A DNA stretch of 64,000 nucleotides, from positions 3,063-67,062 of the forward strand of contig JANYBV010000031.1 in NCBI GenBank assembly GCA_025360605.1. The letters run 5' to 3'. A model generated the notes under the pieces. It searched no databases. It was not told the origin of the DNA and worked only from the letters and a program-made list of their open reading frames with translations. A program made the position numbers and the translations under genes. This DNA comes from Alphaproteobacteria bacterium (GTDB taxonomy: Bacteria > Pseudomonadota > Alphaproteobacteria > Rickettsiales > SXRF01). How positions within the stretch are numbered: the first letter of the stretch is position 1; every line of letters starts with the position of its first letter. Shown here in pieces: positions 1-64,000 of the stretch.

Positions 1-291
1 CTGCAAAAAGACGATATAGACTTACCTACCATACGCACTACCGCCCTGCTGCGCATGTATGACCAGACGGGATTAACCCGCCCCGAGCTTGCAGCAGAAG
101 CAGGAACGGATGCATACACGCTGAACAGGAGTGTGTTAACCGAGGGGAATGGACTGATTTACATGGACGGTGAAGAGGCGCTCGCGCTGGCGAAGGTGTT
201 GGGGATTAGTAAAAAACACCACCATGATTTCGTTGAGGCCTTTGTTTCGCCGCATTACCGCAAAGCCGAGAATGCCGTCACCCGCACCTAG
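1..291 (+). CDS. XRE/Cro-C1-type helix-turn-helix protein, 5'-partial (frame open to window edge)
   Basis: Frame 1 has no stop from base 1 to TAG 289-291. '...LLRMYDQTGLTRPELAAEAGTDAYTLNRSV...EEALALAKVLGIS' fits an XRE-type HTH pattern. Track ORF 55-291 is only the Met-delimited part. Confidence 0.5.
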   Translation: MQKDDIDLPTIRTTALLRMYDQTGLTRPELAAEAGTDAYTLNRSVLTEGNGLIYMDGEEALALAKVLGISKKHHHDFVEAFVSPHYRKAENAVTRT

Positions 292-367
292 CGTTGAGAT
301 TGTATATGCTTTTGTTACGCAGATAGGGTACAGCATAAGCGGTGATAACGATGATGTAGCCTCGTCC

Positions 368-1126
368 ATGAAAAACCCTGTTATTGTACTTGAAGAGATG
401 GAAACGCCGTTTGGGCGCATTAAAATCTATGAATCGCCGAACGAAAAATCGCGCACCTACTATCAGGATTCCTGTTTTCACAGCCGCTGCGATACTAAAG
501 GTCACAGCCTGATCGCCTATGTACATGCGATGATGGGCATTGTACTGCAATCCAAGGCGCGGAACGTGCTGGTGCTGGGCTGTGCGGGGGGCAATATATC
601 AACCATGCTGGCCGATGGTGGATGTCAGGTGACAACGGTGGATATCAATCCGCTGTCGTTTGAACTTGCGAAACAGTATTTCTGGTTGCCGCCTTCCGTG
701 ACGTGTGTTGTGGACGATGCAAGGACGTATCTTGAAAATACGTCCGAGCGCTTTGATGCGATTGCACTGGATGTGTTTGACTGCGGGCTGATTCCTGAAC
801 ATTTACGCACCGTGGAATTTTTCGAGCTGATGCTCTCCCGTATGAACGATAAAGGTGTTATTGTGGTGAATGCTATTGTTGAGCATGACCTCGATATGCT
901 GGCAGATAATGTGGCGGCCAGTCTGAAGAAGGCGTCCGGAGCCAACGTGCTGATACTGGACCAGTTCAATGAACCGGATCGCAATGTTGTTATCATCGGG
1001 GGGACGATTCCTGAGGCGGTATTACCTAGCGGCACAGAACCACCCGATATACAAAAAGAGCTGCGTACGATGCATTTGCGGGCGATACGCAAACCCGTCA
1101 AAGCCTACTATGACCCTAAAGATTAG
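368..1126 (+). CDS. spermidine synthase-like / class I SAM-dependent methyltransferase-fold protein
   Basis: Track ORF 170-1126. Start moved to ATG 368 (MKNPVIVLEEMETPFGRIKIYE) to avoid overlap with the upstream gene. Contains Rossmann motif I 'VLVLGCAGGNIS', 'TTVDINP' and 'FDAIALDVFD'. Confidence 0.6.
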   Translation: MKNPVIVLEEMETPFGRIKIYESPNEKSRTYYQDSCFHSRCDTKGHSLIAYVHAMMGIVLQSKARNVLVLGCAGGNISTMLADGGCQVTTVDINPLSFELAKQYFWLPPSVTCVVDDARTYLENTSERFDAIALDVFDCGLIPEHLRTVEFFELMLSRMNDKGVIVVNAIVEHDLDMLADNVAASLKKASGANVLILDQFNEPDRNVVIIGGTIPEAVLPSGTEPPDIQKELRTMHLRAIRKPVKAYYDPKD

Positions 1127-1950
1127 TTGAAGCGGAAGCGCACCGAGCAGGAAGGATCATTGCCGCCCGTATCCTTGTTCAGATTGTAGGTATCGGTTGG
1201 GTCGGTTGCGCTGGAGCCATTCATCATACAGTCGTTATTGGTGCTGGTGGCCGCCCATGTCGGTGTGACGTTTACACCGGTCAGGTAGCGGGCTACCACA
1301 ATACCTGTGTTGGGCAGGCCGTCATCCAACTTATTATCCATGTTATTGGCCTGAATAGGCGTAACGCCTGTGGTATTGAAGGTATAGGCCGGAGTGGTTG
1401 TTACGCTGGCAACGGGCATGAGCTGGTAGTAATTAAAGCCGGAAGCCGCATATACCACGAGATAATTGGTCAGGTTTATTTTTGATGGGGGAACGGATGT
1501 CGATACATTCGTCACAGTACCCGTTACCACACCGGATGAAGCGATAATAGCCGAATTCCCGATTTGACCGAGCGAGCCATCCACCAGATTGGCTTCTGAG
1601 AGATGCCGCCAGAATAAGAGGGTTTCACCAGCGGGTTCAGTAAGGCCGGCACCGCCGCCTTCGAGTAATCCATTGCCATCGCCTTCGCCAATAGTCGGAG
1701 AGACGGTGAGTTGCAAGAAGCCATAATTAGCTGCGGACTGCTGAGGGATATCCCCCGGAATGGCGTTATATTTACTGCGGAACGTATTGACGGCAGAGTT
1801 GTATTTTTCAATCTGTCCAACGGTGGCACGCACCTCTGCTGCTTTGATCATGTCCTGACCGACTAAAATACCACCGATGATCAGGCCAATAATGACCAGC
1901 ACGATTGATAATTCCAACAGTGTAAAACCGGCATTTTTTCTTGTTGTCAT
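1123..1950 (-). CDS. type IV pilin / pseudopilin-like protein (prepilin N-terminal cleavage/methylation domain), paralog A
   Basis: Class III signal 'MTTRKNAG|FTLLELSIVLVIIGLIIGG' with Glu at +5. C-terminal Cys pair (NDC...SCSVRFRFN). Paralog of 29864-30706. Confidence 0.8.
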   Translation of the reverse strand: MTTRKNAGFTLLELSIVLVIIGLIIGGILVGQDMIKAAEVRATVGQIEKYNSAVNTFRSKYNAIPGDIPQQSAANYGFLQLTVSPTIGEGDGNGLLEGGGAGLTEPAGETLLFWRHLSEANLVDGSLGQIGNSAIIASSGVVTGTVTNVSTSVPPSKINLTNYLVVYAASGFNYYQLMPVASVTTTPAYTFNTTGVTPIQANNMDNKLDDGLPNTGIVVARYLTGVNVTPTWAATSTNNDCMMNGSSATDPTDTYNLNKDTGGNDPSCSVRFRFN

Positions 1951-2117
1951 AACGACATTTCCTTATTTCTCAAGCCTTACAATACCGCCCATTGCTTAAC
2001 ATAAAGTTAATACAATGGGTTAATCCATTTTGGCTCATAAAGAGTCATTTTAGCCTACATCCTATAGGGGGTGATTGCAATTATTACTACAATATTGTGT
2101 AGGGATAGGCAGATGCC

Positions 2118-4607
2118 CTATTCGGTGCGCGTGGGATGGGTATGGGGATTTTGTGCGGCATTTTGCCGCTGATCGTGGAGGCGTTTGAGGTAGCTCTGCG
2201 TGTATTTACTCTTGATTTGTTCAACCGATTTCTTCGATCCCAGCGAGTCGGCAATTTTTCCGGAAAACCCGTTGGCACCGATTTGTGCCTTGAGGGGGTC
2301 AAGGCCAATTTCTTGTAGGGTATGTTCGAGACCGGCGCCATGCAGATGCGCTTTCAGCTCGTCTTTCAGTTGTGTTTTAAGGTCTTCCGGCACACCACCT
2401 TCTTTAAAGAACTGGTCGCGCACTTCATGCACCTTCATAACGAAGGCTTCAACCTGTTCAGGGGTGACATTGTCAAACCATGGTTTCAATACGCCAACGG
2501 CGTAGGTTTCCAGCAGCTCAGGGTTGGCGCTCTTATTGTTGACCGATTCCTTGATCAGCAAATCCAGCATGCCTGGCGGGCCAAAAGGAAACAGGGTGCT
2601 GTTGTTGGACCAGCCCGCACCCACCGCTGGCAATGACACCTTGCGGCCCGATGCCATGGTGTAGCGCGTACCAAGGTTAGTCATGTAGTTGATGCCTGGA
2701 ATCCATGCGAAACCGGACGAACCCCCGAACAATGCCGTTACGGCAGACAGGTAAGACCACGGTTTGGCTTGTGCGAACGTTGCCGCTTCTTCCGCATCGT
2801 CAAGGTATTTCGGGTTACGGAATTCTTTCTCTTTGTCTTTGAAAAATAATCCGCTCGCCGCCACAACTGCCATACCACCAAGGGCGGTAGGAACACCCCA
2901 GCGCATGATCTGCATCCATTTGTCTTTGGGAAGATCGCTGTGGGGGTTGAACGCAAGGGACTTATACACTTTTTGCAGTGGCTTCAGCACATCTTCTTTT
3001 TTGACGGCCACCCCGAAGAAATTGACACCCGTGAGCGCTTTCATGACTTCTTCGCCCAGCCAGCTTCCGGCGCTCAGGCCTGCGGCACAATAGAGCCGGT
3101 GGGAGGTAACGCCGTTGATCACGTTGAACATGTCCGTGACGCCTTCCGCCGCATCCAGCACTTTGCCATTCACTATGCCGTGCTGCTTTTTGGAATGCAG
3201 GATATGATGTTGCGCACCCGCTATGGATTCCGGCGTAATCCGTGAACCAAAAGTGGGCGACAGCAGATGTTCCGGTGTGCCTTCTGCATTCGCTGCACCA
3301 GCGGTTGCTGCGTTGGCTGCCATATCCGCTGCAGGATCGGCAGAGGCGAGTTCCTTGGATAATTCGGTGCCGGCTTTAGGGCGCGTATTAAGATCGCCCA
3401 CATCGGCATCCTTGGCAGTACTGATGGCAACCATTCCGGCTGCGCTGGCACCTATCGCACCGAAAGCAGCACCCTTTTGCAACGCGCTGGGAGCATACTG
3501 GTGGGCGCTTGCATCAAAGGCCTTCTTTGCCAATTCAGGATTGCGCAGTTCAAGGCCTTCTTTCACCAGTTGCCATGTTTTTTCTGTTTTTTTGGAAACG
3601 CCAAGCCCTAATGTGTCACCGATAGTTTTGGAAATAATCGAAATAAAACCCTGATCGCCGAAGGCGACTTCGCGCGGGTCCAGACCGAGTTTGATAAATG
3701 TTTTTTCAAGGCCCGCATCACCGAGCATTTTCTTCATGGATTCTTTGAGTTTGGCGGCGGCCTCTTCCGGAAGTCTGCCTTCCTTGAGGAATTGAGCGCG
3801 CTCTTTTTTGACGATGTCCACGAACCCCTGAATCTGTTCGTCCTTTACGCCGCGGAACCATGTTTTTAAAATGCCATTGGCGTATTCATTCAGCTGCGCC
3901 GGATTCGCCGTCGGATTGCCCGCGACATACTCGATCATATTGTTGATGAGTTTGGTCGGGCGGAATGGCATATGCGTATGCGAATTGACCAGCGCTCCCA
4001 AAGGAGCCGCCGCACGCTCGGCGCGCATGACGAATAATGTTCCGAGATCCGCGCCGTAATGGGAAACAGACGGAAACAGGCCGAACCCGCTGGCAGAACC
4101 AAACAGCGCCGATGTACCTGTCATCACGCTCCATGGTTTCGCCTGATGGTACAATGCTTGCCGCTCTGCATCGGCAAGGAAGAATTCTTTCGCAGGCGCG
4201 GCCATTTTGGCTTCTACAGGTTTTAAAAAGCTTGTCTGGAAAAAGGATGCGCTGCCCATGCAGGCACCGATGCCGCCGGTGACGGCGGGGACAAAGCGGT
4301 CGAACACTTTCATCCAGCGGTCTTTCGGATCATCGGAAAAATGATCGTAAGGTAACACACCGCAGATGCTGCGCAGTGGCATCGGCAAATCCATCGGATC
4401 TACCTTGGTTCCGTCAGGGGTCTGGCCCACCAGCACGTCCATGGCTTTGCGTCCCAGAAATAATCCCAGTGTCAGGCCAATGGCGTTACGCAGGCGGTGG
4501 AAGCTTGGTGGAACGTTGACGTATTGCGTGGTTAAGCGTGCCGCTTTGTACAGCGGCCCGTTGATTATGCCCGGATTGGTACTGAGACCTTTGGGGTTTA
4601 TCGTCAT
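2118..4607 (-). CDS. hypothetical 829-aa protein built from two homologous ~340-aa halves
   Basis: Long uninterrupted ORF. Internal repeat visible by eye (e.g. 'DDPKDRWMKVFDRFVPAVTGGIG' vs 'DLPKDKWMQIMRWGVPTALGGMA'; 'QAKPWSVMTGTSALFGSASGFG' vs 'QAKPWSYLSAVTALFGGSSGFA'). No recognisable catalytic motif. Confidence 0.75.
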   Translation of the reverse strand: MTINPKGLSTNPGIINGPLYKAARLTTQYVNVPPSFHRLRNAIGLTLGLFLGRKAMDVLVGQTPDGTKVDPMDLPMPLRSICGVLPYDHFSDDPKDRWMKVFDRFVPAVTGGIGACMGSASFFQTSFLKPVEAKMAAPAKEFFLADAERQALYHQAKPWSVMTGTSALFGSASGFGLFPSVSHYGADLGTLFVMRAERAAAPLGALVNSHTHMPFRPTKLINNMIEYVAGNPTANPAQLNEYANGILKTWFRGVKDEQIQGFVDIVKKERAQFLKEGRLPEEAAAKLKESMKKMLGDAGLEKTFIKLGLDPREVAFGDQGFISIISKTIGDTLGLGVSKKTEKTWQLVKEGLELRNPELAKKAFDASAHQYAPSALQKGAAFGAIGASAAGMVAISTAKDADVGDLNTRPKAGTELSKELASADPAADMAANAATAGAANAEGTPEHLLSPTFGSRITPESIAGAQHHILHSKKQHGIVNGKVLDAAEGVTDMFNVINGVTSHRLYCAAGLSAGSWLGEEVMKALTGVNFFGVAVKKEDVLKPLQKVYKSLAFNPHSDLPKDKWMQIMRWGVPTALGGMAVVAASGLFFKDKEKEFRNPKYLDDAEEAATFAQAKPWSYLSAVTALFGGSSGFAWIPGINYMTNLGTRYTMASGRKVSLPAVGAGWSNNSTLFPFGPPGMLDLLIKESVNNKSANPELLETYAVGVLKPWFDNVTPEQVEAFVMKVHEVRDQFFKEGGVPEDLKTQLKDELKAHLHGAGLEHTLQEIGLDPLKAQIGANGFSGKIADSLGSKKSVEQIKSKYTQSYLKRLHDQRQNAAQNPHTHPTRTE

Positions 4608-4827
4608 TCGTATCCTGCTATGGCCGTTTTTTAAGCGTATTTTTTTATAGGTATTTTTGCTGGTCAGAAATGGGCCAAATCATTCTGCCAGAACTCAACA
4701 TATCATAATGGTTTTCATGGCAAAATCCCTAATTCGCCACTTTTACAAGTTTAACATAATCGTCACAAAGCGTCTTGCGTAATTGTCACAATTCAACGCG
4801 CTGTAAAATATGAATTATTTTTATTAA

Positions 4828-5499
4828 TTAATAGGAGGAAGAGAGCAGGCGCTTCAACATAAAGGCAAAACGTCCACGTTTTTCTTTCCGTTCGAAGTCA
4901 TCCCAGCTGCGTAACCACGTGGTCTGGATCACGCGGCGTTCACCGGTAAAAGGCTTGTGCCCATGCCATGAATTTTCGGTGCGGGCGAAGGCAAAAAACG
5001 TTCCGAATATGGGTGGAACTTCGGCGGCCGTATCGTCGAAACTTTTCTCGCTACGCAGGACGCGCAGGCGTCCGGCATCGCCTTCGGGCCATGTTTCATT
5101 AAGGTAAATCAACGAGGTGCATATTTTTGCTTCGCCATCATTATGGATGCGGCCATCATTGCCTGCTGACCATTTGCGCACGGTGATCATGCGCGGTTTG
5201 TCACGCAGTTCCAGCCCGAGTTTATCACTCAGCAGGGCGGCAATTTCGGGTCCTTCAAGGTCGCGCAGCAGTGCATCAAACATGCCTTTGCGCTTCAAAA
5301 GGCTGAGCGGCAGGTAGCCATTTTTTTTGATATCGGGAAAATCAGCGTTTAAAGCAGGGGCTATATCCGGTGACAAACATCCTGATGCCATGATGTAAGG
5401 GTAGGGATCACGTTTGGCGGGAGCGGCCATAATCTGGCTGAGCTGGAGAACCGGTTTTTCCTGCGGTATGACTGTGGCCGTTGCCAATGATGATTTCAT
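4828..5499 (-). CDS. 2OG-Fe(II) oxygenase superfamily protein
   Basis: 'RIHND...(~60 aa)...NSWHGH' His-x-Asp...His facial-triad spacing plus 'RRVIQTTW'. ATG 5499 is preceded by the SD-like AGGTGGGG; the track start 5508 is GTG. Confidence 0.6.
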   Translation of the reverse strand: MKSSLATATVIPQEKPVLQLSQIMAAPAKRDPYPYIMASGCLSPDIAPALNADFPDIKKNGYLPLSLLKRKGMFDALLRDLEGPEIAALLSDKLGLELRDKPRMITVRKWSAGNDGRIHNDGEAKICTSLIYLNETWPEGDAGRLRVLRSEKSFDDTAAEVPPIFGTFFAFARTENSWHGHKPFTGERRVIQTTWLRSWDDFERKEKRGRFAFMLKRLLSSSY

Positions 5500-5602
5500 A
5501 AACCCCACCTGATGTGTGCCTGTTTTTCAATGGAATGGTTATACGCATTGCCGCAAAACCTGTCAACACGACAGTCGTGCAAAGGCCTGTCATTGCTGGG
5601 TA

Positions 5603-7420
5603 TCAGGCCTTTTTGTTGCGATCTTCCTCGTCGATCTGCTGAATTTTAAGCAACACGTCGCGGGCGACCGGAGCTGCGGTGGCGGCACCGCCGCCGCCAT
5701 GTTCAATGGTGACGCAGCAGGCATATTTGGGATTGTCGACCGGTGCAAATCCGATGAATAAGGCGTGGTGACGGTATTCCCACGGCAGCGTATCTTGCTT
5801 CACGCCGCGCTGGAGAATTTTACGCACCTGCGAGGTGCCTGTCTTGCCGCCCATGGCGAAGCGGGGCTCCATAATACGTTTTCCGTAGGCTGTACCGGTA
5901 GGTGTATTGCACACTGCGCTCATGGCATCACGCGCAAAAGCGAGGGTTTCGGGTTTGATATCGAGCGGTTCAAAAACGGGGGCTTCTGAGCCGTGTGGAA
6001 TAAACAGGCGCGGCTTCACTGCGTAGCCACCGCTCACCATGCGTGCGGTCATGATGGCGAGTTGCAACGGGGTTGTCAGCACATACCCCTGACCAATGGC
6101 GCAGTTGATGGTGTCGCCGCCGCTCCAGCGTTGTTTGTAGCGCTGCATTTTCCAATCGGGATCCGGTATGATACCTGATCTTTCACCGGCAAGTCCGAGA
6201 TTGTGTAATTCGCCCAAACCGAAGTGGCGAGCCACTTTGGCGTAGGCTTCGATGCCAAGACGTTCACCGACGGTGTAGAAGAATGTGTCACAGGATTGCG
6301 CGACTGCTTCATGAAAATTGACGGTGCCGTGGCCGCCTTCTTTCCAGCAGTTGAACTTATGGTCGCCGAGAAAAAACTGCCCCGGGCAATACACGGTGGA
6401 CGAAGGTGTGATGGTTCCGGAATTCAGCCCCGCTAATCCCACCATCAGCTTGAAGGTGGAACCGGGGGGATACATGCCGCTGAGTGCCTTGTTCAGCAGC
6501 GGGCCTTTTTTATCGGTGCTGAGTGTTTTCCAGTAGTCGCTGGAGATACCTTTGCTGAAGCTGTCGGGATCAAATCCGGGAATAGAAACCAATGCTAGAA
6601 TATTGCCGGTATCCACTTCCATGACGACTACGGCAGCGCTCTCGTCTTTTACAAGCGAGGCGGTGTAATCCTGCAAACGACCATCAATGGTCAGGCGTAT
6701 GGCTTCACCGGTAACGCTAGGTTTTTTGCCGATTTCACGCACCGGAACCCCGTGTACGTTTACTTCGAGCTGGCGTATTCCGGCGGTACCGCGCAGGCGT
6801 TCTTCCAGTAATTTTTCCACGCCGTTTTTTCCTATCTTGAAATCAGGCAGGCGCAATAGCGGTTCGTCATCGATGACTTCGCCTTCTGCAACCGCACCGA
6901 CATAACCAACCAGATGGGCAGCACGGTCAACGAACGGATAGTGGCGGATCTGGCCGACATCGATATATACGCCGGATAATTCCAGCATGTGTAATTCGAT
7001 GAGAGATACTTCTTCCCATGTCAGATGTTCTTTTAGCATTTCCGGCATAGAGGCTGAGGACACGCGGGTCTTTGTTAGTGCAGCAATCTTCTTTTCACTC
7101 AGGGGAACCAAGGCGTGTAGCTTCTCAATGGTGGCGCGGAATGTTGCCTGAGACAACGTGCTGTAGTCGATAAACACGCGGTAATTTTTTTCGTTCGTCG
7201 CCATGGGAACGCCGTAACGGTCCAGAATTGCACCGCGTTCAGGAGCGATCAGTTGCAGTTTGATGCGGTTGTTTTCCGAAAGCGTGGCATACTCACTAGC
7301 CTTGATGAATTGCAGGTAATAGAGCCTGCCTGCCAGCGTTGAAAAGGCAGCAGCCTGAAGCCCGCCAAAAATAACGGCACGCCGCGTAAATATTCGTTGT
7401 TTTTCGTTTTCTTTTGGCAT
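5603..7420 (-). CDS. mrdA: penicillin-binding protein 2 (elongasome transpeptidase)
   Basis: 605 aa with an N-terminal TM. SxxK 'GSTFK' and KTG 'GGKTGTSQ'. Lies directly downstream of mreC-mreD. Confidence 0.95.
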   Translation of the reverse strand: MPKENEKQRIFTRRAVIFGGLQAAAFSTLAGRLYYLQFIKASEYATLSENNRIKLQLIAPERGAILDRYGVPMATNEKNYRVFIDYSTLSQATFRATIEKLHALVPLSEKKIAALTKTRVSSASMPEMLKEHLTWEEVSLIELHMLELSGVYIDVGQIRHYPFVDRAAHLVGYVGAVAEGEVIDDEPLLRLPDFKIGKNGVEKLLEERLRGTAGIRQLEVNVHGVPVREIGKKPSVTGEAIRLTIDGRLQDYTASLVKDESAAVVVMEVDTGNILALVSIPGFDPDSFSKGISSDYWKTLSTDKKGPLLNKALSGMYPPGSTFKLMVGLAGLNSGTITPSSTVYCPGQFFLGDHKFNCWKEGGHGTVNFHEAVAQSCDTFFYTVGERLGIEAYAKVARHFGLGELHNLGLAGERSGIIPDPDWKMQRYKQRWSGGDTINCAIGQGYVLTTPLQLAIMTARMVSGGYAVKPRLFIPHGSEAPVFEPLDIKPETLAFARDAMSAVCNTPTGTAYGKRIMEPRFAMGGKTGTSQVRKILQRGVKQDTLPWEYRHHALFIGFAPVDNPKYACCVTIEHGGGGAATAAPVARDVLLKIQQIDEEDRNKKA

Positions 7421-7484
7421 GGTCAGTTTCAGGTTTCAGGAGTATCAGGAATACTCCGTCATCTTTCATCTGTCATCCGTGATC

Positions 7485-8018
7485 TTACACTCCGTGTAAA
7501 ATGTGCCAGCGGCGGGAAGCAATATATTCGTAGAGGCTGTCAAAGCCCTTATGCATAAATGGATAGCAGCAGACAGTGAAAAACCACTGCATAAATCCGG
7601 GGAAAAGCGTTTCCGAGCGCGAGTTGAAGATGGTGAGTGCAATCCAGTTCATGCTGGAAAGCACTGCAAGCAGTGCGGCAAAATAGCCCCATTTAATCAT
7701 GAAGCCTTCTTTATGGATGTATTTGCGTTGTGCATGAAGCAATATCAGGAAAAAAATATATAGCAGCGAGGATAAGCCAAGCGGAGTTCCCATGATGGAA
7801 TCAAGCACGATACCAAGCGCAAAAACAAACCAGTACGGCATTTCACGTGCATGTGTCATACCCCAGTAAAATACGGGGATAATCGGTAAAATAGGCATGA
7901 AATGGTTCAGCCCGCTGATGTGCTTTGCTGCAAGGAAAAAGATAGCAAGCATAGTGGTGATGATGGCAGGTAGTGCTGAAAGAAATATCAGCTCAAAACG
8001 TTTGGAAGGCTGCAGCAT
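7485..8018 (-). CDS. mreD: rod shape-determining protein MreD
   Basis: 177-aa polytopic membrane protein. TAATG stop/start overlap with mreC. Canonical position between mreC and mrdA. Confidence 0.8.
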   Translation of the reverse strand: MLQPSKRFELIFLSALPAIITTMLAIFFLAAKHISGLNHFMPILPIIPVFYWGMTHAREMPYWFVFALGIVLDSIMGTPLGLSSLLYIFFLILLHAQRKYIHKEGFMIKWGYFAALLAVLSSMNWIALTIFNSRSETLFPGFMQWFFTVCCYPFMHKGFDSLYEYIASRRWHILHGV

Positions 8019-8863
8019 TAAAAGGAGTAATTCACAACGCTGACATATTCTACGCGCGTTGCATCCACATAAGGCTGTACTTTAACGGAGCCTTTATTCA
8101 CGCTGGTAACCACGCCGACCGGAATGCCTTCAGGGAATATGCCGCCGTCACCGGAGGTAATAACGCGCTCACCGAGTTTGATTTTGCTTTCGCCACCGAT
8201 GTAAGAAAGCGTAGGCGTATCACTGTTATTGCCCACCAGAATGCTTTTTTCATGGGAGAGCTCGGCAACCACCGGAACACGTGAATTGATGTCATTCAAC
8301 AGCAGAATGCGTGCGCTGGAATCACCGACATCCACCACGCGGCCCAGAAGGCCATTGTCGCTGATGGCGGCCTGATCTTTCCTGATTCCACTGTCACTGC
8401 CGCCGTTGATCAGCGCAGAATGAATATAAGGCCCCCCCAGATCGGAGACGACACGGACAGTAATATAACTGCTTTTTTGGGAAGGAACGACATTGAGCAA
8501 CGCATGAAGCGATTTATTTTCTGCTTCCAGTGCCTTTGCTTGTGCCTGCCACTTCAGTAGTTCAACATTTTCATTTTTCAGCGCGACGTTTTCTTCACGC
8601 AGGCGTGACATTTCACCCAGCCATGTACCAAAGTTGTGGAAGGTATCCATTGGGCGCGAAGCTACGCTAAGAAGTGGCGTCACCGCATCCATGACATGAG
8701 TGCGTAATTTGGTGACGGCAGGGTTGTTGGTTTTGCTCATGACCATCAGAGCCATAGCGCAGGTCACCATCAACACCACAGACGCGCGGTAAAACCACTG
8801 TTTGCCGGGGAGGAGGACTGACTGACTGCGTATTTTTTTATTAGCCATGACGAAACATTCCAT
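8018..8863 (-). CDS. mreC: rod shape-determining protein MreC
   Basis: N-terminal TM, coiled-coil segment (LREENVALKNENVELLKWQAQAKALEAENKSL), then a beta-rich C-terminus (ITSGDGGIFPEGIPVG). An alternative ATG lies at 8848. Confidence 0.9.
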   Translation of the reverse strand: MECFVMANKKIRSQSVLLPGKQWFYRASVVLMVTCAMALMVMSKTNNPAVTKLRTHVMDAVTPLLSVASRPMDTFHNFGTWLGEMSRLREENVALKNENVELLKWQAQAKALEAENKSLHALLNVVPSQKSSYITVRVVSDLGGPYIHSALINGGSDSGIRKDQAAISDNGLLGRVVDVGDSSARILLLNDINSRVPVVAELSHEKSILVGNNSDTPTLSYIGGESKIKLGERVITSGDGGIFPEGIPVGVVTSVNKGSVKVQPYVDATRVEYVSVVNYSF

Positions 8864-9152
8864 TGTCAGATTATCTCAGGAGGCCAAACGGCCACGTATT
8901 CCCAAATAATCTTCTAGTTCTATTCTTACGTTTGATCTGCCTAAGTGCAACAGAAAACTTCAGGCAGTTCAAGTTTTTCTTACTGAATTATAGGATGAAT
9001 TTAGTTAAATTGTAGTTAAAAATTTAGGCAATATCGCGCCTGCCCTCATTTTATTATCCATCGCATGCGCCGTGTAAGAGAGGGTTGTATAACGCCTGCC
9101 AAAAGGGTTACACTTGGCGGCATCAACACACCTTGTAAAAGAGTGATAAACT

Positions 9153-10634
9153 ATGGGAAACCCGCATCAGTCAACGATAAGCCGCATTTTTAACCAGTTG
9201 AGTATTTCCGTTCCCACGGGATCGGGCGGGCTGGTCGTTACGGCTCCTTCCGACGGAGTTCATCTGGTGGAATGGCCGTGCGACACAACGGCTAGCGTCG
9301 CCGATAAAGTGCAACGGGTGAAGGCTGCACAAATCTTGTGGGCTGTGCAACCACGCAGCCAGCGGATAGTGAGGATGGAAGCGCTTTCTGCCCATATACG
9401 CCAATACCGTGAACAGCTGGCGGAATGTATCCAACTCGAAGGCGGAAAAACGCCTAAAGAAGCGGGCGGGGAGGTCGATTCCTCGGCGGATGTGCTGCTG
9501 AAAACCATCAAGAACACTACCTTAGCGGAATTGCCGCCTATGCTGCGCTGCAAAGAGCGCCCCCCTGTGGGGGTGGTCGGGCTGATCACGTCATTTAATT
9601 TTCCGCTGGTGGTGGCCAACTGGACAGTGGCTCCGGCACTGCTGGCCGCCAACGGCGTGGTGTGGAAACCATCAGAAAAAACACCGTTAACTGCCATTAT
9701 ATATAAGGCCATTTTTGATAAGGCCTTTGGGGAATATAAAGATTTGTTGCAGGTGCTTATCGGCGGACGCGAGGTGGGAGCGCATCTGGTGTCTAGCGAA
9801 GCGGTGGATATGGTCAGCGCCACCGGCAGTGTGGCGATGGGCGAAGGAATTAAAGCCTTGCTGTTGAAAAAGAAAAACAATGCCATTCAGCCTATTCTGG
9901 AGCTGGGCGGCAATAACGGCATCATTATGTCACACAAGCTGTCGAAGGAACATCTCGAATGGGCCTTATCGGCGCTGCTAAATTCGTTTTTAGGTACGAC
10001 CGGCCAGCGTTGCACCAACACGCGCAGGCTGATTGTTCATACCTCGATCTACGATCAGGTGGTGACCTTTTTAACCCAGAAAATCAGCCAGTTTAACTGG
10101 GACGAGTTTGGCTATAACGCCCTGATTAACGCGGATGCGTTTAAACGCTTTGAAGCAGCCAAGCAGCAGGCGGTGAATGAGGGCGGAAGCATTGTCATGG
10201 GCAAGCGCCTGAAAGCCGATGAATTCCCTGATGCCTATTATATTGAACCGGCGCTGGCGCTAATGCCTAAACATTCGGCGGTGATGGACGAAGAAACTTT
10301 CGCACCGCTGCTGTTTATTACTCCTTATAAAGGTGACATTACCGAAGCGATCACACTGGTAAACCAGCCCGCCAACGCGGGGTTGGTGAATGGCATTTAC
10401 ACGCAGAGCCAGCAAGAAGTAGATTTTTTTGCCGCGCATAATCAGGCGGGGCACAGCGTCATCAATTCCCCCAAAGGTACGGGAACACCGGCATTTGACA
10501 TGGGATTTGGCGGCAATAAAGCATCCGGCGAAGGAGAAATCCTGAATGCTGTGGATCCGCTGGCGGCGTTTACGCGCCACACCCATTACTCGCGCATTGC
10601 CCAGAATAAAGACATCGTGATGAATCAGGACTAG
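9153..10634 (+). CDS. NAD(P)-dependent aldehyde dehydrogenase (ALDH7/AstD-like)
   Basis: Catalytic Glu 'ELGGNNG' and Cys 'GQRCTNTRR'. Length 493 aa. Adjacent to AST-pathway genes. Confidence 0.9.
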   Translation: MGNPHQSTISRIFNQLSISVPTGSGGLVVTAPSDGVHLVEWPCDTTASVADKVQRVKAAQILWAVQPRSQRIVRMEALSAHIRQYREQLAECIQLEGGKTPKEAGGEVDSSADVLLKTIKNTTLAELPPMLRCKERPPVGVVGLITSFNFPLVVANWTVAPALLAANGVVWKPSEKTPLTAIIYKAIFDKAFGEYKDLLQVLIGGREVGAHLVSSEAVDMVSATGSVAMGEGIKALLLKKKNNAIQPILELGGNNGIIMSHKLSKEHLEWALSALLNSFLGTTGQRCTNTRRLIVHTSIYDQVVTFLTQKISQFNWDEFGYNALINADAFKRFEAAKQQAVNEGGSIVMGKRLKADEFPDAYYIEPALALMPKHSAVMDEETFAPLLFITPYKGDITEAITLVNQPANAGLVNGIYTQSQQEVDFFAAHNQAGHSVINSPKGTGTPAFDMGFGGNKASGEGEILNAVDPLAAFTRHTHYSRIAQNKDIVMNQD

Positions 10635-11968
10635 TTCTTCGCTGAAAAACTCAGTGTGAGGGGTGCCACATCGCACGGGTAGCAGAATTTGATAGCACTG
10701 ATATGGTCGGCATGCACCGGCCATGGGCCGACGCTCGGGTCCTTATCATAAAGCGCTGCCGACTTGCTGACGAAGATACCGGAAAACGCAAACGGTGCGG
10801 TAAATACGGTGCCGGAAGGAACCGCCACGGCGACCACCTGATCTTTCGCAATCGCTTCCATTTCGTCATACTGGTAGATGGCATATTCCATCGTACCGGC
10901 GGGTTTGCGCGTAAAATCAGCGACGCTCTGGATGGCGTAAATGTCTTCCGATTGCTTGACGACGACAAGTTCCGAACGTTCGGGTACCGAAGCAAGTGCG
11001 TGGCAGGATTTGGCCATGAATACCTGATCGTGGGCGCGTAATGTCGTGCCGTAATTCAGGTCGGCATAGGTGATGCGCGGGCGCACATGGTAGCCGTTGA
11101 ACTGCCCGTTTTCGCGTGTGAAGGTGGGTGCGATGGTGGTGAGGCCAAGCGTGTGCAGCCACGATAAGGTGAAGGATGCCGCATTGTAAGGGGCTTCCGG
11201 TGCTTCATGGCGGCCCGCTTCGATACCGACCTGCGACTGGATGTTGGGTAGCGGACTTACGATGGTCTTGAGGGTCTTGACCGTGACCGTGGCTGAGGCG
11301 TGCGCTGAAATGGCTTCGGCCAGTCCGGTGAGCAGGTTGCGGATCGGGGAGTCTTTCAGCTCGCTATCGTGTTTGTGATCGGTAATGCACAGCATGTTTC
11401 CACGAGCGGAATGAATATCGAGGATGCCTTCGATATGCTGGCAGATGGTATAGAGCTCCTGTGCGCGTCTGGTGTGGTGGTCATTCGGTTCACGCGTTAG
11501 AAAATCAACCGGAATACGGTTCATGTCGGGGTAGAGCGTCCCTTCGGGACTAAGGCCGCAGCGATAGGCATCACGCGTTTCCTGACGCGCATGCGGATTT
11601 TTTTCATACGCCTCGAAATACTGGCCTGCCGCCAGTGGATTACCTATGACCGCAACGATATCGCGCTCCAGTTTTCCCGCTTCGGACAACGCCATGGCCA
11701 GCAATATGCCCGCAAGGCCTGCCGGTTCATTGCCGTGCAACTGCGCGATGATGGCATAGGGTGCGCCTGCGTTTTTGCCCTTGATCAGGTGTGCGGCGGG
11801 GATGGTTTTACCGCCCAGCGTGACGCTCTGGGCGCAAATACTGTCACAGATCAGGCGTAATTCATGGGCGCCGAGAATGCGGGTAAAAAAAAGCGCATGG
11901 AATTGCGCATCATTTGCGAGTTCGCTAAAATCGTGATTGAATAGGTCGCGTAATAATTTCTGGTTCAT
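10631..11968 (-). CDS. succinylglutamate desuccinylase/aspartoacylase (AstE/AspA) family zinc hydrolase with C-terminal extension
   Basis: 'IAQLHGNEPAG' zinc-binding motif. Start trimmed to ATG 11968 (MNQKLLRDLF) because the track start 12115 overlaps astB by 140 nt. Confidence 0.8.
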   Translation of the reverse strand: MNQKLLRDLFNHDFSELANDAQFHALFFTRILGAHELRLICDSICAQSVTLGGKTIPAAHLIKGKNAGAPYAIIAQLHGNEPAGLAGILLAMALSEAGKLERDIVAVIGNPLAAGQYFEAYEKNPHARQETRDAYRCGLSPEGTLYPDMNRIPVDFLTREPNDHHTRRAQELYTICQHIEGILDIHSARGNMLCITDHKHDSELKDSPIRNLLTGLAEAISAHASATVTVKTLKTIVSPLPNIQSQVGIEAGRHEAPEAPYNAASFTLSWLHTLGLTTIAPTFTRENGQFNGYHVRPRITYADLNYGTTLRAHDQVFMAKSCHALASVPERSELVVVKQSEDIYAIQSVADFTRKPAGTMEYAIYQYDEMEAIAKDQVVAVAVPSGTVFTAPFAFSGIFVSKSAALYDKDPSVGPWPVHADHISAIKFCYPCDVAPLTLSFSAKN

Positions 11969-11974
11969 GGCCGT

Positions 11975-13327
11975 ATGTCCGATGATAGCATTACAGAAGT
12001 CGTCTTTGTAGGCCTTCCCGGCCCTACACACCATTACGGCGGTTTGTCGGCGGACAATAAAGCATCGACACTGAATCGTGGCTCCGTTTCTAACCCAAAG
12101 CTGGCTGCCTTGCAAGCGCTTGAGCTGGTGCGGCTCCTTAAATCTCTGGGTGTCGTGGCCGGCATTTTACCCCCGCAACTGCGCCCGCACATGCCATTGC
12201 TGCGCCAGCATTTCAGCGGCGAGGACGAGGCGGTGATCGCGCAGGCGGCGGTTTCGGCTCCGGCGCTGCTGGATAAGGCCAGTGCCGCGTCATCCATGTG
12301 GACGGCCAATGCCGCCACGGTCACGCCTTCTATCGACAGCAGCGACGGTAATATGCATATCACTGCCGCCAACCTGTTTACCAACCTGCACCGCCGCATT
12401 GAAGCGGAAGATACCTACCATATGCTTAAAAGTATTTTTGAGGATATCCCCGATACCGTCGTCCACCCGCCTTTGTCGGCGGTGATGGGGCTGCTGGACG
12501 AAGGGGCGGCCAACCATATGCGCCTATGTCCTTCGCATTCGCAGGCAGGGTTAAACCTATTCGTTTATGGTGCGACCGATATCACGAACGATAAAACGGC
12601 TGGAAGGCAGACGCTCTCGGCCTCACAGGCGATTGCGCGGCAGCATAAATTGTTTGACGGCGCGGCGGGTTTCATCCGCCAGAACCGCGAGGCGATTCAT
12701 AGCGGCGTATTCCATAATGATGTGATTGCCGTGAGCAACGAAAACCTACTTATGGTGCATGAACAGGCCTATGATCAGGGCATGCGTGATATTGAGCGGA
12801 TTGCTAAATCGTACCGCGAAACGCATCAGGGCAAAGAGTTATCCGTGGTTGTGATCAGTGAAGAAGAGTTGACCATGGAAGAAGCCGTGCAATGTTATTT
12901 ATTCAACAGCCAGATTGTTACCAAACCGGATGGCAGCATGGCGGTGATTGCGCCGATTGAGGTGAAGCTGTTGTTTGACGGCGAGGCGGCGGAGATGATG
13001 GAACATATACGTGCTGATAGCAGCAATCCTATCAGCGAGGTGCGTTATGTCGATCTGCGCCAGAGCATGCGTAACGGTGGTGGTCCTGCGTGTCTGCGGT
13101 TACGCGTGCCGATGAATACACCGCAGTTAGCAGCTCTCACGCAGCGCAAGCGGGTGATTGCGGACGAAGAGCTGATCACCGCACTTGAGCGCATCATCCA
13201 TGCCTATTATCCCGACGAGCTGATTCCGTCTGACCTCGGAAAACCCTCGCTATACCATGCCAGCCACCATGTGATGGAAGCCTTATCGGAAGTGATGCAG
13301 TTGCCGTTAGTGCGTTCAGGCGGCTGA
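11975..13327 (+). CDS. astB: N-succinylarginine dihydrolase
   Basis: 450 aa. The N-terminal 'FVGLPGPTHHYGGLSADNKAS' matches the AstB signature as I recall it. Confidence 0.9.
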   Translation: MSDDSITEVVFVGLPGPTHHYGGLSADNKASTLNRGSVSNPKLAALQALELVRLLKSLGVVAGILPPQLRPHMPLLRQHFSGEDEAVIAQAAVSAPALLDKASAASSMWTANAATVTPSIDSSDGNMHITAANLFTNLHRRIEAEDTYHMLKSIFEDIPDTVVHPPLSAVMGLLDEGAANHMRLCPSHSQAGLNLFVYGATDITNDKTAGRQTLSASQAIARQHKLFDGAAGFIRQNREAIHSGVFHNDVIAVSNENLLMVHEQAYDQGMRDIERIAKSYRETHQGKELSVVVISEEELTMEEAVQCYLFNSQIVTKPDGSMAVIAPIEVKLLFDGEAAEMMEHIRADSSNPISEVRYVDLRQSMRNGGGPACLRLRVPMNTPQLAALTQRKRVIADEELITALERIIHAYYPDELIPSDLGKPSLYHASHHVMEALSEVMQLPLVRSGG

Positions 13328-14098
13328 ATCCGGCTTTGCCGGAAAGCGGGAAAAGAGCGGGTCGGTGATGCGCACCGACAGGCACGACAACAGCCACAAT
13401 GGCAGGTATAAAGGCAGCGGAAACGCAATGCGGGCGCGGTTTTTCGCCAGCTTATCGGCAATAATGCGTGCGGCTTTTTCAGCACTCATAATAAACGGCA
13501 TCGGGAATGGATTCACTTTTGTCATCGGGGTGGTGATGTAGCCCGGGCAGATCACGCTAACCTTAACTCCTTTTGCACCTAGCCAGCCACGCAACGATTC
13601 GCCGTAATAACGCACGCAGGCTTTGCTGGCGCTATAGGCCGGACAGCTAGGCAGGGCGCGGATGCCCGCGAGCGAACTCACGATGGCAATCTGGCCGGAT
13701 TGCCGCGCAATCATAGCAGGAATCAAAGGCTGTACGGTGTTGATGACACCGTCAATATTGGTGGCGAAAATGCGCCGTACCTGCTGGTTGCTTTCGCCGT
13801 TTTGGCCGGTGCCGGCGGATATACCGGCGTTGGCGATGACCAGATCGAGAGGCGATAGTGCATCGGCTTCTTTCAGCCATGCCTCCATTGCTGCCGCATC
13901 GGTGACATCTCCCTTGCTGCCATGCACGGTGGCTCCGCGCGCTCTGCAATCGTTACATACGGCGTCTAATCGCGCCTGATGCCGTCCTTGCAAATGCAGG
14001 GTCACTCCTGCTTTGGCGTAGTGCAGGGCTAGCGCGAGACCTAGTCCGCTGCTGGCACCGGTAATCAGGATGGTTTTAGGGGATGACATAGCATGCAA
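13316..14098 (-). CDS. short-chain dehydrogenase/reductase (SDR)
   Basis: 'TGASSGLG' cofactor motif, 'NAG', and 'YSASK' catalytic Tyr/Lys. Confidence 0.9.
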   Translation of the reverse strand: MHAMSSPKTILITGASSGLGLALALHYAKAGVTLHLQGRHQARLDAVCNDCRARGATVHGSKGDVTDAAAMEAWLKEADALSPLDLVIANAGISAGTGQNGESNQQVRRIFATNIDGVINTVQPLIPAMIARQSGQIAIVSSLAGIRALPSCPAYSASKACVRYYGESLRGWLGAKGVKVSVICPGYITTPMTKVNPFPMPFIMSAEKAARIIADKLAKNRARIAFPLPLYLPLWLLSCLSVRITDPLFSRFPAKPDSAA

Positions 14099-14254
14099 TC
14101 AAAAAGTTAAAAAACAGTTAGAAAAAACGGTTTTAGGGCAAAATATAGTGGTATTTCAATGTAAAATATCCATTTACGCTATGGCTTCGCAAGCATAATA
14201 TAGAGATGTAGCAGAGAGTAGTGAAGAAGTAGAAAAAATAAAGCAGGATGTCTG

Positions 14255-14800
14255 ATGAAAGAAATTAAATCCGTATGCGTCTTTTGCGGCGCATCTAATA
14301 ATATTCCCCGTAAATTCCTTGATATTGGTGCTACCTTTGGAGAAATGCTCGCGCAACGCGGCATCAGGCTCGTATATGGCGGCGGCGACTGTGGTGTGAT
14401 GGGCGCGGTGGCGAATGGCACCATGGAACATGGCGGACAGGTGACAGGCGTATTCCCCGTCAGTTTACGCAATATCGAAAACGAACACCAGTCGCTCTCG
14501 GAAATCATTATCGTTGATACCATGCATGAGCGCAAAATGGGCATGTTCGAGCGTTCGGATGCGTTTATCGTATTTCCGGGTGGCTTCGGCACCATGGACG
14601 AGATGTTCGAGATTTTGACATGGAAACAGCTGCAATTGCATGAAAAGCCTGTAGTGATATTCAATTACCACGGCTACTGGGATCCGTTGATTGCCCTGAT
14701 GAAGAATATCATTGAAATCGGCTTCGCCAAACCGGTGAATGCGACCTATTACAAGGTTGTCACGGAACTGGATGAAATTATGGATGTACTGGGCGTTTAA
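14255..14800 (+). CDS. LOG family protein (cytokinin riboside 5'-monophosphate phosphoribohydrolase / TIGR00730)
   Basis: 'VYGGGDCGVMG' and 'PGGFGTMDE' motifs. 181 aa. Confidence 0.9.
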   Translation: MKEIKSVCVFCGASNNIPRKFLDIGATFGEMLAQRGIRLVYGGGDCGVMGAVANGTMEHGGQVTGVFPVSLRNIENEHQSLSEIIIVDTMHERKMGMFERSDAFIVFPGGFGTMDEMFEILTWKQLQLHEKPVVIFNYHGYWDPLIALMKNIIEIGFAKPVNATYYKVVTELDEIMDVLGV

Positions 14801-14819
14801 ACCCAGCCTTCTGCGCATA

Positions 14820-14856
14820 AAAAAACGGCCAGAGAAAAAATCTCTGGCCGTTTTTG
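14820..14856. terminator. bidirectional rho-independent terminator between LOG (+) and the His-rich protein gene (-)
   Basis: 10-bp perfect stem cggccagaga/tctctggccg (14826-14835 / 14841-14850) with loop aaaaa. Flanked by an A-run on the left and TTTTT on the right. Confidence 0.75.
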
Positions 14857-14878
14857 TTTCCTAGTTAAAGGAGGCTAA

Positions 14879-15199
14879 TTACTTAGCGCCTTTTTCTTCG
14901 GTTGCAGCTGCATCATGGTGCTTTTTGCCATGGTGCTTTTTGCCACCGTGGTGCTTTTTGCCACCATGATGTTTTTTGCCATGGTGCTTTTTGCCATGGT
15001 GCTTATCGGTGCCTTCTTTGCCCATATCACCAGCTTCAGCGCCTTTAGCACCCTTATCGTGGTGATCCAGTTTTACTTCTGAAGACGAAGCGGTTGAAGC
15101 GCCGGTACGGCCATTGCGGATATCGCTTGGGGTCTGTGCAAGTGCAGGAACTGCCAAGCTCAGGGTAGCGAATACTGCAACGAGAGAGAGTTTATTCAT
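14879..15199 (-). CDS. secreted histidine/lysine-rich repeat protein, (GKKHH)n
   Basis: Sec signal 'MNKLSLVAVFATLSLAVPALA|Q'. C-terminal 'HHGKKHHGKKHHGGKKHHGGKKHHGKKHH'. ATG 15199 is preceded by AAGGAAG; the track start 15214 is TTG. Confidence 0.75.
   Translation of the reverse strand: MNKLSLVAVFATLSLAVPALAQTPSDIRNGRTGASTASSSEVKLDHHDKGAKGAEAGDMGKEGTDKHHGKKHHGKKHHGGKKHHGGKKHHGKKHHDAAATEEKGAK
14911..15004 (-). repeat. in-frame tandem 15/18-nt repeats encoding GKKHH units
   Basis: Plus-strand 'catggtgctttttgc' units are repeated about six times with minor variants. Confidence 0.8.
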
Positions 15200-15404
15200 A
15201 GTTCTTCCTTTCAATAATATAATAATTTAATTCTTAATTCTTTTGCGGCCCAAATTCCGCTGCGAAGTTTACACTATGCCACTTACTATTACATCAGGAT
15301 TATAACAACATTAAATATTGGTCATGTTGTAATTTTCCCCTTGTATAGCCTATAAATAAATATTTGGTAAATAATCCGTTCGAAATATACACCAAATAGC
15401 TTAA

Positions 15405-15751
15405 AACCATAAAGATAGGATTATTTCAAGGGAAAATAACCGTTTACCGTATAGCTTCGTATCATAGTATAGATACCTGACCCATAAGCTATAATTGTGA
15501 TTCGAACAAGATGGCAGGATGCAGGTAAATAAAATAAATTCACGGTGTGTCTTTTGTATCGCATCTGGCATCGCCCGCCTACACACTCCCTATGGAGTAA
15601 ATCCTTTCAAAAGGCTTGAAAAGCGAGAGCTATGGCCACTTTTCAATAAATAGGCGGGCTTGTCGGGAGGAGCAGCCAATGGTGCTATGCAGCATAGCGG
15701 AACCACTCCATACCCATCTGGTCAGGCCCAAAACGGGTGGGTGATGATTAA
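15405..15751 (+). pseudogene. decayed partial duplicate of the LOG gene plus its upstream region
   Basis: 15431-15521 aligns with 14161-14250 (~75% identity, one or two indels). The frame from ATG 15519 reads 'INSRCVFCIASG' vs LOG 'IKSVCVFCGASN', and after an in-frame TAG (15651) 'GLSGGAANGAMQHSG' vs LOG 'GVMGAVANGTMEHGG'. Ends at the O-methyltransferase stop. Confidence 0.6.
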
Positions 15752-16401
15752 AACAGCTTAATCGCCACGGTCAGGCCTTCCTGTGTGGCGATCATGGTAG
15801 TGAAGTATTTCTGGGTGTCAGCGAGGCGCTCGTTGAAGCGGCGCATGTTGTGCCACGAAGTAGGCGAGATATTCTGCGGGGGAAGGTCCAGTCCCATCGT
15901 GCCGTGCAGCAGGGTATTATCGGCGACAATCAGGCCAAATGGGCGGATATTCGCCTCTGCCCAGTCCAGATAGTCATTATAGCTGATTTTATCAGCATCG
16001 ATGAAAATCATGTCGAACGGAGCCTCACCAGCCAGTTGCGGCAATACCGCATGGGCGTCGCCTTCCAGCATGGTGATGGAATCACGCACGTCCGACTGGT
16101 CGAAGAAATGCTTGGCCATGACGATGTGCTGCGGGTCTTTGTTGATGGTATAGATATGCCCGCCTTTCGGCAGGGCGCGCGCCATCCATAAAGTGGAATA
16201 ACCTGCCAGTGTGCCGATTTCAACGATCTTTTCCGCACGGTGCAGGGTGATCAGCATTTGCAGGAGCTTGCCTTCCTCCGCGCCGATATGCATAGGGATA
16301 TTCAGGCGCAGCAGGCTTTCATCAATGCTGGTCAGCAATGAATCTTGTGCCGCGTAGAGCTTGCGGATATAGTCGATACTCGGTGTCAGGTAACGTGCCA
16401 T
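15748..16401 (-). CDS. class I SAM-dependent O-methyltransferase (caffeoyl-CoA O-methyltransferase-like)
   Basis: 'VEIGTLAGYSTLWMA' motif I and 'FDMIFIDADK'. Start trimmed to ATG 16401 (MARYLTPS) to remove overlap with recJ. Confidence 0.85.
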   Translation of the reverse strand: MARYLTPSIDYIRKLYAAQDSLLTSIDESLLRLNIPMHIGAEEGKLLQMLITLHRAEKIVEIGTLAGYSTLWMARALPKGGHIYTINKDPQHIVMAKHFFDQSDVRDSITMLEGDAHAVLPQLAGEAPFDMIFIDADKISYNDYLDWAEANIRPFGLIVADNTLLHGTMGLDLPPQNISPTSWHNMRRFNERLADTQKYFTTMIATQEGLTVAIKLF

Positions 16402-16485
16402 GCAGGTATTTTTTATAATGCTGTTTTTATCGCAGGCACCGTTGTAGCATTTCATTTCGAATTGTAAAACAAACTCTTGGTTAAA

Positions 16486-18264
16486 ATGCTTCAAGCAATT
16501 GAAAATAATAATTATTCAGCCTTATCGGCAACGGGACGCGACTGGATTGTGCGTCAGGCCGATGATGGGTTGGTGGCCGCATTGTCGCGGGCGTGTGATA
16601 TCCCCGATATTTTGGCGCGTATCCTCGTTTCCAGAGGTATCGGAATGGATGAAGCACCCGTTTTTTTATCGCCGAGTTTAAAGGCGTTGATGCCCGACCC
16701 TTCCCATTTGCTGGATATGGACGTGGCCGCCGAGCGTATTGCCAGTGCGGTGTCCAGCGGTGAAACCATTGCGGTGTTTGGCGATTATGACGTGGACGGT
16801 GCGACATCTTCAGCGTTGCTGCTGCGTTACCTGCACGCGCTGGGCGGTAAAACACTGGTGCATATTCCCGACCGCATAACGGAAGGGTACGGCCCCAACA
16901 CGCCTGCGTTGCTGGGGTTGCAGCGTTCGGGGGCGACGCTCGTGATTACTGTGGATTGCGGGACGATGGCATTTGAACCATTGCAGGCTGCCCATGATGC
17001 GGGGCTGGATGTGATTGTGGTCGATCACCATATCGGTGAGGCGCGCCGCCCCAAGGCGTATGCCATCGTGAACCCCAACCGGCTGGACGAAACCTCGCCG
17101 CACGGGCAGATGGCGGCTGTGGGCGTGGCGTTTTTGCTCATTGTAGCGGTGAACCGTACCTTACGTGCCAGCGGGTATTTTAACCAAAAGCCAGAGCCGG
17201 ACTTGCGCCAGTGGCTCGATCTTGTCGCGCTGGGCACGGTGTGCGATGTGGTACCGCTGACAGGGGTCAACCGCGCCTTCGTGGCGCAGGGGCTGAAAAT
17301 CCTTGCCACACGGCAGAATACCGGATTACGCACGGTGCTGGATCTGGCGGCGGTAAGCGGCATTCCGGGGGTATATGCCTGCGGATTTGTCGTCGGGCCG
17401 CGTATCAATGCCGGTGGGCGTGTCGGAAAAGCGAATCTGGGGGTGCGGCTGCTTACCTGTGATGATGAAGCCGAAGCCTTGTCACTGGCGCGTGAACTGG
17501 AACAACACAACGCCGAGCGCAAGGCCATCGAGGCGATGGTGCTGGAAGAAGCGCAGGCACAGGCCGAGTCTATGCCTGACAGTGCGCCGTTGCTGGTGGT
17601 GGCGGGCAAGGGCTGGCATCCGGGGGTGATTGGTATTGTCGCAGGGCGGTTGAAAGAACGTTTCCACAAACCGGTGGCGGTGGTGGCGGTGAATGACGGA
17701 ATTGGCAAGGCTTCGGCGCGTTCGGTATCGGGTTTTGATTTTGGCGCGGCGGTGATTGCCGCCCATGCGACGGGCCATTTAATCGGTGGCGGCGGGCATG
17801 CGATGGCGGCGGGGTTTACCGTGGCCGAAGATAAAATCAGTGACCTTGCGGCGTTCCTGATGCAGCGCGCGGCGGGTGTCACATCCACCCGTTCGCTGAC
17901 GCTGGACGGGCTGATCAGCATCGCCGGAGCAACGCCCGAGCTGATTGAGCAGTTAGATCGGATCGGCCCGTTCGGTCAGGGCAATCCTTCCATCCGCGTA
18001 GCGGTGCAGCACGTGGTAAATTTGCGGCCGGAAATTGTCGGCGAGCATCATGTCAAAACCTTGTTGATCGACCGTCTGAGCAATGCGCGGCTGTCGGCGA
18101 TTGCCTTTCGTGTGGTGGGCACGCCGCTCGGTAATGTGTTGTTGTCCACGCGCGGTAAAACACTGGATGTGGCGGGGCAACTGCGGCTTCAGGAGTGGAA
18201 CGGCAAGCGCAGCGTCAGCTTGAGCATTGATGATGTCTGCGAGTCACCGAGGGACGCAGCCTAG
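16486..18264 (+). CDS. recJ: single-stranded-DNA-specific exonuclease RecJ
   Basis: DHH-family motifs 'VFGDYDVDGATS', 'VDCG' and 'VVDHH', plus a DHHA1-type 'GGGHAMAAG'. ATG 16486; the track start is TTG 16477. Confidence 0.95.
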   Translation: MLQAIENNNYSALSATGRDWIVRQADDGLVAALSRACDIPDILARILVSRGIGMDEAPVFLSPSLKALMPDPSHLLDMDVAAERIASAVSSGETIAVFGDYDVDGATSSALLLRYLHALGGKTLVHIPDRITEGYGPNTPALLGLQRSGATLVITVDCGTMAFEPLQAAHDAGLDVIVVDHHIGEARRPKAYAIVNPNRLDETSPHGQMAAVGVAFLLIVAVNRTLRASGYFNQKPEPDLRQWLDLVALGTVCDVVPLTGVNRAFVAQGLKILATRQNTGLRTVLDLAAVSGIPGVYACGFVVGPRINAGGRVGKANLGVRLLTCDDEAEALSLARELEQHNAERKAIEAMVLEEAQAQAESMPDSAPLLVVAGKGWHPGVIGIVAGRLKERFHKPVAVVAVNDGIGKASARSVSGFDFGAAVIAAHATGHLIGGGGHAMAAGFTVAEDKISDLAAFLMQRAAGVTSTRSLTLDGLISIAGATPELIEQLDRIGPFGQGNPSIRVAVQHVVNLRPEIVGEHHVKTLLIDRLSNARLSAIAFRVVGTPLGNVLLSTRGKTLDVAGQLRLQEWNGKRSVSLSIDDVCESPRDAA

Positions 18265-18385
18265 ACTTCTTCAGAGATTTTCCCCGACCGAGCAGTTTTG
18301 AGCATTTATTTCTTGAACAAGAAGTGCTAAGTAGGTTGGTTTGGGTTACAGGCATCACAATAACTACCAAATTTAAGGATAGATT

Positions 18386-19243
18386 TTGGCATCTTTAGTA
18401 ATGGAACGGCTGCGCAGGCTGAAAGAACCAAGCGTCATTCCGGGGTTTGGCGTGACGCTGGCCTTTACGATTGCCTATCTCCTGCTGGTGGTGGTGATTC
18501 CGTTGTCGGGCCTTTTCTTCAAAGCCTCCAGCCTGACCTTGGGTGAATTCTGGGATACGGTGACCAGCGACCGCGTGATGCATGCGTATAAGATCAGTTT
18601 TGGCCTGTCGTTTCTGGCTGCGCTTATCAATAGTTTTTTCGGATTGATCATTGCGTGGATTCTTGCACGCTATCGCTTTGCGGGTAAAAAAATCATTGAT
18701 GCCATGGTGGATTTGCCGTTCGCATTGCCTACGGCGGTGGCGGGCATTGCACTCACGGCGTTATATGCGCCCGATGGCTGGATCGGGCAGTTCCTTGCGC
18801 CGCTGGGAGTCAAGGTGGCGTTTACACCGCTGGGGATTCTGATCGCGCTGCTGTTTGTCGGCCTGCCATTTATTGTCCGCACCGTTGAACCGATTTTGCA
18901 GGATGCCGAAAAAGAACTCGAAGAAGCCTCCTTAAGCCTTGGCGCGACGCGCTGGCAGACCTTTTATAAAGTTATCCTTCCCAGTATTCTGCCTGCCTTG
19001 CTGACGGGATTTGCCATGGCGTTTGCGCGCGGACTCGGCGAATACGGTTCGGTGATTTTCATTGCCGGTAACATTCCGAAGATGTCGGAAATTGTACCAC
19101 TGATTATTGTGATCAAGCTAGAGCAATATGACTATGCGGGGGCAACGGCGGTCGCCTGCGTCATGCTGGTGATTTCGTTCGTGCTGTTGTTCCTCATCAA
19201 CTGGCTGCAGCATTGGGCCGGTAAAGACAGGGCTAAGATATGA
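18386..19243 (+). CDS. cysT: sulfate/thiosulfate ABC transporter permease CysT
   Basis: 'AWILARYRFAGKKIIDAMVDLPFALPTAVAG' closely matches CysT. TTG 18386 lies 6 nt after AAGGA. An alternative ATG lies at 18401. Confidence 0.9.
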   Translation: MASLVMERLRRLKEPSVIPGFGVTLAFTIAYLLLVVVIPLSGLFFKASSLTLGEFWDTVTSDRVMHAYKISFGLSFLAALINSFFGLIIAWILARYRFAGKKIIDAMVDLPFALPTAVAGIALTALYAPDGWIGQFLAPLGVKVAFTPLGILIALLFVGLPFIVRTVEPILQDAEKELEEASLSLGATRWQTFYKVILPSILPALLTGFAMAFARGLGEYGSVIFIAGNIPKMSEIVPLIIVIKLEQYDYAGATAVACVMLVISFVLLFLINWLQHWAGKDRAKI

Positions 19244-20091
19244 GCGCGAAACACCGTTCGCCGATTTCTGAACCGATGTGGGTGCAAGCCTTGCTGATGG
19301 TTACCGGCCTTGGATTTATGGCGGTACTGGTGTTGTTGCCGATGGCGGTTGTGTTTGTCGAAGCGTTCCGTCAGGGCTTCGCTGCCTACCGTGATGCGCT
19401 TACCACCACGCAGGCTATTTCAGCTGTTCGTTTAACCCTGCTGGTGGCGGCGATTGCTGTGCCCTTGAATGTAGTATTTGGCCTTGCGGCGTCGTGGGCG
19501 ATTGCCAAATTTGAATTCACCGGTAAGCGTTTGTTGCTCACTTTTATTGACCTGCCTTTTTCGGTATCACCGGTGATTTCCGGTGTCATTTATATACTGT
19601 TGTTTGGTGCACACGGGGCGATTGGCGAATGGCTGTCTGACCATAATATCGAGATTGTATTTGCCGTTCCCGGCCTTGTGATTGCTACCATATTTGTCAC
19701 GTTTCCGTTCGTGGCGCGTGAACTAATTCCTCTCATGGAAGAACAGGGAACGGAAGAAGAAGAGGCATCGGTGATGCTTGGGGCGGGCGGCTGGCGCACA
19801 TTTTATTCCATCACGCTGCCGAATATCAAATGGGCGTTGTTCTACGGCGTATTGCTGTGTAACGCGCGTGCGATGGGGGAATTCGGGGCGGTGTCGGTGG
19901 TGTCGGGGCATATCCGTGGCAAAACCAACACTATTCCTCTTCATGTGGAAATCCTGTATAACGAGTATAATTTTGTGGCGGCATTTGCGGTTGCATCGAT
20001 TCTGACGATACTGGCGCTGGTGACATTGTTACTGAAGAGCTTTATCGAATTTAGGTTTGCTTCGGAAATACGTGCAAAAAACAAAGAATAG
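19240..20091 (+). CDS. cysW: sulfate/thiosulfate ABC transporter permease CysW
   Basis: Paralogous permease with the 'LLTFIDLPFSVSPVISG' EAA-type region. ATGA overlap with cysT. Confidence 0.9.
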   Translation: MSAKHRSPISEPMWVQALLMVTGLGFMAVLVLLPMAVVFVEAFRQGFAAYRDALTTTQAISAVRLTLLVAAIAVPLNVVFGLAASWAIAKFEFTGKRLLLTFIDLPFSVSPVISGVIYILLFGAHGAIGEWLSDHNIEIVFAVPGLVIATIFVTFPFVARELIPLMEEQGTEEEEASVMLGAGGWRTFYSITLPNIKWALFYGVLLCNARAMGEFGAVSVVSGHIRGKTNTIPLHVEILYNEYNFVAAFAVASILTILALVTLLLKSFIEFRFASEIRAKNKE

Positions 20092-20101
20092 CGAGTGATG
20101 A

Positions 20102-21322
20102 ATGGGCATTGAAGTTCGTAATATCCTGAAACAGTTTGGCAGCTTTTCCGCCATCAAAGACGTGAACCTCAAGGTCAATGACGGCGAGCTGGTGGCGCTG
20201 CTTGGCCCTTCAGGTTCCGGCAAAACCACGCTGCTGCGCATTATTGCAGGGCTTGAATATGCTGATTCCGGCTCGGTGCTGATCGATGACAAGGAAGCCA
20301 GCAGCCTGCACGTGAAAGAGCGCAATGTCGGCTTCGTGTTCCAGCATTATGCTTTGTTCAAGCACATGACGGTGTTTAACAACGTGGCGTTTGGTTTGCG
20401 CGTGCGTCCGAAACATCTGCGCCCGTCGCCTTCGGAAATTTCTGATCGTGTGATGGCGCTGCTCAAGCTCGTACATCTGGATACGTTTTATGACCGCTAT
20501 CCCTCGCAGCTTTCCGGCGGGCAAAGGCAGCGTGTGGCGTTGGCGCGTTCGCTGGCGGTAGAACCTAAATTGCTGCTGCTGGATGAACCGTTCGGTGCGC
20601 TCGATGCGAAGGTGCGTAAAGAACTGCGCCGCTGGCTGCGCCGCCTGCATGACGACATGCATATCACCAGTATTTTCGTAACCCACGATCAGGAAGAGGC
20701 GATGGAAGTCTCCGACCGCGTGGTGGTGATGAATAATGGCCGCATTGAACAGGTGGGAACACCCGAAGATGTCTACCACAAACCTGCCAACGGCTTCGTC
20801 TATGACTTTCTTGGCAACTATAACGAGTTCATCGGTTGGAAAGACGAGAGTGGCGGCATCCATCTGGCGGAAGATGATTTGTGGGAATCCACTACTCCCG
20901 ACATTGCACCGGTAGTGACGGGGCGGCAGCACTGGCTGTCTCGCTATCCCGAGCTGATCGGCGCGCTGCGCAAGGTGGTTCCCAGCCTACCCTTGCCGGG
21001 GGATGCAGTGGCTGTGCGTCAGAGCAGCAAAATGAGCCGCAGCCAGATGCGTACCTTATTAGCCGAACGCGGGATTCCTGTGCGTGTGTTTGCCCGCCCG
21101 CATGAAATGTTTGTCACCAAAATCCCTGACGACCAGCATGAATATATTCCGGTGGAAGTCACCCATATCAATCCAGCGGGAGCGCTGGCCAAGCTGGAAT
21201 TGCAACGCAAAAACGGCCTGATCCTGCAAGCGGAAATCCCTAAGACCATTACGGATTCGCTGGAAATACGTAAGGGCGATCAGGTTTTTGTCCGGCCCAA
21301 AAACGTACGGGTGTTTGAATGA
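20102..21322 (+). CDS. cysA: sulfate/thiosulfate import ATP-binding protein CysA (long C-terminal region)
   Basis: Walker A 'GPSGSGKTT', signature 'LSGGQRQR', Walker B 'LLLLDEPF'. 406 aa. Confidence 0.9.
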
Positions 21323-21948
21323 CGGATCCGGTATTGAGAACTGATTCCACCTCACCCCCTGTTCGCGCCTTGCCGCAGGGGTGGCGCAAGAATCTGCCCA
21401 ATTACCTTACCTATCTTCGGATTGCGGTGATACCTGCCATTACCTTCACCTTTTTTATCAAAGGGGAATGGTCCTACTATCTGTCGACCTTGTTATTTGC
21501 CATTGCGGGGATAAGCGACTGGTTTGACGGCTATCTGGCACGCCGCTGGAATGCCCATTCCAAGCTTGGTCAGTTCCTCGACCCGATTGCTGATAAATTG
21601 CTGGTGGCAACCGTGCTGATGTTGTTGGTGGATGTGGAGAGGGCGGACCTGTTGCCGTCTATTGCCATTGTCTGTCGTGAAATTCTGGTGTCGGGATTGC
21701 GCGAGTTTCTGGCGGAAATCCGCGTCGGCATGCCGGTATCAAAACTGGCTAAAATCAAAACCGCCGCCCAGATGATTGCTATCGGGTTCCTGCTGCTGGG
21801 CAATGGTGGTCCGGCGTGGATGCATCTGGTGTTTTTCGGTCGGGCGCTGCTGTGGATGGCGGCCCTGTTAACGCTGGTCACGGGCTATACCTATCTCCGC
21901 CTCGGGCTGAAGCATATGACCGAAGAGACCGACAAAAATTCTGCCTAA
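21319..21948 (+). CDS. pgsA: CDP-diacylglycerol--glycerol-3-phosphate 3-phosphatidyltransferase
   Basis: CDP-alcohol phosphatidyltransferase motif '[11 protein letters not shown]...[10 protein letters not shown]'. ATGA overlap with cysA. Confidence 0.9.
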
Positions 21949-22098
21949 AAATTAGGCAGGCAATCGGCCGTTTGGTTAAAATCTATGCATATTTTTTAGG
22001 CATAAGTCTCTGAGGCTGGCTCTGAGAGCCATTTTAACGCGTGGCACGCTTCTGGCTATATCTACCGCTATAGATTGACATCCAAGGAGTTTACGACC

Positions 22099-22293
22099 AT
22101 GCACCACGCTACCCACTCACGGATCAGGAAAACAGCCCTGATTGCCTTATCGCTTCTGGCACTCACCAGCCTCTCGGCATGCGCTAACGGCGTTCCTACT
22201 GGCCCGCAGGCAGCGGCTACCGGTGCGGGATGGGAACATGTGCATGACGGCTTGCTGATTGGCAATATCTACACCGGCGACGACCATATCTAG
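22099..22293 (+). CDS. small lipoprotein (64 aa)
   Basis: AAGGAG lies 9 nt upstream of ATG 22099. Lipobox 'LTSLSAC'. Confidence 0.55.
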   Translation: MHHATHSRIRKTALIALSLLALTSLSACANGVPTGPQAAATGAGWEHVHDGLLIGNIYTGDDHI

Positions 22294-22305
22294 GAATTGC
22301 CGGCT

Positions 22306-23184
22306 TTAGCTCGGCTGCAGGATGCGGGCGCTGTAATCTTCCATTAACTGCTTTGTCACAGGGCCTACAGCGAATGTATGTTCGCCGATCACGCCGATCG
22401 GGGTGACTTCCGCTGCCGTACCCGCCAGAAAGGCCTCTGAGGCCTTGGCAAGCTCTTCCAGCTGGATATGGCGCTCCACAACCTTCAGGCCGCGTTTACG
22501 GGCCAGTTCCATGACCGTGCGGCGGGTAATGCCGTCGAGGAAGCAGTCCGGTGTCGGGGTGTGTAATTCCCCGTTCATGACGAAAAACATATTCGCACCG
22601 GTGGCTTCGGCGATAAAGCCACGGTAATCCAGCATCAGCGCATCGTCGAATCCGGCATCCTCGGCAGCATGCTTGGACAGGGTGCAGATCATGTACAGCC
22701 CCGCTGCTTTGCTGGCGGTAGGCGCCATGTTAGGGGCAGGGCGCGCCCATTTGGAGATTTGCAGCTTCAGGCCACGCTCTTTGGCTTCCTTGCCGAAATA
22801 GCTTGGCCATTCCCATGTGGCAATCGCGAGGTGGATGGTGGTTTTCTGTGCCGACACGGCCATCATTTCGCTGCCGCGCCATGCCACAGGGCGGATATAG
22901 CCGTTATGGATTTTCTGTTTTTCAATGATATCAAGCGTAGCTTTTTCAATTTCTTCCAGCGAGTAGGGAATTTTGAAACCAAGAAGTTTACCGGATTTGA
23001 TCAGGCGCTGCGAATGTTCGCGTAGCTTGAACACCTTGCCCTCATAGGCACGTTCACCCTCAAACACGCAGGAGCCATAATGCAGGCCGTGGGTCAGCAC
23101 ATGCACCTTGGCATCGCGCCACGGGATTATTTTTCCATCCATCCAGATAAAACCATCGCGGTCGTCAAATGGTATCAACGTCAT
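22306..23184 (-). CDS. ilvE: branched-chain amino acid aminotransferase
   Basis: 292 aa. Class IV aminotransferase N-terminus 'WMDGKIIPWRDAKVHVLTHGLHYGSCVFEGERAY'. Confidence 0.95.
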   Translation of the reverse strand: MTLIPFDDRDGFIWMDGKIIPWRDAKVHVLTHGLHYGSCVFEGERAYEGKVFKLREHSQRLIKSGKLLGFKIPYSLEEIEKATLDIIEKQKIHNGYIRPVAWRGSEMMAVSAQKTTIHLAIATWEWPSYFGKEAKERGLKLQISKWARPAPNMAPTASKAAGLYMICTLSKHAAEDAGFDDALMLDYRGFIAEATGANMFFVMNGELHTPTPDCFLDGITRRTVMELARKRGLKVVERHIQLEELAKASEAFLAGTAAEVTPIGVIGEHTFAVGPVTKQLMEDYSARILQPS

Positions 23185-23192
23185 ACTGTTCC

Positions 23193-23999
23193 TTATATAT
23201 CGAGTGAAATTGCTGAAATCTGGCGGCCGTAGACCGGCTCCTGATGGAGTGTCGCGCGGCGGAAGCTGAAAAAATCCTCTTCTTGCTGGCAGGTATCGTG
23301 CGACAGCATGTTGACCTGCTGGACACCGGCGTTGCGCAGGCGGTCTTTGACATAGGCCTTGAGGTCAAACATGTAATGGTTGGTTCGCGCGGAAGGTACA
23401 AAATAAATCGTATTGGCGCTTTCGCTCACGACGAAGCGTTCATAAAATTCCGCTCCCACCTCGTACGAGCCTTGGCCGATAGCAGGGCCGACCGTGGCGA
23501 TAATGTTGGGGAGGGCCGCGCCTAACGACTGCATAGCTTCCAGCGTGGATTCAATGATGCCGTTGAAGGCACCCTTCCATCCGGCGTGGGCGGCAGCGAT
23601 CACGTGGTGGGTGCTGTCAGCGAAAAGGACAGGCACGCAATCGGCGGTTAATACGCCAATGGCAATTCCGGGTTCACTGGTGACCAGTGCATCGGCTTCG
23701 GGTGCGTGCGACCAGTGCCACGGCTTGGTGATAATCACGGCCTTGGCGCTGTGAATCTGGTAAGCGGTGCAGAGCGTGGCGGCATTCACCCGAAGCGTAT
23801 CGGCGACGATAGCGCGGTTTTCGGCGACCAGCACCGTGTCATCCCCCGAGCCGAAGCCGCAATTAAGGGAGTCATACAGCCCCGTGCTTACGCCGCCATT
23901 ACGGCCAAAGAAGCCATGGCGTACACCCTTAGCTTCCTGCAGCATCGGGCAAGTGAAGGGCGAAAGTAATGAATCTTCAATTTTTAACGGATGTGTCAT
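23193..23999 (-). CDS. pgeF: peptidoglycan editing factor PgeF / YfiH (DUF152 laccase-domain protein)
   Basis: 'TADCVPV' and 'AAHAGWKGAFNGI' motifs. Confidence 0.9.
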   Translation of the reverse strand: MTHPLKIEDSLLSPFTCPMLQEAKGVRHGFFGRNGGVSTGLYDSLNCGFGSGDDTVLVAENRAIVADTLRVNAATLCTAYQIHSAKAVIITKPWHWSHAPEADALVTSEPGIAIGVLTADCVPVLFADSTHHVIAAAHAGWKGAFNGIIESTLEAMQSLGAALPNIIATVGPAIGQGSYEVGAEFYERFVVSESANTIYFVPSARTNHYMFDLKAYVKDRLRNAGVQQVNMLSHDTCQQEEDFFSFRRATLHQEPVYGRQISAISLDI

Positions 24000-24066
24000 G
24001 CCGTCAATATAACGTGTAGGTAGCGGGATGAAAAGTTAAATGTCTGCGCTTTAGAAACCTTCCGGC

Positions 24067-25128
24067 CTAAAAACCTTCTGGTTTGGGCATGCTCGGGTGG
24101 GTAATGCACAGTGCCTTGAACAGCTCGCCCATCTGGTCAGCGGCCGTCAGGCGGGCAAGACCCGATAACAGCAGCTTCTTTTGCTTGGCTGAGGCTTTTT
24201 CACATAAGGCGATGGTGCGCTCCTTGGCGCCGAGGCGGCCCAATAGTTCACCCTGTGTAACGGGGCCATAAATCACGCAGCCCCCTTCGGCAGCGGCGTG
24301 GGTGAGGTTATAAAAATCGACATGGGCGGTGATATCGGCGGTTCCGGGTTCCACCAGCACATCGTGGGACTCATGCTGGCGCACCGATTGCAGGGTGTTG
24401 CCGTGCGAGCGTTCATAGTAGCCGTAATCAATGACGAGTGCTGTGCCGCCGTAACTATTGATACGGTTGCTTACCACTTCCATCAGCTTGTTGGCGGCAT
24501 CGCAATATTCGTACAGACGGTCGGACACCGGCTCATCCTTAAGGAGTTCCGGCGGTGTCGCTTCATTAAAGACGAACTCCAGCGAGTCATTGGAAGCCAG
24601 CGCAATGCAGCGTTCCTGCCAGCCCGTTTCGCTATGGAGGAACTGGCGGATCGGTAGTGCATCAAAAAATTCATTCGCTACCAGCAGCAACGGCTTGGCG
24701 GGTATTTCTGCAAAACCGGTATGCCAGAGGATATCAGGATGTTTGCCTGCGAGTGAGTTCCATTGTTTTTGGCGCAGCGTGGTTGAAATTTCCATCAGGT
24801 GAACACTGATGGCTTCATGGAAGCCTTTGACATTGGCGGTAGCGCGCAGGATATCGGCCATCAAGGTGCCACGGCCCGGTCCTATTTCAGCCAGAGCGGC
24901 TTGTGGTTTGCCCATTATCACCCACTGTGTTACCAGCCATGCACCAATAAGCTCGCCGAAAATCTGGCTGATTTCCGGTGCGGTGGTGAAATCACCCTGC
25001 ACGCCGAACGGATCGCGGCGGATGTAATATCCGTCTTCGGGATGGGCCAGCGCAAGCGCCATATATTCCGAGATGGACATCGGGCCTTGCTCTTTGATGC
25101 GGTCTTTGATTAATTGCTCGACAGTCAC
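24067..25128 (-). CDS. MidA/NDUFAF7-family SAM-dependent methyltransferase (DUF185)
   Basis: 'GDFTTAPEISQIFGELIG' and 'EIGPGRGTLMAD'. Start set to GTG 25128, which forms a GTGA overlap with the lgt stop. The track start 25272 lies inside lgt. Confidence 0.85.
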   Translation of the reverse strand: MTVEQLIKDRIKEQGPMSISEYMALALAHPEDGYYIRRDPFGVQGDFTTAPEISQIFGELIGAWLVTQWVIMGKPQAALAEIGPGRGTLMADILRATANVKGFHEAISVHLMEISTTLRQKQWNSLAGKHPDILWHTGFAEIPAKPLLLVANEFFDALPIRQFLHSETGWQERCIALASNDSLEFVFNEATPPELLKDEPVSDRLYEYCDAANKLMEVVSNRINSYGGTALVIDYGYYERSHGNTLQSVRQHESHDVLVEPGTADITAHVDFYNLTHAAAEGGCVIYGPVTQGELLGRLGAKERTIALCEKASAKQKKLLLSGLARLTAADQMGELFKALCITHPSMPKPEGF

Positions 25129-25955
25129 GTGGTTTGGCGCTTCGCTAGTGGTTGAGGTGGACGACGGAAAACCAGATACAGCCCATAGGCCAGCATGGGC
25201 AAGGACAATATTTGCCCCATGGTAACAAATCCCATGAAAAACCCTAAAAACTCGTCCGGTTCGCGGAAACATTCCACGATCATGCGTGCAATAGCGTATC
25301 CGGCGATGAAGGTGCCGCCCAGCATGCCGGCCTTGTCACGCGCCGAGGTGTATTTCAAGAGGTAATGCAGCACCGAAAATAATACGATGCCTTCAAGCCC
25401 CGCTTCGTAGAGCTGGCTGGGATGGCGTGACAGGTCACCGCCACGCGGAAATACCATTGCCCATGACACATCGCTGGCGCGTCCATAGAGTTCACCATTG
25501 ATGAAATTGGCGAGGCGGCCAAAGAATAATCCGAACGGCGTGGCGCAGGCGATCACGTCAATCAGTTCAAAAAAACGGATCTGGTGCTTGCGGCAAAAGA
25601 GCAAGAAGGCAGTGATGACTCCGATCAGGCCGCCATGGAACGACATACCACCTTCCCATAAATGCAGTATCTGGTCGGGATGCTCTATATAATAGTCTGG
25701 TTTGTAGAACAGCACATAGCCCAAGCGGCCACCGCCGATGATGCCGACCACTGCCCATGTGACCATATCTTCCAGCGCTTTTTCATTAAGGTTGTGGATG
25801 GGCTTACGCGCATGTTCCTTGGCGATGTACCACCAGCCGAGCAAAATGCCTGCGATATAGGCCAGCGAATACCAGCGGACGGCCAGCGCGCCCAGATAGG
25901 GTATAGGACCGATATGCACGGCCACAGGATCAATGTTGGGGAAGGGGAGGGACAT
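25125..25955 (-). CDS. lgt: prolipoprotein diacylglyceryl transferase
   Basis: 276-aa polytopic protein. 'WEGGMSFHGGLIG' and 'GRLANFINGELYGR' are Lgt signatures. Confidence 0.95.
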   Translation of the reverse strand: MSLPFPNIDPVAVHIGPIPYLGALAVRWYSLAYIAGILLGWWYIAKEHARKPIHNLNEKALEDMVTWAVVGIIGGGRLGYVLFYKPDYYIEHPDQILHLWEGGMSFHGGLIGVITAFLLFCRKHQIRFFELIDVIACATPFGLFFGRLANFINGELYGRASDVSWAMVFPRGGDLSRHPSQLYEAGLEGIVLFSVLHYLLKYTSARDKAGMLGGTFIAGYAIARMIVECFREPDEFLGFFMGFVTMGQILSLPMLAYGLYLVFRRPPQPLAKRQTT

Positions 25956-26018
25956 TTCTGCTTCAGAAGAAAACGTTGCTGAGGGGGCAAATAATAAGAG
26001 AAGGAAAGCCTATGGCAA

Positions 26019-26384
26019 CTAATATTCGTCCCAGTTCTTTTTTTCCATATTCTCAAGTGGTGCGTTTGCGCCTCGGTGGATGGTACCGGAGTTTTCAACA
26101 AATCCGGGGAAGGCAACGGCAATTTCTGCTTTAATATCCGGAGGTGGTTCGCCCTTGCCTGCGGCAATGACAGTGCCGTAATCGGAGACGTTGAATTTCT
26201 GGTCGCCTTTTAATACGGTGTTGAGTTCTTTCATTTGTTTAATGCTTACCTTGACATAGCAATAAACGAAATCATTGAAGGCATTTTTTCCGCGCAGCAA
26301 AATGATAGCGAACTGATCTTTGAAGAGATCGTCAAAGTCGACGGCACCATTATTTAAAACTTCTGCGCTCCATTTTGTCGACAT
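26019..26384 (-). CDS. small hypothetical protein, 'DYG' family paralog 1
   Basis: 121 aa. Shares 'FNVSDYGTVIAAGKGEPPPDI' and upstream hydrophobic blocks with 41208-41492 and 63223-63564. Confidence 0.6.
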   Translation of the reverse strand: MSTKWSAEVLNNGAVDFDDLFKDQFAIILLRGKNAFNDFVYCYVKVSIKQMKELNTVLKGDQKFNVSDYGTVIAAGKGEPPPDIKAEIAVAFPGFVENSGTIHRGANAPLENMEKKNWDEY

Positions 26385-26538
26385 GTCGTCTCAAGTCCAA
26401 AAATTGACCAAACCTCTTACAACACACTATCCTCATTATAACTATAATGAAAATGTGCCAAATGTAAATGTAAAAACAATAAGTTAATTTAGATTTAAGA
26501 AAGGGGAGTCAGGGAAGTAATAGGGGCAAAATGGTGGG

Positions 26539-26581
26539 GTAAAATTATTTAACCATTGCGTATCAATGGGTTAAATAATTA
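26539..26581 (-). terminator. hairpin overlapping the stop of the 95-aa gene
   Basis: Inverted repeat aattatttaaccattg / caatgggttaaataatt (26543-26558 / 26564-26580) with loop cgtat. A short T-run follows on the minus strand. Confidence 0.45.
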
Positions 26582-26866
26582 ACTTCTGCCGGTTTCCTTG
26601 GCTTCAGGGACAATGCCCTGAGGGGTCGTATTGAGAGCCAGCTGATCGCCGGTTTTTGCAAGGCCGCCCATTTCCTGCATTCCATTCTTAGCAAGCTCGA
26701 CTGCCTGATTGGCCATCTTGCCTACTTCACCGGCTGCACTTGAAATGAATTTGGTGGGGTCAACGTTATCTAATCCGAGAGATGCCAAAAGGCCTTTTGA
26801 GACTCCTGCGGCATCCTTGAATAACTTGCCTGCTTCGTTCGTCGATCCTTTGTTTTCATCACCCAT
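26579..26866 (-). CDS. hypothetical 95-aa Gly/Ala/Lys-rich protein
   Basis: ORF of plausible coding composition followed by a hairpin. No recognisable domain. Confidence 0.5.
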   Translation of the reverse strand: MGDENKGSTNEAGKLFKDAAGVSKGLLASLGLDNVDPTKFISSAAGEVGKMANQAVELAKNGMQEMGGLAKTGDQLALNTTPQGIVPEAKETGRS

Positions 26867-26977
26867 AATCGTAACTCTTTTATGTATGCCGTGTTTGCGT
26901 TCTTACAATTTAATACTATCGAAAACGGGGGGGGCTATCAAACGCTATAAGCAGGCAAACCCTATTATTCATCGAGC

Positions 26978-27005
26978 TGTAACGTGGTTGTAACGCAACT
27001 GTAAC
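26978..27005 (+). promoter_or_regulatory. three TGTAAC direct repeats spaced exactly 11 bp
   Basis: TGTAAC at 26978, 26989 and 27000 (cTGTAACg / tTGTAACg / cTGTAACa), 112-140 bp upstream of the 95-aa gene start. Confidence 0.3.
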
Positions 27006-27190
27006 AAAGCGGAAACCAAACTGTCAAAATAGCCTGTGGATAAGTGGCATTTGTGCTAAATGCCACTTGCAAAAAACGATTTAAAATGTTTTAAAACAGA
27101 TGGTTGTATTGTTTTTGAGTCAGGAAATGGGTGTTGGAGGGATTTTATCGTTGGGAGGAAAGATAAAGGATGCTCGGGAAGTGATGCATC

Positions 27191-27259
27191 AAAAAAGTTT
27201 CCCGATAGCGGCGTTTTTGGATAGCGATTGGGGCGGTACCCAAAAACGCTGCTATCGGG
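27191..27259 (-). terminator. rho-independent-type terminator downstream of the MmeI-like fragment
   Basis: 18-bp arms cccgatagcggcgttttt / aaaaacgctgctatcggg (one mismatch) with a 23-nt loop, followed on the minus strand by AAACTTTTTT. Confidence 0.5.
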
Positions 27260-27278
27260 AACAGTCGGGGAGATACTG

Positions 27279-27905
27279 TTAAAAGGCGGAACCCGCAGCG
27301 GTACCATTGGTGGTGTAATGGTTGAAGGCGGGGGTTTTATAATCGCTTGCTTCTGTCATTTCCGGTGTATCGTCGTACATATTGATCAGAAGCATCGATA
27401 ATTTGTGTTGCAGGCTCAGCAAAAAGCCCACGCGGCTGTCATCCGAGGTGAAGCGGTACTGGCCATACGCATCGTCCACTGCCTTGTCGAGCGCTTTATG
27501 CGCATCGTGCAGGGCCGCAGGCATGGTCATCGGGTTATAGAGTTCGGAAAGGGTGGCGGCGGGATACTGAGCGCGTACTTTCAGCACGGTGAGCGCCCGT
27601 TCCTCAATAGCGCTGATATGACCCAGCGTATGGGCAATTGGCCATGGAAAGTTTTTGATGGTAGGACTGTGATGGGAGCGGTCATAGCAATTCACGCGGC
27701 CCGCCACACATTTAATCCATGCCATATACATGGACGAATTCAATACGCCGAACTGGAATAAATCGGACTCGGGGGAGACATACCAGTAATTACCCGCATT
27801 AATTTTGTTGGTAAACATCGTGGGTAAATATTCCCAATTTTCACATGTGGCGCGTGGGACTACTAAGTATGTTGCCGCAAAATCATTGTTATCAAAGCTG
27901 CTCAT
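27279..27905 (-). CDS. stand-alone C-terminal fragment of an MmeI-family (type IIL) restriction-modification enzyme; probable gene remnant
   Basis: 208 aa. 'YLVVPRATCENWEYLP', 'FGVLNSSMYMAWIKCVAGR...NFPWP' and 'LSELYNPMTMPAALHDAHKALDKAVDDAYG...RVGFLL' match the TRD/C-terminal end of ~900-aa MmeI-like enzymes as I remember them. The helicase-like, nuclease and methylase parts are absent. Has its own AGGAGG SD. Confidence 0.65.
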   Translation of the reverse strand: MSSFDNNDFAATYLVVPRATCENWEYLPTMFTNKINAGNYWYVSPESDLFQFGVLNSSMYMAWIKCVAGRVNCYDRSHHSPTIKNFPWPIAHTLGHISAIEERALTVLKVRAQYPAATLSELYNPMTMPAALHDAHKALDKAVDDAYGQYRFTSDDSRVGFLLSLQHKLSMLLINMYDDTPEMTEASDYKTPAFNHYTTNGTAAGSAF

Positions 27906-28085
27906 GGTATCCTCCTGTTAACATTTTTTGTATTTTTATTAATCTATTGGTTAACAAGCAGCAAGCTTTGTGCCAATCTTTCAAAAATCTATTTAATCCA
28001 TTGATCTTCCTGTTTTATAGGCGTAGCCTTAATGGCAGAAATGCTATGATTTTTGTGCCTAGTAACATTATCGAGAGTTGAACAT

Positions 28086-28400
28086 ATGGGTAGAATTGTA
28101 CTGCAATGGTTAGTAATGGCAGGAGTTGCCGCCCTTTTGGCAGGTTGCCAGCCTCCTGCATCCAACGCGTCACTGACCCAAGGCACGGTGGTGTCCCTTG
28201 GCCAGACTCACCTGATATTGGACGATGGTAAATCGGTGATGTTCCTTGCTGTCGATGAATCCGCTAAAGAACGCCTCAAAGACCTTAAAAAGGGCGATAA
28301 GGTGACGCTGGTGGGTAAAAAGGTGGAAGAAGATGAGCATGCCATGGATATCGAGGAAATCATCCTTGATAACGGCGCACATATCTCGCTGGGCGTTTAA
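28086..28400 (+). CDS. lipoprotein (104 aa)
   Basis: 'MGRIVLQWLVMAGVAALLAGC' signal with a lipobox. Track ORF starts at 28053. Confidence 0.65.
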   Translation: MGRIVLQWLVMAGVAALLAGCQPPASNASLTQGTVVSLGQTHLILDDGKSVMFLAVDESAKERLKDLKKGDKVTLVGKKVEEDEHAMDIEEIILDNGAHISLGV

Positions 28401-28403
28401 ACG

Positions 28404-29627
28404 CTATTTATAGAGCTGGCAAGCCTTGTCGCACGCAGGAACGATTGTCCCGTAGTACAGCTTATATAATGAAGGTATCATGGATTGCACCGCTTCGTGG
28501 CCCCACTTCACTACCTGCTGCGGGACGCGTGCGACCGCTTCGATCACGATAATTGTTTCCTGTGCGAGCGGATCCGAGCGTGTGTAGGCATCTGCCTGCG
28601 GTGTCAGATTGAAGAGCATATCGCGGAAAAAAAGTGACAGTAATGTTGCCGGATAACGGTCCTTGTGGATTGTCAGCACGCCCTTCGCACCCTTGGCACG
28701 CATTAGCAGCTTAAAGACAGACCATGCGATTCGGCTTTTCAGCCACGTCAAACGCGAGCGCCAGTTGTGCAGTTTGTTTTCATGATAAAATTTCAGGTGG
28801 CGTTCCCATTCAACAATGGCGTTCAGCCCTAGTCGCTGGCTCAGCTGGTAGAGATGTTCCGCCCGTTTAACATCTTTGCGCCTGCCTTTTCCTGCTTTTT
28901 CACTGGGGGCGCGGCTCCAGTCGATGGCGGAATAACGGCCTGCCCACTGGCCTTTGTCATCACGGATCATATCGCCGTTATGGCCAGTTTCCTGACCGGC
29001 AATGACAATAAAGCGTGCGAGTGCCGGAAAGCCGTCGCCGCTATGGTTACGTTCATCACCTTCCAGAAACGGATGACCGCCGCAGGAGACATATACGGCA
29101 TTTTCTCCGCGCCCGAACGATTGCAGCCCGTTGCTTTCACCCACTTCCTGCCATGTTGCAATATCCATCACATCGCTGACGGTGTGCCCATAGGAGATAT
29201 AGATTTCTGCTTTTTCAAGATGGATAAGGCGGATGACCGGCAGCGCATTGCAGCTGACCAGTGCGCGTGCCATCATGATTTCCACTTTAGCAGATACAGG
29301 GCGAAGTTTTTTCAAGTTGGCGTGGATACGTTCTATATAATCATTGGCGATGGTGTTGGCATCTTGCTCACTATGGCGTTCCAGAAGCACTTTCATCAGG
29401 CGCTGGCGTGATTGCGCCAGCAATACAGGATCACTCATTTCGCGAAAACTGAAGGTCAGGTTGATGCGCTCTTTAGGCATCAGGAAGCGGGTGAAGTTAC
29501 TTTCATTGTCGGCATCAAGGCGCAACTTCCCTGAAGCCAGCAGCGCCTTCGCCAGCGTTTCCTGAGGCTTTTTAAGCTTCTTGTGCAGCCTTGGCTGTAC
29601 GTGCAGCACGTCATAGACGTTATACAT
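28404..29627 (-). CDS. hypothetical 407-aa protein (ORFan)
   Basis: Long ORF with coding-like composition. No motif I can assign. Confidence 0.7.
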   Translation of the reverse strand: MYNVYDVLHVQPRLHKKLKKPQETLAKALLASGKLRLDADNESNFTRFLMPKERINLTFSFREMSDPVLLAQSRQRLMKVLLERHSEQDANTIANDYIERIHANLKKLRPVSAKVEIMMARALVSCNALPVIRLIHLEKAEIYISYGHTVSDVMDIATWQEVGESNGLQSFGRGENAVYVSCGGHPFLEGDERNHSGDGFPALARFIVIAGQETGHNGDMIRDDKGQWAGRYSAIDWSRAPSEKAGKGRRKDVKRAEHLYQLSQRLGLNAIVEWERHLKFYHENKLHNWRSRLTWLKSRIAWSVFKLLMRAKGAKGVLTIHKDRYPATLLSLFFRDMLFNLTPQADAYTRSDPLAQETIIVIEAVARVPQQVVKWGHEAVQSMIPSLYKLYYGTIVPACDKACQLYK

Positions 29628-29863
29628 AATGAAAAGGATCAGGAATTGCTGTTTTTAAACTCTAAGCCCCAGCATACCATAGAAAAGTTAGTCTTTTTCT
29701 AATAATCGGCGGAGAAAAGCGTATTTAGGGAGGCAATATGCGAAAGCTTGATGATTTCTTAATAAATTGTTGTTTATCATCTGAAAATAGCCATTTAATG
29801 CCTTTGATTCAAAGATATTTCAATTCTGCGGTAAAAGGAGTATACTGAGCTTAAGGGTAGGAT

Positions 29864-30706
29864 ATGACAAAAAAAGCCCACGACGACAAAAATAATGCAG
29901 GTTTTACGCTGGTCGAACTATCGATCGTATTAGTGATCATAGGGCTCGTGGTTGGCGGTGTTCTTGTCGGCATCGACATGGTAAAGGCCGCTGAATTGCG
30001 CTCCACCATCTCGCAGGTAGAAAAATACAACTCCGCTGTAAACAGCTTCCGCGTTAAATACAACTCACTCCCTGGGGACATTTTGCAATCCTATGCATCC
30101 GCATTTGGATTGTTTACACTGACTACGGCACTGGGTGCGGGAGAGGGTGATGGTAGCGGGTTGATTGAAGGTGGAGCCGCAGGGATTACTGATCCTTCCG
30201 GCGAAACACTCGTATTCTGGCAACATTTATCCGATGCTAATTTAATTGACGGATCGTACGGCACGCTTGCTAACGGTACAATTTTAGCAAACACAGGTCT
30301 TGTGACGGCCAATAATACGGATGTTACAAAATCCCTGCCGCCATCCAAACTCACCCCAAGGCAGTATTTTATTGCGTATTCCGCCTCCGGATATAACTAC
30401 TATCAGTTACTTCCTATTTCTCAGGTATCTACACCGGCAGCCTACCTGTATGGAAATGCCGGTATTACTCCCGTACAGGCCTATAATATTGACGTTAAAC
30501 TGGATGACGGCACGCCCAATGGCGGGAGCGTAACGGCTAAAGGGATTACAGCAGTTAATATTAACGCTACCTGGCAGGCAGGCTCCACTCTTGCTAACTG
30601 TCTTTCCAACGGTGCGAACGCTACCGATCAGGCGGCCATCTACAATCGCGTACCAGCTACGGGTGGCAGCGATGCATCCTGTTCGGTGCGGTTCCGCTTT
30701 AACTAG
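29864..30706 (+). CDS. type IV pilin / pseudopilin-like protein, paralog B
   Basis: 'KNNAG|FTLVELSIVLVIIGLVVGG'. Colinear with 1123-1950 and shares the identical C-terminus 'SCSVRFRFN'. Confidence 0.8.
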   Translation: MTKKAHDDKNNAGFTLVELSIVLVIIGLVVGGVLVGIDMVKAAELRSTISQVEKYNSAVNSFRVKYNSLPGDILQSYASAFGLFTLTTALGAGEGDGSGLIEGGAAGITDPSGETLVFWQHLSDANLIDGSYGTLANGTILANTGLVTANNTDVTKSLPPSKLTPRQYFIAYSASGYNYYQLLPISQVSTPAAYLYGNAGITPVQAYNIDVKLDDGTPNGGSVTAKGITAVNINATWQAGSTLANCLSNGANATDQAAIYNRVPATGGSDASCSVRFRFN

Positions 30707-30709
30707 CTA

Positions 30710-31474
30710 TTACGCTGCTCTGGAGAATGGAGGTTTTGCCGTGGCAAGATTGCTGATAAGCGTATGTTCTTTTTCCAACGCATTCCACAATTCACGGGCA
30801 TAGGTGGTGGCAAACAGAGGTGCTTTGATAAAGCTGTCGATGTTGCCATGGCCGAGTTCCGGAAAAGCCTCATCAATATTTTTGCCCTGCTGTGCATACT
30901 CGGCTTTGGCATAGCCATACCCAGCTTCAAGGGAGTGCAGGTAGCCTTCAATGACGCTTGCTTTGGCACTTTCAATCCATTTGCGCAGTTCCTTGACATC
31001 GCTCAGGTTGACGCTGGCATTTTGTTCGACCGTTACCTTAATGGTGGAAAGGATGGTTACCACTTCATCAATATAGGTCCATGCCGGTTGCTTGGATAAA
31101 TTCATGAAAATAGCTTCGCATTTTTCATAACGCTTTTTCCATTTGGATATTTCGCTTTCTACCATGGTAATCATGCTGGAGCAGCGCTGTTTGGTAGGGT
31201 CTGAAATAGTGATATTTTCAAACATAATGGAATTGATACGTGGTTCATTCATCAGTTTAAGACCTAAAAATACGCACACCCAGCACGAAACAATAAAAAT
31301 AATAACCTCACTTCCACCGGTGATATGCACCATGGTGGTAAACGTGAATGCGATGGAAGGTACCACCAGCACCGCAGTTACCAGTAACACCCACCATGTG
31401 ACGTTTTTAAAGGTGAACTGGGATTTCCATGAATAAGCTTGCTCGCTGCCGGTGCTGTTTTTAGGCATTGCCAT
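30710..31474 (-). CDS. hypothetical membrane protein (two N-terminal TM helices plus a helical soluble domain)
   Basis: TM segments 'WWVLLVTAVLVVPSIAFTF' and 'VIIFIVSCWVCVFLGL'. AAGGA lies upstream of ATG 31474. Confidence 0.65.
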   Translation of the reverse strand: MAMPKNSTGSEQAYSWKSQFTFKNVTWWVLLVTAVLVVPSIAFTFTTMVHITGGSEVIIFIVSCWVCVFLGLKLMNEPRINSIMFENITISDPTKQRCSSMITMVESEISKWKKRYEKCEAIFMNLSKQPAWTYIDEVVTILSTIKVTVEQNASVNLSDVKELRKWIESAKASVIEGYLHSLEAGYGYAKAEYAQQGKNIDEAFPELGHGNIDSFIKAPLFATTYARELWNALEKEHTLISNLATAKPPFSRAA

Positions 31475-31710
31475 GAGGTGTCATCCTTTGCGCAGAAGGT
31501 TTGGTACAACCGTAATTGTTGCCAAAACTAACAGACAGTTGTTAATAAAATATTACCGAAACCATACGGCAGTCAGTAAAAATCAATATAAAATAACCCA
31601 TTAATATATTTGGCAAGTAATGGCTAATAGTGGAAATGATACGCCGCGAGTTACTATTTTGTTGACCTGCAGCAGCGTATAACTTTACATACACATGATT
31701 TTCATTTCCT

Positions 31711-32451
31711 GTGGCTTTCATGCCCAATCTGTCTATGTTTTTTATGCCCCTTTCCTGTGTGGCAGTGATGCCAGCCTACAACGAAGAAGGAAATATTGAT
31801 CGGGTGGTCGCTGATTGGACCCGCGAGCTGGACCGGTTATTCGGTGATTCCTACCGTCTTGTGGTAATTAATGACGGTTCGCGTGATACCACGGGCAACC
31901 TGCTGGATACGCTCGCCGGAAAATACAGCAGACTCATAGTGCATCATCAGGTGAATCAGGGGCATGGAAATACCGTCATGAATGGCTATAAGCTCGCCGT
32001 GGAGATGGATACAGCCTACATTTTTCAGACCGATTCGGACGACCAGTTTGAAGCAACTGATTTTAGTAAGCTGTGGGACAGGCGGCACGAGTCTAAATTT
32101 ATTCTGGGATTCCGTCAGGTGCGTCATGACTCGGTGTACCGTTTGTGGCTTTCGAAAACCGCTGTTTTTCTGGTTATGACGCTTTTTTCTATCCGCCTTA
32201 AAGACAGCAATGTGCCCTATCGCCTCATGGAGCGGGAGTTTTTAAAACAGTTATTACCCATGGTACCGAAGGGGGCATTTGCCCCGAATATTTGCCTTTC
32301 TATTCTGGCCGCCCGTCACAAACAACCTTTGCTACATATTCCTGTGACCCACCGCCAGCGCGTCAGCGGCACGGCTATTGTCAGCAAGGCACTGATTAAA
32401 GGTTGCATCAAATCCCTAGGCGATTTATTCCGCTTACGTGCGACACTTTAG
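31711..32451 (+). CDS. family 2 glycosyltransferase (polyprenol-phosphate sugar synthase / GtrB-ArnC-like)
   Basis: 'VAVMPAYNEEGNI', 'LVVINDGSRDTT' and 'QTDSDDQ' (DxD). Start uncertain (GTG 31711; ATG 31720, 31735 or 31744). Confidence 0.8.
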   Translation: MAFMPNLSMFFMPLSCVAVMPAYNEEGNIDRVVADWTRELDRLFGDSYRLVVINDGSRDTTGNLLDTLAGKYSRLIVHHQVNQGHGNTVMNGYKLAVEMDTAYIFQTDSDDQFEATDFSKLWDRRHESKFILGFRQVRHDSVYRLWLSKTAVFLVMTLFSIRLKDSNVPYRLMEREFLKQLLPMVPKGAFAPNICLSILAARHKQPLLHIPVTHRQRVSGTAIVSKALIKGCIKSLGDLFRLRATL

Positions 32452-32462
32452 AAGGACCTCAC

Positions 32463-33968
32463 ATGAATTTATGGGATAGGATTAAAAGCCACGATTTTAC
32501 GGCATTTCGCAAAAAATCGTATAGATTCGGCCCTGGTTTGTTCATCGCGTTTTTAGTGTCGCTTGCCGTTTATAACACGACTATGAATAACGCCTATCAG
32601 TATGGCTCGACCTTCTTCGACTCCGCTGAATTTGCGACCGTGATCTGGCGCAGCGGTATCCGGCTTGATATGGGGCCTGCCTTTGCCGGTAGTATCTATT
32701 CCACGCATGCCTCTACCATCAACTACATTCCCAGCCTGTTCAGTCATCTGTGGACAGGGGATCGCATAGATTTTTATGCGTTGGTGTATTCGCTGGTGTA
32801 TGCGGCGATGGTCTATGCGGTATATATCGTCATATTACCGTTTCTGCCCCGCCGTTTTGGTCCATTGCTTGCGGCGCTGGGGATGATTTTATTCTTCTGC
32901 GGGCAGATTATGTATGACGGTGCATGGGAAATGCGCAGTGACTATATGTCGCCTTTATTTATGATACTTGCGTTCCGTTCGTGGCAAATGCGTAATTACA
33001 GTCTTGCGGTGTTATGGTTTACGCTTAACAATATGGTGCGTGAAGATCTCGGAATGATGATTATCGTTCCGGTAGCATTACTCGCCGGACTGCAATATTG
33101 GGAGGCCAGCCGTACCGATGCGGTGCTGGCTAGGGAGAGGCTGTTATGGGGGATACGCATTTGCGCTATCAGCTTTACGTGGGCAATAGTAACTAGCTAT
33201 GTTCAGAAGAACTATTTCCCGTTTTATGACCTGTTTCAGGATCAGTATTATGATAGCGCACACCCGTTCGCCCATCTAAGCCCTCAAATCATTTATGACC
33301 GCTTTGAGTATATTTTCCATTATGCAAGAGGGATCTGGCTGCCCATCCTGATGCTGGTTTTTCTGGGGCTATGTTGTAGGGATTGGCAACTGATCGTTGG
33401 TGCTGTCGCGTTTTTGCCCTACGGCATCGCGATGTTTTTTGCTAAAAATGAGATGTCGGCACAATTGGGAAGTTATAAGCCATTTGTATTTGCGCTCATG
33501 CTGGTGTGGCCGTGCATCATTGCGTACACGAAGCCTGTGGCACTCTATCGCCGCTATATCCTTATTCAGGCGGTGGTGTTGCTGTGTGGTGTAAGTAACA
33601 TCCGCGCCGGATTTATTGACAGTGCGTCACACCGCTGGTTATTGCAGCCTTTAACCTATAACGCGCAGCTTTATAGGGATTTCAGTGCGTATGAACTGAA
33701 AAAAGAGCAATCCTCCGGCGAACTTGCCACCCGCGTGTCACACAGTATTCTGGCGCTCTACCCGTACCAGTTTAAAGAATACTGGAATACGTGGATCGTT
33801 TCCCTGCAGCCTCAGGATGTAGGAAAAGTTGAAACGCTGATATGGTTTGAAGGTGATCGCGACCAGCCACTGATTGATAAAGTTCTTAAAAGCGGTGAAT
33901 TTACAGTAAAACCGGTCGATGGTACGAAAATACGCATTGCCCACCGTCATAATTCTCCGTGGGCTTAA
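32463..33968 (+). CDS. polytopic membrane protein, possible GT-C-type glycosyltransferase partner of the adjacent GT2
   Basis: 501 aa from ATG 32463, with at least 10 hydrophobic segments. Starts 11 nt after the GT2 stop. Function inferred from context only. Confidence 0.7.
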   Translation: MNLWDRIKSHDFTAFRKKSYRFGPGLFIAFLVSLAVYNTTMNNAYQYGSTFFDSAEFATVIWRSGIRLDMGPAFAGSIYSTHASTINYIPSLFSHLWTGDRIDFYALVYSLVYAAMVYAVYIVILPFLPRRFGPLLAALGMILFFCGQIMYDGAWEMRSDYMSPLFMILAFRSWQMRNYSLAVLWFTLNNMVREDLGMMIIVPVALLAGLQYWEASRTDAVLARERLLWGIRICAISFTWAIVTSYVQKNYFPFYDLFQDQYYDSAHPFAHLSPQIIYDRFEYIFHYARGIWLPILMLVFLGLCCRDWQLIVGAVAFLPYGIAMFFAKNEMSAQLGSYKPFVFALMLVWPCIIAYTKPVALYRRYILIQAVVLLCGVSNIRAGFIDSASHRWLLQPLTYNAQLYRDFSAYELKKEQSSGELATRVSHSILALYPYQFKEYWNTWIVSLQPQDVGKVETLIWFEGDRDQPLIDKVLKSGEFTVKPVDGTKIRIAHRHNSPWA

Positions 33969-33978
33969 CCTGCCGAAA

Positions 33979-34581
33979 TTATCTGAAGACATTGGGTGGT
34001 GGTGCTGGTTTTGGGGTGTTCGGCCTTGGCTTGGGTTGATACGGTAGTTGTTCAACTACCGTGTGGCGTACACCAAATTTATCAATATATTCGTTGCGTC
34101 GGTAAAAGGGTTCTGTGGGCTGGACGTTGTGCGGCATCACTTTTTGCTGTGGTTTGGACAAAACGGCTGGTTGTAACGCCACACTCTGCACGGGTTGATA
34201 TTTTTCCCACGGCGCACCAAACACATGGAATACCGCTGCCACCAGACATGCATTGAATAAGATCGCCAGTTGAACAATAAGCAATAACCTGCCGAGGCTC
34301 ATGGGTGTGTTAGTATTTTCTTTGGTAAATACACTCTGCGGTGCGGGTATAAAAAATGGTATGGCAGACGTCGGAGCATCCGTCGGCACTTCCTGAGGTG
34401 GCGCTTCGTGTTGTTTTGATTCCAGTACCGGAGCTGGTTTGGGGCTATCCTTCCGTTCGAGATCGGCATTGCTCAGACGGTCGTCAATGGTAACAAAGGA
34501 TAAATCGTTTGGCAGCTCCGCCTTCATCTGCTCGCGGTTTTCATTCAGTGGTGCAAAGGTAGAAAAATCGGGGAGCTTCAT
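33979..34581 (-). CDS. proline-rich single-pass membrane protein (TonB/TolA-like linker architecture)
   Basis: Start ATG 34581 forms an ATGA overlap with the upstream stop. Central TM 'LLLIVQLAILFNACLVAAVF'. Pro-rich tracts 'PKPAPVLESKQHEAPPQEVPTDAP' and 'PYQPKPRPNTPKPAPPP'. Confidence 0.65.
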   Translation of the reverse strand: MKLPDFSTFAPLNENREQMKAELPNDLSFVTIDDRLSNADLERKDSPKPAPVLESKQHEAPPQEVPTDAPTSAIPFFIPAPQSVFTKENTNTPMSLGRLLLIVQLAILFNACLVAAVFHVFGAPWEKYQPVQSVALQPAVLSKPQQKVMPHNVQPTEPFYRRNEYIDKFGVRHTVVEQLPYQPKPRPNTPKPAPPPNVFR

Positions 34582-35297
34582 TTTTTCAGCGTCTCCAGAA
34601 TAGTGGCTATCCATCCTTCGGCATCGGTGCGGATATGAAATTCAACGCGCTGCGAACGCACTGGATCTTCGGTTCCGTCCTTGTTCACAATCAGGTGCGA
34701 TGAGGAAAGACCGTTGGCTGTGACGTGTTTATGTAACCAGTCGGTTTGCGATTGCACTTCCGGTAACCCAAGCACGAAACGTAGTGTGCTGCGGGTGCGC
34801 GACTGTGATAGTTCCATATTTTTAAAATAGGCTTCTTCGGGCGCGGTGTTGGCAGCCCAGAAGCTCGATGTGTGTCCTTCGATACGCACTTCCTGAATCT
34901 GGCCATCATATTTGGGCGCAGTGATGATACGTGTATAGCGCGGGAAAAAATTATGCAGAATGTCCTGAAATTTCGGCTTCAGCTCATCCTTACCGGTATT
35001 GAAAAGGATTTCGGGGTCCTTAAAACGGAAGACCAGATCTTGCGTCAGCTCTGCGCCCCATACCGGCAGATCGTTTTTGAATTCGCGCATCAGCTCCGAG
35101 TATAATTCCAGACGCACCTGATCGTACAGCACCGCCACCTGCTTGGTTTTAAACTGCTGCACCTCCACCTTCATCATGAAGGCAATGGCAATCAGCATGA
35201 AGATCATCATCAACCCTGTCATCAGGTCGCTTAAGCTGATCCACTGGTCTTCCTGATTAGTCTGGTTAGGTGAGAAAGGATCTTCCTCGTCTGACAT
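34578..35297 (-). CDS. MotB/ZorB-like stator subunit with OmpA-like peptidoglycan-binding domain
   Basis: TM with the conserved-type Asp 'WISLSDLMTGLMMIFMLIA'. OmpA-like 'IRIEGHTSS', 'LSQSRTRSTLRFVL' and 'SQRVEFHI'. Confidence 0.85.
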   Translation of the reverse strand: MSDEEDPFSPNQTNQEDQWISLSDLMTGLMMIFMLIAIAFMMKVEVQQFKTKQVAVLYDQVRLELYSELMREFKNDLPVWGAELTQDLVFRFKDPEILFNTGKDELKPKFQDILHNFFPRYTRIITAPKYDGQIQEVRIEGHTSSFWAANTAPEEAYFKNMELSQSRTRSTLRFVLGLPEVQSQTDWLHKHVTANGLSSSHLIVNKDGTEDPVRSQRVEFHIRTDAEGWIATILETLKK

Positions 35298-35300
35298 AGG

Positions 35301-36467
35301 TTAGCCTGCCAGTTTGAGTACAGACTGTAACTTCTCGGTGATGGGGGCATAGTCGGCGACGAATTTCTGTGACAGCGCGGCGAGCTGACGGCCAAGGCTA
35401 TCCAAGGATTTGGTGAGTTCTTCCGACAGCGCGTTATCCAGCACCAGCACCTGTTCCTTGGTGTTTTCAATCTGGCGTTTGACGTTTAGGTTGAACTCTT
35501 CATTGCTGGTGCGCATGCCATCGGAAATCTGGCGGGTCATTTCCACAATTTTATGTTCGATCTCGGGCAGGCCGGTGGCCGCCGTGTTGACGAGCGAGGC
35601 AAGGCTGCGCAAGCCGCCTTCCATCTGCGTGCGCTGGGTTTCCAGTCCACCCAGCAATGCGGTGAGGCTCTGGGCTATCGTGTTGAATACCTCGGCGTTT
35701 TGCACCAGCACCTGATAACGCTCGGTGGCCACCGCCATGCTGCGGGTGGTGGTGCCTTGCTGGTCGATCATCTGGGTGATCTGCTGGGCGTAGTTCTGTT
35801 GCCACAATAGCATTTTTTCCAGACCGACATTCAGCAGTTTGAAATTCTCGCCGAACTGCTCGTTCAATTGGTTGTTGAAATCATGGATGACTTCGTTAAG
35901 GGCTTTCACGAGTGCGCGTGAGTTAGCCTCGGCGATGTTTTCATAGAAATGATCCATTGAGCGTCCCAGAACGGCGAAATTTTCGTTGGAATCCTGACGT
36001 GATAAACGGATCTGGCCATAGACCGAATTGTCGCCGCTGCCTGTCAGTGCCTGTTCTACCTGTGCCATCGAATGTTCGATGGCTTTCAGGCTGCTGGCGA
36101 GATCATTGATGGTAGCACCGGAGGATTTTTTTGCGGATACACTTTTGATACGCAGGATATCGCGTAGTTTAATCGTGAGCGCACAACCGATGCCGCAGGC
36201 TGATGCCCATACCGCAGTTTTGATGCCGTCAATGAGGGTGGGGACGCTTTTTTGCACGTCATTAGGATCGAAATCCAGCAACCCAATGGCGATACCGACG
36301 AACGTTCCCAAAATACCTAGTGTGGTGAGGAACGAGGGAGCTTTATTGACATTTTCAGGCGTGAAGCGGATATGGAAGAATAACGCGGATATGACAATCG
36401 CCTCAATAAACCACTTGGTTTCCTGATTCATTGTTAGAAGGATTTTATTTAAGAAAACCGGATCCAT
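35301..36467 (-). CDS. MotA/ExbB/TolQ-type proton-channel protein with ~270-aa coiled-coil tail (ZorA-like architecture)
   Basis: 'FLTTLGILGTFVGIAIGL' and 'IKTAVWASACGIGCALTI' channel helices, then continuous helical sequence to the C-terminus. ATG 36467 lies 7 nt after GGGGGAA; the track start is GTG 36473. Confidence 0.8.
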   Translation of the reverse strand: MDPVFLNKILLTMNQETKWFIEAIVISALFFHIRFTPENVNKAPSFLTTLGILGTFVGIAIGLLDFDPNDVQKSVPTLIDGIKTAVWASACGIGCALTIKLRDILRIKSVSAKKSSGATINDLASSLKAIEHSMAQVEQALTGSGDNSVYGQIRLSRQDSNENFAVLGRSMDHFYENIAEANSRALVKALNEVIHDFNNQLNEQFGENFKLLNVGLEKMLLWQQNYAQQITQMIDQQGTTTRSMAVATERYQVLVQNAEVFNTIAQSLTALLGGLETQRTQMEGGLRSLASLVNTAATGLPEIEHKIVEMTRQISDGMRTSNEEFNLNVKRQIENTKEQVLVLDNALSEELTKSLDSLGRQLAALSQKFVADYAPITEKLQSVLKLAG

Positions 36468-36571
36468 AGACACTTCCCCCTGTCCATTTTAACTCATAAT
36501 CCAGTTAAATGTTAGGTAAATGATGCGGCTGAAGTGCAGAAAACAACATATTTTGACGCGGGAAGAGGGGC

Positions 36572-39500
36572 TTATCCCATGACAACACCACCACTTTGGG
36601 CAAGTGGCTTGCCCGTGGTGAAGGATTGTGAAGGCAGGGAGGACAACGAGGCGAAGCTGAGGTTCGGCATTGTAGTCGGGGCGGCGGCAAATTTCATGCT
36701 ATCGCCGGTGCCATTACCCACTTCATTGCTGATTTTGTCTTTAATCCCCGGAGGTATAGGGATGGACATGCCGCCGATATTGGGCTGATTAGGGAATATC
36801 TGATCAAAGTCCCTTCGCACCGCATCTTTAACGGCACCCCTGACAACATTCTTTTTCTCATCTTCACTCAGGTCGGCGAAGCTCTTTTTCTCCGTACCAT
36901 ATTGCCATTTAGGGTCGGCGCAATCGACGATGGCATCGGCAATGGTTTTCTCCAGCACATCCTGCCGGACATTGGCTGCTGTCCACTGATCGACCTTTGC
37001 GGCTCTTTTTTCAGGAGACACGACGTGATCGGTCACATCCATAAAATCATCGGCCAACGGTTTAGCATGCCTGCCGAGCCATTTGCCAAATCTGGTAGGG
37101 ATTTTTTCAGGTGCGAGGCGGCCATGGGCGGCAAGATCTTTCGCCCAGTCTTTAAAGCTTTCAATACCATCATGCGCTTGTTTCTTTGCCATCACTTTGG
37201 CCAGCGCCATGTTTTCGCGTGCTTTCTGGGCTTTTGCTGCTTCATCCACCGGTTTGCCAGACATTTCATCAGTGAAAGCTTTGGCCATACCGTCGGCTAA
37301 TGATTGGCGTGTTCCGGCATCAGGAACCACGTCTTTCAGCTTGTCATCCACTGCCTTACGGATTTCCTCTTCGGTAGGAGGTTTAGCACCTTTAACGACC
37401 AGAGGAGCAATGCCTTCCGCTGCTTTGTCGGCAATGAGTTTGAGTCTGTCTTTTTGTACGCCCATAGTCAGTGATGCCATGCCACGTGTGGTCGGGTCAT
37501 TCAGGCCTGTTTCAATCTTATCGGCGATGAATTTTTGTGCTACTGCCGTCTGTGCTTTGGTGAATTGATCGGCCTTTGCAGGATCTTTTACTTTGCCCTT
37601 GTCATCCAGCAATTTTTTATCAGGAGGCAGTGTCTGATCCACCATCTGTAATGCCACGCCTTCGGCAAGTGCATTGTTCATCTGGGCTTCTTTGCTATCG
37701 GGAGCCAGCCCTTTGTTCAGGCGGTCGGCGATCTGTTTTTTGGCGGCTTCAAATGCCGCTACAGGATCCATGTTCGGATCCTTCAGGGCTAACGTAGCGC
37801 CATCAAACGTAAACACTCCGCTGCCAGTGGCATCGGGAGTGATGACACCGCTACCGATAATTGCTGTAGCCAATTCCTTCAGTTTGTCTTTTTTCTTGTC
37901 ACCTTTAAGGCCAGTCATAGCCTCGAATATTTTGCCTTCAGGGGTCAGGACAGGTTGGGTAGGAGTTGATCCTGTCTGGTCACCAAACTGCGCCAGTAAC
38001 CCTTTCTGGGTCTGCTCATAGGCGGCATATAAAATATTGTCCGGTGACGATACGTCATTGGACGATGGTGGTGGTGATCCGGTCGGACCGCCCGCAGGGC
38101 CAGCAGGACCACCAGCAGGACCCGCAGGGCCTGAAGGGCCGACAGGAACATCTGGTGCCGCCGCTCCGGTTGAAGGAGCTGCTGCACCTGACTGTGCTTT
38201 TTTATCGGCATCAATCATTGCCTGCGTGATGATGCCATCACCCACGATAAGCTTGCGCATTTCCGGTTTTTTGAACAATTCGGTGAAGCCGGTGCTAAGG
38301 GCAGTGACCAATGTAGGGGTAGGATATTCTGCTACCGGCGCCCCCACTTTTTTCAGCATTGCCCGTGATTCTTCAAGGAACTTCGAATCATCAAGCATTT
38401 TTGTGAGAATGGCTTTGGAAAGGTCTTTTTCCTGACCGGCTTCCATCAAGCGCGGGTTTGCAGCTATCACCTGCGTTGCCATCTCAGCAAATTTTGCCTT
38501 TGCCCGTTCGACATAAGGATCGTTCGCTTCAATTTTAACGGGAGGTTTCTGCTTGGCACCAAATTGATTCAATTTAGCAACAAACTGATCACGCATGGTG
38601 CTTGCAACGGCGGCTTTGGTATCTGGGTCTGTGTACGCCATCTTGGTATCAAAGCTACCGTCAATGGCTGCTTGCAGCTTGGTGCTCACGTCAGCGGAAA
38701 CCACAGGTTTATCGGCAATGACCGGAGCAGGAGCCGGAGCGTTCGGAGAACTCCTAGCGGCTTTATTGGCATCACCGAGCATGGTGTAATTGGTTTTGAC
38801 ATACCCATCCATCTGGCCGACGATGGCCTTAATGTGGTCATCGCTCATTTTAAAGGAGAAAAACCCACTTTTGTTGTTTGCGGTTACAAGGGCTTTTTGG
38901 GTTTCTTCCTGCAGCAATTTGCTGAGTTCAGGTTGAGTCAATGTGCTGAGGGGCTTTCCATCTTTCAGCTTATCAAGCAGCACAGGGTCATTGCCATCAT
39001 ATTTGTAATTCGGATTAGCCACCGTCATAGCGACCGCATTGGCCACGGTATCGGTGATTTTTTTTGCATCTTGTGGAGAGGCCTTAAAACCCGCCATTGC
39101 ACGGGCAGTATCGATGAAAGAGCCGGAAGGTTCTGCGCCCACAGTTGCGGTTACCACCTTGCTCAACTGTGTTTGCACGCTGCTCATGATATCGGCTTGT
39201 GCTTTTTCTGAAACAACCCGCGTATACACCTGTCCGGTATCGAGCTTATCCAAAACGTCCTTGTCTTTAGGGCCTTCGGGTTTCACGCCCGCAGCGACCA
39301 GTGCCTTCTCCTTAACACCATCAACCGCAGATTCGATTGCACCAGGGGTCAACCATTTCATAGGTTTCCCATTGGCAATGCTTTGTTCCCTCAACTGGTT
39401 CAGGCCCTCTCTCAGATTACCCCCTGCTGCCTCACCGGTGCGCTCTGCCGCAATTTCCTTGACGCGGCCAAAGAAATCACCAAACCCGATTTTGCCCGAG

Positions 39501-39949
39501 AACAAATCGCCGATGGCTTCAAAGAACGAGGTGATCAGGGTGAATAAGCTGGTACCCATAACGGTGATTGGGCCGGTGGCCTTTTTGACCGAGCGGGCGG
39601 CGATGTTGCCCACTTCATCGAGTTCGTCAAGCGTGGGCACCAATTCGTTAGGTAAGCCACCAAACTGTTCGACGAATTTTTTCTTTTCGTCTTCATCCAT
39701 GCTGCTAGCAAGCTCTTCCAGCGTGATGGGCATGTTTTTGCCATCAGACATACTCAGCGAAATTTGACGATTATGTCCTATGGCTTCATCTGCCATCGCA
39801 AGAAGTTGCTTACTGTTTGGCTCTTTGAAGTTGCGATCTATTTCCCGAATCTTGGCAAGATTTTGCTTAATTAAAACCTTAAGCTTCTTCGCTACTTCTA
39901 GCTTAGCGCTATCTCTTACACCTTGTTTTATCTCTTGCTCGGTTGGCAT
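36572..39949 (-). CDS. giant (1125 aa) Lys/Ala/Asp/Pro-rich hypothetical protein
   Basis: Single 3.4-kb ORF. One hydrophobic segment near residue 140 (GPITVMGTSLFTLITSFFEAIG), a short collagen-like tract, and degenerate 'K.IADK/R' helical repeats. No enzymatic motif. Confidence 0.8.
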   Translation of the reverse strand: MPTEQEIKQGVRDSAKLEVAKKLKVLIKQNLAKIREIDRNFKEPNSKQLLAMADEAIGHNRQISLSMSDGKNMPITLEELASSMDEDEKKKFVEQFGGLPNELVPTLDELDEVGNIAARSVKKATGPITVMGTSLFTLITSFFEAIGDLFSGKIGFGDFFGRVKEIAAERTGEAAGGNLREGLNQLREQSIANGKPMKWLTPGAIESAVDGVKEKALVAAGVKPEGPKDKDVLDKLDTGQVYTRVVSEKAQADIMSSVQTQLSKVVTATVGAEPSGSFIDTARAMAGFKASPQDAKKITDTVANAVAMTVANPNYKYDGNDPVLLDKLKDGKPLSTLTQPELSKLLQEETQKALVTANNKSGFFSFKMSDDHIKAIVGQMDGYVKTNYTMLGDANKAARSSPNAPAPAPVIADKPVVSADVSTKLQAAIDGSFDTKMAYTDPDTKAAVASTMRDQFVAKLNQFGAKQKPPVKIEANDPYVERAKAKFAEMATQVIAANPRLMEAGQEKDLSKAILTKMLDDSKFLEESRAMLKKVGAPVAEYPTPTLVTALSTGFTELFKKPEMRKLIVGDGIITQAMIDADKKAQSGAAAPSTGAAAPDVPVGPSGPAGPAGGPAGPAGGPTGSPPPSSNDVSSPDNILYAAYEQTQKGLLAQFGDQTGSTPTQPVLTPEGKIFEAMTGLKGDKKKDKLKELATAIIGSGVITPDATGSGVFTFDGATLALKDPNMDPVAAFEAAKKQIADRLNKGLAPDSKEAQMNNALAEGVALQMVDQTLPPDKKLLDDKGKVKDPAKADQFTKAQTAVAQKFIADKIETGLNDPTTRGMASLTMGVQKDRLKLIADKAAEGIAPLVVKGAKPPTEEEIRKAVDDKLKDVVPDAGTRQSLADGMAKAFTDEMSGKPVDEAAKAQKARENMALAKVMAKKQAHDGIESFKDWAKDLAAHGRLAPEKIPTRFGKWLGRHAKPLADDFMDVTDHVVSPEKRAAKVDQWTAANVRQDVLEKTIADAIVDCADPKWQYGTEKKSFADLSEDEKKNVVRGAVKDAVRRDFDQIFPNQPNIGGMSIPIPPGIKDKISNEVGNGTGDSMKFAAAPTTMPNLSFASLSSLPSQSFTTGKPLAQSGGVVMG
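38067..38150 (-). repeat. short collagen-like GP(A/S/T) tract inside the giant ORF
   Basis: Encodes 'VGPSGPAGPAGGPAGPAGGPTGSPPPS'. GC-rich triplet periodicity is visible in the DNA. Confidence 0.7.
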
Positions 39950-40409
39950 GGGTGCCTATTGAAATATCTATGACGTTATTATTACACTCGACCATTCTAA
40001 CCCATTCATTTGAGATTATTTGTGAATGTTTTGTGAAAATAGCCGCTTTGGGTAGGAGCGTTGTGTGGGAATAAAAATATATTTTTATATTATTTTATTA
40101 TTATAAATCAATATTTTATTTTTCTATATACGTCAAAAAAAGCCGGTTTTCCATGGCGGAATTGTTTTTTAAATTAACGTTTCTGACACAATCGAATCGT
40201 TTTCGGGGAAAATATGAAATATTTTTGCAAATACGTACTTCCGGAACTTCAGGAATAATGCACCATAGATTTTATAATCAGTTGATTCATCGATTTTTTA
40301 TTGCATAGGCAGGCAATTGGTTTTAACGTCTGGTTAATACAATATCAATGAAGGCCTGCTACGATAAAGGTCTCAAAAAAAGTTCAGGGAATAGGATACG
40401 GGGGATGGT
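39950..40409. promoter_or_regulatory. 460-bp AT-rich divergent control region
   Basis: Lies between the divergent starts 39949 (-) and 40410 (+). Contains a nearly pure A/T block around 40070-40135 and a TAACCCATT motif at 39998-40006. Confidence 0.4.
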
Positions 40410-41204
40410 ATGGCTCAGGCTATGGTAACCAAAGACGAAATTGATGAACGGGTTGAGCGTCTTAATGACAGCAAATGGCAGAGCGACCGTGTTCTCAAAG
40501 ATGACGATTTTCTTCCTATCATTCGTCCAGATGAGCGAATAGCCGATAAGGATCTGCGTGGTGTGCGGATGTCAGCCACGGGTTTCGAGGCTGAAACTGG
40601 TGATACACCAGCGGTGTATTTTGACCTTAGGCATGTGGATTTAAGCGATCACAAAATCTCTGAAGCAAAGCTTGGTCACGTTGAAATAGGGATGGCGGCA
40701 CGTGCCGATTTCAGCAACTCGGATATTGATGATATCCGTCTGACGGGTGACGCAAAACAGGCCCTGTTTATTGGTACGAAAGCCCAGAAAATCTATATCG
40801 ACGATGGGGCGGATGTTCGTGATGCGGTGATGATCGGGCTGGAGACCACGCATTGGGGCGAGATGCAGCGCAAAGCGAAAGGCGTTGCAATTACCACTGC
40901 GGAAGAACTGGAAAATAAAATCGACCGTTTTTCTTCCGAACAACAACTGCAGATGCTGGAAGCTTTCGGTGAAGCCAAAGCCAGAACCGAAGCGGTGATT
41001 GCGGTTATGGAACCCGAGAAAGACACGGATTTTAGTGGTGCGCGTGAACATAAACGTCGGATACGCTTAAAAGAAACGGATAAGCTTGAGGCGTATGAAG
41101 CGGCAATCAAAATCTGTGAAACTGCGTTAGTGCCAGACGGTTTGGGCAATGCTGCCGCCACCGCTCTCAGGTCACTTCCGGTGGATCGTGAACTAAGGAA
41201 ATAA
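40410..41204 (+). CDS. hypothetical 264-aa protein with a short pentapeptide-repeat-like run
   Basis: GGGGGA SD upstream. Consecutive pentads 'FDLRH VDLSD HKISE AKLGH VEIGM', then an acidic helical C-terminal half. Confidence 0.65.
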   Translation: MAQAMVTKDEIDERVERLNDSKWQSDRVLKDDDFLPIIRPDERIADKDLRGVRMSATGFEAETGDTPAVYFDLRHVDLSDHKISEAKLGHVEIGMAARADFSNSDIDDIRLTGDAKQALFIGTKAQKIYIDDGADVRDAVMIGLETTHWGEMQRKAKGVAITTAEELENKIDRFSSEQQLQMLEAFGEAKARTEAVIAVMEPEKDTDFSGAREHKRRIRLKETDKLEAYEAAIKICETALVPDGLGNAAATALRSLPVDRELRK

Positions 41205-41207
41205 GCC

Positions 41208-41492
41208 ATGCAACCGGCCGATCACAACCCATCGTTCAGTGATAGGGTGATTCGTTCGGGAATTTCCTGTATCCATTGGGTGGCGACGCGTGATGGTAAA
41301 AACCGCGAGTGCTATTACTTTATTATGTGTACTCCGCAAAAACTGAAAATGCTCAAGCAAATCAAAGAAGGTATTTTTGCAATCAAGGACTATGGCATTA
41401 TTGTTGCCAGTGGCTTTGGCTCAGTGCCCAGCGACAAGGTGATAGCCATGATGAAGGATAAATACGGCTTCGATTGCACGAAGCTGGAGTAG
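41208..41492 (+). CDS. small hypothetical protein, 'DYG' family paralog 2
   Basis: 94 aa. 'FAIKDYGIIVASGFGSVPSDKV'. AGGAAA SD lies inside the end of the upstream gene, with a 3-nt gap. Confidence 0.6.
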   Translation: MQPADHNPSFSDRVIRSGISCIHWVATRDGKNRECYYFIMCTPQKLKMLKQIKEGIFAIKDYGIIVASGFGSVPSDKVIAMMKDKYGFDCTKLE

Positions 41493-41514
41493 GTCAAACA
41501 GGTGGGGGAGAGAT

Positions 41515-41589
41515 TGGAGCGGGCGAAGGGATTCGAACCCTCGACATCAACCTTGGCAAGGTTGCACTCTTCCCCTGAGTTACGCCCGC
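41515..41589 (-). tRNA. tRNA-Gly (anticodon GCC), CCA encoded
   Basis: The reverse complement GCGGGCGTAACTCAGGGGAAGAGTGCAACCTTGCCAAGGTTGATGTCGAGGGTTCGAATCCCTTCGCCCGCTCCA folds as a cloverleaf: 7-bp acceptor stem, anticodon loop TTGCCAA, T-loop TTCGAAT. Confidence 0.95.
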
Positions 41590-41691
41590 TTCATCACATG
41601 AAATTGTTGGGTAATCAATTTCAAGGAACCGGATGATAGGCATTTTAATCCGCTTTGCAAGTATTTACTTTCGGTGAATGACAGTTCATTG

Positions 41692-41712
41692 CAAAAGCTG
41701 CCGGAAGGGCAG
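41692..41712 (-). terminator. weak terminator hairpin after the DUF1003 gene
   Basis: ctgcc-ggaag-ggcag 5-bp GC stem, followed on the minus strand by CTTTTG. Confidence 0.35.
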
Positions 41713-41727
41713 AAAATCTGCCTATTT

Positions 41728-42207
41728 CTAGGACTTTACTGCTGCTAGTACGTCTTCCACTTCTAGCCCTAGCTTTTCCATCATCGCAGCAAGAAGCGTA
41801 TTTTGGTATTCCAGATGGTGCAAAATGACCTCAATTTCCTCTTCGGCCTTGATGTTGAGATCCAGATCGTTTTCTGCGCGCGCATCGGCATGCTTACCCT
41901 GAATATTCTGCCCGACCATGATCAGAGGCATCAGCATGATCTGGATAAGGTTTGATATAAAAAGCCAGAATACAAAGCCCATCGGCGGGTCAAATTGCAG
42001 GCGGGGAGGAGCCAGCAGGTTCCAACCCAGCCACAACACGGTCCAGACGAAAATAAGGAGGAAAAAGCCAATCGTCCCGACACGGTCAGTGATGGCAAGG
42101 GCAAAGCGGTCAAGCTTACTCATACGTGAATGTAATTCTTTGTTTACATCACGTATTTTTTTACGTCTTTCCTTGAACTCATCGAGCATAATGGGCTTGT
42201 TTTTCAT
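41728..42207 (-). CDS. DUF1003 family membrane protein
   Basis: 'FDPPMGFVFWLFISNLIQIMLMPLIMVGQNIQ' matches the DUF1003 core pattern. 159 aa. Confidence 0.8.
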   Translation of the reverse strand: MKNKPIMLDEFKERRKKIRDVNKELHSRMSKLDRFALAITDRVGTIGFFLLIFVWTVLWLGWNLLAPPRLQFDPPMGFVFWLFISNLIQIMLMPLIMVGQNIQGKHADARAENDLDLNIKAEEEIEVILHHLEYQNTLLAAMMEKLGLEVEDVLAAVKS

Positions 42208-42213
42208 GTGTTT

Positions 42214-42714
42214 TTACTCAAACACATCATTAGGATATACGCCCCAGAGATATTTCTTTTCCATCCAGCCTTTGCGCCCTGACACCTGAATGCGGCACCA
42301 GTCCGGCTGGCATTCCATCAGGCGGGCGGTAACCATGGGTTCGGTTTTGAGTAGTGGCCGCGCATCGGCTTCCGGTTCCATACGTAGGATCACCGGCTGT
42401 TTACCCTTAATCATAATGGAGCGTTTGCCGTCCAACATGGTTTTATGCACCCAGCCAGTGGTTCCCTCAATGTCGCGGATTTTACGCCAAAGATCATATT
42501 CTTCAATGACTTCTATAGGCATTCCGGCGCGGCGGTAAATCCACTGAATGGGGTAGCGCGTGCCGGGGCCGGTGCGTACATTCACCTCGTCATTTTTGAG
42601 CGTGGCAAAGCGCGGCACAGGCAGGCCAGAGCTATTGGCCGCCTGCACTGCACCTGCTTGCATGGTAATGATCAGTACTGTAATGAGTAGCGTCGGGATA
42701 CGTCTTAATAACAT
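42214..42714 (-). CDS. secreted bacterial SH3-domain protein
   Basis: Signal 'MLLRRIPTLLITVLIITMQAGAVQA'. Two SH3b-like segments ('VNVRTGPGTRYPIQWIYRRAGMPIEVIEEYDLWRKIRD.EGTTGWVH'). ATG 42714 chosen over TTG 42750. Confidence 0.75.
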   Translation of the reverse strand: MLLRRIPTLLITVLIITMQAGAVQAANSSGLPVPRFATLKNDEVNVRTGPGTRYPIQWIYRRAGMPIEVIEEYDLWRKIRDIEGTTGWVHKTMLDGKRSIMIKGKQPVILRMEPEADARPLLKTEPMVTARLMECQPDWCRIQVSGRKGWMEKKYLWGVYPNDVFE

Positions 42715-42779
42715 ACCTCCATCACTAAACCGCCCCGCCTTTTCTTGCAAGGGGCTTCATGGGAAAATATCCCGCGTTT

Positions 42780-43559
42780 TCACCCGATATGTTTGAACAT
42801 ATCCTTCAGCATGGTCAGGCGTTCTTCAGAGGTTTTGCCATCAAAAAGCGGTGTAATATGGCCGTTATGGATGGACAGGGAGGTGTTTTTATAATTGGCT
42901 GCTATGATTTGGTCGACCACATGCGCAATCAGGGCAAGGTTCCCCGTCATGTAGGCGCGTGTGTAGGCATCGTTGGTAATAGTTGATTCCTGTCCCATCT
43001 GCTGCATATCAAAACTAGCCATAACGCGTGCATACGACTGTTCGATATCGGTTTTATCCTTGAGGTAGGCATTAATTTTAGCATCGTCTTTCGTGCCTTT
43101 GATCAGCAATGTGCCCTGCGTATCTGTGGTTAGTGTGTAATCAGAGCCAACATTGAAGCCTTGTTGTTGCATGGTTTGTTCAAACAGAGTTTTAAATTCC
43201 GCCCCTGCCGCCGCTGCGGCAACTCCTTGATCTTCAGATAGATAGCCGCCAGCACGTTTGACGTATCCTTCTGCTGACAAACCAATCGTTTCGTCATAGG
43301 CAAGGTTGAACGCACTGAATTTTTCCAGCTGGGCGGCATCGTCTGTCGTGGTTCCCGCCGTCGGGGCAATCGTGCCTACTTTTCCCCATTCGCTATCTGC
43401 AGGTATATTTGCGGACTTCATCATTGATGCAAAGGAATGGCGTGCAATGTCGCCGCTATGGCCCGAGGAAAATTCATCAATCACGTCTTTTGCCTGACTT
43501 TGCAAGGCGTTACTGCCAGCGGAAGATAGTGTGGTGAGAAAGGTAGGGACGTATGTCAT
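42780..43559 (-). CDS. hypothetical 259-aa protein
   Basis: ATG 43559 lies 8 nt after AAAGGAG. The track start is 43607. No recognisable domain. Confidence 0.6.
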   Translation of the reverse strand: MTYVPTFLTTLSSAGSNALQSQAKDVIDEFSSGHSGDIARHSFASMMKSANIPADSEWGKVGTIAPTAGTTTDDAAQLEKFSAFNLAYDETIGLSAEGYVKRAGGYLSEDQGVAAAAAGAEFKTLFEQTMQQQGFNVGSDYTLTTDTQGTLLIKGTKDDAKINAYLKDKTDIEQSYARVMASFDMQQMGQESTITNDAYTRAYMTGNLALIAHVVDQIIAANYKNTSLSIHNGHITPLFDGKTSEERLTMLKDMFKHIG

Positions 43560-43628
43560 AGGTCTGGCTCCTTTTTCTACGTGAATAACCAGAGGGTTAT
43601 CAGGCAATAATCGTGCCGCTAATGACGA

Positions 43629-44420
43629 TTATGCAGGGGAGCTACAGAGTGGGCAGTGCGGGTCGCGTGGCAGTTGAATCCGGCGTATGTCCATAGTCAG
43701 GGCATCGATGGCGACCAGCGAGCCGGAAAGGGACGTGCCGATGCCTAGTAGCTCTTTGATGGCTTCGAGTGCCTGCATGCTGCCCATCATGCCTGCCAGT
43801 GGCCCGATAATGCCTTCCTGTGCGCAACTGACTTCCTGTTCGGGCAGCTGGGGAACCAGACAGCAGTAACAGGGGTGGGGGGCGCCAAGATAGGCTTTAA
43901 AGGTGGAAAGCTGGGCGCTGAATCCACTGATCGCCGCCGAGACAAGAGGTATTCGAGCGTGATAACATACCTCATTAATGGTAAAACGAGTGCTAAAATT
44001 ATCGCAGCCATCGACCACGAGGTCAAACCCATTACTTATTGATTTCCCATTATCCTTGGTAAATTCTGTCTGGAATAATTCCACAGTGCAATCGGGGTTT
44101 ATTTCCTCGATGCGGTCACGGGCGGCATCGCACTTACTGCGTCCGATATCGCCCGTTTCAAACAGAATCTGGCGTTGCAGGTTGGAGAGTTCGACGCGGT
44201 CGGGTTCAACAATGCCAATGCGGCCGATGCCACTGGCGGCCATATAGGCCAGCACGCCACTGCCCAATCCGCCGGCACCAATGACCAGAACCGATGAGTT
44301 CAGCAGCGTCTGCTGGCCGGACTCACCGATGTCTGGCAGAACGATATGGCGGGCATATCGCCGTAGCGCATTGGTATTTAATGGTGAATTTATTTTTTGG
44401 GGTTGCACCTTATTCTGCAA
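43629..44420 (-). CDS. ThiF/MoeB/HesA-family adenylyltransferase (E1-like)
   Basis: 'VIGAGGLGS' nucleotide loop and two CxxC pairs ('CYCC', 'CPLC'). Start uncertain (TTG 44420 or GTG 44408). Confidence 0.85.
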   Translation of the reverse strand: MQNKVQPQKINSPLNTNALRRYARHIVLPDIGESGQQTLLNSSVLVIGAGGLGSGVLAYMAASGIGRIGIVEPDRVELSNLQRQILFETGDIGRSKCDAARDRIEEINPDCTVELFQTEFTKDNGKSISNGFDLVVDGCDNFSTRFTINEVCYHARIPLVSAAISGFSAQLSTFKAYLGAPHPCYCCLVPQLPEQEVSCAQEGIIGPLAGMMGSMQALEAIKELLGIGTSLSGSLVAIDALTMDIRRIQLPRDPHCPLCSSPA

Positions 44421-45393
44421 ATAAATCCGTGGAAATATAACGCTCGGAAGCTGAAGCGGCGATCACCACGATGGTTTTGCCTTTCATTTCCGGACGTGCG
44501 CCCACTTCCAAAGCCGCCGCGATGGTCGCGCCGGAGGAAATGCCAACTGGAATCCCGTCGGTTTTGGCTACTTTGCGTGCGGTGGCGAACGCAGTTTCGT
44601 TACCGATGGTGATCACTTCGTCGATCAGGTCGCGTTGCAGGATGTCGGGAATAAAACCGGCACCAATGCCCTGAATTTTGTGCGGGCCGGGTTTGCCACC
44701 GGAAAGAATCGGTGAATCTTCCGGTTCAACAGCAATGATTTTCACGCTCGGTTTGCGATTTTTAAGAACCTGCGCTGTGCCGGTGATGCTGCCGCCGGTG
44801 CCGACTCCGGAGATAAATACATCAACCTTGCCAGCCGTATCTGTCCATATCTCCTCAGCCGTGGTGCGGCGGTGGATTTCCGGATTGGCGGTATTTTTAA
44901 ATTGTTGTAAGATCAATGCTTTTGGATTGCTGGCGAGTATTTCTTCCGCACGTTCAATGGCGCCGCGCATCCCTTTGGCAGCAGGGGTCAGCTCGAGCTG
45001 CGCGCCTAGGAATTTTAACATTTTACGGCGCTCCATCGACATGCTTTCCGGCATCGTAAGAATCAGCTTATAGCCTTTGGCGGCGCATACAAATGCCAGT
45101 GCAATACCAGTGTTGCCTGAGGTTGATTCCACCAGTACGGTGTCTGGCTGTAACTTACCGGACGCTTCCGCCGCTTCTACCATAGAGAGCGCGATACGGT
45201 CTTTTACGGAAGAGAGAGGGTTGAAAAATTCAGCTTTGACAAGAATATCAGCCACACATCCGGCGTCTTTCGCCATACGGTGCAGGCGGATGAGCGGGGT
45301 GTTGCCGATGGTTTCTAAAATGCTGTCATAGATACGGCCACGGCCGGGTTTATCCAGTTCAACAGGAGCGGTTTTAATAGCGTTGGCAGTCAT
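44410..45393 (-). CDS. cysK: cysteine synthase A (O-acetylserine sulfhydrylase)
   Basis: PLP-lysine 'NPLSSVKDR', 'TSGNTGIALA' and 'GVGTGGSITG'. Confidence 0.95.
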   Translation of the reverse strand: MTANAIKTAPVELDKPGRGRIYDSILETIGNTPLIRLHRMAKDAGCVADILVKAEFFNPLSSVKDRIALSMVEAAEASGKLQPDTVLVESTSGNTGIALAFVCAAKGYKLILTMPESMSMERRKMLKFLGAQLELTPAAKGMRGAIERAEEILASNPKALILQQFKNTANPEIHRRTTAEEIWTDTAGKVDVFISGVGTGGSITGTAQVLKNRKPSVKIIAVEPEDSPILSGGKPGPHKIQGIGAGFIPDILQRDLIDEVITIGNETAFATARKVAKTDGIPVGISSGATIAAALEVGARPEMKGKTIVVIAASASERYISTDLFAE

Positions 45394-45418
45394 AGTTTAT
45401 TCCTTTCAAAGTATTTAA

Positions 45419-45871
45419 TTATATAGCGAAATCCATTTTTTCTTCTGACTCTTTGCGAATGTGCTTCAGTGCCGCACGGTCGCATAATTCGGCCAGATTG
45501 ACTTGTTTCAAGTGATCCATCATCTGTTTATGGGCGGTTTCCCACACCGGCTGGACGATTTGTGCGCCAAGCGCGGTTCCGCCGTAGCCCTGCATGTCCT
45601 GATCATCCTTGTCTTCCCTCAGCACTTCGCAAATGTCGCCCACGGTGATGCGGCGGCGTTCACGTGCGAGCAGATAGCCTCCGTGTGGTCCGCGTACCCC
45701 ACGCAGGATGCCACCACGTACCAATCTTTGCATCAGCTGCTCAAGATAGCGCGCTGGTAATCCCTGACGGGTGGCGATGTCGCGGCCACTGATCGGCCCT
45801 TGCATACTGTTATAGGCAATATAGAGAACCGCTTCAACGGCATAGAATAATTTTTTGGAAGGGGTCAGCAC
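45419..45871 (-). CDS. Rrf2-family transcriptional regulator (no Fe-S cysteine triad; CymR-like)
   Basis: N-terminal wHTH 'ISGRDIATRQGLPARYLEQLMQRLVRGGILRGVRGPHGGYLLA'. Only one Cys follows the HTH. Confidence 0.9.
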   Translation of the reverse strand: MLTPSKKLFYAVEAVLYIAYNSMQGPISGRDIATRQGLPARYLEQLMQRLVRGGILRGVRGPHGGYLLARERRRITVGDICEVLREDKDDQDMQGYGGTALGAQIVQPVWETAHKQMMDHLKQVNLAELCDRAALKHIRKESEEKMDFAI

Positions 45872-45873
45872 GT

Positions 45874-46347
45874 TCAGGCCTCGACCACTTTTTTGGCATG
45901 GGTTCCGGTCGAGCCGAAGCCGGACTGGCTACGTGCCGTGTCATCCAGAGAGTCTGCCAGCTCAAAGCTCACACGCGATACCGGAGCGACGATCATCTGG
46001 GCGATGCGCATACCGGTAGTCACCGTAAAGGGTTCTTGTCCGAGATTAACAAGCAACACTTTGATTTCACCACGATAATCAGCATCAATGGTACCAGGGG
46101 TATTAACCAGTGAAATACCGTTTTTAAGGGCGAGGCCCGAGCGTGGCCGGATTTGCGCTTCATAGCCTTCGGGTAGCGCGATGGCGATGCCGGTGGGAAT
46201 GAGGGTGCGCTCCAGTGGTTGTAAAACGATATCCGTGTCAATGGCGGCCATCAGGTCAACGCCCGCCGAAAGGGCGGTGGCATAGGCAGGCAGTGGCAGC
46301 GACGTACCATGCGGAAGCTGCATCAGTTTAACCGGAATCATTGTCAT
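45874..46347 (-). CDS. dut: dUTP diphosphatase
   Basis: 'AGVDL', '[13 protein letters not shown]' and '[10 protein letters not shown]' motifs. ATG 46347 forms an ATGA overlap with the coaBC stop. Confidence 0.95.
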
Positions 46348-47549
46348 ACGTGCTTTCCCATAAACTGTTGAATAAGAATTGCTAATTTGTCGGCGATGGC
46401 ATCCTTGCCCATGAGCGGCCATGGCTCGGTACCTTTGGCAGAAATCAGGGTCACCTGATTGTCGTCGGCGTTGAAACCTTTATCGCCCGACACGTCATTG
46501 GCCAGAATCCAGTCGCAGCCTTTGCGTTTGCGTTTGGCGATAGCATTGGCCACCGTATCCTCTGTTTCTGCCGCAAAACCGACGACAAGGGCAGGGCGCA
46601 GTGTTTTGTGTTGGGCGATATGCGCTAAAATGTCAGGATTTTCAATCAGTTGAAGTTCGTGGAGGGCATTGCCTTGCGTTTTTTTCAATTTACGGGCTGA
46701 AGGTTGTGATGCGCGCCAATCGCCAATCGCGGCGGCACACACGGCCACCTGCACCGGAAGTGTGGCATCGCAGGCTTTGAGCATCTCATCGGCTGAGGTG
46801 ATATGCACCACCTTGATACCTTTGGGGTCCACAAGCTGCGTCGGCCCCGTAATGAGGGTGACATCCACCCCTAGTTGCGCGAGCGCAACCGCGATGGCGT
46901 GCCCCTGCTTGCCCGATGAACGGTTACCGATATAGCGTACCGGATCGATGGCTTCATGGGTGGGGCCGCTGGTCACCAGCGCTTTAAATATTTTTTCTAT
47001 TTTTAGTTTTTTATTCAATTGGTTGAGTATAATTTTGGCAATGTTATCAACGTCCGCCATGCGTCCCGCGCCGGTTTCACCGCACGCCAGCATGCCCTCT
47101 GCCGGATCTATGACAACCGCACCATCCGATTGTATTTGTTTGATATTACGTTGAGTAGCCGGATGGTTCCACATCTGGGTGTTCATCGCCGGAGCTACTA
47201 CCACTGTTTTGTTGCTGGCGAGTAATGTCGCGCTGGCGAGGTCGTCAGCGAGGCCGTTGGCCATTTTGGCGATCAGGTCAGCCGATGCCGGAGCCACCAC
47301 CACAAGATCGGCTTCGCGCGACAGGCGGATATGCCCCATTTCAACTTCATCCTTGAGGGAAAAAAGGTCGGTATAGGCTTGGTTTTCCGAGATTGCAGCG
47401 ACGGACAGGGGGGTAACAAACTGCTCACCGCCTTTAGTGATAATGCAGCGGACGGTGATCTGCTGTTCCCGCAAACGCCGTATCAGGTCGAGCGATTTAT
47501 ACGCCGCGATCGAGCCGCTGATGATAAGGAGGATGGATGGCTGCTTCAT
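46344..47549 (-). CDS. coaBC: bifunctional phosphopantothenoylcysteine decarboxylase / phosphopantothenate-cysteine ligase
   Basis: Flavoprotein N-terminus '[14 protein letters not shown]' and a CoaB half with '[25 protein letters not shown]'. Start ATG 47549. Confidence 0.95.
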
Positions 47550-47628
47550 AAAATGTGTTTTACAATATTTCACCAATTAAGGGTGTTAAATCTAGGCCTG
47601 TTTTACAGTGATTGCAAGCGTAATGGCA

Positions 47629-50292
47629 TTATTCCTGTGCCATTTCTTTGAGAGCATACAGCAATTGCAATGCGTCCTTGGGAGCGAGTTCATCCGGTTT
47701 TATGGATTGTATTTCAGTGAGTAACGCTTGCGCTTTCGGGTTGGCGGCAGGTGCTGCCTGTGAGTAAAAGAATAAAGGAAGGGATGCGCTCAGGTGTTTT
47801 GCCCCGACCTGCTGCTGTTCCAACTGGTGTAAAATCTCAGCCGCGCGCTTGGTGACGGCGGGTGGAAGTCCGGCGAGCTTGGCGACGTGAATCCCATAGG
47901 AGCGGTCGGCCGATCCGTTGGTGACTTCATGGAGGAAAATCAGCTCACCTTTCCACTCTTTCACCTTCATACTGTGGCAGGATAGCGCGTCCAGATTCTC
48001 TGTGAGGCTGGTAAGCTCATGATAATGTGTGGCAAAAAGTGATCGGCAGCGGATGGAATGATGCAGATGTTCGATGACCGCCCAAGCGATAGAAAGGCCG
48101 TCAAACGTAGCAGTTCCGCGTCCGATCTCGTCAAGGATAACCAATGACTTTTCGGTGGCCTGATGCAAAATGGTGGCGGTTTCTACCATTTCCACCATGA
48201 AGGTAGAACGCCCCCTTGCAAGGTCATCGGCCGCACCCACGCGCGAGAACAGCTTGTCCACCATGCCAATGCGGGCGGAATCGGCTGGAACAAAGGACCC
48301 TATTTGTGCGAGGATAGCGATCAGGGCATTTTGCCGCAGGAACGTACTTTTACCTGCCATGTTAGGGCCGGTAAGTAGCCACAAACGCTGGGTCGTTTCG
48401 AGATTGCAATCATTACCGATGAAGGGGGTCTGGCTGTGCTTGGCTAAACTGGCCTCCACCACCGGATGTCGCCCCCCTTTAATGTCGAATGCCAGCCCCT
48501 GATCGAGCAGGGGGCGGACATAACGCCGTTTGAGGGCTAAATCAGCCAGTCCCTGATAGGCATCGATGAGGGCTACCGCACGGGCAGCTACAATAATAGT
48601 AGCTTGAGAATTCTGTATATTTTCAACTATATTTTGGAATAATTCCATCTCGATCTTCAGTGCGCGGTCGCCTGCTTCGCTGATTTTGCGTTCGAGTTCC
48701 GATAATTCTACAGTGGTGTAGCGTAAATTGTTGGCCAGCGTCTGGCGGTGGATAAAATCCGTGGTGACTTTCGCCTGATGCGGCTGGGTGATTTCGATGT
48801 AATAACCAAGGACGTTATTGTACCTGATTTTGAGTATGCTGATTCCGGTCTGCTCACAATATTTTTGCTGAAGGGCGGCGATCAGGCGTTTACCTTCGTC
48901 GCGCAGCGCCACCAGCTCGTCAAGTTCAACGGAGTACCCGCTGGCGATAAAATTGCCGTCACGGACGAAGATGCCGCAATCGGGTTTTATGGCAGCCTTG
49001 AGGGTGGCGATGAGTGTTTCATGACCGCCGAGGCGCTCACGCAGGGTTATCAGTCCGGCCGATAGTTCCGGCTGGTCATGTTTATCCAGTGCGATTCGTA
49101 CCTTATGGGCGGCTTCCAGACCTGCTAAAATAGCGAGCAAATCCCTCGGCCCGCCACGGTTGAGGCATAGGCGGGAGAGGGCGCGTTCAATGTCGCTGCA
49201 TTCTTTCAGGAGGGCGCGGATGGTGTCACGCAAACTGTTGGCATGATAGAGACAGGCGACGTTATCCTGACGTTCACGGATGACGTCCAATTGCGCTGAA
49301 GGGGCGGCCAGCCAGCCGGACAAGAGCCGTGCGCCTGCCGAGGTAAGTGTTTCATCGATGACCGAAAAAAGGCTGCCACGACGGCTTCCCGACAGAGTTT
49401 GCATCAGTTCGAGGTTGCGGCTGCTGGCGGCATCGATGAGCATGTATTCACCGGAACGCTGGATGCTGGGAGCATCAAGGCGCGGCAGGTTGTTTTTTTG
49501 CGTCAGCATGACGTAGTCGATCAATGCCCCGCAAATGGATAGCATGGCGTTACTGAAATCTCCGAAGACGTCGAGCGAGGTGACACCGTAGCATTCTTTC
49601 AGGCGGCGCTCGCTGCGGCGCAGGTCGAACACACTGGGCGGCTGGAGGGTGAGGACGGATTTCCAGTCTTCTAGCTGGGGAAGCTGTTGCAGCCCGTCCG
49701 GAACCAGAAGCTCGCGCGGGCGGATGCGCGACAGTTCGGCGGTAAGATTGGCTTTTAAAACGCCTGCCACGCGGAATTCACCGGTGGAAATATCCAGCCA
49801 CGCAAGGGCAAGTTCTCCGGTCATTTCCAGCAACCCCGCCAGATAATTGGACGACCTTGCATCGAGCAGGGTTTCTTCGGTGATGGTACCAGGGGTGACA
49901 ATGCGGACGACATCGCGGTGGACGACCGATTTTGCCCCGCGTTTCTTGGCTTCTGCCGGATCTTCCATCTGTTCACAGATGGCCACCTTGGCTCCGGAGA
50001 GAATCAGTTTTTCAAGATAGCTTTCATGGCTATGCACCGGCACGCCGCACATGGGGATATCCTCGCCGGCATGTTTACCACGTTTGGTGAGTGCGATATC
50101 AAGAATCTGCGAGGCTTTGACGGCATCGTCGAAGAACAGTTCATAAAAATCACCCATGCGGTAAAACAGGATACATTCCTGATGGGTGGCTTTCAGCCGC
50201 AGATATTGCTGCATGGCAGGGGTTGCATCGGCAATGGCAGCGGTTGTTTCTTGTGGCAATTCAATCGATATTTCAGATGCTAAACTAGTCAT
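47629..50292 (-). CDS. mutS: DNA mismatch repair protein MutS
   Basis: 887 aa. N-terminal '[30 protein letters not shown]', Walker A 'GPNMAGKST', 'DEIGRGT'. Confidence 0.97.
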
Positions 50293-50367
50293 AAACCTGC
50301 AAGCCGAACTGTAATAAAAGCTTCATTATTAAAAATAGCTTAATAAACTATAGTGCTTCCCTCGACC

Positions 50368-50925
50368 ATGCAAGAACGACTACGCAAAAACGACAGGAGC
50401 CTGTTTATGTCACCTAAGAAAAAAACCGATGAACCCCAGAGATCACGCAAGCCGGTTAAGAAAACCATAGAACCCAAAGGGGTCATTCAGCCCATTATAT
50501 CTGAGCGTACAGCCGCTGAGATTGTCGATGATATTATCTATTTCGATACCGCTAAACCGATCAGGCATACGAACCCCGAATCCCTTGGCATGCATTTGTC
50601 CGAGATATCCGAAAAGGGCAACGCTGATGCGGCGCAATTGTATCAGGCACTGATGGTTATCAAAGATGTGGAACCTGAACATTACCCCGTGGGCGCGCTA
50701 GCCGTGGTGTTGCAAAAAGCTCCTGCGGTGCTGACGCAATTGTCGGATGAGATCACACGGCTGGCCGGTCGGTCCGACTCGGAGGACGATCAAACATTTA
50801 TGCGCCATCAGGTCCAAATGATTCAGGGGCCGGAGTTGCAGGGATTGTTCCTTGAACTGGCTTCCGTACTAAAAATACAAAATGTGTCCTTTGGTAGCAC
50901 AGGCGCCACTAAGGCTGCCTTGTAA
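50368..50925 (+). CDS. hypothetical protein
   Basis: ORF divergent from mutS. Start ambiguous (GTG 50353, ATG 50368 or ATG 50407). No recognisable domain. Confidence 0.45.
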   Translation: MQERLRKNDRSLFMSPKKKTDEPQRSRKPVKKTIEPKGVIQPIISERTAAEIVDDIIYFDTAKPIRHTNPESLGMHLSEISEKGNADAAQLYQALMVIKDVEPEHYPVGALAVVLQKAPAVLTQLSDEITRLAGRSDSEDDQTFMRHQVQMIQGPELQGLFLELASVLKIQNVSFGSTGATKAAL

Positions 50926-51158
50926 TATCTGGATGCGTCCAGAATAATTTCCGCTATCAAGCGGATACGGGTGCTTTGGCAGGATAGGCGCAGCTTTGCG
51001 AATGATTACAGCGCGATAAATACTGCAATTTTTTCTACTTTTTTCTTGCATTCTGCGTGGCTATGTGTGAAGTACACCCTTCATCAATGAAATCATAATG
51101 TTATGTTGCATTGCACAAGGGGTTTGATGCGGCATTATAATTTTTGCAGGGTAGAGAA

Positions 51159-53477
51159 ATGACCACAGAAAAAGAACCAATTACCGATGCCGAAGCACTT
51201 GCCTATCACTCCGAAGGTAAGCCTGGAAAGTTGTCCATTCTCCCGACCAAGCCGCTGATGACCCAGCGCGACCTGTCGCTGGGCTATTCCCCCGGTGTTG
51301 CGGTTCCCTGCCTTGCTATTCAGAAAAATCCCGAGCTGGCATATGATTATACGTCGCGTGGAAATTTTGTCGCCGTTATCTCCAATGGTACGGCGGTGCT
51401 GGGGTTAGGTAACCTTGGTGCGCTGGCTTCCAAACCGGTGATGGAAGGCAAAGCCATCCTGTTCAAGCGTTTCGCCGATATTGATTGCGTGGATATCGAA
51501 GTAGACACCACCGATGTGGATGAATTCGTCAACTGCGTGAAGTTGCTTGGCCCGTCATGGGGCGGCATCAACTTAGAAGATATCGCCGCACCAGAATGTT
51601 TCATCATCGAACAACGCCTGCGCGAACTCATGGACATCCCTGTATTCCATGACGATCAGCATGGCACCGCTATCATCGTAGCCGCTGGCCTCATCAACGC
51701 CGCGCACCTGACTGGTCGTAAACTGAAGGATATTAAAGTCGTTGTGCTGGGTGCCGGTTCTGCGGGCATCGCCTGTCTGGAACTCATCAAACGCATGGGT
51801 GTCAAACATGAAAATGCGCTTCTGGTTGATAAAACCGGCGTTATTTACGAAGGCCGCACCGAAGGCATGAACCAGTGGAAAAGCGCGCATGCGGTGAAAA
51901 CCGACAAGCGCACGCTGGCCGATGCTATGAACGGCGCTGACATGTTCATGGGGCTGGCGGGTAAAAACGCCGTGAGCAAAGAAATCATTGCCACCATGGC
52001 TAAAAATCCAATCATTTTTGCCATGGCGAATCCTGATCCGGAAATTACACCGGAAGATGTTCGCTCGGTTCGTAGTGATGCGATCATTGCTACCGGACGT
52101 TCGGACTATGCCAATCAGGTGAATAACGTGATGGGCTTTCCGTACATTTTCCGTGGCGCATTAGATTGCCGCGCATCACAGATCAATGAAGAAATGAAAG
52201 TGGCGGCGGCGGAAGCCATTGCTGCGCTGGCGCGTGAGGAAGTGCCGGAAGAAGTGTCGGCAGCCTATTCCGGCCGCAAGATGGAATACGGTTCCGAATA
52301 CATCATTCCTGCACCGTTTGATCCGCGCCTGATGACTACGGTTCCGGTGGCGGTGGCACAGGCAGCGATGCGTACCGGTGTGGCACGCAAGCCGATTATC
52401 GACATTGCGGCTTACAAAAAAGAACTCGGCGCACGCCGTGACCCGACCGCTAACTCGATGCAGCATATTTTTGACAAGGTGCGCGCTAATCCTCAGCGTA
52501 TGATTTTTGCTGAAGGCGAAGAAGAAAAAATTATCCGCGCGGCTGTTCAGTGGCGCGATAACGGCTACGGAAGTCCTATTCTGGTCGGACGTGTTGACCG
52601 TATTCAGGCCTTGATGAAAAAAATGGCGGTGGTGAATTTCGAAAATATCGAAATCGCTAATGCCGCTGTCAGCCCGCATGTCGACGAGTATATCGATCTT
52701 CTCTATCCGCGCCTGTCACGTCAGGGATACCTCTACCGCGACGTAGCACGTATGGTGAAAAACGACCGTAATATTTTTGCTTCGTGCATGTTGGCGCTTG
52801 GCCACGGTGATGCGCTTATCACCGGTGTTACCCGCAATTACACGGTCAGCCTCGAAAACATCACCCGCGTAATCGACACCAAGCCGGATGAATTCCTCTT
52901 CGGTATTTCTCTCATTGTTGCCAAAGGCAAAACGCTGTTCTTCGCCGATACTACGGTGCAGGAATTGCCAGACCCCGAACAGCTCGCCCACATCGCGGTG
53001 AAAACCGCCGATATGGCGCGCAAGATGGGGCATGAGCCACGCGTTGCATTGCTTTCGTATTCCACCTTCGGTAATCCGATGCGTGAAAAATCTGCCCGTA
53101 TCCGTGATGCGGTGCATGTGCTTGACGGCATGAAAGTGGATTTCGAGTATGATGGTGAAATGTCAGCCGGTGTGGCGCTCAACAAGGAAATGATGAGTCT
53201 GTATCCGTTCTGCCGCCTGTCTGGCCCTGCTAACGTGCTGGTCATGCCCGCCCTTCACTCCGCGCACATTGCCTCGCACTTGTTGCAGGAGCTGGGTGAT
53301 GGTGTCACCATTGGCCCTGTAACCATTGGCTTGCAGCGTCCGGCGCAGATTGTTCAGATGACTGCAACGATTTCGGAAATCATGAATATGGCTGCCGTTG
53401 CCGCACTGGAATCCATTACGGAACAGGAAAACAAGGTCGCTAAAATCAACCCGAAGCCAAAAAAAGCTAAAGCGTAA
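51159..53477 (+). CDS. maeB: NADP-dependent malic enzyme (malic enzyme plus PTA-like domain)
   Basis: 772 aa from ATG 51159. '[15 protein letters not shown]', 'FHDDQHGTA' and 'VLGAGSAG', plus a ~330-aa phosphotransacetylase-like C-terminal half. Confidence 0.95.
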
Positions 53478-53480
53478 GTC

Positions 53481-54899
53481 ATGGCTCTGTACCATCGGTT
53501 AATCTGGTGGTATCTCGCGGCTCCGGTTATACTCTTCCTGCTGGGCTGGTATACCCCCCTGATTGCGGTGCCTGTGTCCTGCGCGACGATGTGGGCGGTC
53601 TGGCAGGTAAGCCGTTATCCTGATGCTTCCGGCGCACCTGCATTCCCCAAACGGCTTACGCTGCTGACCCTCGGTTTTATGGTGCTGCTGACATGGATCA
53701 GCATGCTGCGTACCAATGGCGACTGGTTAGAGCATCGTGCCATTTTCTACGATCTTGCCCGTTGCCACTGGCCAGTGGGTTACCAGTTTGATGCCAAAGA
53801 CGTGATGCTTGATTATCACCTCGTCTATTTTTCTCCTTCGGCGTGGGTGGCTTCCCTGATTGGAATGGCATGGCTTCCGCAGGCAGTATTTGCATGGACA
53901 TCAGCCGGATTCGGACTGATTTTCTGGGGATATTTCCGCCGCAGCCAGACAATAGCAGAATGGTGTGTGCTGTGTTTTTTTCTGATCGCATTCGGTGGCT
54001 GGGATATTTTCGGCTACTACCTCAAGCATAACGCATGGCCACCGGAAGATACACATGTGACATGGTGGAGCCCGCTGGAAACCAGCAGTAATATCATTCT
54101 GTTTTACTGGGTTCCGCAGCATGTAATTCCGGCGTGGCTGGCGGGATTGCTGTTGTTCCGGCCACAACTAAAAACGCAGGATCGTGTCCGGTTCGGGGCG
54201 TTTTTACTGGCGCTGGTAGCGTGCTGGTCACCGCTGGTGGCCATTGGCCTTGCCGTTTTTGTTGTCATTGATTTTTTATCGGTAAATCCCTTCAAGGCGG
54301 TGCTTAGGCACTTTTTTGTTTATCTGGTAAGCGTATGTCTGGTGGGAACGTATTTCGTCTATATCGCGCGCGATCCGGCTTCGGTGGTGCATGGCTGGTC
54401 CATGCTGATCGGCGATAAATTCCTGCGTTATTACGTGTATTTCGCGGTGCTGCAATTAGCCGTGATATTTGCAATCGTGTTACTATTTGTCGACAAAAAA
54501 AAGCACCAGCGCAATTTGCTGGTGTGTTACGTTGTGTTGCTTTTAGCACCGCAATACGATCTTGGTGTGGCGTATGACCTGACCATGCGCGGGCCGATGG
54601 TGGAGTATTTTTTCCTTCTGCTGGTTACGGGGGACGGTGCGTTACGCTGGCTTCGGGAGCGTAACTTCGGATGGTTGCACGTGATTGCCGCCGGCACTTT
54701 ATTGCTTCCTGCTTCCGTTGCGCCGCTCTATGACACGTGGACGGCACTTAAACATACGAAAGACGGGGTACTTACCCCTCCGTTTAATGAAGGGATTGAG
54801 CGGATCTTCGCTGATTCAGGCCTCAAATACCAGTACATTGCCACCGTAACGCCCGCAAAGAAAATGTTCCTACGTAATGTAACGGTGTGTAGTAAATAA
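53481..54899 (+). CDS. polytopic membrane protein of unknown function
   Basis: 472 aa with about 12 hydrophobic segments. Starts 3 nt after the maeB stop. Confidence 0.7.
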   Translation: MALYHRLIWWYLAAPVILFLLGWYTPLIAVPVSCATMWAVWQVSRYPDASGAPAFPKRLTLLTLGFMVLLTWISMLRTNGDWLEHRAIFYDLARCHWPVGYQFDAKDVMLDYHLVYFSPSAWVASLIGMAWLPQAVFAWTSAGFGLIFWGYFRRSQTIAEWCVLCFFLIAFGGWDIFGYYLKHNAWPPEDTHVTWWSPLETSSNIILFYWVPQHVIPAWLAGLLLFRPQLKTQDRVRFGAFLLALVACWSPLVAIGLAVFVVIDFLSVNPFKAVLRHFFVYLVSVCLVGTYFVYIARDPASVVHGWSMLIGDKFLRYYVYFAVLQLAVIFAIVLLFVDKKKHQRNLLVCYVVLLLAPQYDLGVAYDLTMRGPMVEYFFLLLVTGDGALRWLRERNFGWLHVIAAGTLLLPASVAPLYDTWTALKHTKDGVLTPPFNEGIERIFADSGLKYQYIATVTPAKKMFLRNVTVCSK

Positions 54900-54938
54900 T
54901 GCTAATCGTGCGTCCGGCAAACAGGGCCAGATGCCTTT

Positions 54939-55295
54939 CTATCCCTTATTAAAATCATCCTTACGATACTGGTACTGCACGGCAATAATCAGCGCTTTGA
55001 GCAGGCGCAGGCTTATCAGCGAGCCAATAATCACAAACGGCACCCAGATCATCCCGTGTACCCAAAAGGGTGGCGAGAATTTTACTTCGACAATGGCCGC
55101 ACCAATGGCAGTAAGCGCCCCGATCAGTAATACCCCTAAAAATGCGGGACCATCGCCTTGCTCACGCGCATTGAACGAAAGGCCACAGCTGTGGCAATAG
55201 TCGGCAATCTCAAGACGGTTTTTGAACAGCTTTCCTTTGCCGCAGGCAGGGCATATTCCTTTTAACGCAACGGTGGCGATGGAGGGGGCGGTCAT
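54939..55295 (-). CDS. DUF983 family zinc-ribbon membrane protein
   Basis: 'CPACGKGKLF...CHSCGL' followed by two TM helices. Typical neighbour of alphaproteobacterial cta genes. Confidence 0.8.
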   Translation of the reverse strand: MTAPSIATVALKGICPACGKGKLFKNRLEIADYCHSCGLSFNAREQGDGPAFLGVLLIGALTAIGAAIVEVKFSPPFWVHGMIWVPFVIIGSLISLRLLKALIIAVQYQYRKDDFNKG

Positions 55296-55309
55296 GAAAT
55301 ATCCGGCAT

Positions 55310-55346
55310 AAAAAAAACGGGAACCGGTTGTCCGGCTCCCGTTTTT
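55310..55346 (-). terminator. rho-independent terminator after ctaE (bidirectional form)
   Basis: Stem cgggaaccgg / ccggctcccg (one mismatch) with loop ttgt. Flanked by A8 on the left and T5 on the right. Confidence 0.7.
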
Positions 55347-55362
55347 GCAGAAACGATACGCA

Positions 55363-56310
55363 CTAGTGCGATGCCTTTACCAGCCCGCCTTTAGCAAGGA
55401 TGCGAACGGCGAAATAACCAGCCGCTACCAGTGAGAGGCCAAAAGCGATCAGGATGTTGGTGCCGGTGAAGATGGCCTCAAATGCAGGCATCAGCTTGTT
55501 GGCGAAATCGCAATAGACGAAGAGGAACAGGAACAACCAGACCACGTCGACGAAATGCCAGTACCATGCGGCGAATTCAAAGCCCAGATGCTGTTTCGGC
55601 TCTAAATGGCCCTTATACGCACGGCACAGGCACACGGCGAGGAAAATGGTGCCCACGAGTACGTGGAAGCCATGGAATCCGGTAGCCATGAAGAAGGTTG
55701 AGGCATAGATGCCGTCTTTGAAACCAAAGGCCGCATGGGTGTATTCATAGGCCTGACAGCAGGTGAAGATGAAGCCAAGAATCACCGTGTACCATAGTGC
55801 GGTGATGGTTTCCTTGCGGTTATTGGTCAATACGGCATAGTGTGCCCATGTGACGGTCGTGCCGGACAACAGCAGAATCAGCGTATTGAGAAAGGGAAGG
55901 TGGAAGGCATCGAAAGGCTTGATGCCCTTCGGTGGCCAGATGCCATCGGCCATTGCCCAGATATCCGACAGCGGTGCTTTAGGCAGGGTGCTGGAGCTGA
56001 AAAATGCCCAGAAAAACGCCATAAAAAACAACACTTCCGATGTGATAAACAATGCCATACCGGCGCGCAGGCCGCGGCTGACAGCACTGGTGTGCGCTTT
56101 ATCAACGCGTGCTTCATGCACCACGTCGCGCCACCAGACATACATCGTGTAGAGTACGATCAGCATACCGATCATCATCAGAACCACACCACCGGTTTTC
56201 TGGTGGAAGAACATAGCGCTGCCAAGCGTACTCATGAACAGTGCGAGCGAGGCGAGGGCAGGCCATGGGCTTGGGTTAACGAGATGGTAGGGATGGGTTT
56301 GGTTCGACAT
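55363..56310 (-). CDS. ctaE: cytochrome c oxidase subunit III with an extra C-terminal TM extension
   Basis: 'HPYHLVNPSPWP' N-terminus and 'WYWHFVDVVWLFLF'. About 45 residues follow the usual end. Confidence 0.95.
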   Translation of the reverse strand: MSNQTHPYHLVNPSPWPALASLALFMSTLGSAMFFHQKTGGVVLMMIGMLIVLYTMYVWWRDVVHEARVDKAHTSAVSRGLRAGMALFITSEVLFFMAFFWAFFSSSTLPKAPLSDIWAMADGIWPPKGIKPFDAFHLPFLNTLILLLSGTTVTWAHYAVLTNNRKETITALWYTVILGFIFTCCQAYEYTHAAFGFKDGIYASTFFMATGFHGFHVLVGTIFLAVCLCRAYKGHLEPKQHLGFEFAAWYWHFVDVVWLFLFLFVYCDFANKLMPAFEAIFTGTNILIAFGLSLVAAGYFAVRILAKGGLVKASH

Positions 56311-56340
56311 GAACAGCGGCTCCTGATTGGTACGTGGAAG

Positions 56341-56883
56341 TTATTTACCTACCGTTTTTACCGGAAAAAACGTATATGACAATGTAATTGTTGAGATGTT
56401 TTTCATTTCCGGATCATCGGCGATGCTCGGGTCGATGTAAAACAGTACCGGCATGTTAACCTTTTGAGCCGGCTGGAGGGTTTGCTCCTTAAAACAGAAG
56501 CAGGCAATCTTAACAAAATAACTGCCAGCGGAAAAAGGGATGACATTATACATAGCGCGGCCGGTAATGGTGTGGGTGCTTTTATTTTCGGCGGTGAAAT
56601 GGGTCAGGGTTTGCTGCCCGACTTTCACTTTGATCTGCGGGACCCCAGCCTTAAACACCCACGGCAGGGTGGGGTCAGTATCGGCATTGAAGCGCACGGT
56701 GATCTCGCGGTCGAGTACATGGTCGGGGGCGTGCGCGGATTCCTGTGTGGTTCCGCCGTAGCCGGTAACCTTGCAGAACAGGCGGTACAGTGGCACCGAG
56801 GCATAGGATAATGCCAGCATGCCAATCACCACCATCAGCAGGTTGATGGCAAGCGACAGGTTTTTATTCGATGGGCTAGGCAT
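56341..56883 (-). CDS. ctaG: cytochrome c oxidase assembly protein CtaG/Cox11
   Basis: 'YASVPLYRLFCKVTGYGGT' and the copper-binding 'CFCF'. Confidence 0.9.
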   Translation of the reverse strand: MPSPSNKNLSLAINLLMVVIGMLALSYASVPLYRLFCKVTGYGGTTQESAHAPDHVLDREITVRFNADTDPTLPWVFKAGVPQIKVKVGQQTLTHFTAENKSTHTITGRAMYNVIPFSAGSYFVKIACFCFKEQTLQPAQKVNMPVLFYIDPSIADDPEMKNISTITLSYTFFPVKTVGK

Positions 56884-56907
56884 GGGTATAATCCTGAAGC
56901 CTTGGGG

Positions 56908-57036
56908 TTATGCTCCGGCTTTCATCCGCATGATGCTGATGCAGTAGACAAGCACCATGAGTGCCAGCAGCACCACAAGCAACGCCATGTTTTTACGCTT
57001 TTGGGCCTTATGGAGGTCGCTGGGGGGTAACGGCAT
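56908..57036 (-). CDS. possible 42-aa single-TM protein
   Basis: The ATG 57036 version (MPLPPSDLHKAQKRKNMALLVVLLALMVLVYCISIM...) avoids clashing with the 53-aa ORF. No SD, so weak. Confidence 0.3.
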   Translation of the reverse strand: MPLPPSDLHKAQKRKNMALLVVLLALMVLVYCISIMRMKAGA

Positions 57037-57043
57037 GGGGGAA

Positions 57044-57205
57044 TTATTTTTTTTCTTCGCGGGTCTGACGGACAAAATCCAGAACAAGAAGCAAAAACAA
57101 CGTAAAAAGACTGCCCAATACAAAGCTGGCTCCCATCAGGTAGATGCTGCTCTGCGTCACCTGCATCATCGTCTGGGTAGCTTCAGGACTTAAGTGTTTT
57201 TCCAT
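57044..57205 (-). CDS. 53-aa single-TM protein in the cta operon (below the ORF-track cutoff)
   Basis: Hand-translated: MEKHLSPEATQTMMQVTQSSIYLMGASFVLGSLFTLFLLLVLDFVRQTREEKK, stop TAA at 57044-57046. AAGGAG lies 6 nt upstream of ATG 57205. Confidence 0.55.
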   Translation of the reverse strand: MEKHLSPEATQTMMQVTQSSIYLMGASFVLGSLFTLFLLLVLDFVRQTREEKK

Positions 57206-57229
57206 CAGTGACTCCTTGTTGTGCTAAGC

Positions 57230-58156
57230 TCAGCGAACATGCTGCGCCCACCATCCATCTAACATCATGACAGTGAATAGCATAAAAAGATAATAAATGG
57301 AAAAGCCAAATGTTTTCTTCGCCCAGCGGTCGGTGGTGTCAGCCTGTGTTTTATACACATGCGCGAGAAACACCGCACCGAGTATGGCAGCGTTAGCGGT
57401 ATAAATAAGGCCGCCAATATTTAGCAGCGGGAGCGACAGGGTGGTGGCCAGCAGTAACCATGTGTAGAATATCATCTGGCGTTTGGTGGATTTTGCACCT
57501 GCGACCACGGGCATCATCGGCACGCCGGCTTTGGCGTAATCGCCGTTACGGTAGAGCGCCAGCGCCCAGAAATGCGGAGGGGTCCACAGGAAAATAATGG
57601 CAAAGAGAATCACCGATGTAAGGGAAATATCACCCGTTACGGCCGCCCAGCCGATCATCGGCGGGAAGGCACCGGCGGCACCGCCAATGACGATGTTTTG
57701 CGGGGTGCTGCGCTTGAGCCACATGGTGTAGATTATAACGTAAAAAGCAATGGCACCGGCCAGCAGTACGGCGGCGACAGTGTTGAGCGCCAGACTCATC
57801 AACATGACCGAAGCGGCAGCGAGGAACAGGCCAAACGCCAGCGCGTCATCGGGGGCGATGCGTCCGCAGGGGACGGGGCGTTTTTGCGTGCGTTTCATGA
57901 TGGCATCGATATCGCGGTCATACCACATGTTCATGGCAGCTCCCGCACCCGATGCCAGTGCGATACAGAACAGCGTCATTACCTGTTGTAAGGGGTGCAG
58001 ATAAACACCGGTCTGGAACTCGGCGAGCAACATGCCGGCAAGTCCGGTGAAGACCACCAGCGACATCACCCCTGGTTTCATCAGCGTGATGTAGTCGCGG
58101 ACAGAAGATATCTCGGGGATGACAGACGATGATGCGAACGTGGCCGTTGAAGTCAT
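57230..58156 (-). CDS. ctaB: protoheme IX farnesyltransferase (heme O synthase)
   Basis: UbiA-fold protein. 'MNMWYDRDIDAIMKRTQKRP' motif. Sits within the cta cluster. Confidence 0.95.
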   Translation of the reverse strand: MTSTATFASSSVIPEISSVRDYITLMKPGVMSLVVFTGLAGMLLAEFQTGVYLHPLQQVMTLFCIALASGAGAAMNMWYDRDIDAIMKRTQKRPVPCGRIAPDDALAFGLFLAAASVMLMSLALNTVAAVLLAGAIAFYVIIYTMWLKRSTPQNIVIGGAAGAFPPMIGWAAVTGDISLTSVILFAIIFLWTPPHFWALALYRNGDYAKAGVPMMPVVAGAKSTKRQMIFYTWLLLATTLSLPLLNIGGLIYTANAAILGAVFLAHVYKTQADTTDRWAKKTFGFSIYYLFMLFTVMMLDGWWAQHVR

Positions 58157-58181
58157 GGTCTGTCACCCGTTGATGGTAGTG

Positions 58182-59813
<1,632 letters not shown>

Positions 59814-59832
59814 CTATATCGATTCTGTGTAT

Positions 59833-60870
59833 TTATTCGGATTCTTTTTCAGATGGGGTGGATTTTTCAGATTTGGTGTCGTCTGAATCGGCGGCATCGT
59901 CATCAGTTTTTTCAATAGGCGCTTTGGTCTTTTTAGCTGTTTCCTTGGTGCCGGCGCTGGTGGAAAGCTTGGCATTTTTGGCAGCTGCTTTGTCCATTTT
60001 TGGGGATTTAGCCGGTGATGCGTCCGATTTTTCCTTGGTTGAGGGGGGTGCCTTAGCTGCAGGTTCACCGGCAATACCACCATCCTGTTTTTTCTTGTTC
60101 ACCCACGCATTGAAATCGTCTTTGCTGACAACTTCAACCACCACAGGCATGAACCCGTGTCCTACGCCGCAAAGCTGCGAACACTGGCCGTAGAAGGTGC
60201 CGATTTTAGTGGCTTCGAACCATGTTTCGTTGAGGCGGCCCGGAACGGCGTCTTTTTTAACACCGAAGGCAGGCACGGCCCATGAATGGATGACGTCCGC
60301 ACCGGTGATCTGCACGCGTACTTTCGTATCTACCGGCACGACGAGGCGGTTATCCACGGAAAGCTGGCGGTGATCGGTTGGTTTCAGGTCGGCACCTTTG
60401 AGGATGTAGCTGTCGAAACCGAAGCCACCGTTATCAGGATAGTCATAGTGCCAGTACCACTGGTAACCGACGACTTTGACGGTGAGGGTGGTATCAACAG
60501 GGCGTTGCATGAAATAGTGCAGGCGCAGCGACGGAATGGCGATGGCCACGAGAATCAAAATAGGGATGGTGGTCCAGATAATTTCCAGTTTAGTATTATG
60601 CGTGGTTTTGCTGGCGACCGGATTGGCTTTACGGTTAAAGCGCAGGCAAATATACGCCATCACGATAAACACAAGCACAGTGATGAGGGTAATGACTATC
60701 AGCAACACTGAATGCAGGTCATAGAGTTTTTCCATAACGGGTGTGACGGGAGGCTGAAAATTCAGCTGGTAGGGTTTTGCCATACCCTCGTAACCGGCAG
60801 ATTCTGCGAAGGCATTGAAAGCGGCTGAAGCGAAAGAAACAAAGGCGGCAAGCGGGAAAAGTTTTTTCAT
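59833..60870 (-). CDS. ctaC: cytochrome c oxidase subunit II with a low-complexity C-terminal tail
   Basis: Signal 'MKKLFPLAAFVSFASAAFNAFA'. CuA site 'HSWAVP...CSQLCGVGHGFM'. Start ATG 60870; the track start 61011 overlaps tldD. Confidence 0.95.
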   Translation of the reverse strand: MKKLFPLAAFVSFASAAFNAFAESAGYEGMAKPYQLNFQPPVTPVMEKLYDLHSVLLIVITLITVLVFIVMAYICLRFNRKANPVASKTTHNTKLEIIWTTIPILILVAIAIPSLRLHYFMQRPVDTTLTVKVVGYQWYWHYDYPDNGGFGFDSYILKGADLKPTDHRQLSVDNRLVVPVDTKVRVQITGADVIHSWAVPAFGVKKDAVPGRLNETWFEATKIGTFYGQCSQLCGVGHGFMPVVVEVVSKDDFNAWVNKKKQDGGIAGEPAAKAPPSTKEKSDASPAKSPKMDKAAAKNAKLSTSAGTKETAKKTKAPIEKTDDDAADSDDTKSEKSTPSEKESE

Positions 60871-61009
60871 TCGTGACCTTAATAATAGCTTTTGATGCTG
60901 GACATTATCATTAAATAAGTGGTTTTTGTAATCTTTCCTTGAGCCTAGTGCAATATTTTTTGTATGATAGTTTCCTAACCCGCTTTTCAATGTGTTAAAG
61001 GTTTCCCCC

Positions 61010-62452
61010 ATGACCGATGTTCACCAGCTCGATGAGTTGTTTTTTGTTCGCACTCATATGGATAAGCACCGCGTGCAGCGGATGGTCGCGGAAACGCTGG
61101 CGGGAATGGATGACGGCGAGCTGTTTTTAGAGTATTGCCAGTCGGAAAGCCTGCTGCTTGATGACGGAAAGCTTAAGAATGCCAGTTTTAATACCTCGCA
61201 GGGGTTTGGCCTGCGTTCGGTGCTGGGCGAGGCGGCGGCGTATGCCCATGCGTCGGAACTGAGCGAGGCGGCATTGCTACGCGCTACCGACACCGCACGG
61301 GCCGTGCGTTATGGTCAGGACAGTGTTCAGGCACTGACTCCTCCGCCGTTTGGCACCAATACCCAGCTCTACGGCGATGTTAACCCGTTACGTGAAGTGG
61401 CATTCGCCCATAAAATCGAATTGCTGCAAAAAATCGATGCCTATGTACGCTCGAAGGATGCGCGGGTCAAACAGGTGTCCGCTTCCTTAAGCGGGCAGTG
61501 GCAGGCGGTGCAGATTATGAAAGCCGATGGCAGCAGCGCAGGTGATATCCGCCCTTTGGTGCGCCTGAATGTCAGTGTATTGGTCGAGCATAATGGCCGC
61601 ATGGAAAATGGTTCCGCCGGAGCGGGCGGGCGCATGGGTTACGCGCAATATATTAGTGAAGCGCATTGGCACAAGTTGGCCGATGAAGCGCTGCGGCAGG
61701 CACTGGTGAACCTTGAAGCGGTTCCGGCTCCTGCAGGGGAGATGCAGGTGGTGCTGGGGTCGGGCTGGTGCGGCGTTTTGTTGCATGAAGCCATTGGCCA
61801 CGGGTTGGAAGGCGATTTCAACCGCAAGGGCACCTCGGCTTTTTCAGGCCTGATGGGCAAGCAGGTGGCGTCCAAAGGAGTGACGGTGGTGGATGACGGC
61901 ACGCTGCCGGATCGCCGCGGCTCCATTTCCATTGATGACGAAGGCACGCCTTCAAGCCGCACCGTGCTGATCGAAGACGGCATCCTGACTGGCTACATTC
62001 AGGACCGTTTGAATGCGCGCCTGATGAATATGCGTGCCACTGGCAACGGCCGGCGCGAAAGTTTCGCTTCGCAGCCGATGCCGCGCATGACCAACACCTA
62101 TATGTTATCGGGCAAAGACAAGCGTGAGGACATGATCGCCTCGGTGAAAAACGGGATTTACGCGGCGCATTTAGGCGGCGGGCAGGTGGATATCACCTCG
62201 GGCAAATTCGTATTTTCCGCCTCGGAAGCGTACCTGATCGAAAACGGCAAAATAACCCAGCCGGTCAAGGGTGCCACCCTGATTGGCAACGGCCCCGACT
62301 GCTTAACCAAAGTGCGCGGCGTGGGTGACGATTCCTGTCTGGATGATGGTGTAGGCACCTGCGGCAAAGCGGGGCAGAGCGTGCCTGTGGGGGTTGGCCA
62401 GCCTACATTGTTGATTGATGGTCTGACGGTGGGTGGTACGGCGGTTGGCTAA
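61010..62452 (+). CDS. tldD: metalloprotease TldD
   Basis: 'HEAIGHGLE' zinc motif. About 480 aa. Confidence 0.95.
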
Positions 62453-63174
62453 ATAATCTCGCCCGCTAAAATCCGTTCCACATACGCTGGAACGGTCTGG
62501 GTGGCGGGGCCGTAGATGCCTTCATGAAACAGCGAATGCCCGCTCGACGGTTCCATGTTAATTTCCACCGTGTGGGCTTTACGGTTCATGCGTGCCTCGC
62601 GGACAAATCCCGCCGCCGGATAGACATTGCCCGACGTGCCGATTGAGATAAACAGGTCGCACTCGGCCAGCACATGCTGGATCATGCCCATGTAGAGCGG
62701 CATTTCCCCAAACCATACGATATGCGGGCGCAGGCGGCCTGCTTTCTGGCAGCAGGGGCAGGGCGTATCCACCGTCATATCCACGTCCCAGTCGAACACC
62801 TCATCGCTGGCGCTGCATCGTGCTTTGTGCAGTTCGCCGTGCATGTGCCATAGTTTCCCTCCGCTGTGGATGAGGGCGGCGCGGTCATGCAGATCATCGA
62901 CATTCTGCGTGACGACAAACACGCGCCCGTTCCACTGTGAGGCGAGTTGCGCCAGCGCCAGATGGGCGGCGTTGGGATGCGCTTCTTTGAGTTGGGCGCG
63001 GCGCTGGTTATAGAACTCATGCACCAGTGACGGATTGCGGACAAAGGCTTCGGGTGTGGCCACATCCTCGACGCGGTGGTTGCACCACAGGCCGTTATTG
63101 TCACGGAAGGTGGCAAGGCCGGACTCGGCGGAAACGCCTGCGCCGGTGAGAATAACGATGGTTGGGTCGGTCAT
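62449..63174 (-). CDS. cobB: NAD-dependent protein deacylase (Sir2 family)
   Basis: '[10 protein letters not shown]', 'QNVDDLH' and a zinc ribbon 'C..S...CPCC'. Confidence 0.9.
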
Positions 63175-63222
63175 GGCCGAAGCCTAGCCGTTCACTGTGT
63201 GATGATCAATAGGAGGGTGATA

Positions 63223-63564
63223 TCAGGTAGCGTTTTTACGCTTCATGTCGTCGATAGCTTTGAGGAGCTGGTCTTCGTAATCATCACGCACGCCATAGTC
63301 GCGCTGCATCATGATACGGACATCTTCGGGGACATCGATGCCTTCGCCTGCTTCTAAAATAGTGCCATAATCGACCAGATTCAACGTGCCGCTGTCATAG
63401 GCTTTTTTAAACGATTCTGCCATGCTTGGCTTGAGGCATAGATACGCCCAGAAATTACGTTTGTATTTATCCTTACCACGGCAAAGTATGACGATAGTAC
63501 ACAATAAATCCGCCATGGACTGGGGGGAAAGGGGCGGCGGTGTAATGTGAACCGTGGTACTCAT
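63223..63564 (-). CDS. small hypothetical protein, 'DYG' family paralog 3
   Basis: 113 aa. 'LNLVDYGTILEAGEGIDVPEDV'. Starts 13 nt after the stop of the upstream 115-aa ORF. Confidence 0.6.
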   Translation of the reverse strand: MSTTVHITPPPLSPQSMADLLCTIVILCRGKDKYKRNFWAYLCLKPSMAESFKKAYDSGTLNLVDYGTILEAGEGIDVPEDVRIMMQRDYGVRDDYEDQLLKAIDDMKRKNAT

Positions 63565-63577
63565 TGCGTGTTAATTC

Positions 63578-63925
63578 CTATCCGATAAATGTGCCTTTGA
63601 CGGAACCCATGTTGGGTAACAGGGCCATTGAAGTGTCATCGCGCTGGATAACGTTATTCTGTTTACTCACCTTCTCCGTAACCACGCGTAATTCATTGGG
63701 GCCGACCTGTTCCTTGGTGTCTTTGCGGATCATGTTGCCTTCGGGTGATGTTCTCATGCCACCGGCAGTGACGACAGCGGCCATAGTCTGTTCGGACGGG
63801 GTGCTTTCAAGTTTGACAGCGGCGAGTTTGCGGGAAAGAAGATCGGTTTGTGCGCCGAGACTTCCGATTGTTTGCGCGTTAATCGGGGGCATAGCGCCAG
63901 CGGTATCGTCAAAACCAGTTACCAT
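63578..63925 (-). CDS. hypothetical 115-aa protein
   Basis: ORF immediately upstream of paralog 3 on the same strand. No recognisable domain. Confidence 0.5.
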   Translation of the reverse strand: MVTGFDDTAGAMPPINAQTIGSLGAQTDLLSRKLAAVKLESTPSEQTMAAVVTAGGMRTSPEGNMIRKDTKEQVGPNELRVVTEKVSKQNNVIQRDDTSMALLPNMGSVKGTFIG

Positions 63926-64000
63926 CGAAATTCCCCCGTTATGCTATTCGAATTCTTTTATTATTATAAGTATTATACCCGCTTCAGATTAAACATTGGT

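Follow-up and report, generated by a model that had tools for sequence, protein, structure and literature searches.

The question raised by this locus is which kind of motor its two MotA/MotB-like genes encode and which partner that motor would act upon. The pair lies in a 64-kb window (the whole stretch of DNA analysed, 64,000 nucleotides), within a run of four minus-strand genes that a sequence-only reading had proposed to be one undescribed, ion-driven envelope module.

The locus and its motor pair

The coordinates and tight junctions of the four open reading frames were confirmed by an ORF check and by reading the sequence directly. The most upstream is the giant gene (36572..39949, minus strand), which encodes an all-alpha orphan protein of 1125 aa. 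It is followed by a spacer of 104 nt (36468..36571, minus strand), in which a purine-rich, Shine-Dalgarno-like GGGGGAAG lies ahead of the start of zorA (35301..36467, minus strand; 388 aa from the ATG, with a GTG two codons upstream that is also open). After 3 nt comes zorB (34578..35297, minus strand; 239 aa), which shares an ATGA overlap with the fourth gene (33979..34581, minus strand). An in-frame upstream ATG would give the fourth protein 211 aa; its homologues begin at MKLPDF, which gives 200 aa. All four genes are real, as judged from dN/dS between the window and the related locus L008, which is 0.026 for zorA, 0.018 for zorB, 0.14 for the fourth gene and 0.26 for the giant gene.

The G+C content is 0.45-0.51 in the block from ~26 to 42 kb and 0.52-0.58 in its flanks, and the tRNA-Gly reported beside the block was found as tRNA-Gly(GCC) at 41515-41589. 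The neighbours include a pair encoding a GT2 and a multi-TM protein, as well as a pilin-like gene; these are not typical defence genes. A type IIG restriction-modification gene in the same block is a truncated remnant. Across the locus, scans for repeats and Rfam families found nothing beyond the tRNA and a coding (GPA)n tract. In the giant/zorA spacer there is one weak promoter-like match (36515-36486) and, within its 104 nt, no terminator-like site, both from scans that performed at chance level overall. With 7 promoter-like matches against 7.6 expected and 4 terminator-like sites against 8.5, the scans do not exceed chance and are uninformative on co-transcription.

The zorA/zorB pair is a genuine type II Zorya ZorAB and not an unknown motor. 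ZorA matches the PADLOC ZorA2 model (PDLC00637) at E=1.6e-113 and ZorB matches ZorB2 (PDLC00641) at E=6.5e-93, with the PADLOC ZorA1 and ZorB1 models scoring far below those of type II. In addition, both proteins align with the type II ZorAB of Sulfuricurvum kujiense (PDB 8VVI; PMC11890865): ZorA over residues 29-387 with 8vvi_F (378 aa; E=2.4e-64) and ZorB over nearly its full length with 8vvi_A (E=3.3e-55). The sequence-only reading had correctly seen a MotA/MotB-like pair with ZorA/ZorB affinity; its candidate undescribed motor is not supported, as the pair aligns nearly full length with a solved complex.

The build of both subunits is that of type II Zorya. In ZorA, a short MotA/ExbB-like transmembrane core (~residues 20-105) leads into a cytoplasmic, helical tail of ~280 aa. 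ZorB combines an OmpA-like peptidoglycan-binding domain with an N-terminal TM helix, whose ion-coupling Asp D24 (codon 35226-35228) aligns to the critical D21 of S. kujiense ZorB. The motifs quoted earlier are present, and IEGHTSS, LSQxRTR and SQRVEF of ZorB are retained in the alignment to 8vvi_A. The ZorA tail carries two motifs, NEQFGENF and, at the C-terminus, LSxKFxxDYxPxTxKL, that do not vary among aligned ZorAs from variant and ZorE-bearing loci, and a tree built on 74 loci places the pair within type II. The NCBIfam ZorA2 equivalog is matched at 8.8e-44 with 150 bits, under its curated 700-bit cut-off, and ZorB2 with 239.7 bits, under a 400-bit cut-off.

Other assignments of the pair were ruled out. 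A flagellar MotAB/PomAB stator is excluded by family scores below cut-off, with Pfam MotA_ExbB giving 17.7 bits on ZorA (cut-off 22.9) and the best NCBIfam MotB-type models (MotB/MotS) 20-35 bits against cut-offs of 259-300. Family scores also exclude a Tol or Ton stator (ExbBD-TonB, TolQRA), the A subunit being ZorA. Zorya I and III are excluded by their missing partners: in line with the earlier claim, none of 20 window proteins scanned with PADLOC matched ZorC, ZorD, ZorF or ZorG.

The fourth protein

The lack of any known partner beside the pair, as first claimed, holds for a helicase or nuclease domain and fails for the fourth gene, which is by homology a remodelled zorE that keeps solely the first ~45 residues of ZorE. 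The fourth protein opens with the canonical ZorE motif MKLPDF..LN.LR..M, contained in MKLPDFSTFAPLNENREQMKAELPNDLSFVTIDDRLSNADLE (34447..34581, minus strand; residues 1-45). A profile built from 36 canonical ZorEs, over their first 48 aa, finds it at E=4.9e-9, where the best of 594 six-frame decoys reaches 0.46. Among 45 canonical ZorEs, 20 match exactly from position 34581 down, and only via their residues 1 to ~20-54. Consistent with this, the full ZorE profile matches the window through positions 1-42 alone, and the orthologue in locus L001 matches profile positions 3-45. The retained ZorE N-terminus does not support the TonB/TolA/GltG-like anchor that the sequence-only reading had made of this protein. 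In canonical ZorEs, the first 25 residues are conserved at 2.45 bits per column, compared with 2.51 for the HNH core. We infer that ZorAB engages its partner through this shared N-terminal segment; AF2 predicts residues 1-45 of the fourth protein, on their own, as disordered and with low confidence.

The remainder of ZorE is missing. Type II systems carry, after zorB, a ZorE with a DUF8245 region and an HNHc nickase domain; this body was found neither in the fourth gene nor anywhere within the 64-kb window, and the window encodes no other defence nuclease. These searches bear out the earlier statement on nuclease domains. Likewise, the fourth protein has no match in Pfam, PADLOC, NCBIfam or PHROGs, and only 6 homologues among 5.8 billion proteins. 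Proteins of the variant type contain 0 or 1 Cys, compared with 7-9 in ZorE.

After the ZorE motif come, in order, a Pro-rich linker, a TM helix, a Pro/Gln-rich stretch and a C-terminal beta-hairpin. The protein was rightly described as single-pass and Pro-rich, with 15% Pro and a maximum Kyte-Doolittle hydrophobicity of 2.6. The TM helix (34219..34296, minus strand; residues 96-121), which is followed by a conserved FGAPW, is defined by that hydrophobicity maximum and by AF2 (pLDDT 75-91). In four relatives (L003, L011, L012 and L096) a strongly basic cluster lies directly ahead of the TM and therefore implies an N-in topology for the fourth protein, which would place the hairpin in the periplasm. 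The hairpin motif YRRNEYIDKFGVRHTVVEQ (34048..34104, minus strand) is predicted by AF2 as strands 160-166 and 172-178 (pLDDT ~72-75) and, with the TM helix, is the best-confidence part of the model.

The TM, FGAPW and hairpin motifs are invariant across 7 homologues, which in the hairpin includes residues Y160, R162, E164, Y165, D167, G170, H173, T174 and E177; L003, L012 and L096 carry looser, RVxxR(V/H)(Y/T)-like C-terminal motifs. The Pro-rich parts are fast-evolving. A Ton or Tol partner would have a TonB_C or TolA C-terminal domain and an N-terminal anchor; here, neither domain is found and the TM is central in the 200 residues.

The variant clade and the giant gene

About eleven variant loci were counted: eight in the tree (the window, L008, L007, L001, L003, L011, L012 and L014), together with L096, recognised from its sequence, and L090-L092, recognised from their gene layout. 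Among the loci sampled, the variants form one clade with bootstrap support of 100/100, which is nested among ZorE-bearing type II systems and points to a single origin, and their hosts are Rickettsiales-like Alphaproteobacteria. The same architecture has been kept through this clade, whose ZorAs have diverged to ~50% identity. All three genes are under purifying selection, with dN/dS of 0.02-0.03 for zorA and zorB and 0.14-0.25 for the fourth gene, and there are no frameshifts or internal stops. A decayed pseudogene remnant is ruled out by these values and the conserved motifs.

The module lies next to glyQS-ppdK in four loci (L003, L011, L012 and L014) and next to DUF1003/tRNA-Gly in the window, L008 and L001. 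It thus looks vertically inherited at stable chromosomal positions within the clade, which is atypical of defence islands. Five relatives (L013, L016, L056, L097 and L098) have the ZorAB pair beside a canonical ZorE, and one of these, the close relative L097, is on a mobile element. The sequence-only reading had named such relatives as a sign of a degraded Zorya. They do exist; the label "degraded" is wrong because the remodelled gene is conserved across the clade and under purifying selection.

The giant protein has no match in Pfam, PADLOC, NCBIfam, PHROGs or a PDB sequence search. Its AF2 model, made from a 5-sequence alignment, is nearly all helix (mean pLDDT 64, pTM 0.34), and Foldseek of this model against the PDB returned nothing at E<=0.001. 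There are 5 close homologues. A profile search run exhaustively over 1.84 billion proteins recovered only 40 representatives, which mainly have the N-terminal ~400 aa in common, and nine distant or large family members that were scanned contained no Pfam domains. The gene has a hypervariable core (~37750-38850, minus strand; nucleotide identity 0.50-0.58), inside which lies the (GPA)n tract (38082-38154, minus strand).

Only in the closest relatives (L001, L007, L008 and L090-L093) does the giant gene adjoin zorAB; it is absent from the deeper variant loci L003, L011, L012, L014 and L096. In L009, a homologue of its N-terminal half occupies the syntenic place without ZorAB; a second large protein of that locus (1051 aa), considered as a relative, proved unrelated. 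In L094 (one sample), the giant ORF is split and ZorAB is intact. Compared with L008, the giant protein has 69% amino acid identity and a dS of 0.89, three times the ~0.29 of its neighbours, a difference suggestive of a separate history. Judged from this distribution, it is a fast-evolving, lineage-specific neighbour rather than a conserved part of the module. Co-conservation does not extend to all four genes; the unit is one of three genes. A functional link to ZorAB specific to the sub-clade is possible, because in all close relatives the giant gene is on the same strand, 104 nt upstream.

Proposed mechanism and comparison with known systems

In canonical Zorya II, ZorAB directs ZorE, a soluble HNH nickase, to the membrane on infection. 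At a probability of roughly 60%, our main reading is that the locus encodes a three-gene module derived from type II Zorya (zorA, zorB and a remodelled zorE), in which the motor engages its partner via the partner's N-terminus and the output is directed to the membrane or envelope. As in the solved type II complex, to which they are homologous, ZorA and ZorB would form a 5:2 ion-driven motor in the inner membrane, with ZorB anchored to peptidoglycan and the pentameric ZorA tail projecting into the cytoplasm. The fourth protein would be bitopic, with its ZorE-type ~45 residues in the cytoplasm, on the same side as the ZorA tail. A Pro-rich linker, the TM helix, a periplasmic Pro-rich stretch and the small hairpin would replace the DUF8245/HNH body. 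Docking through the common N-terminal segment would then pass the motor's output to a nuclease-free partner that is permanently tethered to the membrane and acts on the membrane or envelope rather than on DNA, for example by perturbing the membrane or by signalling across it. The giant protein would not be required.

The identity of ZorAB, the ZorE homology of the N-terminus, the lack of a nuclease domain within the 64-kb window, the single origin and the purifying selection are observations; the docking role, the topology, the envelope-directed output and any anti-phage role are proposed on their basis. As defence by canonical Zorya II needs the nuclease residues of ZorE (published mutagenesis), the nuclease-free module may have no defence activity, or it may draw on a nuclease gene in another part of the genome. 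A bolder version of the main reading, which we hold only tentatively and consider rather doubtful, has the rotating ZorA tail engage the ZorE-type peptide of a protein held in the inner membrane by a Pro-rich tether. Activation of the motor would be turned, in the manner of TonB, into a mechanical or conformational signal that crosses to the periplasm. The module would then be either a membrane-directed effector of abortive infection or a device domesticated for the envelope or for host interaction, and in the nearest sub-clade the giant protein might be linked to it. If true, the first ~45 residues of ZorE would be identified as a universal ZorAB-docking module.

Three other explanations bear on the same evidence. 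An unlikely one is that Zorya II has been domesticated for a non-defence role in the envelope or in host interaction, with the bitopic protein as a TonB/TolA-like transducer of force or signal and the giant protein maybe a client or partner in the nearest sub-clade. It would suit the loss of the nuclease, the very strong purifying selection on ZorAB and the stable, apparently vertical inheritance at conserved positions (ZorA identities 50-100%). The same is true of the neighbouring GT2/multi-TM pair and pilin-like gene, and of the partner's TonB/TolA-like aspect, with extended Pro-rich sequence on both sides of one TM and a small C-terminal beta motif. However, that partner lacks TonB_C, a TolA domain or any Pfam match, and its TM is central rather than N-terminal, with ~100-190 aa in the cytoplasm, whereas the restriction-modification remnant and the mobile location of close canonical relatives (L097) are consistent with a defence origin.

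The four-gene envelope module, in which the giant protein and a Pro-rich anchor are integral partners of a novel MotAB-like stator, is very improbable and already largely refuted by the missing co-conservation. The shared strand, the tight spacing, an order kept in the window and in L008, L007, L001 and L090-L093, and a 104-nt spacer free of terminator-like sites (in a scan at chance level) speak for it, but the stator is type II ZorAB and no new family, and the giant gene is missing from five deeper variant loci, recurs as an N-terminal half without ZorAB in the syntenic place of L009, is split beside an intact ZorAB in L094, and has the threefold dS that suggests a history of its own. The least probable explanation is a Zorya II in decay, with the nuclease lost, the fourth ORF a meaningless zorE remnant and pseudogenisation under way. 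The missing HNH and DUF8245 body, the truncated restriction-modification gene nearby and the fast-evolving Pro-rich parts would fit, yet ZorAB has a dN/dS of 0.02-0.03 and the fourth gene one of 0.14-0.25, there are no frameshifts or internal stops, the TM, FGAPW and hairpin of the fourth protein are invariant in 7 homologues, and the architecture is retained across a clade with ZorA down to ~50% identity.

The three-gene reading matters for the question of how ZorAB brings in and activates its effectors. Recruitment of ZorE to the membrane on infection has already been shown; the Zorya literature searched held no definition of the ZorAB-ZorE interface. Other nuclease-less proteins in the ZorE slot also keep the ZorE N-terminus. 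The TM/Pro-rich clade, the HNH-less short ZorEs and one Pro/Ala-rich form thus make up a natural deletion series that points to the N-terminal ~45 residues as the coupling element, a role directly testable in the established E. coli Zorya II. The variant shows that the effector slot of type II is modular and able to hold a nuclease-free membrane protein, and therefore annotation pipelines would miss such loci or score them as incomplete. Zorya-type motors may have outputs other than DNA damage, also in Rickettsiales-like bacteria.

Compared with Zorya II (ZorA-ZorB-ZorE, as in S. kujiense 8VVI and E. coli), the gene order is the same and the third gene likewise overlaps zorB by ATGA. ZorA shares the short TM core and the tail of ~280 aa, ZorB the critical Asp and peptidoglycan-binding domain, and the third protein the MKLPDF..LN.LR..M start. 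In contrast, the DUF8245 region with its Zn site and the HNHc nuclease have given way to a bitopic, Pro-rich membrane protein, so that PADLOC-type rules would score the locus as incomplete; the NCBIfam equivalog cut-offs are also unmet. The "short ZorE" type II loci of Steroidobacteraceae and other Gammaproteobacteria MAGs (L005, L018 and L020) similarly have ZorAB followed by an HNH-less protein with the ZorE N-terminus, but theirs keeps the soluble DUF8245 middle domain (3-5 Cys), has no TM and belongs to a separate clade.

With the TonB/TolA partners of ExbBD/TolQR, the locus has in common a 5:2 MotAB-family motor beside a single-pass protein that has long, presumably extended, Pro-rich segments and a small, presumably periplasmic, C-terminal element. 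Neither in sequence nor by profile does the fourth protein resemble them, however, and its central TM follows ~100-190 cytoplasmic residues with the ZorE motif; the motor is a ZorAB with a long cytoplasmic tail, and neither a TonB-dependent receptor nor Pal genes are adjacent. Flagellar MotAB/PomAB are distant homologues, with scores below cut-off, in the channel helices and the OmpA-like domain. The TM Asp of the B subunit is common to both, and the helical ZorA tail stands where MotA has its FliG-interacting cytoplasmic domain.

The ZorAB pair and its operon

The operon lies on the minus strand and comprises a giant gene (36572–39949, 1125 aa), zorA (35301–36467, 388 aa), zorB (34578–35297, 239 aa) and a fourth gene that occupies the slot of zorE (33979–34581, 200 aa). 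Read directly in the sequence, the junctions are 104 nt between the giant gene and zorA, 3 nt between zorA and zorB, and an ATGA overlap between zorB and the fourth gene. These four ORFs are present exactly as the sequence-only reading had placed them, and all are real genes. Relative to L008, the locus of a close relative, dN/dS is 0.026 for zorA, 0.018 for zorB, 0.14 for the fourth gene and 0.26 for the giant gene. G+C is below that of the flanks across a block from ~26 to 42 kb, which also holds a tRNA-Gly(GCC) at 41515–41589. Promoter and terminator scans of the locus gave counts at chance level.

The middle pair had been put forward as part of a possibly undescribed ion-driven module, with an affinity to ZorA and ZorB suggested alongside. 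It is the affinity that the searches bear out and not the novelty. PADLOC identifies the second gene product as ZorA2 (E=1.6e-113) and the third as ZorB2 (E=6.5e-93), and its type I and III Zorya models score far below those of type II. The best NCBIfam matches are likewise the ZorA2 and ZorB2 equivalogs, both under their curated cut-offs; with 550 positions, the ZorA2 model far exceeds the 388 of the window protein. Further support came from the PDB, where residues 29–387 of the 388-aa protein align to 8vvi_F (378 aa, E=2.4e-64) and the 239-aa protein aligns to 8vvi_A (E=3.3e-55). Structure 8VVI is the type II ZorA5B2 complex of Sulfuricurvum kujiense (PMC11890865). D24 of the window ZorB is aligned with D21 of this structure, which packs against the ZorA Ser/Thr ring, and defence requires the Asp at the equivalent position (PMC11890865). 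As the pair aligns with both the type II profiles and 8VVI, the ~270-aa helical stretch of the 388-aa protein is the type II ZorA tail. Both NEQFGENF and, at the C-terminus, LSxKFxxDYxPxTxKL of this tail are unchanged throughout an alignment with ZorAs from variant and ZorE-bearing loci. By homology, the pair is type II ZorAB and not a new stator family.

A remodelled protein in the ZorE slot

When gene context was read around ZorA homologues at decreasing identity, the conserved core consisted of three genes: ZorA, ZorB and a third gene. The third protein of one such locus, L005, is ZorE by PADLOC (E=1.4e-31), and the L001 orthologue of the window's fourth protein gives a weak match to the same profile, at positions 3–45 only. 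The gene after zorB was then extracted from 80 named loci with a type II-like ZorA. Canonical ZorEs are 253–294 aa long (one has 382 aa), contain 7–11 Cys and 7–17 His, have no hydrophobic segment and start with MKLPDF..(F/L)N.LR..MGA; their HNH motif sits in the last ~90 residues. The window's fourth protein and its relatives open with this ZorE motif (MKLPDFSTFAPLNENREQMKAELPNDLSF...LSNADLE), and past it they have 0–1 Cys, 9–19% Pro and a strong TM segment.

A profile restricted to residues 1–48 of 36 canonical ZorEs matches the fourth ORF with E=4.9e-9 (31.8 bits), the runner-up among 594 six-frame segments of the window being at E=0.46. In tblastn, 20 of 45 canonical ZorEs match starting exactly at 34581, always via their first ~20–54 residues only, and the full ZorE profile covers the ORF at positions 1–42 only. 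Nothing similar to the ZorE body was found anywhere in the 64-kb window, nor did PADLOC detect another Zorya component among the 20 window proteins scanned, which agrees with the lack of a nuclease remarked on earlier. ZorE is composed of an N-terminal DUF8245, with a Zn site near H90, and an HNHc domain, and defence requires residues of both (2026 preprint, PMC13192584). Judged from these alignments, the window's protein keeps only the ZorE segment that precedes the two domains, and its gene is a remodelled zorE. No TM/Pro-rich or nuclease-less variant of the slot was found in the literature searched.

The fourth protein can be subdivided into a ZorE-type motif (residues 1–45), predicted to be disordered on its own, a Pro-rich linker (46–95), and a TM helix (96–121, pLDDT up to 91) followed by an invariant FGAPW. 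A Pro/Gln-rich stretch then leads to a conserved beta-hairpin, YRRNEYIDKFGVRHTVVEQ (160–178), with nine invariant residues among 7 homologues, and to a Pro-rich tail. The distant members (L003, L011, L012 and L096) share this plan and are longer, 225–425 aa, the L011 ORF being cut by a contig end. They carry a strongly basic cluster directly before the TM segment, from which we infer a topology that puts the N-terminal motif of ZorE type on the cytoplasmic side, with the ZorA tail.

A neighbour-joining tree of concatenated ZorA and ZorB (74 loci, 604 columns) groups the eight loci of the TM/Pro-rich type in a single bipartition, recovered in 100/100 bootstraps and placed among ZorE-bearing systems. 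Their nearest neighbours (L013, L056 and L016) have a normal ZorE of 288–289 aa, with a sister relation recovered in 53/100. Records of the variant clade carry the labels of Rickettsiales or Alphaproteobacteria MAGs. DUF2748, a mainly rickettsial Pfam family, is also encoded in the window.

The first 25 residues of canonical ZorEs match the HNH core in conservation (2.45 and 2.51 bits per column, respectively). Two other kinds of nuclease-less third protein also occur: one of ~190 aa, which keeps the N-terminal and middle regions of ZorE without its HNH module, and another of 168 aa, Pro/Ala-rich, that keeps the N-terminus. As the N-terminus is kept in all of these, the N-terminal ~45 residues are what stays constant in the type II effector slot.

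The short ZorEs (~163–210 aa; L005:11937–12509 and the gene after zorB in L015, L017–L020, L023, L024, L029 and L081/L086) retain the N-terminal and middle, DUF8245-type, regions, and the whole HNH module is absent. They belong to a separate type II ZorAB clade of Steroidobacteraceae, Nevskiaceae and other Gammaproteobacteria MAGs, also including Natronospirillum and Salinispirillum, so nuclease-less effector slots arose more than once. The 168-aa protein, encoded after zorB in the Pseudomonadota MAG locus L085, begins with a ZorE-type N-terminus and continues as Pro/Ala-rich low-complexity sequence alone; it contains no Cys and no TM and represents a third kind. A canonical Zorya II, L097:1–9739, has a ZorA 52% identical to that of the window and a 284-aa ZorE with DUF8245; its zorB is called in two parts, ORFs of 171 and 78 aa, and the system lies on an integrative element with an integrase, AlpA and a DUF3987 primase-like gene.

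The giant gene and the surrounding block

The giant protein has no match in Pfam, NCBIfam, PADLOC, PHROGs or PDB. Its composition is rich in Ala, Lys and Asp, and residues ~125–150 form its one moderately hydrophobic stretch, which is highly conserved. The AF2 model is helical nearly throughout and of mediocre confidence (pLDDT 64, pTM 0.34), and a Foldseek search with this model returned nothing at E<=0.001. Close homologues number 5 among 5.8 billion proteins; relatives comprise 40 representatives among 1.84 billion and share mainly the N-terminal ~400 residues, with no Pfam domains in the nine members scanned. This N-terminal part defines a small orphan family with members of 227–1964 aa (L009:314–2563 and the protein homologues P0138–P0167), and includes the conserved hydrophobic ATGPxTVMGTSLFTLITSFFEAIGDLFSGK.

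The four genes had been read as one unit, which does not hold across relatives. The giant gene is upstream of zorA in the window, L008, L007, L001 and the L090–L093 population, and is absent in L003, L011, L012, L014 and L096, where zorA is preceded by ECF-sigma/VWA (L003), divergent glyQ/glyS/ppdK (L011, L012, L014) or response-regulator (L096) genes. At a syntenic position in L009, where ZorAB is missing, there is a protein homologous to the N-terminal half of the giant protein (39% identity, E=2e-89). The giant gene is tied to ZorAB in the nearest sub-clade only. In addition, the giant protein is only 69% identical between strains with 99% identical ZorA, and the dS of its gene is 0.89 vs ~0.29 in neighbouring genes; this threefold difference suggests allelic replacement or diversifying selection. 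Nucleotide identity to L008 falls to 50–58%, with indels, in a hypervariable core at ~37750–38850 (background 90–98%), where a 9-nt-period repeat at 38082–38154 is translated into a collagen-like (GPA)n tract. One sample, L094, has the ORF in two pieces of 863 and 230 aa. We conclude that the giant protein is a fast-diversifying neighbour and no conserved part of the module, and a functional link to ZorAB specific to the sub-clade may exist.

Other genes lie close by. Converging on the operon, two overlapping genes (31711–33968, plus strand) encode a 246-aa GT2 glycosyltransferase and a 521-aa multi-TM protein without a family match; they keep their position in L001, L007 and L008, and their products may be a polyprenyl-phosphate sugar synthase and a membrane glycosyltransferase. 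At 28404–30706, the DUF2748 protein (E=1e-101) adjoins a prepilin-type protein of 280 aa that bears an N-methylation motif and whose gene is locally more diverged from L008 in its central part (0.86–0.87 identity). A 208-aa ORF (27279–27905, minus strand) resembles type IIG (MmeI-like) restriction-methyltransferase profiles over no more than their last ~160 positions (PADLOC, E=6e-39); this truncated restriction-modification remnant in the low-G+C block is kept as a fragment in L007, L008 and L009. Two ORFs of 264 and 94 aa without a family match (40410–41492, plus strand), between the giant gene and the tRNA-Gly, are divergent from the operon and conserved in L008 and L090, being locally more diverged (0.83–0.87 identity). 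Further away, residues 26–87 of a 537-aa ORF (58182–59795, minus strand) match a PADLOC homing-endonuclease profile (E=3e-8).

Predicted mechanism and relation to known systems

The window pair is shown by homology to be a 5:2 ZorA5B2 ion-driven motor, with a predicted peptidoglycan-binding ZorB and cytoplasmic ZorA tail. Zorya II depends on the tail, ion flow and peptidoglycan binding alike, and ZorAB sends the soluble nickase ZorE to the membrane upon infection (PMC11890865). No definition of the ZorAB–ZorE interface was found in the Zorya literature searched. We infer that the N-terminal ~45 residues of ZorE could be the element that couples it to ZorAB. In the variant clade, this element would be carried by a bitopic, nuclease-free, Pro-rich protein, so that the target of motor activation would be a membrane-tethered partner and, by way of this partner, the membrane or periplasm rather than DNA.

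Such an output may serve either an anti-phage role or a domesticated envelope function. Apparently vertical inheritance and a stable position favour domestication, and the type IIG remnant in the same block and the canonical relatives on mobile elements (L097) are consistent with an origin in defence. The main value of the locus is a testable pointer to the ZorAB–effector interface, and it indicates that the effector slots of Zorya II are modular and can be nuclease-free.

Among known systems, a flagellar, Ton or Tol stator was rejected for the pair. Zorya I and III were also rejected, as their PADLOC models score far lower and the 20 window proteins scanned include no other Zorya component. 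Compared with Zorya type II, the locus departs in lacking the ZorE nuclease and agrees in both ZorA and ZorB.
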